Part shown: in pieces, positions 1-64,000 of the stretch
How positions within the stretch are numbered: the stretch's first letter is position 1
Layout: each line of letters opens with the position of its first letter
Origin: Curvularia clavata
Lineage: Eukaryota
Direction: 5' to 3'
Length of the DNA stretch: 64,000 bases
Assembly (NCBI GenBank): GCA_023920165.1
Contig: CP089274.1
Span: 620,001-684,000 of the forward strand
Position numbers and translations under genes: made by a program
The notes under the pieces: model-generated
Seen by the model: only the letters and a program-made list of their open reading frames with translations
The model's database searches: none
What the model was told of the DNA's origin: nothing

Positions 1-535
1 AGACCATTTTGCTGGCTCGCCCGGAACTGAAGGCGGCTTGTAAGTATTTGGAGACACGATGTTTGAATAGAAGGGCGAGCACACAAAGATGTGTACCCTT
101 TTTCCTTGCTCCTTACGTACCGAATATTGTATTAGTCCCATCCGTAGAAGATTGCCAGTTGTAACAGCAAAGTAGCTCTGGATCTCTGTCCCACACGACA
201 TCTTGTGATATAGGCACAAGGTCATCTGAATTGACGGTCTCAAGCACTTCTCCTGCATCCCTAGCAATGGTCTTGTCAAAGAGATCTTGTTTCTTCTTGC
301 GTTTCTTTAGCGTGGCTGCATCAACAATCGGCACTTCAGGCTTAGCGGCGTCGGCATCCTCAGGCTCCAAAGGAACACCGTCGTCTTCCTCATCTTCGTC
401 TTCTTCATCTTCATTCGCTCCATCATCTACAGGATTGCTCGGTTCCGCGGTGCTGGTATTCTGCAGACTTTGCCAACTAGAACCTCCTAGCGCCAGGGCA
501 ATTTTTGCCTCAAAAGACATGGCCGATGAGTCCAT
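1..535 (-). CDS. Conserved hypothetical fungal protein, 5' part only (runs off the window start)
   Basis: ATG at 535 and an acidic N-terminus. A GT..AG intron at 120..27 joins ...CCYNWQSSTDGTNTIF to VPGEPAKWS, giving a 'YNW...TIFVPG.P..W' motif I recall from a widespread uncharacterised fungal family. Confidence 0.6.
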
Positions 536-2064
536 CCTTGATGCTGAAATGATGAAAAACGGTACGACTGATATAACAGCTCTTCGATGGATTTATAGCT
601 GACGTTTTTTTATAGCAATCTCCTGTACATGTCCTTGTGGAAACGTCTTCCTGAATAACAATATTTGGAACAAACACAACTTGAACAGGAACGCGTGAGT
701 AAAAGTAGTTTTACTTTTTCATGGTATGACGCCAACGACTCACGTCTGCTAAGGAAAACCGGCCCCTTCTGTATGGACGCGCTGCGTGTCCAGTAGGCCA
801 CGTATGTCCACGACCAAATATCTAGGTTGAACTGGAATGCGGGTAGTAATCTGGAGCTGAGTATATTGTACGTTGTCGTTAAAAATAGAGTATGTAGATG
901 TACAATTGTTGAGGAAAAGATACAAAATGGTACGTTGTGGAAGTAATAGACTAGGTAGATCTGACAAGTAAAGAAACCTACGCACGAGCCCCTGAACCCA
1001 ACTCGCTAGCGGCCCTCCCGCGTTATCTGCCTTTGATCACCAGTCTAGACCCCGCCGGATCTCCATTACTGCATTTCAACTTCATGCACGTCTGATATTG
1101 GAACATTTCTTCCAACAGCAGTGAGTATTTTACGTTTACACCCTACCTAGTCATGACTTTTGAATTCTTTCTCTCCCAACCAAAACCACGTCACACACAT
1201 CCATCCACAGCCAAACAAGCAAGACGATCGTGCAGCAAATGCATTTCTGGCAGAGACTTTACTGTGCCGATAACTTTCAAAGGCTTTGGCCTACTTTGTA
1301 AGTTGCTAGTAAGCACAGCTGAAATGCGAATTGCAGGATGAGTCTCTGGAAAGTTGGTATCATTCCAGCCATAGTGCCAAGCCTCTGTACAACCGGATCC
1401 TAGTTGGAACTGGACAGCATTTCCAAGAGTTTAGAATTCGTATCCTGCTACAGCCCTTGTTGCCTTACTGTTCGCGTTTTACGAGCAAACATCGGATGCG
1501 ACAACTGTTTCATCCCACAAGTGCTCGGTTTCGCTCAACGTTTGTTCTCTCTTCAACCTTGTCACTTCCTCGACAAGTGATAGATGGTGACAGACACGTC
1601 GTCGGTCATCCTCACGGTCGAGTCTGTGACGGACGAGGATTCTGCTCACGTTCCTCTCTTTTTTGAAGGAGTGCGCACTAATCCCGCAGATATGTCCTTG
1701 AATCATGAGGCCGTAATGTCTAGTTTTCTCGTACAAATAACATAACACTAACTCGCTCGACCGCTACGCGCACTCTGCAACCTGTCACAGGACTAATGGC
1801 ACATTAAAATAAACAAAGCCTGATACAATGCAGGTAATTGAGTGGCTAATACATGAGACGCGATTTTTCAGGCGTATGCACTGATGGAGACGAAGCAGAG
1901 CACAAACAATGCAGTGTTTACGTATGATTATTATATGAAAACAGATACCGATCGTGAGGGTCATAGGTCATTGCGAGAACGCCCATGAAAGTCTAATGCA
2001 ACTAGAAAGGCAAAAGCTCGACCGGGCATAAGTCGTTGCTACGGACAGGGGGATGTCGCCGCGA

Positions 2065-2970
2065 CTATGAGCGGAGCATAGTGGGATGCGGGGAAGGCGA
2101 TCGTCCACGGAGCATCGGTGTGCTAGGCTTGAGCATCGGGCTGGCGGTAGCGCTCATGGCGTCGAGACTGAGCTTGCTTATAGCGTCGAGGTTGCCCTGC
2201 ACGTCTTCTTTGCTAAGGTCAAGCATGAGGCGAAGCTCGTTAGCTTTAAGCGGCTTTCCGAGACCAACTGCCAACTGCGTGTTGCTGTTGGAACCCGGAA
2301 CGTCGTAGTAGTACCACCGGTAACCTATGTCTTCGAGGCGATGTGGCTCAGCGGGAGTCGTCAGCCTTGCGACAATGCGCCTGACATCCATTCCAAACAC
2401 TCCTGATATCAGCGGCTCGGTGCCGATTCCTCCCAAACTGGCCTCGGATCTGCCGCGCAGGGATGGAGGGACTTTGGCATCTTTCTCGAGAGGTGTCTCG
2501 TTGATGCGGTTAGAAGCGCCAGCATCGCGAAGCTTGGCTCGCTTGAATGTTGCATTCTTAAGCTCGGTCAGACCGAGAACAATGTATAGAGGCTTCCCCG
2601 CCTGAATCTGTTCGGCCATCCAAGTGCGGGCGCCGGCGTCACCGCAGACAGCCTCGAACGCCTTGGAGGGACTCTGGGTTGTACATTGTATCATCTGCTC
2701 AGCCTTGACTGTGAGCAGGTTAGGCTGTCGGTATATTCTCCCGAGATCGAACTTGGCGCCATAGTTTGTCATGAAACGACCCTCGGTATCGAGAGAATAG
2801 AGGTCTTTGTAGCGGAGCTGGATGTGGAAGTCGTTGAGCTCGTCGACTTCGGAGTGGGCTTTGTCGGGGTAGAACGAGTCTTGCTCTGGGTGCAGCGGGT
2901 CCGTGAGCAGCTGGCCGACGACGACATCGCTGGCAGGGATGGGCTTGGGCAGGAGGGCGTTCTGCACCAT
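2065..2970 (-). CDS. Putative fungal gasdermin-like (RCD-1/HET-Q1 family) protein, 301 aa
   Basis: Intronless ORF with gene-like codon usage. Motifs VVVGQLLTDPLHP, W...GKPLYIVLGL and VFGMDVRRI occur in the order of the conserved fungal gasdermin core blocks. The CDS is well supported; the family call is an inference. Confidence 0.6.
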   Translation of the reverse strand: MVQNALLPKPIPASDVVVGQLLTDPLHPEQDSFYPDKAHSEVDELNDFHIQLRYKDLYSLDTEGRFMTNYGAKFDLGRIYRQPNLLTVKAEQMIQCTTQSPSKAFEAVCGDAGARTWMAEQIQAGKPLYIVLGLTELKNATFKRAKLRDAGASNRINETPLEKDAKVPPSLRGRSEASLGGIGTEPLISGVFGMDVRRIVARLTTPAEPHRLEDIGYRWYYYDVPGSNSNTQLAVGLGKPLKANELRLMLDLSKEDVQGNLDAISKLSLDAMSATASPMLKPSTPMLRGRSPSPHPTMLRS

Positions 2971-4299
2971 TGTTGCGGGACTCGGAGATGGCGGGCTCTA
3001 TATCTTGTACCGTGTCGAGAGTGAGTCGGGGGATAAGGTACTCAGTGTTGGCTGAGCTGGAGGGGCAGGGTGACGCAGGAGCAAAAGTATGGTGAGAGCT
3101 CTCATGGCTGCGAATCAGAGGGTTGCATCAGGCCCTGTGGCAGATGCTTGGCCCATCGGGGTCGGCCGTCGGTCCTGATTCCTCGCACACAGAGTCGCGA
3201 CATTAACATCGGATTCACCATGACTCGCCGCGCCAGACACCGGACGGGCTACCATCAAGATGAAATATCGCGGTCGGCACCAAGGTCCTATTATCACGTG
3301 CCAGAACGGTGCCGGAGAAACGAGAGGCCGCTACGCTGACGCGGGCCGTGTACGAGAGAGAGACGCGCCATATCTTGGGTCCCGCGCCGGCCGCCGTCCG
3401 CCATGGGTGAGAAGCATTACCTGATCGCTGATACTCTGGACTGGAACGGGCGGCAGCCATACGGCTGACCGGATCCGCATCGTATTCCAGAGACTTTGGA
3501 CCTGCGCAGAGATTTTCGGAGGCTTTCCTTGCTCAAGTGCTGCTACACATGCAGGGTCCAGCAGAGTTCTCCGATCCTCATCGACCATCGACCATCAAGA
3601 GAAAGAGCTGAGTAACACTGACCAAAGACACGGCGTAACACCAAGAATGCAGGCGAGACAGCACCAGAGTCCTAATCTGTCGAATGTTAATCACAGGCAC
3701 ATGGCCATGTGGACGGCGCGCAAGCTGCGGACAGGCTGAATGCGAGGGCAGCCATAAGGACAGTCTTTGTCAACGATATAATCGCTGACAGTGCATGCCG
3801 TGCATCGACGGCGGGGTTCCACCTTGGGAACCATCCCCGCTGTTGTTGGAGACTCTCGGGGAAATGCGCCTGGCAGAAGACAACATGTGCTGTTTCAGTC
3901 ACGATAACAACACGCTGCAACTGCATACAGTCTGCGTGGAGAGCCACAATGGCCATGTCAATTGCAGACGGGCGTGCATACAGCTGCAGAAGCAATAGAC
4001 AATCGGGAAAAGACGCCAAGGGGTGCGGCGCCGAAGAGCTAGCAGAGGGGCATCAACGTCACGGCCGGACCAACCCACTAACTACCTCGACCCCACCATC
4101 AACAGCTAGGATCCCAGCCGAACGCCGTAGCCCAAACCATCCACAAAATGGAGCCATTGGCAAATGCCCCCCGGAAGCATGACGTCGCACCACCATGGCA
4201 CTATTGGATCGAGCTACACGTCACTCGGGACCCAGCGCCCCTCTCGAGCCACTAACGCGAGCTTCGCCAACAGCTCTCCCAGCTCCCTCGAGTACTTGA

Positions 4300-5352
<1,053 letters not shown>

Positions 5353-5770
5353 TAATTTGGTCACATCAATAAAGCTTCGCAGGTTCACACAATACTTCTT
5401 GCACATGTCGTCTATCGTTCTTTGCCGTGTAACAATGATGAATTTGATTCGAATCGAAGACGAGACGTGTTGGAAGAAGAAATTTACACATGCAGGAACA
5501 GGGCAACGCAACAGGTCGGGCATGTGATTTCCCGGCTATCTCTTATCGCTGATAGGGCTGACCGATGCGGGACAACGGGCCCTCCCCCTCCCCTCCAAGT
5601 CGGCTACTTGGTTATTTTTCCCCGCAATCCAGCTAGCGAATCGGCATCTTCAGCCGCGGCAAGAGCTGAACTTGTCAAAGAAACATATGCACATCTCACG
5701 CACCGTTTCATAAAGCCATGACACCCAATGTCTGTCAGCTAGATCCAACCCAGCGACCCCTCCACCCACC

Positions 5771-7167
5771 ATGAGCGCCCCGAAGCAAGAAACCTTTGGC
5801 AACCTAGGCCCCTGGGCCGAACCCTCATGGTTCTCATCCCTCGCCTCCCCTTACTACAACGCCTCACATAAGAAACTACGCAACACGATACGCGCTTATG
5901 TCGACGAGCACATCAAACCGCACATGCTGGAATGGGAAGAAGCTGGCGGAGCTCCGCACTCGGAGCGCCTGAAATGGGCGCAGACTGGATTCTCCTTCAC
6001 AGACATACCCACGGCATATCGGCCTGGCAATGTCCCTGGGCCTGCGGGCATCCCCGTCGACCAGCTGGATGTGTTTCATCTGATGATTATGACGGACGAG
6101 ATGAGTCGGATTGAGGGCGGTGTGGCGACGTCGCTCGAGGGCGCGAGCGTGATTGGAGCACCGCCGATTGTGCATTATGGGACGGAGGAGCAGAAGAGGA
6201 AGTGGTTGCCGGGTTTATTTAGCTGGGAGACGAGTTTTTGTCTAGGGATTACGGAGCCAGGGGGTGGGGTAGGTTATTCATTCCCTCTTTACTACTACTG
6301 GTTTTATTGTTGAAATAATTGTTGTTGGCGTTGGAGTCTCAGTCACTAACACACACACCACAGTCCGACGTCGCCAACCTACAAACCACCGCGACCAAAA
6401 CTCCCGACGGAAAATCCTACATCGTGAACGGCTACAAGAAATGGATCACGGGCATTCCATGGGCCACACACATGACTACAGCCGTCCGCACTGGCGGCCC
6501 CGGCGCCTCTGGCCTCTCGCTCCTCGTCATCCCCGTCTCCTCACCTGGCCTCACCCACCGCCGCATCCCCAACAGCGGCCAAAAAGCCGGCGGCGCCTCC
6601 TTTGTCGAACTCGACAACGTGCGTGTCCCCGTGGAAAACCTCATCGGGCCTGAAAACGGCGGATTCCCAATTATAATGCGCAATTTCAACCGCGAGCGCT
6701 TCATCATGAGCATCTCGTGTAACCGCAAAGCACGAACTTGTCTCTCCCACTCATTTGCCTATGCGTCTACACGGCATACGTTTGGGAAACCGCTCATTGC
6801 GAACCAAATTATAGCGAGTAAACTGGCTACCATTGCGAGATACGTAGAGTCGCATTGGGCGTGGCTGGAGCAACTTGCGTTCCATATTCAGGCGTCGCCC
6901 AAGGGGTGGCAGGACCCGAGTATCGCGGGGCAGATTGCGCTGAGTAAAGTGCATGGCGGACGGATACTCGAGCTGGCGGCGAGAGAGGCGCAGCAGGTGT
7001 TTGGAGGTGCGGGGTATCAGAAGGGAGGGGGTCCTGGGGCTGTGGTGGAGCAGATTAGTAGGGATTTGAGGATGATGGTGGTTGGGGGTGGGAGTGAGGA
7101 GATTATTGCGGATCTGGCGGTTAGGCAGGAGGTGGGGCTTGCGAAGAGGAGGGGGTGGAAGTTGTGA
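5771..7167 (+). CDS. Acyl-CoA dehydrogenase family protein
   Basis: Intron 6269..6363 joins ITEPGGG to SDVA. Also NGYKKWIT, QVFGGAGY and GGGSEEI motifs; ends WKL. Confidence 0.9.
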
Positions 7168-7533
7168 GTGTTCTTTAGGCAGGCAGGCAAGTGTGTGTGG
7201 CACAAAGGAATGCATAGTCGGGGATAACCATAGTGAAGAAGACGATTATTATTCAAAGGCCCTGAGCACATGTTTTATCCAGAACATCTAAACAAAGAAT
7301 TGGCCAGGTATATCGCTTCCAAAGCACGCCAAAAAAAAGTATACTCCATGAGTCATGTACACATCAGTTCGGAGACGTTGACTTTGAAGGAAGAAAGAAC
7401 AAGAGCAAAAGCAAAAGCAGGTCTGCCGCCAGAAACGCCAAGTGAGGTATCCAAAAGCGCCAAGAGAGAAAGTCGTAGAAGATCCGCTGGTAAACTGAGA
7501 AACAGAAAAGAGGAAAGGGTATTAACAAAGAGC

Positions 7534-8744
7534 TTATGCAGCTACCGCCACTGGTAACTGTTCAAGCGCCTCTTGCTCTGGCTCCTCCTTCTCCTCAATG
7601 GTAGCAGGTACCTCGACCTCTGGCGTCTCTGATCGCAAGTCGCACTCTTTTGAAAGTCGCGACGGCTTCTCAATGCCAGCATCGACGGTGACGTACGAGG
7701 TTGCATCGCATCCCTCGCCGTAAAAGTCGCATGGTGCGAGATCACCCAGAGGCCTACGGTCCTCGTCCATGGCGTCTTGAGCAAGCTTGCGCGAGTTACG
7801 GCGCTTGACAGGCGAGTCATTGAGAATCTCAGTCTCGTAGCCGTCGTCCTCGATAAGAGAAGCAGCTTGAGAGCGGGGCTGAGAGGCACGGAAGTCTGGT
7901 GGTGGGATGTTCTCCTTTCCGCGGTCCTCGTTGCGGGTCTTAGCCTCGACATCGTCATCAGATGAGATGTCGAGAACAGAGGCAGAGTGCTCCATGAGGT
8001 TTGCAGCCTCTTGCTCAGGCGTGTCCTCGTGAATCTCGAAGAACCAAGCCTTGGGCATGGACTCGTCGAGAACGGTGACTTGACGAGCGGGTGCTGAGAC
8101 GGGGGTTGCAGCTACCGTGGGTGCCTTTGGAGTGTAGGTGGAGATGGACCCGCTGAGCGCTGCATCAATGGAGAAGGGTAGCTTGGGGCTGCTCTGGGAG
8201 AAAGACGGAGGGTCAACGCGTCGGAAGGGCGAGCTGGACGCGCGACGCTTGGAAATGGCATGGAGACGCTTGTTCTTTGGTGATCCACGGCTGTTGGTGA
8301 TGGGAGTCGACTTGGTGGAGCTGGGCGAAGAGAGGGCCTTGCGGGTAGAGGGGACAGAAGGCGTGGCATTGAGGCTGGTGCTGGTCTTGACGGGCGAAGT
8401 GAAGATGGCGAACGGGGCGGGCTTGACGTATCCAGCATCGTTGGTGGAGGTGGTTTTTGACTTTTTGGTTGGGCTGCCGGTGATGAAAGGGTCCACGTTC
8501 TCGGAATCGGCATCCTCGAAGATCTCCGGCGCGCGCTGGCGCTTACCCGTCGAAGAGCCGGGCGTAGACTTCAAACCTTGCAACGCCGCAAAGCTGGAGA
8601 TGGCTATACGAATGCGCGGTTAGCAAATGGCACACTACACGTAATTCAAGGCTCTTTACAATTCTGTTTGTTTTTTGCGCTCTGGAGTCCTTGAAGCCGG
8701 GACGTGCCGAGCTCGGCAAATGGCTGGCGCGTCGAAGTAGCCAT
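7534..8744 (-). CDS. Disordered cell-cycle protein with ABBA/KEN/D-box motifs (putative Acm1-like APC/C inhibitor)
   Basis: Exon 1 MATSTRQPFAELGTSRLQGLQSAKNKQN is joined through intron 8659..8604 in frame to the 349-aa ORF. Contains FEIHED, KENIPP, RRPLGDL and several S/TP-x-K/R sites. Confidence 0.75.
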
Positions 8745-9115
8745 AGTAGAGAGGGTGGGGAATGCGCAATGACGATTGCAAGTTCTAGAAGAGTGGGCGG
8801 AATCGCTCGAGACAAAGAGAGCTCAAGCTGGGATTGCGCGGTGGTGGCGTTGGCGGTGGGTGTTCTGGCGAAGGGATGTGAGGAAGAGCGGTAGTGGGGT
8901 GTATCTTGACGTGACTGTGTCGCTCTGGGTTTAGCCGGATACAGCACCACAACAAAGGCACGAAGCGGAGGATGCAATGAATGGAAAGGATAGACACGAC
9001 TCGAACAGCGACACCCAGGCCCAGCAAAGAGTAGAGCAGCAAGAGTAGCAAGAAAGAAGAGGACAACGCAGGAATATCAGTCTGGGGCAGCCTCAGCTAA
9101 TAGACATGGCACTCA

Positions 9116-9121
9116 ACGCGT
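9116..9121. promoter_or_regulatory. MCB-like element ACGCGT upstream of the Acm1-like gene
   Basis: Perfect MluI site about 370 bp upstream of the ATG at 8744. A hexamer can occur by chance. Confidence 0.3.
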
Positions 9122-9992
9122 CGCTCGGACTCGACACGCCCTAGCGTGTCTGTCACGTACTCTAGGGGCCGACGCCCACGACCGCGTTCAAGGCGTCATC
9201 TCCACTCGATCCCAGACACTTGCGGGCACGGGCGCCCCGAATTGGGTGCTGCAAACCGGGTTGGCCCCTCATTACCGCCATCAATGCAATCCCATCTACT
9301 GGCCGTCATGCCTTGGATCCACCTGCAGCATAGCCAGCCCAGGCCGCCCCCTCTCGCCATTAAACACGCTCGCGCTGCGTCCACGGCACGTAGACGTGAA
9401 CTGCCGGTTCCTGCGCTCGCTTGGCGCGTCCTTGAGTGCGACTGGAACGAGCGGCGTGCTTCTTGTGTCAGGTCACCGAGCACGGTTGTGTAAATGCTAC
9501 ATCATGGGTGGTTGGCGGCCACCTGTGCTGAGCTCTGGTATCATCTAATTTGGACCTCTTCTCTCCAAGTCTCAGCCGTCTGGTCCTAATGTTTCGACGC
9601 GTAGAGTGTATGCACGTCAGCAGCGTATTCCCAGTATCCTGCTGAGCGCGACAAGGCGCCATATGCATGCGACTATGCTTCATCACGCAAACACTTCCAA
9701 GGCTGGGGAATCTGTTGGCTGGCTGGCTGTATTCCGTTACACGCTCGCACAGCCTTTCGCGCACCACCACCACCACCACGCTGCACCAAATACACCAACC
9801 TTCTTCTTCTGAAGCGCCGAGAAAAAAAACTTTCGTGATTACATCTCCACAAAAATCCCCAGATCTTCATTCTTTACCCTAGTAGTAATCGCGACATGGT
9901 CGTCGCGCATCGCCGTTCCTATACCACGCCAATCAGCGACCCCACATAAAAAATCCGATAGACTTTCGCTCCCAGCCGACAACCTGTGTAGA

Positions 9993-11321
9993 CTAGTACT
10001 TGGCCACACGGGCGGGGGTCTCGCCCCAATTAGCATTCCAATACGTCGCGTTATCCTCGTCGGAGCTACTCGCGTATCCGCCATTGCTTCTTCCGTTGCT
10101 CCCGTCCTCCCAGCCATGCTGATTTTCAACGCGTATTTCTTCCCGAGACGTGCCGCGTCGACGTGACATGGCTGTGTCGTGATAACTTCGCACACTTTCT
10201 ATTAATGACGAGCGTATACTATTTGAACCTGCAATACTGACGTCACTGATTGTCTTGCGTCGCTCGAATCCGTCCCAGGTTGCTTCGCTAAAGGAGCGCG
10301 CTGGACCGTCGAACCCATGTTGCTGGAATGAAGTCTCACTCTCGGTCCAGTCAGGATTGTCTACAGCTTCGGATCCATGACTCCACCTTTCGGGGCTGTT
10401 GGGTCGACCAGTTGCACAAGCAAATGGGTGAGGCAACTTGGATGGCGAGACCCAGCCTTTGTTCTCGTTGGTACTCCCGTTGGAACTGCGAGCATTTCCC
10501 GTCGTGCTATTTTGCGAGCCGTCTTTCCAACCTGTCACCTTCGCCATGAAGCCTTTTTGCGACCGGATAGACGCTTTGCTAGTAGACGAGGACCCATCTT
10601 CATCCTCTGACTCCGGTATAGGCGAGAGTGGTCGGGGTGAGTTTGGGATGTAGTTCCACTTATCTTTCTCGTGTCTCCTCTTTGCTACTTCGGCATCCTC
10701 TGCAAACCCTCTCGTACTCATGTACTGATCCCGTGGAGGCAGTACTGTCGAAGGTGCTACAGGAAAAGGCGACGACGATTCGACTGTAGAAGCGGCTCGG
10801 ACCCAACGTCGCTCGTGCTGCTTTTCATTGTGAACTTTCCGCGGTCCAGAATCAAATTCTCCTTCTTCATCCACCACAACAACCCGTCCATCCTTGTCCT
10901 TGATAACGAACGTCCCCCATCGCCGTGGCACAGGCACAAGCACCTTTTTTTTCTCTTTCTCCATTTCTCTACCCTTCTTTACCTTCCTCACCTGCACCTT
11001 ACCTCGCAAATCCCGAATCTTATCCATATGGCGCCGTACATCACCACTCACGGCTTTCTTCGCATTCTCATTCCAAACCTGCTCGTCACCCTTCTTCCTG
11101 GTTTCTTCTTTTTCATGTCTTGCTTGTCTGTCTGATATACTACTACTACGCAGCACTATGTCCTCGTCGTCATCGACAAAGCTGCCCGTGTACGCTGAAG
11201 TGTCTGAGAAGGTGCCTCGTGAAACCCATTTTGCTACCCGCTGCTTGTCGAGGCCTTGGGGTAAGCGGTTGGCTATAGAGCCGCCGTCGTCGAGGAAAGA
11301 CGGCGGTGTTATGGCGCTCAT
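9993..11321 (-). CDS. Hypothetical low-complexity protein, 442 aa
   Basis: Long ATG-initiated ORF, charged and Ser-rich, with no recognisable domain. Confidence 0.55.
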   Translation of the reverse strand: MSAITPPSFLDDGGSIANRLPQGLDKQRVAKWVSRGTFSDTSAYTGSFVDDDEDIVLRSSSISDRQARHEKEETRKKGDEQVWNENAKKAVSGDVRRHMDKIRDLRGKVQVRKVKKGREMEKEKKKVLVPVPRRWGTFVIKDKDGRVVVVDEEGEFDSGPRKVHNEKQHERRWVRAASTVESSSPFPVAPSTVLPPRDQYMSTRGFAEDAEVAKRRHEKDKWNYIPNSPRPLSPIPESEDEDGSSSTSKASIRSQKGFMAKVTGWKDGSQNSTTGNARSSNGSTNENKGWVSPSKLPHPFACATGRPNSPERWSHGSEAVDNPDWTESETSFQQHGFDGPARSFSEATWDGFERRKTISDVSIAGSNSIRSSLIESVRSYHDTAMSRRRGTSREEIRVENQHGWEDGSNGRSNGGYASSSDEDNATYWNANWGETPARVAKY

Positions 11322-11727
11322 GCTGTTGAACTTGCTCAGAGTGAGAGAGCAAAAATGTGGGCGTTAGGTTCGCTGTACGTTTTGTAGTTCAAGAAGCGAT
11401 GTTGCGTTGGACCTGGTCTATAAGCAGCGGAGCGGATGTAGACGAATTGGGTTGAGAGTACGGTTGAGGGTGCTGTTTACGTAGGTGGGAACCAAAAACG
11501 AAGCTGATAGGTGAGGTGTTGAGTGGTGAACAGTCCCTTAAGACGTAATTGTTGAAAAGCAAACGCATAACGTTCTCACATGCAAACGATTGAAGACATC
11601 GGAACACAGTCATCGTGACAGAACGTTCCACGGCTAACTGCTAGAACCTCTCTACCCATACTCAACAGATACCAGGGCAGATACCAGCCGGTCCCGAAGC
11701 AGAGAAACAGTCATACACTTTACTCCA

Positions 11728-12531
11728 TTACAACTTCGCCTTCTCCATTTTCTTCTCTTGCTCCCACTGCAATTGCACCTTACGCATCTTATACCAACTC
11801 CACAAACCCGCCACAGCCCCAAACGGTGGAAACACCCAGAGCAAGAAACTCCACCACCGTGGACTTCTTTTCCTCACATCCTGCATCACTCTCTGCACCT
11901 CCTTTTCCAAATAACTCCTGTCATGGTCGTTCCAGATAACGACACCATTCCCTGGTCCCCTCCTCAAACAATGCTCTGCCTTTTCCCGCACATCACCCTG
12001 GCTCATGACGCGATTCCGTGCATCCTCCTCGGTAAGATGCGCATCTCGCGCTCGCAACCGCTGGATCTGGATCGCGGGGTCCGACACTCCAACGACGAGG
12101 ATGGTGCCGCAGTAGCGTTCCCAGCCGCTCTCGAACAATAGAGGGACATCCAGTACAACAGCCCAGTTGCCGCGGAGATACGCCCATATCATTTGTCTGT
12201 ACATTTCCTTGCGTACGGCCGGGTGCACAATGCTATTCAACATTTTCCTGTCGCGCTCTTTTTCCTCGCCTGCGCCGAAGACTCTACGGCCTAGCGCTGG
12301 TCGGTTCAGCGGCGCGCCTCTGGGTGTGGGTGCGTCGGAGAGGAGTAGGTCGGGCGTGGTGGGAGAAAAGTATTTCACAATGGCGTTGTAGCCGGCTGTG
12401 CCGGGCTCGACAACTTGTCGCGCGATGAGGTCGGCATCTATGATGGGGAGAGAGTAGGGCGGCTTGGAGAGGAGAGAGGAGACGGTCGATTTGCCGGTTG
12501 CAATGGAGCCTGTGAGGCCGAGGAGGAGCAT
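11728..12531 (-). CDS. CAB5: Dephospho-CoA kinase
   Basis: GLTGSIATGKST P-loop, IDADLIARQVV, LNSIVHPAV and VLDVPLLFE; hydrophobic C-terminal helix. Confidence 0.93.
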   Translation of the reverse strand: MLLLGLTGSIATGKSTVSSLLSKPPYSLPIIDADLIARQVVEPGTAGYNAIVKYFSPTTPDLLLSDAPTPRGAPLNRPALGRRVFGAGEEKERDRKMLNSIVHPAVRKEMYRQMIWAYLRGNWAVVLDVPLLFESGWERYCGTILVVGVSDPAIQIQRLRARDAHLTEEDARNRVMSQGDVREKAEHCLRRGPGNGVVIWNDHDRSYLEKEVQRVMQDVRKRSPRWWSFLLWVFPPFGAVAGLWSWYKMRKVQLQWEQEKKMEKAKL

Positions 12532-13070
12532 GGTTGTTTGGTGTTTCGCCCTCGTATATGAGGTGTGATAACGAAGGCGATGGTGCTGTCTCTAGGGTTC
12601 GGCTTTGGGGGTCCTGGTGTTGGGATTGAAGAGTTGGAGTGGTTTGGTTCACATGGTGGAGAATGCGACTTGGAATGACGATTGCGGGGAGCTGTGAGCT
12701 TGTCCCGGTGGGGACCTCGGGAGCTTGCGCTCAGGCCATTTCTTTAATAGCTCCTTTTGCTTTTGTGAGCCAATCGACTCCTTAAGCAGAGGGTATAAGG
12801 AACCGACCCTCAAGGGTACATCCGCACATGCGGGTGCAACCCACCATAATTAGCCCAATACGACTCCGAGTTGGCAACTCAGACCACTTTCCTCGACGCC
12901 GAGTGCTTGGCTAATCTAGCCGATCCTACCGAATTGGGCCACTTGTTTTTCCGGTACATGGAAACGAAACTTAGTATAATGAGCTTGTGATGCTTATGAT
13001 AGTAGTCTTCTCCTTCTTCTCGTTTGCTCTTGTACATTACCTTCGTTACACCCGTGATGAGATAGGAGAC

Positions 13071-15728
13071 ATGGCCATGCGACTACTAACCACCCTTTCA
13101 TGGGTTGCCCAAGGCGCCCTTGCGTCTACGACTACACTTGCTCACTGGAATGTCATATCCTCTGTGAAGGCCAGTGATGATCCGGTCAAACTCTCTCAAT
13201 CTGGCGTCGACACTTCATCATGGTATACTATTGGATCCGCAGCCACGCTCATGACCACCATGATCAACAACGCTGTGTACAACGAGACTGAGATTTTTTA
13301 TTCTACCAATCTGCAAAAGATTGACACAGCTCAATTCCAAGTCCCGTGGTACTATCGAACGGAGAAGATTGTGATATCCGAGAAGAAGCCAGAAGATTAC
13401 TATACTTTGATTACTCATGGCGTCTCCTCGAGAGCGGATATCTGGATCAACGGACAGCTTGTTGCAGACAAGGAGACGCAGGCTGGGTCTTATGGCGGAC
13501 TGGAATACGGCATAACTGATAAGCTTCAGCCAAAAAGCGCGCCAAACGTATTGCTGGTAAAGGCGTACCCAACAGACTACAACCGAGACCTGGCCCTTGG
13601 CTTCGTCGATTGGAATCCCTCACCTCCCGATAATGGCACAGGAATTTGGCGGCCATTTGAACTGAAAAAGTCAGGCCAAGTAAGACTTAGCACCCCAAGG
13701 ATTACTGCCCATGCTGCACTTGATGGAGGCATTGATGTCTTTGTGGACGTTAAGAACCTAGCAAAGAACAAGACTGTTGAGGGTAATGTTGCCTGCACTA
13801 TCTTCGACCCTAAAGCAAACGCAGTCTCGAGTGTTACTTCACCGTTCAAGCTCACCGGCGACCAGCAATCCATAGTCTCATCCAAGGCGAAAATAAACAA
13901 CCCTCAGCTTTGGTGGCCTTACCAGTGGGGTGGTCAACCATTGTACAGCATTCAGTGCAACGTTTCCACCTCCTCTGACCCTCTTTCCGACTCGACGCCG
14001 ACAACCGAATTTGGTATCCGCACAGTAACCTCTTCCTTGAACACCCAGTCTAATGATACTACCTTCTTCTTTAATGGCCAGCGGTTCCAAGTCCTGGGCG
14101 CGGGCTATACTTCTGATATCTTCCTGCGCTTCGACCCAGACCAGGTTGAACGGCAATTCCAATTGGTCAAGGATATGGGCCTCAACACTGTCCGGTTAGA
14201 AGGAAAACAGGAACGACCAGAACTCTACGAAATAGCCGACAGAATGGGCATTATGATCTTGGCTGGCTGGGAATGCTGTGATAAATGGGAAGGGTGGGAT
14301 TATAACGAGGATGGTAGCGGAGAAAAGTGGAAAGATCCTGACTATAAGATCGCGGAAGTGTCAATGAGGCATGAAGCGGAGATGATGCGACATCACCCCA
14401 GCATGCTGGGATTTCTGGTCGGAAGTGACTATTGGCCCAACGACCGGGCAACAAAGGTCTATGTCGACGCGCTCAACGCCACAAACTGGGACATCCCAAT
14501 CATAGCATCCGCAAGCCAACGCGGAGCACCCGACCTACTTGGTAACGGAGGTATGAAAATGGAGGGTCCCTACGACTGGGTCCCACCCAACTACTGGTAC
14601 GACCCAGAGCACCGTTTAGGTAGTGCAGCGGGTTTCGGATCTGAGCTGGGTGCAGGAGTAGGCACACCTGAGCTCAATTCTCTGCGCAAGTTCCTGTCTG
14701 CCTCCGACCTCGAGGACCTCTGGAAACAACCAAACAAAGGCCTCTACCACATGTCGACGGACGTCTCATCGTTCCACACTCGCGAGATCTACAATGCTGC
14801 TCTCTGGGCTCGCTATGGCGCACCCTCCAGCCTCTCCGACTACCTCATCAAGGCGCAAATGATGGACTACGAAGCCACACGCGCACAACTCGAAGCCTGG
14901 ATCAGTAATTGGAGCGAAGAAATCAAAAGACCCGCAACAGGCATGATATACTGGATGCTCAACAACGCCTGGCCCTCACTCCACTGGAACCTCTTCGACT
15001 ACTACCTTCGTCCCGCAGGCTCCTACTTCGGCACCAAAGACGCCATAGGTACATTCGAAACCCTAACTCTCAACTACGAATCCCAAGCCGTGTACCTCGT
15101 AAACCGGCGCCTAGCCAGCACCGCCACTCCACCCGACCAGCGCACCGTAGGCCTAGAAATCATGACCCTGAACGGCACTTTCATCGCACGGCAAAATACC
15201 AACGTCGTTACGAAACACAATTCCGCGTACGAAGTCATGAAGCTGCCCAATTGGCAGAATAAAACCACGGACTCCGTTGTCCTCGCTCGTCTGCGCCTCC
15301 ATCACGCGGATAAACCTCTAGTTAAGAAAACGTACTGGCTCGCACGCACAAACGATGTTATGGATTGGGATAATTCAACTTGGTACCATACACCTGTTAC
15401 TTCTTTTTCAAACTACACCGCTCTTGAGCGGCTGTCAAAGGCGAATGTGACGGTTGAGGTGCCCGAGGAACAAGGCCTCGCTGTGCGCCGCCTCACGCTG
15501 AGGAATGCGGCCAAGGTGCCGGCGGTGTTTGTGCGGTTGAACGTGGTGGATGCCGAGGGCAGGGATGTAGTGCCGCTGTTGTGGAGCAGCAATTATATCA
15601 CGCTTTGGCCGGGGGAGGAGGAAGTGGTGCAGGTTGAGCTGGGAAAGGGCGTGCAGTTGGGTAAGGGGGCGAGGGTGGTGGTGGATGGGAGGAATGTGGA
15701 TGAGCAGGTGGTGTCTCTGGGTTTGTGA
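13071..15728 (+). CDS. Glycoside hydrolase family 2, exo-beta-D-glucosaminidase-like
   Basis: VDWNPSPPD, GLNTVRLEGK, GWECCDKWE, FLVGSD, GPYDWVPPNYW, FGSELGAG and YWMLNNAWPSLHW. First ATG at 13071 (alternative 13077) with a probable signal peptide. Confidence 0.88.
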   Translation: MAMRLLTTLSWVAQGALASTTTLAHWNVISSVKASDDPVKLSQSGVDTSSWYTIGSAATLMTTMINNAVYNETEIFYSTNLQKIDTAQFQVPWYYRTEKIVISEKKPEDYYTLITHGVSSRADIWINGQLVADKETQAGSYGGLEYGITDKLQPKSAPNVLLVKAYPTDYNRDLALGFVDWNPSPPDNGTGIWRPFELKKSGQVRLSTPRITAHAALDGGIDVFVDVKNLAKNKTVEGNVACTIFDPKANAVSSVTSPFKLTGDQQSIVSSKAKINNPQLWWPYQWGGQPLYSIQCNVSTSSDPLSDSTPTTEFGIRTVTSSLNTQSNDTTFFFNGQRFQVLGAGYTSDIFLRFDPDQVERQFQLVKDMGLNTVRLEGKQERPELYEIADRMGIMILAGWECCDKWEGWDYNEDGSGEKWKDPDYKIAEVSMRHEAEMMRHHPSMLGFLVGSDYWPNDRATKVYVDALNATNWDIPIIASASQRGAPDLLGNGGMKMEGPYDWVPPNYWYDPEHRLGSAAGFGSELGAGVGTPELNSLRKFLSASDLEDLWKQPNKGLYHMSTDVSSFHTREIYNAALWARYGAPSSLSDYLIKAQMMDYEATRAQLEAWISNWSEEIKRPATGMIYWMLNNAWPSLHWNLFDYYLRPAGSYFGTKDAIGTFETLTLNYESQAVYLVNRRLASTATPPDQRTVGLEIMTLNGTFIARQNTNVVTKHNSAYEVMKLPNWQNKTTDSVVLARLRLHHADKPLVKKTYWLARTNDVMDWDNSTWYHTPVTSFSNYTALERLSKANVTVEVPEEQGLAVRRLTLRNAAKVPAVFVRLNVVDAEGRDVVPLLWSSNYITLWPGEEEVVQVELGKGVQLGKGARVVVDGRNVDEQVVSLGL

Positions 15729-16093
15729 AAACATGATACTTGTGTTTTTAAGATTTGAGTTTTCATTGAATTTATCTACTGTTGACATGTGGTATGTTTT
15801 TTGTAAACAAGGATATCATAAGGTTTTCCGCGCTCAACAACAAGATTCTTTTCGCTCTTAGTTGCAGATGGAGGGTGTGTTGGAGGACTCGGAATGGAAT
15901 AACGAGAGAGACCAGGTTCGGAACATTGAACTGCAGTGGCGACTTTTGCAAGGGGAATCTTCACATTCATGCTAGTCATTCTTCTCATCGACTCGGCTGT
16001 CTTTTCTAGTGGCCACGAAGGTCCATGAACGACCATGGCAAGGCATACCCTCCATTTGTTGTCTTGAAAGTAGGAGATAAGAACAAAACCCGC

Positions 16094-17430
16094 TCAGTCA
16101 GAAACCTCTCCGTGGTTTACAGACTTCTGGAGTGGCTCAACGAGTTTGCGTGAGGGACGGAAGATCTGAAGCTGGTTGTCCTCGGCAGCGCCCATCATGA
16201 GCCAAGGGTCGTTCTTATTCCAGTCGAAGTCGCAGATACGGTTGGTGAAGCCACCGTGCATGAAGAGGCTGTAATAGTCAGTATATTTTTTGCAAGCATA
16301 TTCGGCTCAACTTACAGTTCAGGGGGACCGTCCTCGGCCTCCTCCTCGGTCTGCTCAGAGCCAATCTTGCTGAGATCCCACATGCAAATGCGACGGTCGT
16401 AGCTGGAACTTGCAAGAATGGCAGCATCTTGTGGGTGCCATTGCAGACCGATGACATCTGCGCGATGGCTCTGCAGGCTGTGGAGCTTCTTTTCGAAATT
16501 TCTCAGATCCCAGATACCGACAGTCTTGTCCGCAGACCCTGTCGCGAAGGTGCTCTCAAACTCTGGGTGGAATGAAATGCAGTTGACCGCATCTTCGTGG
16601 GCTTCCTTCCTGTACAAAGCCTTCTTGTGCGTCTCCATACGGGTGTCGATGATTTGCCAGGTGAGGTCATCAGATGCGGTTCCAATGAGGAAGTTGTGGA
16701 TAGGGTGGTATTGAACATCGTTTACAGTCGCACTGTGAACCTGGTATGTCGCCGTGGGGCTGATGGTCTTGTTGCTTTTGGAGAAACCGGATTTGAGGTC
16801 CCAGGTCTTAACTGTGGTGTCCTCGTTACCAGTCACCAAGTGTCCTTCTTTGAGAGGACTCCAGCTCAGTCCAAAGCCCTCCTTGCTGTGTCCGACAAGC
16901 TCAGCCTCGAACTTGATAGAATCGTCCTTTGGTTGTAGTGGATGCTTGGTTCGATCGAAGACCAGGACTTTGCCATCCACGCACAAGGATGCTATTATGT
17001 CTGGGTTCTGAGGCTGGTATCGGGCCTTGTTGACTTCGCCTGGGTGGTTGATCTTCTGGACAATCTTAAAGTCAAAGGGCCGCTTCGCGTTGCCATGTCC
17101 GCCAATCTCTCCCCGCTCCTCGTTCAGCTCTGACAGATCGGGCTCGCGGAAGTCTGGTATTTCGCAGTGGGCGATCTGGAGGTAATTCTGCGCCTGGTTC
17201 GAGGTGTGGGTGCCGAGGATCACGCGGTGCTGGCTCATGTTTGTGCCTTCGACGGGCTTTTTGTCTGGAAGCCATTGGGTTGTGAGGGTGGGCCACTCGA
17301 GCGCGCGACCGTACAGCATGTCATAGAGGAATACAGAGTTCTTCTTCCATATCTTATACTCCTCATTGATGATCTTCTGTTCGACCTGCTCTTGGTCGTC
17401 CATCTCATGCGAATCGTGAGCGTCTGCCAT
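16094..17430 (-). CDS. HAT2: WD40 histone-binding subunit of HAT-B (RbAp46/48 family)
   Basis: INEEYKIWKKN, ALEWPTLTTQW and HPGEVNKARY. Intron 16315..16269 joins EDGPPEL to LFMHGG. Confidence 0.9.
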
Positions 17431-18130
17431 AGCGACGTTAGTGTCAACTCAAAGGATATTGCGATTGTTTATCTCGCTCAAGTCGTCTGCGGCATGGCTG
17501 TACAAACGATAGCTTTATGCTAGTTCTTGCACACTTATAACATTGCGCGCTGTGTATCACACCGGTGAACGAGGAACGCTCTTGGAGACAAATAAAGCTA
17601 GGACGGTGAATTGTCCAGCGTGTGGCGTCATTGATGTACTATCGCTGCAGACGACAGGCGTGCAAACTCTTGTGACTTACCGCTCATTGTCTCGTCCATT
17701 TTAGCTGTGGTTGAGTTATCACTGGGCGTTTGCGTTGCCAGAAAACACGTGCTGTCGCTGAACGTGGAGGTGTGAGGCGTGAAAGCTCCGGCGCACGACG
17801 CGATGCGACTTCGCGCGTTCAGGCCAATGGGCCGGGGTGCCGATCGGCGGGCGCCCCACTTGCTTGGCATGCGCCGTCAGTATACCCATCGCCTTTGCCA
17901 TCTTTACTTGACCTCTTTGAAGACCCCAGCGTCGAGAACCGCCACTCCTCCCTTTCTGCTGCCTCTGCACCCTCAGCGCCTTTGCGCGCCTCTCGCTGCT
18001 CCTGCCGGACCTCTTTTTGCTCGTTTTTTTGCGGCACAAATTGCTTACCAAGTAACCCAGTCATAGGTCGCATTGCCGCCTTGCCTCCCTCCCATACATT
18101 TCTCAGCCATTGCTCGACAGCGCAGCAGCC

Positions 18131-21100
18131 ATGGGTGTCCCCAAATTCTTTCGATGGATGTCCGAACGGTATCCGGGCATCTCGCAACTCATTGCCGAGA
18201 ACCGCATCCCCGAGTTCGACTGTCTTTATGTAAGAGACTCCATGCTGTCATTGATGCCCAGGTCTAACAGGTACAGCTTGATATGAACGGTATCATCCAC
18301 AATTGTACACACAACGATTCCGACAGCGTCACCGCCCGCAAATCGGAAGAGCAAATGTTTATCAGCATCTTCAACTACATTGAACACCTGTTTGGCAAAA
18401 TCAAGCCCAAGCAGCTCTTCTTCATGGCCATCGATGGTGTCGCCCCGCGCGCCAAGATGAACCAGCAGCGCGCGCGACGCTTCCGAACAGCTCTCGATGC
18501 TGAAAAGGCTCGGGAAAAGGCTATCCGCGAAGGCGTCGAGATGCCGGCTGAGGAGGCGTTCGACAGCAACTGCATCACCCCAGGCACTGCGTTCATGGCC
18601 AAGCTCACGCAGCAGCTCAAGTACTTCATCAACAAGAAGGTCTCCGAGGACATCGACTGGCAGGGCGTGGAAGTCGTGCTGTCAGGCCACGAGGTCCCCG
18701 GAGAGGGCGAGCACAAGATCATGGAATACATCCGTCAGGCAAAGGCGCAGCCGGGGTACGACCCGAATCGCCGCCATTGCTTGTATGGTCTTGATGCAGA
18801 CTTGATCATGTTGGGTCTGCTCAGCCATGACCCCCACTTCAGCTTGCTGCGAGAAGAGGTGACTTTTGGTCGCCAGAGCCAGACCAAGTCCAAGGAATTG
18901 GAGCACCAGAACTTTTACCTAATGCACCTCTGCATCGTTCGGGAGTACTTGGAACTCGAATTTCAAGAACTTGAGGAGCCCGGCGCCCTCAGCTTTCCGT
19001 TTGACATGGAGCGTGTTATTGACGACTTTATCCTAATGGCTTTCTTTGTCGGTAACGATTTCCTTCCCAATCTTCCCCATTTGCATATTAATGAAGGCGC
19101 CTTGGCCCTGATGTTCAACGTTTACAAGACGGTTCTACCCAAGGGTAAGGGATACATCAATGAAGGAGGTGTCATCAACATGGAGCGCTTAGCTGTATTG
19201 TTGGATGAACTCGCAAACATTGAATACCGTCATTTCGAATCCGAAAATGCCGACGCCGCTTGGTTTAAGGGCAAGAGTCTCGAGAAGGAGGATGTAATGA
19301 AGAAGACGGCGAAACGTGGCACAGTCGTCATGACTACTCAACAAAAGGCTTTGTTCGGGCAAGTTAAGAACTGGCTGGACACTTACCTCAAGGAGCAGGC
19401 TCCCCTGGATCTTTCTGTTTCTCTGCGAGCAGAGGATCGAAAATTTGTCCAAGAGCTTGCAGAGAAGCTTCATCTACCCTGGAAAACTGTTCAGAACGAG
19501 GACGGCGATCGTCATCTTCAGATCAACCCTCCTCCTAAGCTGGTCGAGGGTGATTCAGATGAGGAAGACGAAATGGACGACGAATCTGCCAAGGCAATTG
19601 CACGTGTTGTGCAGAAATACGAGCAGGCCAAGGTTGTCGATATTTCACCTGAGGACGCTCAGTCTGATATGCAAAAGAAGTACGATGAAAAGTTCGAGGC
19701 TTGGAAGAACAACTACTACAAGAGCAAATTCGACTGGGATCGCAGCAACGAGGAAGAACTTCGCAAGCTGACGGAGAACTACGTCCAAGGACTGCAGTGG
19801 GTTCTCTACTACTACTACCGGGGAGTGGCATCGTGGCCGTGGTACTACGGCTACCACTATTCGCCTATGATCTCTGATGTCAAGCGGGGTTTGAAGGCAG
19901 ACATCAACTTCAAACTTGGTCAGCCGTTCAAGCCTTACCAGCAGTTGATGGGTGTTCTTCCCGACCGCAGTAAGAGTATTGTACCGAAAGCCTACCACCC
20001 CCTCATGACGAGCGAGGACTCCCCTATCATCGATTTCTACCCTCGGGATTTCTCTTTGGATATGAACGGAAAGAAGCAGGATTGGGAAGCCGTTGTCAAG
20101 ATTCCATTCATTCAGGAAGATCGCTTGCTGAAGGCCATGGCTACGAAAGAGGACCAATTGACTCCAGATGAGAAAGCCCGCAATACATTCGGTGTATCGC
20201 TCAAGTTTAGTTACGCCAAGGACCTCGACTTCGTTTACCCGTCGTCTCTGCCAGGCATTTTCCCCGACCTTCCGCACTGCAAATGTATCGAGAATATTTT
20301 CGATTTGCCCACCATGGAAGGATTGGAGTATTACATCGGTCTCATGGATGGTGTCAAGATGGGTGCAGAGGCCTTGGCGGGTTTCCCTAGTCTGAAAGTC
20401 CTCCCGTTCCACGGGAAGCTTGAGTTCGCAGGCGTCAACGTTTTCCAACAGGACAGCAGGAATGAAAGCATGGTCATTACACTGCTGGACACTGCGCCTC
20501 GACAGTCGGTTTCGCACGCACAAGAAAAGCTAGGAAAGGCTGTTCATGTCGGATACCCATTCCTGCACGAGGCAAAGGTAGTCAAGGTGTCAGATGAGTT
20601 ATTCGACTATGTACTCCCTGAGAGTGGTCCACCCGTTCCTGTTGCCATTCCACATGGACCCCAAGAAATCTCTGAATGGAAGAAGACGGCGAACCGCATC
20701 GAAACCCAATACAGCAAGCGACTCGGTATCAACATCGGAGAGATTGAGTCGCTCGTGCATGTAGAAATGCTCAAAGGACTACGGAAGACTGATGAGGGTG
20801 CAACAATCAAGGAATATGGTGAGGTTGCTGGGCTGCAGGCCGAGTATGCAACCCAGACCATAGTCGACGAGGTTGCCAGCCCTGACGCTCGATTCCTGGA
20901 AAAGGAGGCTCTACCCATTGAGGAAGAGTTCCCTGTTGGTGCTAGAGCTTTCTATCTTGGAGATTATGCCTACGGTCGCCCTCTGCAAGTCATCGACCAC
21001 GCCGACAACAAGGCCACGATCATGGTAGCTAAGCTCAAGAAACCGGAGCCACAGTTCGGACGCGAGGTTGTGGCCAAGGCTGAAAAGGCTACTCCTTACC

Positions 21101-22473
21101 TGCCGTCTTACATTGTGGCTAAACAGCTTAACATGCCACCACTTGCTCTGTCGAAGCTCACATCGTCCTTCAATGTCAACTCCAGTGGCCTTAAGCTCAA
21201 TCTTGGCCTGAACCTTAAGTTCGAGGCGAAGAAACTAAAGGTCTTGGGATACTCAAGGAAGTCGCCTAACGGATGGGAGTACAGCCAGAAGGCTATGGCT
21301 CTGCTTGCCAGCTACATGATCAAGTTTCCCGAATTTGTGGCTGCCATTATCAACAACCCTACAGGAGATGGCTGGGAAGACACTGACTTTTACCCACCTG
21401 AGATCGCAAAACAAAAAGTCAAGGAGATTGGAGCTTGGTTGAAGGAGGTCCAAACTAAGAGTTTTGAGAAGGTTCCCTTGGATGCTGAACAGCTTGATTC
21501 CGACACCGTCAAGCTGATTGAGCAGGCCGCGGATGCCAACCTCCCCCTCACCCAAGACGTTGAGCCTAAGAAGGTCTCAAAGGTGCCCCGTGTCGCCTTA
21601 TTGAAGCCGTCAGACGCAGAGCAACGATTGGGCCACCAGACCTTCAGCATTGGCGACCGCATTGTCTATGTCCAGGATTCCGGAAGAGTACCAATTGGAT
21701 CTTCGGGTACCGTTGTCGGCAAGACACGCACAGCTCGTGTGCTATTGCTGGACGTCGTCTTTGATACAACATTCATGAGTGGCACCTCTCTTGGCGACCG
21801 CTGCTCTCCGTTCAGGGGATCTACTGTTCCAGCAACTGCTGTCCTCAACATGACTGATCAGCAGGTTGTTCACTACTCAAGTGCTGCTGCTGCCAGGCGC
21901 CCACAGCAAGCACAACAGTCATACACTATGCCCCGTATTGGTGTTCCCGGCGGACCTCAGCTGGTACCAGCAAGCACACCACCGCCTCTCCGTGGTTCCT
22001 ACCGAGGAGCGTTCGGCAACATCAATGGACGTGGAGGTGGCATGGCTCCCCGGCAAAGCCCGGCTCCTCAAGGTCAACAACAAACCCTACCGATTCATGG
22101 TGGACCGCCCCGTGGCGGCCGCGGTGGTCATGCGCCTCGTGGTGGCCAAACCAACGGCCAACGTTCTCAAGAAAATCATCATGTTCCAAATGGAAATCAT
22201 CGCGGCAATCTCCGAGGCGGTTCTGCGGATTTTGTGCCTCGCGGACGAGGAGGTTTCAAGGGCAACCGTGGCGGCTTTACTATCGTCGACAACACTGATC
22301 CAGCTGAGGGTGTCGTTCCAAACAACCCCAACTTTCAACCACGAAACTACTCCCACGTTCCACCTCCGGCCAACCTGGACACTGGACGTGGCGGAAGGGG
22401 TCGGGGACGTGGACGTGGAGGACCTCGTGGCCGAGGCGGTCCCAGGGGCGGCGCACCTTCTGCTGCCCAGTAG
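18131..22473 (+). CDS. XRN1: 5'-3' exoribonuclease 1
   Basis: MGVPKFFRWMSERYP; intron 18230..18276 gives FDCLY|LDMNGIIH. Also AIDGVAPRAKMNQQR, PGEGEHKIM, YGLDADL and a long C-terminus with an RGG tail. Confidence 0.96.
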
Positions 22474-22854
22474 AGTACTTTACTGAAACGTAGGGAGCCT
22501 TACATTTGGTGCATGTGGATCTACAAATGAACGTAAAGACTCGTGTGTTATAACATGGCGTCATCGCGTTCATACCGCAATGTGTGTAGATCGAGTAGGT
22601 ACTGTAGATAAGTTCACGCACCAAACCCTAGTGTAAAAATCAAGAAAATATCCCACTATATGCGGTTGATCCATTTGTTCTTTTACTTCATCATTCGTGA
22701 ACACGTGCAACTACTCTGCCATACGCTTCTGCCCCGTGGCTACTCAGCCCTATAGCTAGTGAGAACCATCTCTCATCCTTGATTTCCAGAGAGCCTATCG
22801 ATATCAGATGAGTCCATACACAAGTGTTAAACCATTTGAACCTACCATCTCCTC

Positions 22855-23112
22855 CTATAGTGTAGGTCCCAACAGCACCGCTGCACATGCAGCCTGACAG
22901 GTCCCAAAAGCAGAGTTGCAGGCGATAATGCTGGCCGGAGCTGTAGCACCCATCGTAGCTCCCCAGGTATAGCCAGCTGCTGCGTAGCATGCCATGACGA
23001 CGGAAGCACAGCCCGCTTGGCAGATACCGTAGCCGATGTGGCCGGCAGAGACTCGGCCAGTGGTAAAGGTGAGGAGAGCGACGCTTGCTTTGGTGATGGT
23101 GGTTGACTTCAT
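22855..23112 (-). CDS. Small secreted cysteine-rich protein (85 aa)
   Basis: Signal-peptide-like 23 aa followed by 62 aa with a Cx3Cx6C...Cx6Cx3C pattern. Confidence 0.75.
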   Translation of the reverse strand: MKSTTITKASVALLTFTTGRVSAGHIGYGICQAGCASVVMACYAAAGYTWGATMGATAPASIIACNSAFGTCQAACAAVLLGPTL

Positions 23113-23867
23113 CGTGGAAGTGTCTTGGATTGGTTTGTGGGTGGGTGTTGGATTGGTGGGAAGAAGTTTGTGGAGGTTGAAGTTGAAGTTGGTACTTAAG
23201 ATCTGGAGCTTCACAGGATAGAGCTGTTGACTACAGTGTAGAGATCTTGGTTAGCATAAAGGGAATCGACAAGGGTCTGCTTGTTTGCTTGTCCGCTGGA
23301 ATCTTGTATGGTATTCGCGAAGTGAGACGCATGCACTTGAACATGAGTAAATGAAACTTTGAGATTGAGATACGGGCGTGTTAAAACTGGTCTTATTGGA
23401 AATTTCACTGTTTACGGAAATTTACCGAGTGTGCTGTGTATGTGTGGTGAAGTTCGGGTTTTCAATATACATAAATTCGTTACAGAAGACTTGTAGAGAC
23501 AAAAGTCCTTAGAATCTACGTTCCATTGCTACGTCCGAAGCACACCGATCGAAGATGAGCGCTGATCCTAAGATAAAGCTGTGAGACGTATGTGAGTGAC
23601 CAATCGATGTTCCATAGAAAAGTAGAATAATTTATCTTTTGAAGCAAGCGGCTCCAAGCGGGAGCCGAGTGATCAGATCAGATCCGCTAATACCCAAAAG
23701 AGCAACAAGCCATGCGAGCTTATCTTGAACAACCCCATGCCATTGAGCCACTAGATCTTAGCTTCCGTCACATACGTCATGGCTAAATCCGATCTCAGAC
23801 TTCAAGACTAGAGACATGGGGACGCATTGCGCATCTTCTTCTTTTGGAACTCTTACATTACAGAATC

Positions 23868-26058
23868 ATGTGTGGCATCACTTGCGCGGTTGCATTGCGG
23901 GGTCATGGGCCACTAGCAAAGGAGCGGAGCGAGTTGAGCAAAACCTTGGAAGAGAGTCTGGATACTATCAAACATCGCGGACCGGACGCCAATGGACATT
24001 GGATTAGCGAAAACTGTCGCGTGGGTACGTGAATATCCTATGGAAGTTGTTTCAGTAACGGCACGTGATTGACACCTGCTATTTTACAGCTCTTGGCCAC
24101 AATCGACTAGCGATTGTCGACCTCAATCCAGAAGGCGAGCAGCCATTCCATGATCCGGAAGGAAATATCCATGCAGTAGTGAATGGCGAGCTTTATGGAT
24201 ACGAAGAGATCAGAGAAGCTCTCAGTCGTGAAGGCTACAAATTCAAGAGCCGTTCAGACTCGGAGATTGCACTAGCACTTTATAAGAAGCATGGCTTGTC
24301 ATTCTTGTCACACTTGCGTGGAGAGTTCTCGTTGTGTCTCTATGACTCTCTCGCTCAGACATTCATTGCCGCTTGTGATCGGTATGCGATCAAGCCAATG
24401 TACTATACCATCCTGAATGGGAAGCTTTTGGTATGGTTATGCTCACTTCGATCCAGCCCCGGTGATATTTACACTCGTTATCTAGGTTGCTTCTGAGATC
24501 AAAGCCTTCCTTCCGTTTCGTTGGAAACCGGAATGGGACGTGCAGAGTATCAAAGATGTTGGCTGGCTCTGCGACGGACGGACCATCTTCCAGGGCGTGT
24601 CGAAGATATTGCCTGGCCATTATTTGGTGTGCAGATCTTTCAGGACAATATCGCAATACCAATACTGGGATGTTCAATTCAAAGACAAGGTACTTTGTAG
24701 CTTTTTAAAGAAGAAGCACTACTGACGAGTTGCAGCGAGAAGTGGAAACAAGGAGTGAGCAGGAAATGATCGAGGGCGTCCGCCAACGACTGCTAGACGC
24801 GGTTCGAGACCGTCTTCGCGCCGACGTACCCATTGGAGTATTTTTGAGTGGCGGCATCGACTCCAGTGCAATAGCAGGAATGGTCAAGCATTTGATGGAT
24901 ACTGAAGGCGCGCGACTAGGTACCGCGCCAGCTTCCGAGCGGATGAATTGCTTCAGTGTCAAGTTTATAGGCGAAGAACACGACGAAGAGCCTATCGCTC
25001 GCCGAACTGCCAAATGGCTTGGAGTAAAGATGCATCATTGCGAGATGACTGAGGAAAATTTCGCTGCCAACATTGAAAACGCAGTTTGGCACAACGAGGC
25101 TGCCGTGACGGATCTAGGTACAGTGGGGAAGTTCTTGTTGTCCAAGACTACCAGTGATGCGGGTATCAAAGTAGTCTTAACCGGCGAGGGCTCAGATGAG
25201 CATTTTGCCGGGTATCGCGAGCTTCTTACCGACTTTGTTCGCGAAACTGATGCATCATGGCCAAATACCGCACTCTCGGAGGAAGATCGCATAGCCACCT
25301 TCAACGAGCTTGAAGGCTCAGAGACATCTGGACCCAAGGACCTCTCAACATCCGCTGCGGTGCGTGCCCAGGTAAACAATACTTCCTTTCTTGGCTTTAC
25401 CCAGACCGCCTCCCTCCGCGATGCTCTGTTCGCACCTTGGGTATCGAGTGAGTTCGGCACAAGTGACAAACGTCTAACGGCCGTCAACTCCATCGATGGC
25501 TGCACTCGTGACCTCGTGACGAATAAATGGCACCCGTTACACACATCGCTTTACATCTGGACCAAATCGAGCCTCGCAAACGGTCTCCTCACCGTCCTCG
25601 GCGACCGCTGTGAGATGGCTCACAGTGTGGAGGGCCGTCAACCATTTCTCGATCATCGCCTTACAGAATACGCCATGGCGCTGCCACCCTCCATGAAGCT
25701 AAACTATGACCCTACGACTCGCTCATTCAACGAGAAGTGGATTCTTAAGGAAGCAATGAAGCCGTTCATTACTCCGGAGCTGTATGCCCGTAAGAAACAC
25801 CCTTTCTCCGCTCCTGTACAGTATCAACCGGACGGCCCTGTTCACAAATTTTTTGCGAGGCTGATAACAAAGGAGAATGTGGAGAACTTGGGATTCTTGG
25901 AATGGGACAAGTGCAAGGGCTTGCTTCATGATGCCATTTACGATGGAAGCAGACCAAAATGGAGCCAGATGATCCTCGTGGGACAGTTTATCATTTTGAG
26001 CAACAGGTTTGGGGTTAAGAAAGCGACACCAGAGTACGCAAGTCGTGACCGCTGCTGA
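23868..26058 (+). CDS. Asparagine synthase (glutamine-hydrolysing)-like amidotransferase, AsnB family
   Basis: MCGI with the Ntn Cys, HRGPD, LGHNRLAIVD, NGELY, SEIKAF, LSGGIDSS, TGEGSDE and EGRQPFLD. Introns 24025..24089, 24431..24485 and 24690..24735. Confidence 0.9.
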
Positions 26059-26312
26059 ATTTATTGTTGTTGTACATGACTAGTAGCTAGGTGCATCACG
26101 CTTGTTATGTGTGCGCTGTAAGGAATCAAGCGACATAAACAAGTCGTTCTTGGCTGACTAGGGTGATCCGACCTCACATGAAAGAGCTTAACAGATGCTC
26201 CGCAAGGAGGCGCGCTGGATCCAGCGACAGATTGATCCCCGAATTCTCAGGCGCCTCCCTGGGGGGACGTCAATCGTTATGGGCGTAGCGAAATCATTTC
26301 AGACTATCCATG

Positions 26313-27707
26313 TCAATCCCTGTTCCGGCTTGGACTCCATCTCCTGAAGACGAACTCGCGGACCTTGTACTTTTTCAGCACATCGCCAATGTTGACCATG
26401 AATCCACTCATTTCCGTAGAGTTCGTGTCCCATGGTTCTGGCACCTCGACATAGACCAGCATTAGTGTTTTCTGAACTTGCGATTGTACTCGGTTGACTC
26501 TGTGAAACCACCACCAATCTTTCCTTTGCTTATCCATGGACTCGGCATCCTGTTGTTCGTTCCAGTATGGGGATGAGTAAGACGGGATGATCATGATTGT
26601 AAACTCAGAATGAGTGAATGCGGGACCTCGCAGGTAAAGCGTATAATCCACGGCAAATTTAATACCCGGACGAACAACCCAACCGAGGGAGCGGAAGTGA
26701 TGGTACACAACATACCTCAGCACAAACGGGTTGTCTGGAGCGATGGATGGGACGCATGACAGCGCTGGGTGAACTTGTGTAGCGGCCTTGCTCATGCTGT
26801 ATGCAGTACGAAGATGTGTCATGGTTTTCTCACTGTCGATGATGTTGCTGGAAGTGGACGCGTGTGCACAATATAGTCGAAACATATACCAAGCTGGGTA
26901 GGGCTTCAACTGCCTTTCGGACTCGCTGGTACCAATATCGACCACATCCAAGGCACCGAGCACATAAGAAAGGAAAAAAGCCTCTTCAGGTGTAAGCTGA
27001 AGGTGCTCTATATCCGGGATATCGATATCCTCAAGCTTAGCGACGACTTCTTCTTCTTCTTCGTCTTCTACTGGTGTAGCGTTTGCGGCTTGATCTATCG
27101 TGGGGGCTTTGACATCATCAGAAGTGGTAGCACCATTGGCATCACCGTCTACAAGCTCATCGGTACTGGCCTCTGGTACCAGTTTGCCTTCTTTTCGGAG
27201 TTGTTGCTCGATAGCTTCACGTTGAGCCCTGGCTCTTTCCAGCTTGAACTGCCTCCGCTCTTCTCGTCTAGATTGGGTGACCTCTGTGCTTGTCTTCAAC
27301 GCCTGGGCTCCCCGGCGACTCTTCTCAGCAACCAGCCATTGCGGTTCACTTCTACTTAGAGAGCCCTTTCCCCAGAATCCATGTTCCCAAAGGGCTCGGA
27401 TTGAAACTGGGTCGGTGACGTGGATCGACTCGGTCTCTAGAGAGTAGTACGCCTTATGGATGGTTTTGTGCGACTTTGGTGGCCAGAAGAACTGCAGAAT
27501 GAGACTGGTGGCGAGTCGCACAATGGAGATTGGATTGTGAGGGACAAAGGCAGGTAGCGCATAAACATCTATTGGAAGAGGTTTCGCATGGATCTCATTG
27601 TAATTGGGTCTGCGTGGACGAGGTTTCCTCGGAGCACCATTTTCTGGCGTCTCTTGGTTTTGCTCAAGGACACCAACTGGGTGTACCTGAGGAGCAGGCT
27701 CAGCCAT
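26313..27707 (-). CDS. SEN2: tRNA-splicing endonuclease subunit Sen2
   Basis: GFWGKGSLSRSEP, EHLQLTPEEAFFL, YVVYHHFRSLGWVVRPGIKF, GPAFTHSEF and RRWSPSRNRD. Confidence 0.92.
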   Translation of the reverse strand: MAEPAPQVHPVGVLEQNQETPENGAPRKPRPRRPNYNEIHAKPLPIDVYALPAFVPHNPISIVRLATSLILQFFWPPKSHKTIHKAYYSLETESIHVTDPVSIRALWEHGFWGKGSLSRSEPQWLVAEKSRRGAQALKTSTEVTQSRREERRQFKLERARAQREAIEQQLRKEGKLVPEASTDELVDGDANGATTSDDVKAPTIDQAANATPVEDEEEEEVVAKLEDIDIPDIEHLQLTPEEAFFLSYVLGALDVVDIGTSESERQLKPYPAWYMFRLYCAHASTSSNIIDSEKTMTHLRTAYSMSKAATQVHPALSCVPSIAPDNPFVLRYVVYHHFRSLGWVVRPGIKFAVDYTLYLRGPAFTHSEFTIMIIPSYSSPYWNEQQDAESMDKQRKDWWWFHRVNRVQSQVQKTLMLVYVEVPEPWDTNSTEMSGFMVNIGDVLKKYKVREFVFRRWSPSRNRD

Positions 27708-28474
27708 GCCTAGTGACAGAAGCTTGATGTCGGAGGAAACTACGCAAGGATTAGCGGTCGTGCATGAGCCAATTTTACTTGACGAATAGCGAGAATTTTG
27801 ATATCAGATACCGTTGTAGTCTATTGTAACGGAAACAGCATCGACCGCCTGACACAGTCAAGTGAATGCCAGCGCCGGCGATCGTATAAGTAAAAAGATG
27901 TCATCACAAAATGGATGCTGCTCGAGGCTCGTCATTGCAAAAGCAGGCCCCCAGAACGAAAGCTATGAGAGCGTGCTTCTGCCATGCATGGCACACAGAG
28001 CAACGAAGAAATAAAAGTTGGAAACTTACCCAGTCTTTGCAGCGTCACGTAATGGCGTCGTCGATGAGCGTTGTCAGCTTCATGGCGAGTGTGTTGAAGG
28101 GAAGAGTAAAACTCGAAAAAGTTTGGAGACGAGTCTTCGCCAAGCCCCACCCCGATTGGTTGTGGCCCGCGCTCACGATATTCGCACTGCAAGACAGCGA
28201 CAACGACATGTCTTTGTAACATATAAGGTATCACACAGCGCTCATAGGGAATGCTTTAAGACGCTATTTGGATGAATTCGTCAAAGCCGTCTGTTTGACC
28301 TACTAACGCGAGAATTCGTCGTTATGACATAATCAGAAGCGATCGACTTCTCAGAAACAGCATCCGCGCCACACAAGGGCAAACAGGCATCAACAGCTGT
28401 TGAAACTGTCTATCTTGATCAGAGCTTACCTTAGGGAACTCACACGTCCGGAAACGGATTACAGAACCTTCAAC

Positions 28475-30172
28475 ATGCTACCGGCAGCAAGGTGGTCTGC
28501 CCGACCACCGCGGCAACTCCTTCGCTCGCTCAACACAAAAAGTACATTATCACTTGTCAACACCCGTAACCATTTACCAAACTGGACATATCAGCGATTT
28601 GCTGCAGCATACTCATCCAAGCTACCCGGTAACGAGCCGCCATCCAGCAACGCCAATGAACCTCCCAAAGACTCCTCAAAAGTCGATGCTGTGTCGAACG
28701 CCCTCGCGACGACGCCCGATTCAGAGAACAACCTCATTACACCCGTTTATATGCCCGAAGATCCCCATGCGATCCTCAAACAGACCCATCCTGCCATGCG
28801 CCTTCTCGACAATTCATCGCTCATTGTTCAACGGCAACTTGAGATGATGAACGTTCTCATGGGGTTCGAGCAAGCAAATCGCTACGTCATCATGGACCCC
28901 CATGGCAACCACATTGGATATTTGGCAGAGCAGGAGCATGGAATAGGCAACGCAGTGGCAAGGCAGATGTTCAAGACCCATCGGAGCTTTACCACGCATG
29001 TCTTCGATCGCGATGAGAAAGAAGTACTGAGATTTCACCGACCATTTAGCTGGATTAGTTCTAGAATACGGGTGTACGATGCCGTAGGCCATAATGGCGG
29101 AGCCTACACTAGTTCAGCCAGCTTGCAAGGTACGAGCGCGGCAAGTATTGCAAACCAAACAAGCGCAAACGTTTCGAGCTTGCCATTACAAGACATGCGA
29201 ATCATAGGAGCTGCTGAACAAGAGTGGGCACCGCTACGGAGGAAATACAACCTATTCCTGGCGAGAAATCTAGACGACGACCCCGCTGCACCAGGGACTC
29301 CACAGCTAGCATCTGGCGACCTGCCAATTTCGAGTTCAAAAGCCGTTACAGTAGCAGAAGGCGACACGCGAGAGGTGGGCATGCTTCAGTTTGCCAGGGT
29401 GGATGAACCTTTCCTTTCCTGGGACTTTAGTTTGATGACCGAAGACGGGCGCTTAGCAGGCTCTGTCAATCGCAACTTTGGTGGTTTCGCCCGGGAAATC
29501 TTCACAGATACTGGGGTGTACGCGCTTCGAATGGACGCTGCTGGCCTAGCGAATGAGCCGTCACATCTCATCTCGAAAACCGGACAGCAAAGTAGGCCTT
29601 CTTTAGAGCAACACCCAGGTATGACGCTCGACCAACGAGCCGTGATGCTTGCTACAGCGGTCAGCATCGACTTTGATTACTTCAGTCGGCATAGCGGCTC
29701 AGGAGGTATGTGGCCAATGTGGATACCATGGGTTGGCGGAAGTGGAGAAGCTGCTGGTGGCGCTGCGGCAGGCGGCGCTGCGGCAGGAGCGGGAGCTGTT
29801 GGAGCAGCTAGCGAAACTGGTATCGCTGGTGAAGTTGGTACGGCAGCGCGCGGTCTAGGTGTGGGAGAAGGTGCTGCAACTGGTGCTGCCACAATGGCAG
29901 GCTACGAGGCGATGCAGAGAGGGAGAGAACTTGCTCAACAACGGGGAGACGATGCCTCACCACAAGCCACTGACCCTTACGAACCATATCCTGACCAGCA
30001 CCCTGGTACAAGCGAGGTTGGCGAAGAAGTCTGGGGTGAAAACCAGGACCCCGGATTTGGACCAAGAGGCCAAGATCAAGATTTCTGGGGCGGTCAGGGT
30101 GGCCAAGGAGGTGGTGATGCGGGCGGTGGCGACGGAGGAGGATTCAGCTGGTCAGATATATTCGGAGAGTAG
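28475..30172 (+). CDS. AIM25: Phospholipid scramblase family protein (Aim25-like, probably mitochondrial)
   Basis: RQLEMMNVLMGFEQANRY, FAREIFTDTGVY and RAVMLATAVSIDFDYFSRHS; Arg-rich presequence. Confidence 0.85.
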   Translation: MLPAARWSARPPRQLLRSLNTKSTLSLVNTRNHLPNWTYQRFAAAYSSKLPGNEPPSSNANEPPKDSSKVDAVSNALATTPDSENNLITPVYMPEDPHAILKQTHPAMRLLDNSSLIVQRQLEMMNVLMGFEQANRYVIMDPHGNHIGYLAEQEHGIGNAVARQMFKTHRSFTTHVFDRDEKEVLRFHRPFSWISSRIRVYDAVGHNGGAYTSSASLQGTSAASIANQTSANVSSLPLQDMRIIGAAEQEWAPLRRKYNLFLARNLDDDPAAPGTPQLASGDLPISSSKAVTVAEGDTREVGMLQFARVDEPFLSWDFSLMTEDGRLAGSVNRNFGGFAREIFTDTGVYALRMDAAGLANEPSHLISKTGQQSRPSLEQHPGMTLDQRAVMLATAVSIDFDYFSRHSGSGGMWPMWIPWVGGSGEAAGGAAAGGAAAGAGAVGAASETGIAGEVGTAARGLGVGEGAATGAATMAGYEAMQRGRELAQQRGDDASPQATDPYEPYPDQHPGTSEVGEEVWGENQDPGFGPRGQDQDFWGGQGGQGGGDAGGGDGGGFSWSDIFGE

Positions 30173-30206
30173 AACTGCGATGTCTGTATAATTATTCTTC
30201 TTACTA

Positions 30207-31555
30207 CAGCTATGTGACTAAAGTTTCGCCGCGCTAGCGGAAGCCCCGCCCTCACCCAAATTAACTCCCATGATTACAACAGCCATTGCTCCGCCAAAAC
30301 AGCATATTTCTTTAATTAAATTTCAGAATATATTCCCTATATACTAGTATTTGGTTTGGTGTCCTCGCGCGCGTCGACAGGCGGTGAGGCGGCGCGGCAT
30401 GGAGTGGATCAGTGCCAAGATAAGTGAATTGGGTATCTGTCTCTAGTAGTCTTTTAGAGCCTCACAAAAGCTATCCCACTCTTCTTGGGCGACGCTATAG
30501 TTTCTATATTGTGGGTAGAAGTTATCCATGCGTCGTTTTAGAGCCCACTAGAGGTGTTCGATAGGGTTGAGATCTGGTGAGTATGGTGGCTAGTCGAGTG
30601 TTCTGATGTCTTGTTCTTCGAGAAATCTACGGACAGCGCGACTCGTATGTATGCGCGCGTTGTTATGTATATAGATCTGACCCGGCCGCCAGTGAGGCAG
30701 TAGTCTTTGACGAAGGACTTGGATGTAACTTTGGCTGCTGTATCCACCGCGGGGAGTATCTGGATCCCTTTCCATCATGATGAGTGAGCTCCGCCGAGGG
30801 TGCCCACGACTGTCCACCTATATAGCGCCCCACACCATCTGCTGGGGCCCCTGTGAAGGAGTAAGCTTAGTAATTATATCCGCCTTCCATTTCTCATCTG
30901 GATAGCGGAAGTACTACTCGCGTTGGTGGCCGGGGCCCTTCTGAATAGAGCACTCGTCTAAGAACTTTATAGTGCGGCGGTGCCAAGGGAACTGTCGATA
31001 CCTTTGGGCGAAGGCATAACGCGCTTTAATATGCTCCGCGGTTAGTTTTGGACGTCCCTTACACTAATATTTATATATATTTAGTTTGGCAAGGACCCGG
31101 TAAAGTGTGCGGCGGTATGGGCGCTTTAGAGGTGGCATACTAGAGATCATAAACATAGCCTCGTCAATAAGCTTTTTATAGTAGATTTTAGGCGTTCTTC
31201 GAACTATACGGCGAATAATCTTTTTCTGACGGTCTGAAAATACTAGTAGACGTCCGGAGCGAGGCCTGTCGGCAGTAGTGTGGGTAGTGTTGTACTTGTG
31301 GTGGAGGCGTCGGATGGTAGTCGCGTCTCGGTGAAAGTACTCCGCAACTTCTCGGTAACCTGCGCCCGCCGCTAACATGCCAATTGTGATGTTTCGCTCC
31401 GTTAAACTCATATTTAGACCGCGCGCCATAATTTAAAACACTCCGCAGTCGAATTGGATACACGTGGCGGTGGTGGTGGGCGTTCGAAGTTCTGGTGGAG
31501 ATTGTGGTGTTGGGCGGGGTTGAGCTAGCGCGGCGAAACTTTAGTCCTAGTACTG
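30207..31555 (-). mobile_element. Tc1/mariner (impala-like) transposon A, RIP-inactivated
   Basis: TA at 30205-6 and 31556-7. TIRs CAGCTATGTGACTAAAGTTTCGCCGCGCTAGC and (reverse complement) CAGTACTAGGACTAAAGTTTCGCCGCGCTAGC match at 27/32. Length 1349 bp. Confidence 0.92.
30344..31429 (-). pseudogene. Transposase pseudogene of element A
   Basis: Same 1086-nt span as the element B transposase, with multiple in-frame stops (TGG>TAG at EWF, HLWW and DCW equivalents) and the second catalytic Asp lost (QDN>HNN). Confidence 0.9.
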
Positions 31556-31564
31556 TAGTACATA

Positions 31565-32915
31565 CAGTACTAACGCATAAGTTTCGCGACACGGGCCGAA
31601 TTCCGCCCCACACCAAATCTTACCCACCATGATTTCACCACTAAAATTACCACCAAAACAGCATATTTTTGAAGTCTGACAAATATATTTTGTTCCTAAA
31701 TACTAGTATTTAGTTTGCCAGCCTTTTGCAGCTCGACAAGCTGCTAGACGGCGCGGCATAGAGCCAATTAGAGCCTCAATATACCTGCGTGGTATACGCC
31801 GCCAGCAGTCTTTTAGAGCCTTACAAAAACCATTCCACTCTTCCTCTGCTACGCTATAATTGTTATATTGTGGGTAGAATATATGCATGCGTTTTTTGAG
31901 AAGCCACCAAAGATGCTCAATAGGATTGAGATCTGGTGAGAAGGCTGGCCAGTCGAGTATTGTAATCTGGTGCTCGGTAAGAAATATTTGGACGACTTGA
32001 GACGTGTGTATACGCGCGTTGTCTTGCATGAAGAGCTGATTCGGACGGTAGTGAGGGAGTAGACCTTGACGAAGGACTTTGATGTAGCTTTGGCTGGAGT
32101 AGCCACCGCGGGCGGCATTGGGATCCCTTTCCATAATGATGAGACGACTCCGGCGACCGCGCCCACGTTCATCCAGCCATATAGCTCCCCACACCATCTG
32201 TTGTGCTATTTTGCCAGCGGGTATTTCTGTTATCATTCGTCTCTTCCATTTCTCTTCTGGATAGCGAAAAAACCACTCAGTTGTGGCGCCAGAGCCCTTC
32301 TGAATGGAGCACTCGTCTGAGAACTTAACTATGTGACGACGCCAAGAAAAGCTGCGGTACTTGCGAGCGAATAGCAGACGCTTGTAGGCATGAGATGGAG
32401 TAATTTTTGGACGTTTTTTGCAGCGGTGATTGCGTATATTTTGACTTTTAAGCACTCGGTATAATGTATCGTGGCTAGGAGGCTTCGAAAGAGTGCCATC
32501 AGGCTGCACTACAACTGCTACTTGGGCAAGCTGTTTGTATAGAATTTTTGGTGTTGCGCGTATAGCCCGATATATAATCTTTTTCTGACGAGTCGAAAGT
32601 ATATGTGGACGCCCGGATCGAGGCCTGTCACGCGTAGTGGCAGTAGTGGAGAACTTTTCTTGTAGTCGGTAGATAGTAGAGCGCGCGCGTCCAAACTTGG
32701 CTGCGACTTCTGACACTGGTACGCCCCCCTGTAACATGCCGATTGCAATATTTCGCTCGTCTACTGTCATATTTAGACCGCGCACCATCGTTTTCTGCAC
32801 TCAGCGCTCGAATTAGTGCAGTGGTGGGGTGGTGGTGGGCATTCAAAGTGGTGGTGGAGGTGGTGGTTGGTGGGGTGGTTGGCGCTAGTGTCGCGAAACT
32901 TTAGCGGAGGCACTG
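31565..32915 (-). mobile_element. Tc1/mariner (impala-like) transposon B, intact
   Basis: TA at 31563-4 and 32916-7. Imperfect TIRs CAGTACTAACGCATAAGTTTCGCGACAC and (reverse complement) CAGTGCCTCCGCTAAAGTTTCGCGACAC. Length 1351 bp. Confidence 0.93.
31703..32788 (-). CDS. DD34E Tc1-family transposase, 361 aa
   Basis: N-terminal HTH with RSGRP, then FSDE, MQDNARIH and SPDLNPIE. There are 34 residues between the second D and the E. Confidence 0.95.
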   Translation of the reverse strand: MVRGLNMTVDERNIAIGMLQGGVPVSEVAAKFGRARSTIYRLQEKFSTTATTRDRPRSGRPHILSTRQKKIIYRAIRATPKILYKQLAQVAVVVQPDGTLSKPPSHDTLYRVLKSQNIRNHRCKKRPKITPSHAYKRLLFARKYRSFSWRRHIVKFSDECSIQKGSGATTEWFFRYPEEKWKRRMITEIPAGKIAQQMVWGAIWLDERGRGRRSRLIIMERDPNAARGGYSSQSYIKVLRQGLLPHYRPNQLFMQDNARIHTSQVVQIFLTEHQITILDWPAFSPDLNPIEHLWWLLKKRMHIFYPQYNNYSVAEEEWNGFCKALKDCWRRIPRRYIEALIGSMPRRLAACRAAKGWQTKY

Positions 32916-32966
32916 TAGATACCTCAACTCTCATAATCGAATAGTCAAACTGAGCATGAGTCTTGT

Positions 32967-35169
32967 CTAACCATAAGTTCCACCTCTCTTTAGCTTCGTC
33001 ACCTCATTCACAGTTCCAAACGCCGCCAGGGACTCGCCGTCCTTGACTTCCCCAAACCGTACCTTAAGATCCAAGAGCTCTTTCGTATGATTTTTCGATC
33101 CACCCAGACACGCCTCTTTGGCCAATTTAGTGAGGTCGGAATTTCCATTCGCTACAGCACATAACACCTGCAGGAAAATACCTGAGTCAGCAGCTACACC
33201 GTTCCGCCAGAGAGCAAACAGTCCGAGAATTATGAACACGAGACACACGCCTAAAGTTGTTGCGTATGACACGATGAGGCGGGTTGGATCTTTAAACACG
33301 TATGCGTTTTTGTAATTGATGATTGCGACTTCGGTTTTGGCCGTACTTGTCGCGTCGTTGAAGATGGAGAGCGTCGTGTTTCTCATGAGCTCTTCGAATA
33401 CTGTGGGCGATAGTTTTAGGCGGAGATCGATGTATCGATAGATGGATTCATTACGGATTGGCACTGCGAGGGGCGTTTCTTGAATCATGGTGTTTCCAAC
33501 GCCCTGGGCTTCGAGTCCTGTTCGAGTGAGTATTGTTAGCCCGATTTAAGTTCTAGTGATTAGGCACAATTATCAAGAAGAATTCTTGGCTCGACAAATC
33601 TCGTAACTCCAGATACAAGTAAAGAGAAAGGGAAAGAGTAGAAGGTTTTGATTCCAGAATGAGAAAAGTAGGAGCTCACATACCGTATTCTACAATGTAT
33701 CCAGAAAGACAATATAGCATTGCATCCCCTATGGACCTTATTTGCGTGCCATGCATGGCAGATAAAATCTGTTCTTCTGTCTTTTTGAGAAGTGGTGTTG
33801 GATACGTGATCGGAGCAGTCCCTGGATCGGAAACCATGAGGTCGTAGAACAGTGAAGACACATCCAGAGAGGAGGCGTTCAAGGGCTTTTCATTGGTAAG
33901 ATGGACGTCAATGCTCTGGGTACCATTCTTGTACGTCACTTGAGAGTTGTATGTAGCGTCCATCATGACGCAACTAAAGTACTTGAAGGAATCGTCGTCT
34001 GGGGCGCGGTAGCTGACGACGAAAACAAATGAGTCATCCGCAGACTGACCAGAAAGAAAGGTATTGTTAGATTTAATCGGTGCTCCCATGTAGTTGTAGT
34101 GAGTCGGATCGAAGTCCTCGAGATCTTTAAACGGGCTTGTGTATGCTATCGGAAATGTCGAATCGTTAAGATTGGGCATAGTCGTGACATCAGCACATTG
34201 CAGACTTGGAGCCGCAAACGTTAAGTTGTAGGAGCAATCAAGCCCACAGGGTGAAGGACGTGTAAGAAAAGCCCCTTGAAGCAATGTCTTTCTGGCTAGC
34301 CCTTTGTACCTGTCAGCTGGTAGCCTAATATCTGTTAGATTTAAACATCGTAAAGAATGTGATATTGAGATGCTATCACTGGAAACTCACCGGTATTCTC
34401 CGTCAAAACCAGGAGTAAACATAGCGTTTTGGAAAAAGGCAACCGCAGATCCGTTGCCATGATAGTCGATGTCCAGAGTAGGAACCGATATCGACCTGTT
34501 TTCAGGGTAGGCAAGGAGATTTACTTCGAGTGCACCAGGGGGGAAGAGAGTGGCAATGGGTATTAAGGCAAAGAAAAGCCCAAAGGTCCAAAGTACCGGG
34601 ACATGTGCCAACAGGTCGAGTCGGTATAGTTTCAAAGGACCAGTGTTGAGTGAGAAGAGAGCGTCGATTTTTGAAACCGATAAGTGGTGGTTTCGAAAAT
34701 ACCGCCAGAGAAGTTGGGTGAATGCCTGAGATGCTGATGCAGCAAGAAGCACGGAGAATACGCGAGCGAAGGCGAGAGAGATGGCTGAATTCCAACTTTG
34801 TGGTATACTTGAGTCTACAGGTTGTTGATCAAGCTTGAGACAATAGATGTAGTGTCCTATTGCCACACCGAGTGCTTTGTAAGACTTTAGCTGCGGGACT
34901 TCTCAGAGAACGTTTGTCTAAACCATACCTAATACAAAGGCGAGGATTATCAAGAATGGGGTCATCCAGCCAATCGTCCATTTGCAGGTCTTGGATGTGT
35001 CGCGAGCGCTTTCGTTGTCGTTATAGCCTGTTTCAGCACTTTTCGATCTTTCCTCTGTGCGCGGATCCAATTCATACACATGAATGTTTTTAACAGGTTT
35101 GCCATTTTCGTCAAGAAGAGAAGCACGCGATGAATTGACCGGTCGTGTTGGCGGATCCATGGGTGACAT
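32967..35169 (-). CDS. Hypothetical multi-pass membrane protein (fungal expanded family)
   Basis: Four exons joined in frame through introns 34928..34875, 34390..34325 and 33683..33518. Three N-terminal TM segments, PSPCGLDCSYNLTFAAPSLQC, and a C-terminal TM followed by KVRFGEV. Confidence 0.75.
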
Positions 35170-36486
35170 CTTTGAAGCCACCTTTCGGCGGCTCTGGCTA
35201 GCACAAGTTTGAAGGCATTAGTAGTAGAGGAAGAGGGAGAATATCAAAGTACAGAACGGTCCATGTGCCAAGGGTCTGTGTGGTCGCCATATCTTCCTAA
35301 CTCGACTTGGATTGTCATCTTGGTTCCATCGGTGTACTATACCTATTCTAGCAACCCGATAGTGAATTGTAGTTAGCAATGAGGAACCCACTTGGTTTCG
35401 ACTCGATCAAAATAGCTAGTCGTAAGGTGTTCAGCTCTCGGCGCTTCGTGCTGTTTGATTTCACCGCTCGCTTAAAGCGAAAGAGGAAATCAGGAGATGT
35501 TTGGAGGCCTTAAAATAGAGTCAGAGCTGAAGACCCCCAATTCATTCCATTGCATATTGCAAAATATGAGGCTACCGGTACTTGTGCCAGTAGAATAGCC
35601 AAGCTGAATTAGCGTCGGAGTTTTGTTCTTCACGTTGCAGCGGACACGGCATGGTGATCAAATTCTAGGCGGGTAATGCTTCCGAACTTCACCCAAGCCT
35701 GGAATTGATCCAAGCTGAAAAGCACAAAGCGTCACACAACGATAGGCTCCAGTGCTGTGGAACTCTAGAGTTCTTGTCGTTCGCTAGAGTAGGTCACGAG
35801 GCGCGTTGTGCGTCGCTCAGGATGAGCCGCCGCCTTCAGACAACTTGCAGTATTACCAAAGCAGCGAGAGTAGCATCTCGCTAGTCTGTTCAGAACATTA
35901 GTCTTGATTAGACGATCGACGAGAGTATAACTCTTGGACTATTCCAGAATTTCACATCACAGGGGAAAATACCGTAAGAGTGTAAGATCATTCTTCTTGT
36001 AATGAATTTCCTTAGTGGAAGGGCTGAGTGCGGCTGATTGTACTACTACCGGAAATGCAGCATAGCAAAGCTGAAATGCAAAGAGCATGCTACAATTGGA
36101 CGCCACCTAGACACGGCCATGCAGCCGACAGCTGCAAGTCCTAAATACGCTGATTTCTTAACTACCTTCGCCCGCGCTTGCAATCGGTGTCCAGCCTTCG
36201 AGCGTCTACTAGTTCAATACTTTGTAAGTTAATAGGTACACGCCAGTAATGACGCCTTACCCCGCATTATGTACATGGGAAACGGCTTTACCCCAAACCC
36301 AGACCTATCCCCAAATTTTCCGACGTCCTTGCTTTCGGGTGCAATTGACCCGGAGCCTACCTATTATCCCATAGACTGCAACTCGAAAATCGGCCAAGAC
36401 CCTGATTTGTAGGTGTAAATAAATATACTTTGAACGCGAACAAGATGGACACGCCTTTTGTTTATACCTGATTGTAGCTGGTCACA

Positions 36487-37512
36487 ATGAGACTGGTCAC
36501 GACTTTGTATTTCTCAGCGGCGTTCTGCGCAAGCGCAGGAGCGATACCGACCTCTCCGAATTTGAAGAAAGATTCTTTTGACTGGACAACTATCAAATCT
36601 CTGATAGCTTTTGGCGACAGTTATACGTTCGTCCAGGGTACCCTCGGCCATTCAAACTACTCTTTTATTGGCGATGAATTGAACCTATCCTTTACGCCGA
36701 CACAACTCTTTTCCGACCGAATCGTGCAGAATCTCACAGGAACAGCGGAAGGCGGCCCTAACTGGGTTGAGTTCCTGACCGATTGCGGTGTGGAAGACGG
36801 CCTACACGACCCTCAGGAATGCGACATTCAGCTCTGGGACTTTGCCTACGCGGGCGCGAATACGATCGAGGAGGCTGGCTTCACGCCACTCCATCACAAT
36901 CATACTGTCTCTTTACAACGCCAGGTCGAGCAGTTCATTTCTTCTGGAAATCCTGCTCTCGAATCTATTCACTTGCGTAAGAAAGACACGCTGGTAGCCG
37001 TTTGGATCGGTATCAATGACATCAATGACCTTGTCGCTACACAGGGTAAAAATGCAACGTTCGCGCCAGCCTACGAAAAAGTCCAGATGAATGTGTTTAA
37101 GAATGTAGAAAAGATCTATGAACTGGGATACAGAAACTTCTTGTTCATGAACCTCCCACCTCTGGACCGTGGACCAGGTACACCCAACGTCAATGCCTCG
37201 CTCGTTGAGTCTTTCAACAGCATTCAGGCCACACATGCCGACCACTTCGCAACGAAACACTGCGATGCAACGGTTTTACAGTTTGATGTCAACAGCGTTC
37301 TAAACAATGTATTGGATCATTATCAAGAGTATGGATACAAGAATATTACGAGTTACTGCCCAGGATACAATCAACCCGATATTCTGACTAACCCAGAAAA
37401 ATATGGTTGTACGGAATTAGACACCTACTTTTGGTATAATTCGGGACACTTGACGAGCCGGACGCATGAAATTATGACGGACGTATTAAGGGAGTGGATA
37501 TTGAAGCAATAG
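36487..37512 (+). CDS. Secreted SGNH/GDSL esterase (CE16 acetylesterase-like)
   Basis: Signal peptide, FGDSYT, GGPNWV, WDFAYAGA, WIGIND and FWYNSGHL. Confidence 0.88.
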   Translation: MRLVTTLYFSAAFCASAGAIPTSPNLKKDSFDWTTIKSLIAFGDSYTFVQGTLGHSNYSFIGDELNLSFTPTQLFSDRIVQNLTGTAEGGPNWVEFLTDCGVEDGLHDPQECDIQLWDFAYAGANTIEEAGFTPLHHNHTVSLQRQVEQFISSGNPALESIHLRKKDTLVAVWIGINDINDLVATQGKNATFAPAYEKVQMNVFKNVEKIYELGYRNFLFMNLPPLDRGPGTPNVNASLVESFNSIQATHADHFATKHCDATVLQFDVNSVLNNVLDHYQEYGYKNITSYCPGYNQPDILTNPEKYGCTELDTYFWYNSGHLTSRTHEIMTDVLREWILKQ

Positions 37513-37718
37513 ACCATGGGTGTTCTGTAGCAACGAGAAGTTGGTCCATTCTAAGAGCCCATAGCACTTATGTATCATTGATGTTCTAATAAGCTCAAGC
37601 AAGGGTACGGAGTCACAGGCAACCTGTACGATTATTTAGAGCACCTTTGGCGATATTCATTGCCAAAAAATTAGTTCATATTGGTGTGCACCCGTCGCTT
37701 TCGAGATTTTGCTCTTGA

Positions 37719-39302
37719 CTACAGTGCCCAAACTCTCTGACCACCCCTACTGTCACTTCTCTCAAGCCGGTTCATCCTCCCGTACCACAGCCTGAGCACT
37801 GTCGCAATACCTGCAACCAGAAAGCTACAGCCCGCACACACAAAATTTCCTGTGGGATACCCACTGTTCTTTTCACTGTTCTTCCAGATCCACTGCGCGA
37901 TGATCTGTCCAATGCCTGCACAAGAATTATGCAAAGCGATAGCCAAGGGCAAAGTAAGGAAGCTGGGCGAATTGCAGGTAACCCAGTTTGTCATTGAAGG
38001 TGCAGCTGGGAACGCTCCAGCAGCAGCCATACATAGACACCCGTAGCGTTGAACATAGGCGTCTGCGGGAAGAAGACCAGCAGTAAGCCATCCTGTGCCA
38101 CCGACCAGCGATGCAATAGTGATATGCCAGCCACGAGCATTGAAGCGATCGGCCGAGTAGGATATAGCAATTGCGACGAAGAATCCCACAACCCATGGTG
38201 GGACGGTCAAGAGCTGCGCGTGTATAGACTGGTAACCTAGGCCTGTAACGATGGTAGGTGTAAAGAAGGTGAAACTCCCCTGGGGTACTACATCCGCTAC
38301 GTACGCAACGTAATGCAGCAACATTCTCGGGCTGAAGCACGTATCCAGAATCTCTTTTCTACTGGCATGCTCCTGGTTGTAACCGCCTCCTCGCTCGGCC
38401 AGACGGTCGATAGCGAATTTCTTCTCTGCAGCACTCAAAAAGGATGCCCGAGCTGGGTAGTCTGGTAAAAAGAACCAGACAAGGAAAGCAGAAAGCAAGG
38501 TTATGATCCCTTCGATGATGAAAAGCCACCGGAACCCTTCTAGACCTGCGGCTCCATTGATGTGGCCGACACCGTAGGCAATGGCGCCGCCGAAGGCACC
38601 TGCGAGGTTGCAAAAGGCGATTACAAGGGCGATGCGGACCGCGCGTTCATTGTATCGGTACCATATTGTTATGAAGTATACAATTCCTGATGTCATGTAA
38701 TCAGTTGTACAATTCTCAGTTTGCGAGTGACTAGAGTACTGTACCTGGAAAGAAACCTGCTTCGAAAGCTCCAATGAGGAATCTCAGTGCGATGATAGTA
38801 GCGGGATTCTGTACGCCGGCGAAACCAATGGTAAGAGCGCCCCAGGAGAACAGAAGGATACCGAGCCATCTGGAAGGCCTGATGTAATGTTTCATAACAA
38901 AGTTACTTGGAATTTCGAAGATAGCATATGCAACGGAGAAGAGTGTCACTGTTAGAGCGTAGCCGCGCGGTGTCAGGCCTGTGTTGCTGAGCATATCGCC
39001 TCCTGTTTCTTCGTTGAGTACACGGGCGTTGCCGATGTTGCCTACAATTGTTTAGCATGTAACCCGGATACATGATATGGCGGTTTTGGGGGGTATAGCT
39101 TACCTCGATCAAGAAAATTTAGAAGATAGACCCAACAGCACAACGGTAGCACCCGTAAGTCAAGACGCCGATTGAGCTTCTTGTTGTGCTTCTGGTCGTG
39201 AAGCTCAATTTCTCCATGCTCCTGCAATGTCTCATCTTGACGTTTAGTAACATCAAAATCGACGTCTTCAAGATGTTTCGTTGAATCTTTTTCTGGCACC
39301 AT
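37719..39302 (-). CDS. MFS transporter (Dal5/Tna1 anion:cation symporter family)
   Basis: RRLDLRVLP, LNFLDR|GNIGNA, EIPSN, RFLIGAFEAGFFP and WLFIIEG. Introns 39103..39042 and 38744..38687. Confidence 0.9.
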
Positions 39303-39864
39303 CTTGACAGGTTCCTTAGCAAGATGCTATGCTGTTGAGAACGTGGTTTAGGGTTCAAGAGACTCTATTATACTGGCTGCGATATCTGAGTCCGGGAGAA
39401 ACCAGGCTATGGCCATTTTATGGCAGTATCGAGATACCATACAGCAGTGCTTACCATTCTCGGGTATGCTAACGGCTCTACCCCAGATGCGCGGGGTAAT
39501 ATCCACATCACACAGCTGTGCGGCGCTCATTTAAGTGATGATCTACGATACTCGAAACTAATCACAGACAGTGTCGGCGTTATCGCCGAGAAAAGAGGAG
39601 TTTTGGGGTACGGTATCAATTGTGTTACCGAAGGGATTAATAGTTGCGTCATGCATGCAGAGCAACTACAAGCGGGGGCGTCCGACTTCTACTCCCAACA
39701 GCGACTACGTAAACATAGCCTTGATATCTGTAATTGTAACGCTCAATGGAATGTAGATGTTCTACTCATACAAGTAGTCTAAAGATACACTAAACTTCGC
39801 AAGTGCGTCCAGTTAAGCGGATGTTAGAAGTGATTTTTTGATGTTTTGAAATCACCGTTCTTTC

Positions 39865-39983
39865 ACATACGACCATAGGCGAAGTATCAGACTGGATCCC
39901 GTCCGATTTCCACACGTCAATCCTTCGACCGGTGGGCTAGTAGTCAGGTGGGTGACCACTGGCGAATCCCCGCTGTCGTATGT
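39865..39983 (+). rRNA. Dispersed 5S rRNA gene, divergent type (119 nt)
   Basis: ACATACGACCATAGG...TCCCGTCCG...TAGTA...GGTGGGTGACCAC...GCGAATCCC...GTCGTATGT. Terminal 9-bp helix is perfect, and a T-run follows. Confidence 0.9.
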
Positions 39984-40012
39984 TTTTGTAGATTTTTTGG
40001 TGTTTTTTTTTT
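39983..40012 (+). terminator. RNA polymerase III oligo-T terminators of the 5S gene
   Basis: T5, T6 and T10 runs directly after the 5S 3' end. Confidence 0.75.
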
Positions 40013-40372
40013 AGTAAAAGCAAATTTCAAGGTACAGACTCCAGCACGGCATGTTGAGAGATCTTTTTTGACGTTTAGGTAGCATTTGATAGTTCAAAAA
40101 TTGCTTGAAATATGTAGTAACATCAACATGCAGACATTTATGTCCAGGCTAAACTCTTTCATTTTGGATTCTTTGAACATGAGCCGTAGAGAGCTCGCAC
40201 GCCACTAAGCTAGAGCAAGAGCTCCAAAAAAAATATATCTAGAAAGCATTGAGTGCATTCATCGCTATTACTGCGCCGTTAGATTAATTGAGGTTTTGCA
40301 CCAGATGTTTAAAACCTGAATAGCACGATGATGAGTTTGCCGAGATTAACCGCCATGGCTAACAATAGGCCC

Positions 40373-41158
40373 TCACTCCCTCACAAACTTTCCGAAGATA
40401 TGGAGACTATCTGTAGTCCTCCACTTCCCTGCAAGCCAAAGCCCTTCCCCGTCCCAAACGTGCACACCCAGCTCTTGCATGCCGCATTTTGCCAAGACAC
40501 GTAGACTAGCTGGATTTTCATCATTGACAATTGCTCTGATGAAGATTTTCCGGTAGTCGTCCCAAAATTGCTGTTCACGCTGGCAAACCTCAAGTAATGC
40601 CGTTACTGACTCAGTAGCGAAGCCTTTGCCCCATGCGGCTGGCAAGAACTGATAGCCAAGTTCCATTGTCAAACAATCGGGCGAAGAGATAGATTTCGGG
40701 AACATGTGGGCTGGTAGAGCGAGAGTATCCGGCCCGAGGGAACGTAGAGTCATGAGCCCGATGAGGCGAGTTGGGGTTTCCTCGTTCGTTGTAGCATTGC
40801 TGTTGGGGACGAGCAACTCATGAACAGCGTAGACGACACGATATGACTTTGCGTCGCCCACGCCTGCTATTTTCGGCAAAGCTCCTTTCATAACCTTTTC
40901 GGTATCTTCGATGGTCTTTGACCGACCATAAATGCTGTGAGTAGTTAGCATTGGTTTTTCTAAATGCTGGTTGCTGCTATGTGAGGCAAAAGAAGGTCCC
41001 ATCGACCGAGAGGAGGAGTAACTACTAACTACTAACCTCCACCATGTAGCCTTCTCGTCACTGCGTAGTTCGTGTAGCCACTCAAGTTCTTGACTGCCCC
41101 TCTCTGCTGTGGTGATGAGCGTCAACTTCAGGTGTGGCGTGAATACTGTTTTATCCAT
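40373..41158 (-). CDS. GNAT N-acetyltransferase (RimJ/RimL-like)
   Basis: ELGYQFLPAAWGKGFATE and NPASLRVLAKCG. Probable in-frame intron at 41036..40935. Confidence 0.85.
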   Translation of the reverse strand: MDKTVFTPHLKLTLITTAERGSQELEWLHELRSDEKATWWRLVVSSYSSSRSMGPSFASHSSNQHLEKPMLTTHSIYGRSKTIEDTEKVMKGALPKIAGVGDAKSYRVVYAVHELLVPNSNATTNEETPTRLIGLMTLRSLGPDTLALPAHMFPKSISSPDCLTMELGYQFLPAAWGKGFATESVTALLEVCQREQQFWDDYRKIFIRAIVNDENPASLRVLAKCGMQELGVHVWDGEGLWLAGKWRTTDSLHIFGKFVRE

Positions 41159-41891
41159 GATTGCCGGGTAGCTTGAAAATAGAATGAATCACATTTGATA
41201 TCTAGTAACACAAGACTTTATATAAAGGACGCCAGGCAGACATGTCGGAATAAATTGGTAGGTTTCTCTGCCCAATCGGCGTTCGTAAAACTCGGTAAGC
41301 GTTGGAAACAGTAAAGCGCCCTCGACATTTGGGTTAGTCGTTCCGAAGAACTAAGGTTATCGGTATAGATGAATAACGAACGTATGCAAATTCCAGAACT
41401 TCACAGCCGTGTTATCGGCAAAGCACGGCTCGCTTCATCAGATGAATCCTTACGGATATCCTTACTGTTTAAGGAGCGTAGCCATTTAGATCAATCAGAA
41501 CTACTTCTCTTTCATCCAGCATGAAGCTTCCAAATATTCTGACCTTTTCTGGTGACGAGGCAGAGACGAATGCGATGTCGCAGATTCAACACTGCTACCG
41601 CTGTCAACCTCGTTCAAACTGCCAATCTGTGGTGTTTCTCACTGCTTCTGGTACCTGCACTTCTGATCATTCGAACAGCCCAGCGGTCCATACAAATACA
41701 AGACATAGAAGAATCATTTTATGAGTGTAAAACTATCCAGTGCGAACAGACATCGCGCTGAAGCTATGTGTAGGTGATGTGACTGTCGAGGGGTACGCGA
41801 TACTCACTAGTGCAGTCGAGTCTTGGCATTCCCGAATCCCCGACGAACTTTTGGCTCCATCGCAGCCACCATCGATGTCTGCAAAGCCCCA

Positions 41892-42834
41892 ATGGCACAC
41901 CCACGATCGTTAATAGCTCCTTTGAGCCGGCTTACTGCCTCTTCAATTGCAGTTGCGAGACCCGAAGTCCCGCGCATTGCCTCGTTACCATACCAAACGA
42001 TACGATGCGCAACCACAAAAGCACAGCCTAAGAAAAAGAAGAAGGCGCGGAACACCTTCATACAATATGACTTGAAGAAGGCAGAGCAGTTTTCGCTGAT
42101 TGATGCGATGCAGTGAGTCACCCACTGGGTATTTTTAGGGCTACGTCAAGAGTCAGGGCTAATTGATGACTAGATATATCCGCGCCTTCGAAGTAGGCCG
42201 TAATCCCTCCTCCTCAAAGTATGAGATGCATGTTCGTCTGAAGACTCTAAAAAATGGCCCCGTCGTACGGAATCGCCTACGACTCCCGCACCCCGTCAAG
42301 ACCGACATAAGGATTTGCGTCATCGCTGCACCGGACTCAAAGGCTGCTGCTGAAGCTCTCGCTGCAGGTGCTACACTTGTTGGTGAGGACGATGTCTTCA
42401 ATCAGATCAAGGAGGGTGTTGTCGAATTCGACAGGTGTATATGCCACATCGACAGTCTGCAAAAGATGAACAAGGCGGGACTCGGACGAGTGCTTGGTCC
42501 CAAGGGCCTGATGCCCAGCACAAAAACCGGCACGGTGGTCACATCAGTGGGAACCAGTGTGAGGAACATGGTGGGCGGAAGTGAATACAGAGAGCGTCTA
42601 GGCGTGATCCGCATGGCGGTGGGACAGCTTGCATTCACTCCTGAGGAGATGCAGAGGAATATCAAGGCGTTCATGGATGCGCTGAAGAAGGACATAGCAC
42701 AGCTCAGCGATCGTATCGGCAAGGAGATTCACGAGGTGGTGCTTAGCTCGACCAATGCGCCGGGCTTCACTTTGAGCGGAGAGTTCAGAGGACCCAACTC
42801 GATAGCGCCGAAGGAGCTGAGTGGGCCTTTGTAA
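41892..42834 (+). CDS. MRPL1: Mitochondrial ribosomal protein uL1m
   Basis: Basic presequence. Intron 42113..42173 gives LIDAMQ|YIRA. Also LPHPV, RICVIA and LGRVLGPKGLMPS. Confidence 0.9.
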
Positions 42835-42913
42835 ATCAATAGCCTGTGGGATGGATGTATGAACAATGTACCATACCGAACGCCGTCGCTATGCTGGTGT
42901 CAAAGTTTGCCAT

Positions 42914-43842
42914 TTATGATGACTTTAATGTTTTGAGCACCTTGACTGCTTCTGCAGACTCCTCCATGTCTCCGTAAATTCTCATAATCTTCATAACTCG
43001 CCCTGATCCAGCTGCACCAGCTTTCTTCGCCTGTTGTAGAGCAGTACTTAGGTCCATCAACAAAGTCGTCCGCACTTTTGTTTTCCTAGTATTCTGCGCT
43101 GCGACAAATGGATGCTCACCCAATTCTTTTTCTAGCCCCAGAACCAATCGATACTGCACTACATTCCGCCTCAGCTTCGCGACGGAAACACTGTAGCCTT
43201 GTTCTTCGTCATCCTCCTCTTCATCCTCTTCACTATCCGAGACCTCTTCCGCGGTTGTGGTAGTTTCCTGGCCCGGTGCCTCAATCATGAGCTCAGCCTC
43301 CAACTCCTTGAGCCGGGCATCGTAGTCTATGAGGCGCCTTCCGACTTCGATTTTGCGCCTGACGTCGCGCTTCTCTTCCAGCAGCTCCCGTACTTGTTCC
43401 TCCCTCGAGCCCACCAAACCCAACAAGCCGTCGAGCTCTTTTCTGAATCCCAGCAAGCCCACTCGGACCTCTTCTACTTTCTCCTCCCCGCCATGTAAAC
43501 TATTTCCTAGGTTCAGGAAATCCTGGTAGTTGGAATTGACGAGGTCGAGAAGCTCTTTAGAGAGGAGCTGGGATCGCGCGCGCAGTTCTGAGCGGAGGTC
43601 CTCGAGTGTTTGGTGCCGATTATGCAGGGTAGAGAGATAGCTTGCGGGAGAGAAATCGGGTGTGAGGAAATCTGAGCGGCGCAGTGGAGTCGCAAAAGGT
43701 AGGGTGGAGATGTTGTCGTCGTCAGAATCCTCGCTGGAGCCGGAGCGCGAGTCGTCGCCGAGCTATGACAGCGTGTTAGTCGCAAAAGCTTAGACCTTGG
43801 TATTCATTGTAGGATACGTTCACATACGTGGAATTGACTCAT
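42914..43842 (-). CDS. COG2: Conserved oligomeric Golgi complex subunit 2
   Basis: MSQFH, intron 43827..43763, then FSPASYLSTLHNRHQTLEDLRSEL...ELLDLVNSNYQDFLNLG (COG2 N-terminal domain), continuing into the 182-aa ORF. Confidence 0.82.
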
Positions 43843-44176
43843 GGCTGCTGTGTGGGTTCCATTTACGCGCTCGTGGGGTGCTGGTGTTGCCAGAAGTCCA
43901 GATAAACTAATCGATAAGCTTCGGAACCTGGACCGAGGTGTCGGAACAGGGTGCAGATGGTTGGTAATGCAATGCCGATTAGCGGCACCTCTACGTGGGG
44001 CAAAAGCACGTAAAGTGCATACGTCAGGTACTGGTTTCTTTTCCTTTGACTTCGTGATCGTGATTCTCAATACCTCTGTTCATTCCTGTTAGTTGATTGA
44101 AAGATTCCGGCTGTGTATACACTGGCTGCCCCGACGCCGATAAGAGTACCAGAGTATTGCGAATAGTTCTAGTACA

Positions 44177-45520
44177 ATGCCACCGCAGCCAGACCTCCCT
44201 GAGCCAGCGCACCCAGAAGTCGATTCGATGCTAAGCCGCAAGTTTGGAAAGGAAGTAGCCAATTACTTCTCTGGTACAGCACTACATACTCGTCCTATCT
44301 GGCCCATGGAACCCTTATCGCTAACAAAGAAATGCAGGGTCCCCGTTGAACCGCGTGGGCTTCCTCCGTCCCGACCACCAATTCATCTCCTCTGCGCTAC
44401 ACCACCCTTCGACTACGTTCCTTCTCTTCAACAAGCTCGAACCCCTTGTTAAGTCTGGCACTGAGCTTGCGCGATGTACCTTTGCGGATGTGAAGCCCGT
44501 CATTGGCGAGAACCCGTTTGAGAAGTCCGAGGATGAAGTCATCGCCCAGTACAACTCGTCATTGTATGTACCGCAGATAATATTCTTGGGTCTTGATGAG
44601 AGAAAGGAGGGATTCAAATACAAGGATCACTACAAAGGCCAGCCCTGGTTTGCAGTAGATGTCACGCCGCAAGAAAGCGTCAAGGAGAAGGCTGAGGAGT
44701 TGATCGAAAAGATGAAAGCACAAGGATTGGACTTCAGCAAGGGGAGGATGCATTTGAGTTTGCCAGCCGAAGAAGGTATGCAGATACTGTTTCCCAACGT
44801 ACGCAACGACCTAGCAGCTAACGTGCACCAGCGGCCATCTATGCCGAGGCCCGTCACCTACTCGACTGGAACGCGCGAAACCCCTTCTGCGCCTCGTGCG
44901 GATACAAGACGCTTTCTGTAAACGCTGGCTTCAAGCGTACCTGCCCACCAAAAGACATTGCGTCCAGTGTCAACCAAGGCGAGCGCCCACCCTGCGCAAC
45001 ACGCACAGGTATCTCTAACCTCTGCTTCCCGCGTACTGACCCTACCGTCATCATGGCTGTAGTGTCAGCTGATGGCCAACGGATTCTGTTGGGTCGTCAA
45101 AAGCGCTGGCCGCCCCATTGGTACTCTACTCTTGCTGGATTCCTCGAGCCAGCCGAGAGTGTCGAAGAGGCTGTTCGCCGCGAGGTCTGGGAGGAATCGG
45201 GCATTCATCTCGGTCGTGTGGTGATTCATTCTACGCAGCCTTGGCCTTACCCAGCTAACCTGATGATTGGCGCTGTTGGCCAGGCCATTCCGGATGGAGA
45301 GACTATTCATCTGGGACATGATGCCGAATTGGAGGACGCGAAGTGGTTCACTACTGAGGAAGTCAGGGAAGCACTGCGCGTGGGTACTAGTGGTCTGGGA
45401 GAGGAGGCAGGGCCAGAATACAAGGAGGGTGGACTGAGGCTACCGCCTAAGACGGCGATTGCAAACCAGCTCATGTCTGCTGTTGTGAATGGATTTGCGA
45501 GCGGGAGCCCGATGATCTAA
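44177..45520 (+). CDS. NPY1: NADH pyrophosphatase (NudC-type Nudix)
   Basis: Introns 44274..44337 and 44776..44831. FCASCG, FPRTDP, Nudix box AGFLEPAESVEEAVRREVWEESG and TQPWPYP. Confidence 0.92.
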
Positions 45521-45558
45521 GTTTGCAGATTCGTTGGTCGTGGATAGAACATGAACAC

Positions 45559-45590
45559 GTAGATGTAGACGTAGACGTAGATGTATGTAT
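45559..45590. repeat. Imperfect (GTAGAY)n microsatellite
   Basis: gtagat gtagac gtagac gtagat gtatgtat in the NPY1 3' region. Confidence 0.6.
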
Positions 45591-45750
45591 AGGAGGGCGG
45601 TCTCGGTGATAGAGGCACGTATAGTTGCTAATTCAGCAATTAGATCAACCGTTTGGGAGAACTGGTCATAAGTGTACTGAAATCATGACATGCACCGTGT
45701 CATGTGTTTGTTTACAATATGGTACAGATTTTTGAACGTAGTCTTTAGGA

Positions 45751-46662
45751 TCATGAATCGGGCGAGAAGCTAAAGCCCAACGGCGCAAGGATCTTGTCCT
45801 GCACAACCTTGTTCGCTACTTCGCCGCCTCTTTCGAGTGCCACCGCTCCGACAATGGCATATAGTGAAGTCATGAGAACGGATTCGATACCAGAAGCTTG
45901 TAGGTTGTCCGCCTGTTGTTTGTTAGCTGTGAATCTGCCTGCCCAGACAATCGCTACATACCCTCTTAGGTTTCCATCGAGTGACCTTGTCCAGCCCATA
46001 TCGCTCTGCTATTGGTGCTAATCGTGACTTGTTAAGCACTAAGCTCTCTGCCTCGTCTGTCAAGCCTTGCAGTCCATTCAAGGCGGGGTGGAGGTATGGC
46101 TTGCGACCATATTCGTCGTTCATCGGGACGCCGTTCGAGTCCCTGGGCCACTGATTCTCTTGCGGGGAATTTATGAGCGCTTGTGATGTTTGCAGTTCGA
46201 CGATCCTCCGTCCTGGCCTTGACGTTAGTTTCCTGCATGGCCAGCTTCTCCGAATGCCCACATACCCAAATACGCCAGCCGGTCATTGAAACCTCTCTTT
46301 CCATGCTCAAAGCTTTTGTGTGTCACCGCTAGCCATTTGACCTCCTCTCCAAGCACCTTGTCACCTCCAGGACCCAGCATGCGCACATAGGCATCGTCTA
46401 ACCGCTTGGGATCCTCGTTGACCTTGAAAACTCCGCCTTTTGCTTGAGGCCGTAATCTAAAAGGAGCCACCATGCGCGGGGGTGTCTGTTGCCATCGTGG
46501 TCGGGTTGCAGCGTCTGTGTCGGATTCTGGTGCCCTGACTGGTGTGGTGGTCGAAAATGCGCATGCGGAGGTCCGCACAAGGGTCGCTTTGGATGGTCGC
46601 GCTGGGCGAAGCGACGACGAGGCGGTCGAGACGAATGACTGGAGCGGCCGCTTGGAAGCCAT
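45751..46662 (-). CDS. MRPL15: Mitochondrial ribosomal protein mL57 (RNase III-like fold)
   Basis: KWLAVTHKSFEHG..GFNDRLAYLG and LYAIVGAVALERGG. Introns 46265..46213 and 45961..45913. Confidence 0.85.
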
Positions 46663-46876
46663 TGAGGCGGTTGGTATAGTCGAACAAAGTGGAGGGGTCC
46701 GATTGGGGCGGCCAGTCCAAGCGCTGATGCTGGCGGAGGTGAAATCATCGAAAAGTTGCGGCACGCGCATCGCGCCTTACCGCAAGCACACTAGCCCCAG
46801 TCGCGCATCTGTTCCTCCCCCATCTTCCCTCTCCGCTGCGCAACCTGTCCCCTTGTTATGCCTTCATAGGGCCAGT

Positions 46877-48631
46877 ATGACCAGACTTGGGACCTCCGGG
46901 TCATTGGAACAGCTGTTGGCTGAACAGCTGCCAAAGGATGTATCCATCAACTTCTATCATTACTCCACGCCGCCCTCCAAGTCGTCCGCCCTCTTCTCCG
47001 CGCCTCCCCACGGCAAGTCCGAAAAGACATATTGCGAATCCCATACCTTGGCTGCCGCTATCGTTCCCAAAGACGCCCCAGCCTCAGGAACACCTGAAGA
47101 ACTCCTTGTGCTTGCCATTGAAATCTTGATCTACACTACCAAAAACTTGACCACCATCTTCGTGTCCAAAGCCGATTCGACGGGTTACATATCTGAACTG
47201 CAATTACCGCGCTCACAATCGTCGTCACCCTTGAAAGCCATTTGCCGTACCTTTATATCCTGGCTCGCAAGAGAAAGGCAGCGGGAAGGCAAGAAACTTG
47301 TCATCTCTCTTTTCGCAAGGGCACAGGACCAGTACCTATTTCCCGCCAGCATCGAGAACAAGAATAAACATGTCCTTGATGACAGGGGCTTGATCAAGTG
47401 GTGGTGCAAAGTACTTGACCCCATTATTTGGGAATACAAGGTTGAGGGGGACCGAAAGCCCTTTCCTCAACGCCTGGTCGAGGGCGAGTCTACCAAGACG
47501 GAGAGTGCATCAGCACAATCAGAGTCCACGGCAAGGGGCTACCTAGTGATACCTGGCTTCGAACCGTACGATACGCTACGATATGCCCCACCAAGCCCAG
47601 TGCCGAACGCGCCTCGACGGTGGACTGCCGGGCATCCCCTCCTCCAAATCGCCCCTCATCCTGCTGCTCCACCGCGTTGCCTCGTTCCTCATTTTCCAGA
47701 CGACCCAAAGGCTAGGTTTCTTGACGAGCTGGACGAGGAACTTCCTGATCGAGGGACAGATGCTATGGTAGCTGATGGAGGTACACCTTCGAGAAGCAAC
47801 GGGCAATGGAAGAGCGTCAAGACACTTGATCAGTTCTGGGAGTTTATGGCGTTTAGACAAGAATGCTCTTCGGGCCGCATAGTAGGCTTCATCTGGGTTG
47901 TAATTACGCCACCGAAACCTTCAATACCTGAGGAAGATGAGAATACGCTGTCGCAGCAGTCCTTGTCACAAACGCCTTCCCAAAACAAAGCCCAGGAAAG
48001 TACCTCTAGTACCAAACATCAAAACACAGGTCGGCGGAAGAAAGCAGCCAAGTTGAAGTATGGACCCATACCTCTTGTCCTTCCCAAGATCAAGTCAAGG
48101 GTATCAACCCTATCGCCGCCCTTGAAAGCGCGCAGCTCTGACAAAGTACTACCTGAAGTCAGCCCTTATTGGAAATGGCCTGTCTCCTCTCGCGGAACCA
48201 TTTGTCTTTCACTCAAGCAATATGACCGCGCACATGAAGTACTGTTACAGCAGACATTTGCCAATCGTAGCGCAGCAGCACGAAGTACAGCGAAATGGAA
48301 AAGGGAGATAGCTGTGTTGGGTGGCACAAGCAAGTGGAGCTTTACAGTGGTAGGAAGAAAAGAGCATGCAGCAGTAGACACCTCTTTGAGTACCGCAAGC
48401 AGCACAGCGCCGACTATCGTCATGGGTGTACGAAAGAAGAGGAAACCAGATGCTCCAGAGTCAGCAAATGTGGCGCAACAGGCGATTGAGCCAGTGCAGG
48501 AGTTAGGAGCTGCTACAGTCCGGAAGAAGGCAAAGACTGACTCAGGACCGCCGAATGATGCAAGTGCTGCTAACGGCGTAAATACCTTGACCGCTGGGTT
48601 AGTACGTAAGAAGCCCAAGCCTGAGGCCTGA
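46877..48631 (+). CDS. RTT109: Histone H3K56 acetyltransferase
   Basis: IFVSKADSTG, SLFARAQDQYLF, KHVLDDRGLIKWW, PHFPDDPKARF and FWEFMAFRQEC. Confidence 0.92.
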   Translation: MTRLGTSGSLEQLLAEQLPKDVSINFYHYSTPPSKSSALFSAPPHGKSEKTYCESHTLAAAIVPKDAPASGTPEELLVLAIEILIYTTKNLTTIFVSKADSTGYISELQLPRSQSSSPLKAICRTFISWLARERQREGKKLVISLFARAQDQYLFPASIENKNKHVLDDRGLIKWWCKVLDPIIWEYKVEGDRKPFPQRLVEGESTKTESASAQSESTARGYLVIPGFEPYDTLRYAPPSPVPNAPRRWTAGHPLLQIAPHPAAPPRCLVPHFPDDPKARFLDELDEELPDRGTDAMVADGGTPSRSNGQWKSVKTLDQFWEFMAFRQECSSGRIVGFIWVVITPPKPSIPEEDENTLSQQSLSQTPSQNKAQESTSSTKHQNTGRRKKAAKLKYGPIPLVLPKIKSRVSTLSPPLKARSSDKVLPEVSPYWKWPVSSRGTICLSLKQYDRAHEVLLQQTFANRSAAARSTAKWKREIAVLGGTSKWSFTVVGRKEHAAVDTSLSTASSTAPTIVMGVRKKRKPDAPESANVAQQAIEPVQELGAATVRKKAKTDSGPPNDASAANGVNTLTAGLVRKKPKPEA

Positions 48632-49417
48632 TAGTTGAGCTGAGATGCGGGTCTTTGATTGGCTTCTTGCATACTTCTGGAGTCAGCTTGGCATGGATTG
48701 GTCCGCGAATTGCATAGCGTTGGCGTTTCCCTTGACTTTTTACTTTTGATATCGATATAGTAATGCATATACCTCCTTGTTCTTCTCCTGCTGGCTCGCC
48801 TGTGGTGATTGGCCTGTCAAACGTGTCTTAAAAAAAAAGGCAGACCGCCCCTCAGCCCACCAAAAATCAAAGATTAAAAGAAGGACATTGCAGTCAGATC
48901 AGCGATTCAAACGCGAGGTCTCAAGCTCCAGAGCCTCGAGCTGCACGTCTCAAATCTAAAAAGTTAGTATGCATCCGAGGAACCTAAAACGCAGAACAAC
49001 AACAGCGTCTTTAATAAGCCTCTACCTATTGGGCAACCAACAACAGGCAGAAACATCTGCATGAAGTCGGCAAGTGATGAATACACAAATTACGTTCTAC
49101 GATTCATGCCAGCCGGGAACTTTACCTAGTATCCTGCGCGGACTCTCTGCAACAGGAGTAGCGCGCAGGCAATCTCACCGGCGGTGACGTCGGAACAGGT
49201 ACAACTGTCCTCCGTCTTCTCTGTGGTACTTCGGAGTTACTCTCATCCCTTTCCCCCTTATGCCACAACAACCAAGCTGGTGCGGATTATAGTCGTTCAG
49301 AAGTACTCGCGTGGTGCTGGCTTGGCAGGCTTTCGAAACTCCGCAACCTCCGAACCTCCGGCGCTGCGAGATTCGTCAACATCCCACCCTTATACGGTCA
49401 CTACCACAGTTTTGCGC

Positions 49418-51151
49418 ATGCTTCGCGCGCCCGACTCCGCAACTCGAGACGACGTCTCCAAGTTGCGCTTTATTGTTGCGACCGGCTGTCTCGTCTGGTG
49501 GGTGATAGTATGGAGTGTTTGCGCCATTGGCTTCATCCAGCTGTTCCGATACTACTGGAAGAAACCACAGCCAGCAACATGTGTAACGACACTGGATGAG
49601 CAACAAGTACCCCATGTTACCGTCATAAGGCCAGTAAAAGGCCTCGATCCGCGCCTCTACGAATGCCTCGCCGCAACCCTTCGCCAGACGTATCCCAGGA
49701 ACAAACTAAACACGGTGTTCTGTGTGCCCGAACGATCCGATCCTGCTTTCCCAATTCTAGAGCGCCTATGCAAAGACTTCCCCGATGCCGATACACAGAT
49801 CCTGGTCGAAGAGGAGGACCCGCTGCTGTTGAAGAACAATAATGCATTGGGACCCAACCCGAAGATCAGGAACATGAGTCGCGCGTATAGGGAGGCCAGG
49901 GGTGATATCGTATGGATACTGGATTGCAATGTCTGGGTTGGCAAAGGCGTCTGTGGTCGATTGGTGGATCTCCTATGCGGCTTTGGCGAGGGTAGTAACG
50001 GAAAGAGCAAGACGAAGTACAAATTCGTGCATCAGACCCCGCTCACGGTAGACCTCGACTCGCAGGATCTCTCGCTCAAGGACAGAAAAGAACTCCTTGG
50101 AGGAAAACCAAGCGCTACAGCAGCATCAACGAGCATTGCAGCAAGCACTTCGTCCGGTTCTCCCAACCATTCCAATAGTACCATTAAGAAACTCCTCCAG
50201 CGTGGTGGAGGCCGTCTGGACGAGGCATTCATGTCATCCGCGCATGCAAAATTCTACCAGGCCATCAACACGGTTGCTGTAGCCCCTTGCATTATGGGCA
50301 AGAGCACCATGTTCCGCCGATCACAGCTCAACTACGTCACCTCCTCGAACCCAGAACGCGCTGCTGGCATCGACTTCTTCTCCGACAATATCTGCGAAGA
50401 CCATCTCATTGGCGATGCGCTATGGAAACAACCTCAGGCCTTTGAAAAACCAGACTACAAACCGGAGCCAGGAGCGAAGAAGGAAACCTGGGGCAAGCAC
50501 GCAATGTTATTTGGTGATTTCTGTTTCCAGCCCATTAGCCACACATCCGTCATGGCCTACCTACAGCGCCGAATCCGCTGGCTGCGTGTCCGCAAGTTCA
50601 CCGTGACACTGGCAACCTTTGTCGAGCCAGGAACCGAAAGTATCCTCTGCGGCTTATACGGTGCCTACGCCCTCACTACGCTCCCCTTCTTCAATAAACT
50701 CGGTATCAGTCCTACATGGACATCCTTCTTCCTCGTCTGGCTCCTCCACCTCGTTGCGTGGTGTCTAGTTGACTACATCCAATATTTGCTCCTTCACTCT
50801 GCCAAAACGGTCGAAATCGACGCTGACACACCTGACTTTGTCCTCCCACAACGCTCCGCCTCGGCATACCATCGTAGCAGCACCGATGACGCTTCTAAAC
50901 CGCTGCTCGCCAACAAGATAGCCGAAGAACCCAGCTTACTGGATGGTGCACGTAGAACATTCAAGGACTTCTTCTTTGCCTGGCTTGGTCGCGAGGTCTT
51001 TGCGCTTCCAGTGTGGATTACGGCGTTTTGGGGAGGTGTTACGGTCGAGTGGAGGGGGAGGAAATTTTGGGTTGGCTTGGACATGAAGGTGCATGAGATT
51101 CTGCCGGTGGAGACGAAGGATGCGGTGAAGGGAGGGGGAAAGAAGAAGTAA
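49418..51151 (+). CDS. Ceramide glucosyltransferase (GT21)
   Basis: N-terminal TM, IRPVKG, GPNPKIRNM, WILDCN, ICED and RRIRW. Confidence 0.9.
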   Translation: MLRAPDSATRDDVSKLRFIVATGCLVWWVIVWSVCAIGFIQLFRYYWKKPQPATCVTTLDEQQVPHVTVIRPVKGLDPRLYECLAATLRQTYPRNKLNTVFCVPERSDPAFPILERLCKDFPDADTQILVEEEDPLLLKNNNALGPNPKIRNMSRAYREARGDIVWILDCNVWVGKGVCGRLVDLLCGFGEGSNGKSKTKYKFVHQTPLTVDLDSQDLSLKDRKELLGGKPSATAASTSIAASTSSGSPNHSNSTIKKLLQRGGGRLDEAFMSSAHAKFYQAINTVAVAPCIMGKSTMFRRSQLNYVTSSNPERAAGIDFFSDNICEDHLIGDALWKQPQAFEKPDYKPEPGAKKETWGKHAMLFGDFCFQPISHTSVMAYLQRRIRWLRVRKFTVTLATFVEPGTESILCGLYGAYALTTLPFFNKLGISPTWTSFFLVWLLHLVAWCLVDYIQYLLLHSAKTVEIDADTPDFVLPQRSASAYHRSSTDDASKPLLANKIAEEPSLLDGARRTFKDFFFAWLGREVFALPVWITAFWGGVTVEWRGRKFWVGLDMKVHEILPVETKDAVKGGGKKK

Positions 51152-51811
51152 TCAGGGGTGTTTCTTTTCGATGAGAAGTAGTGATAACATTCGAGCGAGT
51201 TGAGTAATTTTACGATAGAGTTTTTTTTTTCTCCTTTTTTGACAGACAAGCGACCTTGTCATTCTACAGAAATTGATGATACCTGTTCCGATGCAGCACT
51301 ACAACGAGAAGAACAATCAAGGTTCACAAAGAGAGTTTATCCGAACAAAAGACCAAAAGCAATACACGCAGCCCAATCATTGACTGACAGTTGTTAATCA
51401 CTCATGACACGGCAGATAGAGCCAAAGGATAGCAGAGTCAAGATGGGCGAGTCCCCACTTCACAATGACATATATCCAATATACGTATGCAGTCACACCA
51501 CAAACTGTACCACCTACCTTGAACAGCGACATCAACACTTGCGTAGATTTTCACGCTCCTGCTGATCTCGAAGCTTGAAACGTTACACTCTAAAAGACAA
51601 GACCCCATCGTAGCATTTGAGAAGTAAACACCGCCATTTGCAGGACTTTAATATTCCATTCAAGTTGAAAGCCATAAGAAAAAAAAACGCCGCTGTACAT
51701 TCCATGTGTACGTTTTCCTCTGTCTACCAACCGCACCAATGTAAATATGGCTCGCTAAACGCCCAATAGTCCCAAGACGGTGGGAAGAAAAAAGAAAAAG
51801 AAAAAGAACAC

Positions 51812-54552
51812 CTAATTCGACTTCTCTCTATACAAGCCCGTAGGACCAGCCGTAAAAGCACCACTGAGAATACGCTTGAGCTGCTCTGGTCTTGACTCCT
51901 GCACCACACCCGCACCGCTCGCTGTACTTCTCCGACTGAGCATAGTTCCCGTACGCGTGATGCGCTCGCCGCTCATGCTGAATCCCATCTCGGGTGCGTT
52001 GCTGTTTCTCCGCGCTCTTCTCGTCGCGTCTTCGTTTTCTTTTTGGTGGAGGGTTTCTGAGGGGAGGAGGATAGCACGGTCAAGGGCGTAAGGTAGACCA
52101 CGGTGGCGGCCGCGGATCTGCATTGCGATGATGATGAGTTTGGAGAGGGGTTTGAATTGTGCCGAGAAGGAGGCGTTGGTGCCTGGGTAGCCCTGGCTGA
52201 GGCCGACGGTTCCGTACGCCGAGACGATTTCGAAGAGGACGGAGAAAAGGCTAAAGGCGTATTCGTTTGTGTTTTCGAGGCGTGCGCCTTCGATGATGGC
52301 GATGAGGAAGAAGCCAAGAAAGACGAACCACAAGTCGAATGAGAGTTGGCGGCGCAAATGATGGGAGAGATAACTGGACTTTGCGTCATCGAGTTCATCG
52401 GCCGCCCAGACGCCCAGCGACTTTTCTTCGTAAACGTTGGATTGGCGGATGGACATGGCAATGGGGAAGATGGAAATATACATCATAATGAGGTAGCTGA
52501 CCTGGACCGCAGGGTGCAGATCCGCAATGTTGACGACGGCGAAACCTGCAGTACGCGTCGAGGCGGCTTGGAACAGACCAGCCAAGAAGCGGTGGCCACC
52601 GCTAAGGGATGTGACAGTCGGGTCGTCGAGATCGAGGATGATGAAGAAGATCAAATCGACACCGTTGAGAATGATCAAGACCCAGAACAGCCACCAGTTT
52701 GCGTTACTCGGGAACAACAGCGTGAAACATCGACGTGGGTGGTCGAGCAGGAAACGAAGTTCCTCCCACACACTGCTGCCCTTGGGCACCAACTTGGAGT
52801 AGATCCAGATTGTGAAACGGAGCATACAAGGAAAACCCGTGTTGCCAATGATGATGAGAAAGGTGCCGATCAGTAGAGGCCACACGGTAAGTTGGAAGGA
52901 AACCATGGAATCTGGAGTCAGCGTAAACCCTAGGTCGTTGAACAAGGACGCTGAAGTGAAGAAGCCCCACCAGGTAGGGTGGACACCAACTGCCTCGACA
53001 ATTTCACTGTAGTGTCGACTATGCGTAATCCAGGGCACCAGAGAAATGACACCAATGATGTGCCAGCCAAGGTAGAAGACGGTAAGGATAACAGCCAGCA
53101 ACTTCAAAGCTCGGTACTCAATACCACCCAGCTCCTCTCTCTGCTCTTCTGTCAAATCGACAAAGTTGGAATTTCGTCCGAGAGTGGGTGTCCAGCTCAG
53201 ATATGGTACAGGGTCCTCGTCCTCGTCCTTGTTCTTACTAAGGAAGCTTGTAAGAGTCCTTGAGCGTGATCTGTTGCGAAGATGCATCGAATTCGAAGGA
53301 CCAGAATCATTATCGTTTGTTCTTGTCCGATCGTAGACGGAATGTTTGCGGTGCTGCCTGTCTGGGACGTCAATGGTGATGTGATTCTTGAAAGGCCGGT
53401 CGTCTCCATTCAAAGCAAAAGGCAGCGAGTTGGACCGTTTGTGTCTCCTTGTGGAATTAGCACCGGAATCCTGCGACATGCGACTCGCAACCCTTTCGAG
53501 ATCTTCTTCTGCTTTGATTGCTTCTGGAGTGCGACCCTGGTCAAAATCGCGTGGACCTGGAATGCGCAGCTTGTTCCGTGCCGTAGGGTTCCGCTGAGCC
53601 TCAACAAATGCAATGCTTCTTTCCTTGTTGCTCTGAGGAAGACGGCTACCGGGCGAATTCTCTACTGAATCCCTGTTTGATTTCTGGTTTGCAGGTGTGC
53701 TGAGATTGTCTGCCCATACGATGCCGCCCGTTGGCGCGTTTTGTACCGGAGTCTCTGGCCGAACAAATGGCGGCATCTCGTCTTCACTGGAACTAGATCG
53801 CCTGGGACGGATGCCATTGCCAGTGTAGTCCAGTCCGTCGCTAAAAGCGTACTCATTCTCGATCGTACCACCCTGCGCGTGCCCATTGGACTCCCTCATG
53901 ACACGGATCTCGCGTGTACCGACCGCCTGCTCTTCCCGGGCAACATCTCGCTCACTATTTTTCTTCGTATCGCTCTTAGCCCTGGACAAAGTTCGGGTCC
54001 GACCACTCCTGCTCCCCCTTTCAAGTACGATATTCTGGAAGCGCTTTTCGAACCAATAGAGGCGGACAACGACAACGGAGCTGTGGATAAAGATTGGGGT
54101 GCACAGGCACGTCATCAGGTACATGGTAATCTATATTTTGTCAGAAGGATATTCCTGGATAGTGATCTTCATGCTCCTACCTGCTGATACAAATCCAGAT
54201 TATTGATGTCAATCCTAGGCAATGTGTCAGCTGCCAATTACCAAAGGACAAAGGACTCTACACACGTGTTGAGACCACTTTGCGTTGCCGAGCCGCTGGC
54301 AAAAAAGAGGGCATCAATGTATGGAATGCGACCATTGCCGTACAAGATGACGGACCCAATAAGCGTCCAACCGATAATGTATGAATCTGAGCAATTGTGA
54401 GCACACCCGTGTCGACCAAATCTGATTCCATTCTTTCATCTGGAATGCGTACAGTGCAGCGTTATGAAGTTGGCGTGTGGAACGAGCGCCTTGAGCGACG
54501 AAGGCGTGCGCTGCTTGAGCCATGCGAACAAGGTCAACCAGGGGCCGAACAT
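51812..54552 (-). CDS. TRK1: Trk-family potassium transporter
   Basis: ELGGIEYRAL, FNDLGFTL, GNTGFP, STRTAGF and FEIVSAYGTVGLS. Short 5' exons (NFITLHY, ATQSGLNT); the start at 54552 is inferred. Confidence 0.88.
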
Positions 54553-55897
54553 GGTTGCCACGGATGCGCCTCGGCGGCGCGAAAGCGAAGCAAGAAAGGC
54601 GAGGAAAGTCTAAATGGCCCGAGATGTTGGAGTTGGGATCGTCACAGTCGTAAAAGGTTAAAGAAAAAGTATGGGCGGGTGTGTTCTAGAAGGGAAATTG
54701 GTTGCGACGGAGAGAGCTGAATCGGAATCGAGGGTTAATCAGCGCGCGCGCGGACTGGCAAGACGTCAACGGACCGACCCGGTAGCGTGTCGCAAGAAAG
54801 GTCCTTTAGGATGCATGGCCAAAGGAAGAGTGGGTAGGTGCATAGTCCAAAAGGGGGAGAGGGGGGTGGGGAGAGGTAGTAAAACAAACGGGTCCAGAGA
54901 ATATCACGACCTGGTTTCCCGGCTTATCGCGGTGCGCGGCGGCGATGATGCCAAGATGCATCGAGGGCCGCACGACCAGCGCCCAGGCCCTGGGGTATCG
55001 CGCCCCGGAGGTTTAAGTCGCACCCCTGCAATATGCATGCAACATGCAACACTCATATCTCGTACTACATACATACACGGGCTTCGAATGAATCATACGC
55101 ATTGCCAATGGCCCGGACGCGCACCGTCGAATAATATGTACGCTTTCTTCTCTGCCCCAGACTCCGCTTGTCGCCTGCCGGTCCCTGCCTAACCCGTCTG
55201 GAACCACAATGCAGTAGTATGCATCTCGACTGTATAACACCATTTACCCTGTGGAGAAGAAAATATCGCATGTGCCCATCAGGCAGTCGTGGTATTTTCC
55301 TTCATTGTCGAAGAAGCCGCCCTCACCGCCGTCGTCTGACATCAACGTCATGCCGGCAGTAGTCCATTTCCAACTGCCAATAAGTATAACATAACATCAT
55401 CATGTCAAAACAGCGACCCTCCGTGCCGCGCCCCGGTTCCCAGGTCCTCTGCAAATACCGCAATCTGCAGGGAAACATGTAGAATACGTCTTGTGCCCTG
55501 AAACAAGCGCAATGACGTCTTATAACGGCACTCCCCTGCCTATGCTCCCCGGAGTACACTCCTCCTCTCTCAGCCGAACCTGCCCAGCAACGTAGTGTCA
55601 GCTCTCCAGCACCCATTCTGTACGGAGTACTCTTCAAACCAGAAAACCAAAGCAACCATCTGGTCGCCCAAGAAGAAGCTATTCATAGAGCAACACATTC
55701 ATATCAACTCTAAAAATTGCAGGTATAGACTAGGGCTGTGCGTTGATGGATTAAGTTTAATCCTCTTTTTGACATGTATGTATACATGGTAGTACCTACT
55801 AGTTGGTTTTGTATACCTACCACCAGCTTGCTATCCGCATCATGCAAGCCAGCATCCTTTTTTGAAACTCCTGCTCCCGCCGCCCACCCTGCCTGCA

Positions 55898-55940
55898 CCA
55901 CATCACATCACATCACATCTCCTCTCCTCTCCTCTCCTCT
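55898..55940. repeat. Adjacent (CATCA)n and (TCCTC)n pentamer microsatellites
   Basis: cacatcacatcacatcacatc followed by tcctctcctctcctctcctct. Confidence 0.65.
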
Positions 55941-56837
55941 TCCCTGCTGCGCCACACTTCCGAGTACACATCCGCGGTCCCTGCGTTCCTCGCACGTACC
56001 TACGTACACAGCCTCATTCCTCGGCACCAGCGCCATCCGCGATCCGAGACCAAATCTACTTGGACAAACGGGGGAATGACGAAAGCATCGTAAACCGGAG
56101 CCGCGGGCAACCCTTTGACTTGCCGCGGTTTCTTGTTCGTATCTGTGCCGGTCTGTTCCGCAGCGCTGGCATTACTGACCGCTTCTCTGTAGAATGAGGA
56201 AGCAAGGGGGTGGAAGGGGGTTAAGAAGTTTTAGTATGAGTGATTTGCACATGTAAAAAAAAGCCTACTTACTACCTACTACACACATGCATAAGGGATC
56301 TTGGCATCATCTTGGCTACATATACACTTACAAGCGTATGCGCCAATCAGCGCGGACTCCATGGCATTGCAACGATTCTCTTCACTTTGGTTCTGCCACA
56401 CTGCCACACTGCCACGTATTCGCGCTCTTGACCCAGGAAGCCTAGTCCGGGACGCCGCGGAAAGTAAAAGTGTAGCTATGGTGTTCGGACCGGTAACAAC
56501 GACACAGCAAAAAAACAAAAAACAAAGCAACAATTCAGGTTGAGAAAATAATCGGATGGATTCCTTTCCTCTCCTTTCTCTCACATGCTTTGATAAAATA
56601 CAAGTTCCCTTATCTCCATCCCCCCCCCTCTCTCTCTCTCGGTTCCACTATCAAAATAACTTTCTTCTTTTTCCCTTATTCTCTCCTCTGTCCCCGCTAG
56701 TCTTTCATGCAAATTCCTTCTCGTTATATAAAAAAAAAAGCTCGAGACATTTCGACGATGAACAACGACGAACACATTAATCCCAATTTCCTTTCTTTCA
56801 TTCATCCCCCCTTGCAACAAAATTCAAATGGCACAAC

Positions 56838-59187
56838 TTAATCCGTTCCATTAACCGCCGTCGACAACGTCGGCGTATTCGCACCAGAGTCCGGCTTACT
56901 CTTTGTCTTGAGGGTAAGCGGGAACGTGAAATCGTCTGCCTCTTCTTCTTCCCTATACGCTTGTTAGCAAAATCCATTCGTCCATGGCCTAATATAGAAT
57001 CACTTACGGCAGCTTCCATGCAATGTAATCCTCGGTGCTCAGTCCCTCGCGGCCCTCCTGCAACGAGGCAAAGTCTCCGGGCGTCATCATACCAGATCGA
57101 TCACGCGGAGAGCCAGGTTCAGACAAGGGCCGTGAGATCTTGACGTCTTGCGAGTTGAAAAAGTCTGGTTCCTCGTCGCCCTCGTAGGCGGCAGGATAGG
57201 CGCGTCGGAGCGCCAGTTGACGGGCTTTTACGTATTCCAAGCCCATGCGCTTCCAGTCGAGCAGGTCGCTGAGGCGCTCTGTTCGATTCCGCTGGTTGAT
57301 GCGCTGGCGCTTGCTCTTCTTTGTAAAGTCAAACATGTAATCGACGAGCTGGTTTACCGATTCGTCGACGCCCTTCATTCTGCGGTCGACAATGTAGATG
57401 CCGTAGTCTTGGGCGTTTTCAATCAGCTCCTCCATGTAGCAGCCGAAACCAGACAGGTTTGTTGTGATGCTGGGAACACCCATGACGGTGCACTCGGCCG
57501 GAGTGTAGCCCCAGGGCTCGTAGTAAGACGAGAAGACACCGAGATGGGTTCCGCGGACAAAGTCGTCGTAGTCCATGGGCAGGACAGGGTTGGACGAGTT
57601 CAAGAACTCTGGGTGGAAAACAACCTTGACGCGGTCTGATGGGTGGTTGAAGAGCTGGCAGCGACGCAGTTGGTTCAGCACAGGATCCTCAGCGTCATTG
57701 ACCATGTTGTGTGTTACAATAGGTGGAAGGTTGTGGCGCTTCATGGCGAACAGTCTCCGGCGGAGCAAAATCTTGTCAGCGGGTGTGATCAAGTCCTTGT
57801 CCTCGGGCAGTTCCTGGCCCTCTGTCCAAGTCAGGGAGCGCTCAAATAGCCTCTTGGCCACGTTCTCAGCAATGTTGTTGACACTGTCGTGGAGCGCTTT
57901 GATGACTGCCTGTCCCTTGAGCGAGTCGACCGAAAGCGATGTGGTCTGCGCAGGCAGAATAATAAAAGCAACCACAGTCATGTTAGAGTTCTCACTCTTC
58001 ATCTTGTGGTTCAATCGCGCCAGTGACTCGATGAACATGTCCACACCCTTATTCCTGTACTCGTAGCGACCAGCCGTGAAGAAGTAGAGAGTGTTTTCAG
58101 GATCAAAGTCGTTGTGTCCATAAAAGTGTCCACGGACAAAGTCGTTAATCTTGACCTTGGCCTGCTGGTGCAAGTTCTGGAACTCGTGAGTCGCAGAAAA
58201 CTTCTTGACATTGAGACCGTTGGGCAGCACGCCGTCGGGCTTTCGCTTCAGGAGATGCTCGCTCTCGTAGGCGGTGATGTGTGACACAGTTGTGAAGACA
58301 TCGGCTGAGTGCGTAGCCGCCCGCTCGATACAGTACCGGTGGTAAATACCGCGCTTTCCTGCCTCGGCATCTACGTCAAAGTATTGAAGGTTGTTGTAAA
58401 AGTCAACCGAGCCGGCGCAGAGGTAGCGACCAAGAAGTGTAGCGTGCGTGGTGAAGATGGTAGTAACATCGATGCGGCGCTTCTTGCAGAGCGGCACTGC
58501 AACACCTGCCAGCCACTCGTGGAACTGGACAATGACGGCTCGCTGCTTCTCGTGGTAGACATACTGAAGGAAGCGGTCAGCGCATGCAACAAGATTAGAC
58601 GCTTCTTTCGCCTCTTACCTCACCCAAGAACCATGCAATGAGGTAGCCAAAGACGATGGCCTCGTTGGTCTCCGAGTCGCCAGGAGGCGAAGGAATACCC
58701 GTAGAGGACCAGAGATCACCCTTCCACTCGTCGAGCCACCTGTAACCAGTACCAGTGTCGAAGAGCAGGACGCGCGGGGCACCGTCAATCAGCCATCGTC
58801 CGTATAGCGTCTTGATGCCCCGCTCGTCCATGGACTTGATGGTGGCCAGCAGAGCAGGATCTTTTGGGACAATGGGCTCTACTTCAACAGCCGCCTGTGT
58901 GAACTTGTGAGCATGGACAGTTGTCACAACGAGTGGGTGTGGCGCTTACCGAAGCCCTGTTCCATGGGCCCAAAAGGGTATATGCAGCGCCATATTCTGC
59001 GGTTGTAACTTGAGCTTTTGATTTGAGGACCGAGTAGATACCGCCGACTGGAGCGTGTTAGTTCTTTTGCGTCATGGGAGAGATCAGCTGAGAGGAAGAG
59101 GGGGAGGCGAGCTATACCTCTGTTTGCGACTTCGGTCGCAACCTCGAACAGAACGTGGTTCTGCACGTCTCGCACGCCCGAGGCCAT
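56838..59187 (-). CDS. GSY1: Glycogen synthase (GT3)
   Basis: [35 protein letters not shown] and [13 protein letters not shown]. Multi-exon; the last exon ends ...NGTD* at 56838. Confidence 0.95.
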
Positions 59188-60730
59188 TGTGTGTGTGGTG
59201 GAGTCAGGTGAGAAGTATGAGAGAGGGCGCAATGGCAGGCAGGGTCAGAGAGAGGGATTGTTTAAGAAAAAGAGAAGAGGAAGGAGAAGGCGGAACAGGG
59301 TTGATGGAGCTTGAGCTCGGTGCTTGGTTAGACTGGCTGCGGGCTGGGGGCGCTAGAGGAGCGGGTGAGCTACGAAGTAGGTATTGGTCGGCAGCAAGAT
59401 GTGGAGGTGTAGCCGCAGGAAGCAATTCGGATTTTGTCGGGCTCAAGCCAAATCAGCAGGGGAAAAAAGTGGTCGAGGCGAAGATGGTAGCTAGTAGGTA
59501 ATGATGGGCGCCGTAGGCCCAAGCAAACAAGCAAGATGTGCAGGACAAATTGATTGCTGGGCCGCGTATTGTTTTGGAGAGCTCGAGCGGAGCTTGGCCC
59601 CGACCCGACAGACGTGGGGAGGTTGGGATGCTTGGAGTGCTCGAGTCAGCGCTTCCCCCAGGCGACCGTTCGCTTGATGCGAGTGACGTCGTTGGCTCTC
59701 TCTCTTTTGATCCTCTCGCCCTTGCGCCTCGGTCGTCGTGACGCTGGAGCTGGAGCTTGTCCTCACCATGACGCCGCCGCCAAAAAAAGCCCTGCGGCAA
59801 AAGATAGACGCACGTAGCGATGTCGCCTTGCCGTCTCCCCCAGTCTCGTTCCCCCCCACGGCCGGGGCCCAACATTTGCAAGGCTGGAGCGCGACCGGCG
59901 AGTGTGCGCACGAGTCAACAACTCAACAGTTTGTCTAGGAAATGAGAAGAAGCGGAGCATCGCCCGATTCCGTCGTCGTTCGTCGATGCGCGCTTAATGC
60001 TGACTGCGAGTATTGTCGCCTCGACTCTCGCACGCCGTGAGACAGCAGCATAAACGTCGCAGAAGCGTCAGGCTGGCGCGCATACTCGTCATGTGCTGGC
60101 GGGCCGGTACCGTGGCCGCTGGCTGCAGCAACTTTCGTCATCTCGCCGACGACTGTGGGGTTCCCGCGGGTCTGGGGGCGAAGCTGCCAGCACGCCAAAA
60201 TCAGTGGGGCCCGTTTCGGCGGAGGCGGAGATGGAGACAGCACGGAGGAGAGCACGTGACGCTGCCAACAATAGTTCCATCTCATCTCATCTCATCGGAG
60301 ACACCATCGGACAATCACAACACCATGCACTGCTCCTGTCTCTGCATACAACCGACTCTTATCAGGCCCGTATTACGTGTCCGAGTCTTCCGACCGCCGC
60401 GTCTAGACCCCCGCCAATCGCCATATCAATTTAAATGCTTTTCATTATAAACTCGTTGGCTCGGTCGTTACTAACATTCGCTTCTAACCTCACCCACCCC
60501 CACCGCCACGCCTCAGCATCTACGCCACCTCCAAAAGCCAAGCCTTCCTAGTTAGGCATTGTTGAGAAGACGAACGTCCCAAGGGAAAGAAAGAGTTAAA
60601 AAAAATTATGCAGGGATATCAGGCTAAAATCACAAACGAAAAAAAAATAGAAGGCGCGCCACATGCCTTTTGGGTAAGGGTTCCGCCTGCAAACCAGAGT
60701 TATCTTGCCTCCATTCCCAACGGCCGCTAC

Positions 60731-63644
60731 CTACTTGCCACTGCGGTCGATAATCGGTGGTGCCGCAGGTAATGCGCCCAGCAAGCTGCCTTGGGCAAAC
60801 TCACTGTTCAACGACAGGTTGACCATTGGACCCTTGGCTTTGCTGCCGTCCATGACACCTCTGCCGATGACGTCCCTGCCTTGCGAGTAGCCGGCCTGAG
60901 AGAGCAAACCACCACCCGTGAACGCCTTGCTAGCATCCTCGGGCGCAGCACCATGGACGTTGTGCGTATACGCAGCCAGAGGCTCGCCACGACCCTTGAG
61001 CGACCGTGTTCGCTCGTGTCCGCCAGCGCCATACGTTCCATGCGCGCGTGATGTGCCCGGCCTACCGGCTCGCCAATCCGTCGACGAAGGTACCTTGATT
61101 GCCTCCTCTATCGACGTTGCGCTCTCGACGAGCGGCCCTGACCCTGCGCCTGGATTGTAGCCTTTGCCCTTGTTGAGATGCTGCGGCGGTGGTCGGTACT
61201 GCGGTGTGAGATCAATCAAGGGTTCAGGCATCCCTGGCACTCGCTTCGAAGCACTTCTCTGCAGATCGCTCGATACCCGGCGGTGGTGGTTGCTGCGAGT
61301 CGAAGCGCTACGCTTGATGTTGTTTTCGGGCGCAGGCTGACCAAGGCGGCCCATGTTGCTCAGCAGTGACGGACCCTCTGTGAATGGGCCGCTCTGCTGC
61401 TCGCGAGCCTGCACTGCAGCCTGACGTTCGGCGTAGCCCCGGCCTAGAAGGCCACCAGAAGTAAACGCTTCTTCCTCTTTTCCATCAAAGCTGCGTCGTG
61501 CAGATACTTGCCGAGACGCAGGCTGCGAGGCGCTCGGCTTGTTGACTGCGTTCTTGACCAACCCTGCTGGAGATGTTTGCTTCGTCCGCGTCGACTTCAT
61601 CCTCGTTGGCATGGCTCTGCTATCAAGCTTTGACAAAGGCTTGTCATCCGGGAACTCGCCTGGCCTGTGGACCTCAATCTCGTCTAGCTTCTTGTTGAAA
61701 CTGTCCATGTCCAACAATGATGAGAAAGCACCGAGCTGGTAGTGGGATCCTACAGACTCGCCCCGCGAATGTGCCGATGTCTGCGCTGCTTCGGCATTGC
61801 CAGCCGCACTACGCTGTACCGGCGTCTTCTTCTTCAGACCCTCGCCCTTTTGGTACTTGAGATACCAGCTCCGCCACGACTGCAGAGCCTTGTAGAACAG
61901 GTTTGCCGTGTTGCGGTCATTGGTGCAGAAGAAATGCACATACTGCGACTCGTCTGCAAAAATGTTCGACTTTTGCATGCTCTTGACGGCATAGCAGATC
62001 TTCTTTGGTGGCTTTACCCTAGCTAGCTTCTGCTGTGTGACACTGTAAATGTCGTAGTCTGTCAGAGTGCAAATGTTCTCGAGGTCCTTTTCTTTGGTCT
62101 TCTCGTTCTTGGCCATGACCAGCTGGCCATCAGGGCGCAGCGTCAGGAGGCGCTTGCTCCACTTGCCGGGCCTGGACGAGTACTGAATGAAGCAGGACAT
62201 GCCTTCGGGCCTCGTCTCTGGCACTTTGTAGGCAAGCAAATCATCTTGGTCAATGCCATCCACGTCCGAGTCGATGATGGTGAGCTCGTTTTGGTTGTCA
62301 TGGTCCCACGAGTTCATCACGTCTCGCACATATTCGTAGTTACGAAGGGGCCGCGTGATGCTAACTTTGGCGAAGTACTCGGAAATGACTGCTGTGCGGA
62401 TGTCAATGGGGTCAGTTAGCACAGTCGCGGCAGACTTGATGAGGTCCAAAGGTGTCGTAGTGGGCGTCACTGGTAGCAATATGCGTTTCTTGTTGCATAC
62501 AATTGTAACGCGCTGGTGTCTGTTAGCCTGATTAATTGCAACAAGAAACCAACCAACGTACCCTGTCGCCAGCATTCACGGCTGATGTTGGCGCATCAAT
62601 GCCCAAGACTACACCGCCTCCGCCCGGCCGGATAGTCTCGTCCTCGTGGCTACCAAAATTGAGGCTGAGCTGCGGCGGAGCAGAGTGCTGCGCGGGAGCG
62701 TCTAAGCCCAGAGCGTCGTCCTTTCTCCTCTTAAACATGCCGAACCCGACCTCCTGCTGTCGCGGAGGCGAAACCGAAGGGGGTGACGAAGGTAGTTTTT
62801 GTGAGCGTTCCTCGAGCTTTGCCAGTGCGGCCTGACGCTGACGCTCTTCCTGTCTTGCCTTTCGGCTCTCATCCTCTCTGGTTTGCGACGTCTTTCGGGA
62901 CTCAGCCTTCTGCAGTCGTTTTCCACGCTCCTGTTCTGCGTTTTTCGCGGCTCTTTGCCGGCGCAGCGCCTCGGCCTCTTCAAACTCCTTTTGCTGCTGC
63001 TGTAGGCGTGCGGCTTCCTCTGCTTCCTTGCGCAACTTCTCGGCCCTGTCCAATTCCGCCTGTTGAGCCTGCCTCCTTGCGCGTGCCTCTGCGTCGTACT
63101 TTTCCTTCATCTGGCGCTGGCGCTCCTTCTCCTTCCATAGAATCTCCCTAGCACTGTCATCTCCGCTAAGGGATTGTTGTCTGTGCGCATCGTGTGCAGG
63201 CGGTGACGCTTCTGGTCGAGTTCTACCAGTCCGCGGGCGGCGCTGGGCAGTATTGGCGGCATGCAGCCTCTGTGGCGGGGAATTTGGACCATCGTTGGAA
63301 GAAGTAGAAGGCGGCGACTGCGAATATAGAGGCGGCGGGGCGTCAAAAGTTGTGTTGGAGCGTGGAACAGGGGGTTGTGGGCTGGTCACGTGTGACGTCG
63401 GTGGCCGGCGATGGTAGCGGCTCATACTCCTGCTGAGGGGAGCGTCGTTTTGAGGCTGGGAGTCTGGTACGGGGGGCACGGCAGGCATAGCAGGCATTGC
63501 AGGTATGGCCTGTGGAGATTGTTCGTGGTGCGCATATTGTCCTGGAAGGCTGGTGTGTTGCTCCTGGGCACGGCGTACGCTCCTATAGCGAGACATCTTT
63601 TGCGCAGACGCCGCCGCTGGCGAGGTCATTGCTTCGGTCGCCAT
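60731..63644 (-). CDS. Conserved hypothetical protein: Pro-rich region, coiled coil, ubiquitin/RA-like domain, PH-like domain
   Basis: Two ORFs joined by intron 62561..62513 (NAGDR|RVTIV). RPLRNYE.VRDVMNSW and WSKRLLTLRPDGQL...YVHFFCT...W. Confidence 0.75.
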
Positions 63645-64000
63645 GGTGTTTGTGGGAGAGAATGCTGTGCGACGAGAGTCTTCGTGCCTGCGCGAAGAGA
63701 AGTAGGGAGTCTAGGAAAACAAGGCCATACAATGACGCTCAGCGATTGAGGGGGGGGAGAAACAGGGATCGGTGAAGAAGAAGAAGAAGTAGGCACAAGC
63801 GGCAGGTGCACGCGGATAGGTCGGCGTCTAAACTCTTGACATTAAAGTACCTGAAATGCAATCACCAGGACGCGGCAGCCAACCAGAACGGCGGCCCCCG
63901 TTTGTCTGCTGGCGGTCCCTCCTGAAGAGACTGAAACCTGGCAGGTCGGCCATACGCAGGCGCGTGCACTAGCAGAATAGTCCACCTGACCGTCCCTGGC

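Follow-up and report, generated by a model that had tools for sequence, protein, structure and literature searches.

How a gasdermin might be controlled when no protease gene lies beside it is the question raised by a 301-residue protein encoded in Curvularia clavata, within the 64,000-nucleotide stretch of contig CP089274.1 that was analysed (positions 620,001 to 684,000 of the forward strand, assembly GCA_023920165.1; hereafter the window). The microbial gasdermins known to us are triggered either by an adjacent protease, as is the case for HET-Q1 and the bacterial gasdermins, or by the encounter of clashing alleles, as for RCD-1, and they are usually viewed as fast-evolving weapons of immunity or allorecognition. 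A first-pass annotation of the window had assigned the protein to the gasdermins as an orphan member of a non-canonical clade, so that the family, the architecture and the possible mode of control of this protein have to be considered in turn.

The ORF runs from ATG to TAG over 301 codons on the minus strand (window positions 2065-2970), in agreement with the first-pass annotation, which had given the same length and limits and no strand. Coordinates of the features discussed here are collected in Table 1. The gene model is backed by 135 database proteins; the best 120 of these are 61-98% identical to the window protein and most of them are 296-305 residues long, and both termini are common to these 296-305-residue orthologues and the window protein. 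An upstream exon or an alternative start was considered and discarded, since an in-frame stop bounds the ORF and all orthologues begin at the same Met. The opposite-strand ORFs that overlap the gene are read here as by-products of a G+C-rich coding sequence (G+C = 0.57 over the gene stretch). The three sequence blocks that had suggested a gasdermin correspond to residues 16-28, 116-134 and 190-199, and all of them fall in columns conserved among 28 orthologues and also in the consensus of distant paralogues, so that they are not a chance resemblance; the S/P-rich string quoted from the end of the protein was located at residues 277-301.

Three transcript-like contigs bear on the mRNA. Two of them, obtained in separate studies, are colinear with the gene and gap-free (X13, 1063 nt, 1991-3053; X15, 1140 nt, 1910-3049), and the third (X9) stops at 1721 and is prolonged on the plus strand by 22 unaligned T, as expected from the poly(A) tail of a minus-strand RNA. 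These contigs, whose source sequencing runs carry no RNA label on record, hint at an unspliced, polyadenylated mRNA of about 1.1-1.3 kb, the RNA origin of the runs being itself a guess.

Table 1. Features of the gasdermin-like locus and of the encoded protein in window coordinates (strand "." where none applies).
Feature	Window position	Strand	Description
CDS, 301-aa gasdermin-like protein	2065..2970	-	Intronless; stop codon 2065-2067; from the ORF list and translation
Probable mRNA	1721..3053	-	Start near 3049-3053; single polyadenylated 3' terminus at 1721
Divergent intergenic region	2971..4422	.	Between the gasdermin-like gene and NADP-mannitol dehydrogenase (4423 onward, + strand)
Gasdermin-N-like core, residues 1-242	2245..2970	-	Predicted twisted beta-sheet plus helices 101-124
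First-hairpin region, residues 46-98	2677..2835	-	Predicted strands 46-60 and 85-98, loop and short helix between
Second-hairpin region, residues 128-204	2359..2589	-	Predicted strands 128-147 and 188-204; tip about 150-187
Extension helices, residues 243-276	2143..2244	-	Predicted family-shared ELR-L helix 243-249; orthogroup-specific conserved amphipathic helix 257-272
Disordered S/P-rich tail, residues 277-301	2068..2142	-	S/T-P sites S277, T284, S291, S293
Invariant tail motif, residues 288-294	2089..2109	-	Arg-Gly-Arg-Ser-Pro-Ser-Pro

A first indication of the family comes from the predicted fold. Two AlphaFold2 models, built from 28 orthologues (pLDDT 74.9, pTM 0.69) and from 150 family members (pLDDT 81.2, pTM 0.81), agree in a beta-sheet core that extends to the strand 232-240 and is followed by helices and a disordered end. 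Comparison of AlphaFold models with known structures by Foldseek had been proposed as a check of the original assignment, and the predicted models did match the gasdermin-N fold: among PDB entries the best match was RCD-1-2 (8jyy_G, E 3.3e-4, prob 1.00), and the RCD-1 pore and bacterial gasdermins came next, at TM-scores that are low (0.27-0.45). A structure aligner independent of Foldseek, applied to 48,161 chains, placed gasdermins at each of ranks 1-12 for both models. The scores in two runs were 8.9 and 7.9 for RCD-1-2, 7.8 and 7.7 for the RCD-1 pore, 7.5 and 7.2 for RCD-1-1, 6.3-7.4 and 5.3-6.7 for bacterial gasdermins, and 6.8 and 6.0 for the Trichoplax gasdermin, with GSDME, GSDMA3 and GSDMD at 4.8-6.0.

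A second line of evidence was obtained by sequence. A phmmer search of 1.84 billion representatives with an E cutoff of 1e-3 returned 88 proteins; apart from close orthologues, most were fungal proteins of 230-280 residues with 23-37% identity, aligned over residues 5-256. When the profile of 28 orthologues was aligned by hhalign with a profile of 26 paralogues, the match was unambiguous (prob 100, E 9.3e-58, 247 columns, covering core residues 5-253). One member of the latter profile, P0193, is also reached directly by phmmer (E 1.1e-5); it is CUS09401.1 of Tuber aestivum, entered by Clavé et al. (2022, PMC8851545; Dataset S1) among the het-Q1 homologues that have no protease neighbour, and the kinship with HET-Q1 is thus established through this listed homologue and not with the HET-Q1 sequence itself. 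In a protein-language-model atlas the nearest entries (0.96-0.97) were Ascomycota clusters without a name, and at rank 17 (score 0.94) a cluster was found that carries PF26164 Bact_GSDM on 13% of its members.

Reference libraries returned nothing for the window protein, neither Pfam at E up to 10 nor PADLOC at E up to 1. Since 31 distant family members likewise failed to match the gasdermin models in Pfam (0/31), as did the 31 members of alignment A2 in PADLOC (0/31), it is the fungal family that these libraries do not cover. Sequence searches of the PDB gave matches at chance level only (E 0.53 for the single protein, 0.58 for profile A2, 0.45 for profile A3), which places RCD-1 out of reach by sequence from the window protein; the entry of the HET-Q1 pore, 9UV9 (PMC13475620), had no match in the PDB copy that was searched by sequence.

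Altogether, the restriction of the top fold matches to gasdermins and the profile homology to a het-Q1-like family make it very probable that the window protein belongs to the fungal gasdermin-like family of the HET-Q1/RCD-1 kind, and the assignment made at first pass is upheld. It is very improbable that the protein has no gasdermin kinship and that a predicted model happens to resemble gasdermins by a chance arrangement of beta-sheets, given that two independent searches with two models put fungal, bacterial, Trichoplax and mammalian gasdermins in 12 of the 12 top places, that HMMER and hhalign lead directly to a listed het-Q1 homologue, and that the atlas search arrives at the cluster with PF26164.

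The protein is one of a well-defined group. At least 117 full-length orthologue clusters were recovered; the term orphan used at first pass therefore applies only in the sense of a gene without a protease neighbour. The named orthologues, all annotated as "hypothetical", come from many families of Pleosporales, from Glonium (Gloniales) and from Mytilinidion and Lophium (Mytilinidiales), all within Pleosporomycetidae. The window protein is identical at 295 of its 301 positions to two database records and at 268-273 to proteins of four Bipolaris species. In a maximum-likelihood tree of 51 rows, made by a quick search with SH-aLRT support only, a single branch (SH-aLRT 98) separates the 17 sampled orthologues from the remaining rows, and their end branches measure 0.05-0.23, the median for the whole tree being 0.54; the nearest relatives are P0124, which has the same tail, and then P0126, which does not have it. 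Comparison of the sequences supports the view of the group as a distinct, slow-evolving branch of one-to-one orthologues of Pleosporomycetidae which, with a tail of its own and a protease-less neighbourhood, agrees with the non-canonical clade that had been suggested.

The regions of the core that would form the pore are retained in length. By analogy with other gasdermins, residues 46-98 and 128-204 are expected to refold into membrane hairpins 1 and 2. The first-pass annotation had described the first hairpin as short, which was incorrect: the region has 53 residues in 117 of the 117 full-length orthologues, and the paralogue median is 52. Short strands are also reported to be the norm in HET-Q1 and RCD-1, whose pores are described as the shortest known (PMC13475620). 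The second-hairpin region comprises 76 residues in orthologues compared to 73 in paralogues, and the near-invariant core residues of the family are kept in the orthologue group. The description of this second hairpin as polar and Pro-containing holds in part, as it is more polar and has one extra Pro, and the difference from the paralogues is modest: mean Kyte-Doolittle values around residues 151-175 are about -0.9 to -1.1 in orthologues versus -0.2 to -0.4 in paralogues, the polarity excess of the tip amounts to roughly 0.7-1.3 Kyte-Doolittle units, and the median number of Pro in the tip is 3 versus 2. The tip (about 150-187) is polar, basic and modelled at low confidence, with pLDDT below 50 at residues 175-183. 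A conserved basophilic phosphosite at this tip was considered and rejected, as a motif of the RRxS/RGRS type is limited to 72 of 116 orthologues, and Ala or Thr stands at this place in many.

It is at the C-terminus that the group departs from its relatives. Strands 218-223 and 232-240 close the core in both models and leave an extension of about 59 residues (243-301) in place of the approximately 95 extra residues counted at first pass. The window protein and the family of HET-Q1 (Podospora anserina) belong to the same core family by profile, are similar in core size, have a C-terminal extension in common and share an ELR-L segment at the junction of core and tail. In HET-Q1 the C-terminal segment A239-A277 keeps the protein inactive until HET-Q2 cuts after F238 (PMC8851545; PMC13475620), and by analogy with this tail we infer that residues 243-276 may constitute an inhibitory element. 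Residues L246, R247, M249, I264, L267 and S268 of these helices are invariant among 28 orthologues; the helices are modelled with pLDDT of about 60 or lower and their placement on the core is of low confidence.

The end of the protein, with pLDDT below 50 from residue 289, is predicted to be disordered and is at the same time conserved. Residues 277-296 are almost invariant in the 28 aligned orthologues, with S277, P278, L280, S283, P285, L287, R288, G289, R290, S291, S293 and P294 identical in 28 of 28, and in Pleosporaceae 0-2 differences in the tail compare with 23-45 over the whole protein. The pattern R[GS]RS[PV]SP is found within the last 40 residues of every full-length orthologue (117/117), with a median of four S/T-P dipeptides in the last 30 residues. 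Whereas the tail of the close HET-Q1-like paralogues is acidic, that of the window group is basic, rich in S and P and provided with an invariant motif, the median net charge of the last 30 residues being +4 in 117 orthologues versus -8 in 53 paralogues. A canonical 14-3-3 site in the tail was discarded, as the positions of Pro do not fit the consensus.

The neighbourhood differs as well from that of the canonical systems. The head-to-head partner of the gene belongs to the short-chain dehydrogenases and encodes an NADP-dependent mannitol dehydrogenase (3gdf, E 7.1e-128), beyond which lies an acyl-CoA dehydrogenase gene. The same head-to-head pair is present in 8 of the 8 related loci that have at least 2 kb upstream (L001, L002, L007, L008, L010, L011, L013, L016), nine further loci being too short on the dehydrogenase side to be counted, and the flank opposite the dehydrogenase differs between loci. 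No peptidase family was detected in 33 of the 50 window ORFs of at least 150 residues, a set from which overlapping antisense frames were omitted, in accordance with the earlier remark that no protease is visible nearby. The window reaches only 2 kb on the left of the gene, and that side is covered by the related loci. The examination of gene neighbourhoods in relatives, also proposed at first pass, gave the same picture: no S8, CHAT or caspase-like protease was found in 55 ORFs of eight related loci (20 listed ORFs plus 35 of 121 stop-to-stop frames, the rest being overlapping frames or L004/L005 duplicates), and the genes recognized there belong to RING, RWD, CID, chromo/HDA2-3, GH2, HET, methyltransferase, WDR26, DnaJ, Hap4-like, rhodopsin-like and GH72 types. 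An adjacent S8 or CHAT protease is, in contrast, typical of the HET-Q1 family, where 80% of 1,884 het-Q1 homologues are described as having a protease within 10 kb and about 20% as lacking one (PMC8851545).

Based on these observations, we tentatively favour a pore-former controlled by its own tail, in which residues 1-242 would make up the pore fold and the extension 243-301 would hold it inactive. The acidic tail of the protease-linked paralogues would have been replaced by a conserved helix and a basic, disordered tail with S/T-P sites, and this tail would serve as a control handle, on which proline-directed phosphorylation at multiple sites could restore the inhibitory negative charge; with four phosphates added, the tail charge of about +4 would become about -4. 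As for the invariant motif, it may be the target of a kinase or phosphatase, or else a docking site for a partner; phosphorylation, a partner in trans and a repurposed fold had all been raised as possibilities at first pass. Upon dephosphorylation, or upon recruitment of a partner or of an unlinked protease to the motif, the core would be released and could oligomerise in the membrane. What has been observed is the fold of the models, the family homology, conservation, synteny, the missing protease neighbour, the contrast in charge and a probable transcript, while the inhibitory action of the tail, its phosphorylation, the pore and the role in the fungus are inferred.

A more specific form of this scheme is unlikely. 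It holds that the protein is a phosphorylation-gated gasdermin, in which a proline-directed kinase/phosphatase pair writes and erases the inhibitory charge and allows reversible, protease-free firing in a developmental or stress-induced cell death process extended over Pleosporomycetidae. Among mammalian gasdermins, GSDMA and GSDME are subject to inhibitory Thr phosphorylation near the N-terminus, and the proposed likeness is that phosphorylation gates the formation of the pore. The mammalian sites, however, belong to the N-domain, and these proteins still have to be cut from a large C-terminal domain, whereas the candidate sites of the window protein are clustered in a short disordered tail.

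Among the alternatives to control by the tail, the one that survives best is a canonical protease-activated gasdermin whose protease is encoded elsewhere in the genome; the invariant motif would then be a docking or recognition site, cleavage would take place near the ELR-L segment (about 245-252) and phosphorylation would not be involved. The fifth or so of the het-Q1 homologues reported without a protease within 10 kb (PMC8851545) speak for such an arrangement, as do the gasdermin plus S8/CHAT pairs that Dataset S1 of that study lists from the same genomes (Bipolaris, Exserohilum, Corynespora), the occurrence of the ELR-L segment in protease-linked paralogues, and the strict invariance of the motif including Gly289, which fits a binding site. 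Conversely, no candidate protease was found in the window or the related loci, each protease of Dataset S1 adjoins a gasdermin gene of its own, and the shift in tail charge (-8 in paralogues, +4 in the orthologues) suggests an altered mode of control that goes beyond a mere relocation of the protease gene. This possibility is regarded as rather unlikely.

A further alternative is a repurposed fold, on which the evolutionary rates bear. When the gene was compared with 13 orthologous coding sequences recovered from metagenome loci, dN amounted to 0.08-0.25 and dS had reached or passed saturation. Saturation of dS in most pairs makes omega a rough estimate; the pairs that allow its calculation give about 0.03-0.08, and the value is equally low in tail and core. 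Such strong purifying selection, together with one-to-one orthology and stable synteny beside a housekeeping mannitol dehydrogenase, is closer to what a housekeeping gene would show than to an immune executioner, and would suit a gasdermin fold repurposed for a non-lytic, non-lethal role regulated by the tail, which might lie in lipid binding, in the remodelling of membranes or in unconventional secretion; the second-hairpin tip, more polar and more charged than in paralogues, is also consistent with it. Against this stands the preservation of both hairpin-region lengths and of the near-invariant core residues, and a developmental executioner can be conserved too, as is suggested by Coccidioides posadasii, where the het-q1 homologue and a CHAT protease are reported to be required for the maturation of disjunctor cells (preprint 10.64898/2026.10.27.762035). 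We consider a repurposed fold unlikely.

Both fungal gasdermin systems studied experimentally are described as allorecognition loci (PMC12881547), and it is nevertheless extremely improbable that the window gene is a heterokaryon-incompatibility determinant like rcd-1 or het-Q1: omega stays under about 0.1, the short branches of the tree track the species, one and the same protein recurs among assemblies of a species, synteny is kept, and the scans of the window and of eight related loci yielded no idiomorphic protease partner. Specifically, the identical protein is deposited under 2-4 accessions each in Bipolaris sorokiniana, B. maydis, Pyrenophora tritici-repentis and P. teres, and no polymorphism within these four species was seen among the database accessions. 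Low omega, short branches and identical proteins make up the opposite of an allorecognition locus. The window group thus differs from the HET-Q1 family in its slow evolution, its one-to-one orthology and its fixed synteny, and from RCD-1-1/RCD-1-2 of Neurospora crassa (8jyx, 8jyy, 8jyz), for which two antagonistic and highly polymorphic alleles are known, in that no such polymorphism was seen. RCD-1, the activation of which is cleavage-free (PMC13475620), differs further in that no match to it was detected at the sequence level and in that a comparable S/P tail is absent from it in the aligned range.

Taking up again the preferred reading, a pore-former held by its tail, the lack of visible polymorphism and the fixed synteny suggest that it would likely serve an endogenous programme of cell death or permeabilisation, developmental or induced by stress, and not allorecognition. 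A parallel to this proposed role is the het-q1/het-q2-like system of C. posadasii, with its use in developmental death of disjunctor cells, although the adjacent CHAT protease is kept there and needed for the phenotype (preprint 10.64898/2026.10.27.762035), and none was found here. Bacterial gasdermins (7n50, 7n51, 7n52, 8sl0) differ in other respects: the window protein has no PADLOC or Pfam bacterial gasdermin match, and its gene stands in a eukaryotic context with no adjacent protease. As residues 1-95 contain no Cys, the N-terminal palmitoyl-Cys of the bacterial proteins cannot apply to it.

The window protein is of a known kind, a fungal gasdermin, and the evidence so far shows no behaviour different from that of other unlinked gasdermins. 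The variant, in turn, slow-evolving, syntenic, not linked to a protease and with an invariant, basic, S/P-rich tail, appears to be undescribed in the searchable papers and tables. The three supplementary tables of the main census of fungal gasdermins (Clavé et al. 2022, PMC8851545; the SI Appendix lies outside this search) contain 0 of 16 orthologue accessions, although about seven of the strains concerned are represented in Dataset S1 by other gasdermin genes. In the searchable papers no mention of six orthologue locus tags was found, and nothing relevant on gasdermins in Pleosporales.

With respect to the usual picture of microbial gasdermins as fast-evolving weapons, this orthogroup has the opposite profile, that is, a single slow copy in a fixed position, with no linked protease found and with an invariant tail motif, and it extends over a large fungal subclass to which many crop pathogens belong. 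Provided that pore formation is retained by the core, the group would offer a tractable case for the control of gasdermins by endogenous signalling, and may provide a way into the role of programmed cell death in the normal life of filamentous fungi.

The gasdermin-like gene and the adjoining gene encoding an NADP-dependent mannitol dehydrogenase are transcribed divergently in the window, sharing an intergenic region of 1.45 kb. This head-to-head pair was present in every related metagenomic locus that reached far enough upstream (8/8), and related loci carried the mannitol dehydrogenase at 88-96% identity.

Annotated features of the window and of the related locus L007
Feature	Coordinates	Strand	Evidence
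NADP-dependent mannitol dehydrogenase	window 4423-5355	+	PDB 3gdf match, E 7.1e-128
Acyl-CoA dehydrogenase, in two frames	window 5771-7167 (5771-6313; 6319-7167)	+	ORF list, Pfam
ORF without Pfam family	window 7534-8583	-	74-79% identity in related loci
ORF without Pfam family	window 9993-11321	-	40% identity in related loci
Tc1/mariner-type transposase ORF	window 31703-32800	-	Pfam
HET-domain gene	L007 9360-11130	-	family scan of related-locus ORFs

A short intron or a frame change could explain the break in the acyl-CoA dehydrogenase at about 6313-6319. The Pfam scan of the two minus-strand ORFs that follow, both sizeable, returned no family. Farther along, an ORF encodes a Tc1/mariner-type transposase, since DDE_3, HTH_Tnp_Tc3_2 and HTH_29 domains are present; it lies within the part of the window with lower G+C (0.47-0.49 at 30-42 kb). 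In L007 a HET-domain gene was detected about 4 kb downstream of the orthologue (76% identical to the query), past a GH2 gene; none of the other related loci scanned showed one.

Among the proteins matched by the query, P0169 (561 aa) is a fusion: a PNP_UDP_1 domain of the phosphorylase superfamily at its N-terminus (Pfam E 4.5e-7) precedes a C-terminal gasdermin-like part matching query residues 3-219. The giant P0192 (6348 aa), with three segments resembling query residues 45-139 (E 7.6e-6), may be a gene-model artefact.

In 21 of the 87 representative family matches (among P0130-P0208) the protein ends exactly in Gly-x-x-Gly-Phe, preceded by a strongly acidic stretch. Podospora anserina HET-Q1 is cleaved after a Phe, F238 (PMC8851545; PMC13475620). 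In view of this precedent, Gly-x-x-Gly-Phe may be a motif conserved within one paralogue clade, either C-terminal or related to cleavage; alternatively, it may mark an exon boundary within the gene models.

Follow-up and report, generated by a model that had tools for sequence, protein, structure and literature searches.

A two-exon gene in the 64,000-nucleotide stretch of Curvularia clavata DNA analysed here (the window) probably encodes a pseudosubstrate inhibitor of the APC/C that is expressed at G1/S and acts mainly via Cdh1. Stoichiometric inhibitors of APC/C-Cdh1 are found in budding yeast (Acm1) and in animals (Emi1, Rca1). An initial annotation of the window had proposed an Acm1 orthologue or analogue. 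The part of this proposal that stands is that the protein works like Acm1, which is supported by its motifs, their conservation, a complex model and an MCB box in the promoter; that it is an Acm1 orthologue is less certain.

A spliced gene encoding a disordered protein

The gene lies on the minus strand, ends at a stop codon at 7534 and gives a product of 384 aa (Table 1). Its intron is spliced out exactly (8659-8604) in contigs from four of four public runs; one of these is recorded as RNA, two are guessed to be RNA and one is of unknown kind, with no DNA run among them. Transcript-like contigs extend to 9008 and 7281. The spliced product is identical to the NCBI protein of C. clavata, which is called 'hypothetical' at NCBI versus 'Thymidylate kinase' at UniRef, and the gene is single copy in its own genome. 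The intron was absent from the initial annotation and must be removed to connect the N-terminal RQPFAEL with the remaining motifs; once this is done, RQPFAEL is found as had been reported, at aa 6-12 (8729-8709). No Pfam family scored over cut-off on the 384-aa protein, and its Atlas model has a pLDDT of 0.46 and a pTM of 0.11. The protein is intrinsically disordered.

The adjoining 442-aa ORF (9993-11321, minus strand) has no Pfam match and is followed by a dephospho-CoA kinase gene at 11728-12531. On the other flank are an acyl-CoA dehydrogenase and a short-chain dehydrogenase.

Table 1. Features of the gene and its upstream region, in window coordinates
Feature	Position	Strand	Remarks
Exon 1, coding part (aa 1-29)	8660..8744	-	ATG at 8744
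Intron, 56 nt, GT-AG, CTAAC branch site	8604..8659	-	Predicted; absent from transcript contigs
Exon 2 (aa 29-384 and stop)	7534..8603	-	Prediction, database protein, transcript contigs
N-terminal block, aa 6-28 (R6-x-P8-F9-x-x-L12 ... R16 ... K24-N25-x-Q27)	8661..8729	-	R6, P8, N25, Q27 in 18/18
Second, degenerate KEN-like motif xENxxP (D61-x-E63-N64-x-D-P67)	8488..8508	-	D61, E63, N64, P67 in 18/18
Full CDK site SPTK, aa 72-75	8464..8475	-	S, P, K close to invariant across 52 Dothideomycete sequences
G135-S136-P137, basic cluster K140-R149 and SPFR153	8221..8286	-	G135, S136, P137, K140, R148 in 18/18
R-x-D-P-P (aa 157-161) and F-S-I-D-A-A-L-x-G (F172-L178) blocks	~8220-8155 (marker 8202)	-	Kept across classes
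ABBA (A) motif F217-E-I-H-E-D222 and probable helix to H234 (WFFEIHEDTPEQEAANLMEH, aa 215-234)	7987..8046	-	
KEN box K258-E-N-I-P-P263 (KENxxP; GKENIPP aa 257-263)	7900..7917 (GKENIPP 7920-7900)	-	
D-box R311-R-P-L314-G-D-L317 (RRPLGDLAPCDFYGE, aa 311-325, 7758-7714) and D-F-Y-x-E-G extension, aa 321-326	7711..7758	-	
Conserved MCB box ACGCGT	9116..9121	.	372 nt above ATG, ~110 nt above the 5' end of the transcript contigs
Second conserved ACGCG core, same promoter cluster	9183..9187	-	
Further ACGCGT	9597..9602	.	Sequence match

Conservation of the ABBA, KEN and D-box motifs

The initial annotation had placed an ABBA motif, a KEN box, then a D-box, in that order, along the protein, and all three were confirmed on the sequence together with their positions. 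The protein has just one RxxL (at aa 116) besides R311/L314. The D-box fits published preferences at P3 (Pro), P5 (Gly), P6 (Asp) and P7 (Leu); P9 is non-consensus and the consensus Asn is lacking. The reviewed ABBA consensus, Fx[ILV][FY]x[DE], has Phe or Tyr at P4 (PMC5717348); P4 is His here and His, Tyr or Phe across the family, off that consensus. In the Aspergillus members of an 18-sequence alignment P5 is Val, which counts against the inhibitor reading. A helix following the ABBA motif is predicted from contact periodicity in the complex model described below. Over the ABBA stretch, two of 47 family members gave a weak match to Cyclin_N2 (PF16500), below cut-off (E 0.018 and 0.12).

By a hand estimate, the ordered triple would arise by chance in ~4e-6 of proteins of like composition (0.014 for ABBA × 0.058 for KEN × 0.027 for RxxLx[DE][ILV], divided by 6 for order). 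We consider conservation a stronger test. Among the best 120 of 713 hits, which were recruited by a similarity that includes the motifs and so are biased toward retaining them (the N-terminal blocks are common to them too), the ABBA pattern was present in 120/120, the KEN box in 119/120 and a D-box of the form R-x-[PA]-L-x-[DE]-L in 118/120. Of the 118 hits from this set that could be scored, 117 had 41-43 aa between the ABBA Phe and KEN. The distance from KEN to the D-box was 39-66 aa among the matches listed, and is 53 in the window protein (K258 to R311).

We also aligned the window protein with 46 cluster members (47 sequences, 23% mean column identity). Here the Phe and Ile of the ABBA motif, K-E-N, the Pro at KEN +3 and the D-box Leu were invariant in 47/47; beyond these, E-N-x-x-P further upstream and a handful of small or basic residues did not vary. 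Across classes, W215, F217, I219, D222, H234, K258-E-N, P262-P263, R311 and L314 were kept in 18/18. A lack of motif conservation among orthologues had been named at the outset as grounds for rejection; the ABBA, KEN and D-box motifs are instead the best-conserved residues of the family.

CDK sites and other conserved blocks

Two further blocks resemble degrons. The N-terminal block (aa 6-28), almost invariant in the 47-member alignment, is a candidate non-canonical D-box with Phe at P4, and is possibly a degron for the protein's own turnover. The xENxxP motif, whose E, N and P are invariant in 47/47, appears comparable to the NEN degron of Acm1 or to GxEN degrons; NEN and GxEN motifs bind the KEN pocket (PMC3690534).

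Four full CDK sites had been claimed, and SPTK72, SPVK98, SPFR153 and SPVK292 are all present on the sequence. Three of them are also retained: in the best 120 of 713 hits, S-P was kept at SPTK72 and SPFR153 in at least 90% and at SPVK98 in 70-80%, whereas S292 was unconserved. The most widely kept proline-directed site was one that the initial annotation had not listed, G135-S136-P137 (18/18). The basic cluster beside it, K140-R149, is a candidate CDK-gated nuclear localisation signal. A stretch at aa 149-154, upstream of the D-box and found in Pleosporales only, is RxxSxP-like and resembles the 14-3-3 consensus. After the D-box, no conserved [ST]P was found in the 47- or 18-sequence alignments.

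The R-x-D-P-P and F-S-I-D-A-A-L blocks match no APC/C degron consensus and may bind another partner. Many family members carry a second ABBA-like motif within their last 60 residues (aromatic/acidic-hydrophobic-W/F/Y-E-S/D; for example F-E-L-W-E-S or I-E-I-W-E-S); this widespread motif is absent from the C. clavata protein. No conservation was seen beyond aa 350, either in the best 120 of 713 hits or in the 47-member alignment.

A conserved MCB box in the promoter

ACGCGT is the MCB box, which is bound by MBF-family factors including PCG2 of Magnaporthe (PMC4862756), and in yeast the SBF/MBF regulon includes ACM1 (PMC4943722). Since the hexamer is unenriched in the window (9 observed versus 13.3 expected), conservation was used as the test. 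From 57 related loci we retained the 27 with a full 1500-nt upstream flank, leaving aside 30 with shorter flanks, and excluded one more (L069) in which the match begins mid-protein. In the resulting 26 loci, several of which are near-duplicates so that counts are not independent, ACGCGT occurred at locus positions 600-1100 in 20, compared with 2/26 and 1/26 for control hexamers in the same promoter zone. The 20 include 6 of the 12 loci at ≤55% identity.

When aligned, 12 of 13 promoters have the box in a single column; in three distant loci that lack the precise hexamer, tandem ACGCG cores stand where their relatives carry it. The conserved MCB boxes thus make the gene a candidate for MBF-driven expression at G1/S. 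Other conserved words lie beside the MCB cluster at ~9150-9400, namely ACACGCTA, TTCACGTC and, in several relatives, a CCAAT box.

Range of the family

A profile of 52 Dothideomycete sequences retrieved 574 clusters at 50% identity, of which we inspected the best 150. Twenty cluster representatives were looked up, and 12 of them fell in clusters with a name. The named members belong to Sordariomycetes, Eurotiomycetes, Leotiomycetes, Lecanoromycetes, Geoglossomycetes and Dothideomycetes. The family thus spans at least six classes of Pezizomycotina, in agreement with the occurrence in this group that had been proposed. A query with an Onygenales member returned many aspergilli among the best 120 of 505 hits, and the member in Aspergillus nidulans FGSC A4 is AN7996 (334 aa). 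No named Saccharomycotina protein was present among the best 120-150 of the 713, 574 and 505 hits.

An Atlas search with the core of the protein gave nothing above a score of 0.78, and the full protein retrieved just unnamed clusters of the family itself, plus a securin lead, to which we return below. The core's closest Atlas look-alikes, also at 0.78, are plant (Streptophyta) proteins without a name, 285-338 aa long; they are a lead only, and possibly are degron-bearing regulators.

Coactivators and a model of the complex with Cdh1

The genome encodes Cdc20 (L002), Cdh1 (L003) and an Ama1-like activator (L004), the Cdc20 and Ama1-like genes being assigned from sequence features. Five residues of yeast Cdh1 give Acm1 its specificity: I311, L325, K333, I344 and P374 (PMC3690534). 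C. clavata Cdh1 keeps two of the five, namely the equivalents of I311 and P374, each of which hardly varies among 61 Cdh1s; at the positions of L325, K333 and I344 it has Gln, Thr and Thr. Thr at the K333 position is the Cdc20-type residue and weakens inhibition by Acm1 (PMC3690534). C. clavata Cdc20 keeps none of the five. For Cdh1 as the main target, these receptor residues give a mixed signal.

The same Cdh1 (L003:1732-2583, G000:C8) has a ~36-residue Ala/Ser-rich insertion in its WD40 domain, which is shared with Bipolaris maydis and not with human or yeast. The third coactivator (L004, G000:C6:2401030-2402109) is divergent, with long insertions, and is probably Ama1-like.

Prediction of a complex with the Cdh1 WD40 domain had been suggested as a check. 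We modelled aa 207-335 with the WD40 domain of B. maydis Cdh1, which is 99% identical to exon 2 of C. clavata Cdh1; the prediction was made without alignments. All three motifs were docked in their known pockets, with a score of 0.68 versus 0.05 for the best control, and because a like complex has been solved (4BH6, Acm1), this shows likeness only and may be memory. The score mark that was reached is one reached by 51/78 solved versus 2/108 mismatched microbial pairs, and, among eukaryotic pairs, by 39/65 without a like complex versus 2/126 unrelated, in a benchmark without disordered chains. Agreement between model runs was 57% of contacts or better, with a partner pLDDT of 42 or higher. In the model, confident partner contacts are confined to the ABBA motif, the helix, the KEN box and the D-box; the ABBA motif sits in the A-site of Cdh1, and on Cdh1 the contacts map to the pockets expected, the P374 equivalent among them.

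Alternative explanations

ABBA motifs are also carried by substrates such as cyclin A and Clb5 (PMC5717348), so motifs alone cannot tell an inhibitor from a substrate. The protein might therefore be a high-affinity APC/C substrate whose true function, such as that of an adaptor or a transcriptional co-regulator, resides in the blocks at aa 135-178. True substrates, too, have ABBA, KEN and D-box elements (PMC5717348), and how tightly a degron binds is not enough to tell whether its bearer behaves as inhibitor or substrate (PMC12401543). The R-x-D-P-P and F-S-I-D-A-A-L blocks, kept across classes with no degron consensus to match, fit such a role; lying outside the inhibitor reading (aa 157-178), they count against it. 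Set against this, the protein has no folded domain and most of its invariant residues are degron residues. Its D-box is without the consensus Asn and runs on into a conserved extension, the type of element reported for inhibition by Acm1 (PMC12401543), and one member without the middle blocks (P0243, maybe a mispredicted gene model) keeps the degron cassette. We regard a substrate as unlikely.

More elaborate forms of inhibition can also be drawn from the arrangement of motifs. The N-terminal block with xENxxP, the central ABBA-KEN-D-box and, in many members, the C-terminal ABBA-like motif could form a double cassette, by which a single chain would hold two coactivators, or would bind Cdh1 and Cdc20/Ama1 by turns, like BubR1 without the spindle checkpoint. 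This is a rather unlikely arrangement in our estimation. If it held together with the CDK-gated nuclear signal, APC/C activity could be set nucleus by nucleus in multinucleate hyphae.

It is less probable still that the target of the pseudosubstrate is Cdc20, the Ama1-like activator or a pair of coactivators at once, in the manner of Mes1 or BubR1. The absence of the K333 determinant from C. clavata Cdh1 would suit such a target, as would the presence of Cdc20, Cdh1 and Ama1-like genes in the genome, the resemblance of the ABBA region to the cyclin A APC/C-binding model (2/47 members, below cut-off), and the second KEN-like motif, N-terminal D-box-like block and often present C-terminal ABBA-like motif. 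However, C. clavata Cdc20 has none of the five Acm1 A-site residues, the MCB promoter suggests G1/S, a stage at which Cdh1 has to be off, and the C-terminal motif is missing in this species.

That the protein is the securin of these fungi is very improbable. Securins are disordered and poorly conserved, with KEN and D boxes (PMC6690013); the Pfam securin model matched nothing in the C. clavata genome, in what was an uninformative search, and an Ascomycota securin cluster is the nearest named Atlas look-alike (score 0.78, a lead only). Yet PF04856 was found in 0/47 members at E up to 1, and of the members of that separate Ascomycota cluster 55% do match it. In securins the degrons are N-terminal and a conserved Glu patch comes after them at the C-terminus (PMC6690013), whereas the degrons here are central or C-terminal and nothing is conserved past aa 350.

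A thymidylate kinase, the database name of many family members, can be dismissed: the name has support from UniRef and NCBI entries alone, PF02223 matched 0/47 members, the protein has no fold, and the true thymidylate kinase gene lies ~217 kb away on the same contig. We consider the name wrong, which bears out the suspicion of misannotation raised at the start. A second kind of misannotation in the family is a Chaenotheca gracillima member called 'RNA helicase' at NCBI.

Proposed mechanism and significance

Returning to an inhibitor acting mainly through Cdh1, we propose that MBF, acting at the conserved MCB boxes, would activate the gene at G1/S. The protein would then wrap the Cdh1 WD40 propeller, with the ABBA motif and helix predicted to lie in the groove of blades 2-3, the KEN box on the top face and the D-box entering the groove of blades 1-7. 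With three degron pockets filled, mitotic cyclins would, by analogy with Acm1, escape APC/C-Cdh1 in S/G2, and the acidic-aromatic extension of the D-box would probably hinder Apc10. The CDK sites beside the basic cluster may govern stability and location, and the N-terminal D-box-like block may serve to remove the protein at mitotic exit. Presumably the protein would back up, not replace, CDK phosphorylation of Cdh1.

This last point is shaped by genetics in A. nidulans, where the loss of pucA can be survived only when cdhA is deleted too (PMC6078057). It follows that nothing else suffices to inactivate CdhA there, which limits the protein to a back-up role, as with the non-essential Acm1 (PMC4943722). 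Such a role would follow if expression or stability of the protein needs G1 cyclin-CDK.

In the model of the same 2018 paper, the cyclin PucA alone shuts off CdhA, and the paper describes A. nidulans as having no obvious Emi1, Acm1 or Rca1 homologue (PMC6078057). AN7996 makes that description testable, since it is a conserved, probably MBF-driven inhibitor candidate present in A. nidulans and across filamentous ascomycetes. We found no description of the family in literature titles or abstract openings; supplements, subscription papers or orthology databases may already link it to Acm1. In one Aspergillus paper, as far as its accessible portion goes, AN7996 merely marks the edge of a cluster in a table (PMC3689640); the other papers that contain the string are bacterial. 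The 'Acm1' of PMC4862756 is an APSES-family name for a different protein, and in the accessible text of a Beauveria Cdc14 paper Acm1 occurs in the reference list only (PMC4824431). What is new here is the conserved MCB box upstream of the gene, which parallels the SBF/MBF control of yeast ACM1. If the reading is true, a missing layer is added to the G1/S circuit of moulds, the Acm1 strategy is far wider than budding yeasts, and a propagated 'thymidylate kinase' database error is corrected.

Comparison with known inhibitors

Mes1 of S. pombe and OSD1 of plants are disordered coactivator blockers with a tandem KEN/GxEN and D-box, as here (PMC3690534). Compared by description, they differ in that they inhibit in meiosis and their motifs lie close together, and an ABBA motif is not described for them in the accessible part of that source (PMC3690534). 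BubR1/Mad3 are alike in having several ABBA, KEN and D-box elements in a disordered chain that block coactivator pockets (PMC5717348). They differ in their TPR domain, PF08311 being found in 0/47 family members. In C. clavata, Bub1/Mad3 is encoded by a gene of its own on a different contig.

Acm1 has an A motif at F61-Y64-E65-E66, a helix running to residue 80, an NEN at 90, a KEN at 98 and a D-box at R119, together with a Cdc20-specific D-box at its N-terminus and a 14-3-3 site at T161 (PMC3690534). The claim that the protein has the same ABBA-KEN-D order as Acm1 holds against this description (PMC3690534). Of the Acm1 motif flanks quoted at the outset, the residues borne out by He et al. 2013 are F61, Y64, E65, E66 and R119 to V127 (PMC3690534).

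The differences from Acm1 are several. The family proteins are 330-460 aa long versus 209, the window protein being about twice the length of Acm1. The linker from KEN to D-box is two to three times longer (39-66 versus 21 aa), and P4 of the ABBA motif is His. The xEN motif is ~195 aa before KEN, compared with 8 in Acm1. The N-terminal D-box-like block has Phe rather than Leu at P4, and there are extra conserved blocks at aa 135-178. A 14-3-3 CDK site after the D-box, like T161 of Acm1, is not conserved in the family, and the partner Cdh1 is without the yeast K333, unlike that of Acm1. There is also no detectable sequence similarity to Acm1 in searches of solved-structure sequences. Reciprocal retrieval of Acm1 had been suggested as a check and, in the forward direction, it failed: Acm1 was not recovered at E up to 10 when the 127-aa core, the 51-aa ABBA-KEN segment or three profiles (A1, A2 and A3) served as queries, a motif-only comparison under HMMER filters, and the chance hits had E 0.26 or worse.

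The likenesses to Acm1 begin with a disordered chain, the order ABBA-helix-KEN-D, a similar ABBA-to-KEN spacing (41-43 versus 37 aa) and the KENxxP form of the KEN box (PMC3690534). They extend to a non-consensus D-box end that carries an extension, an additional xEN motif, CDK sites and a candidate D-box-like block at the N-terminus. Residues C-terminal to the D-box of Acm1 are reported to hinder Apc10 (PMC12401543), and the acidic-aromatic stretch after the D-box is conserved here in both the 47- and 18-sequence alignments. Both genes have an MCB-type promoter, ACM1 being an SBF/MBF gene (PMC4943722). As an independent parallel with ACM1, the conserved MCB box raises the odds both of the inhibitor function and of common descent with yeast Acm1, towards which we lean modestly.
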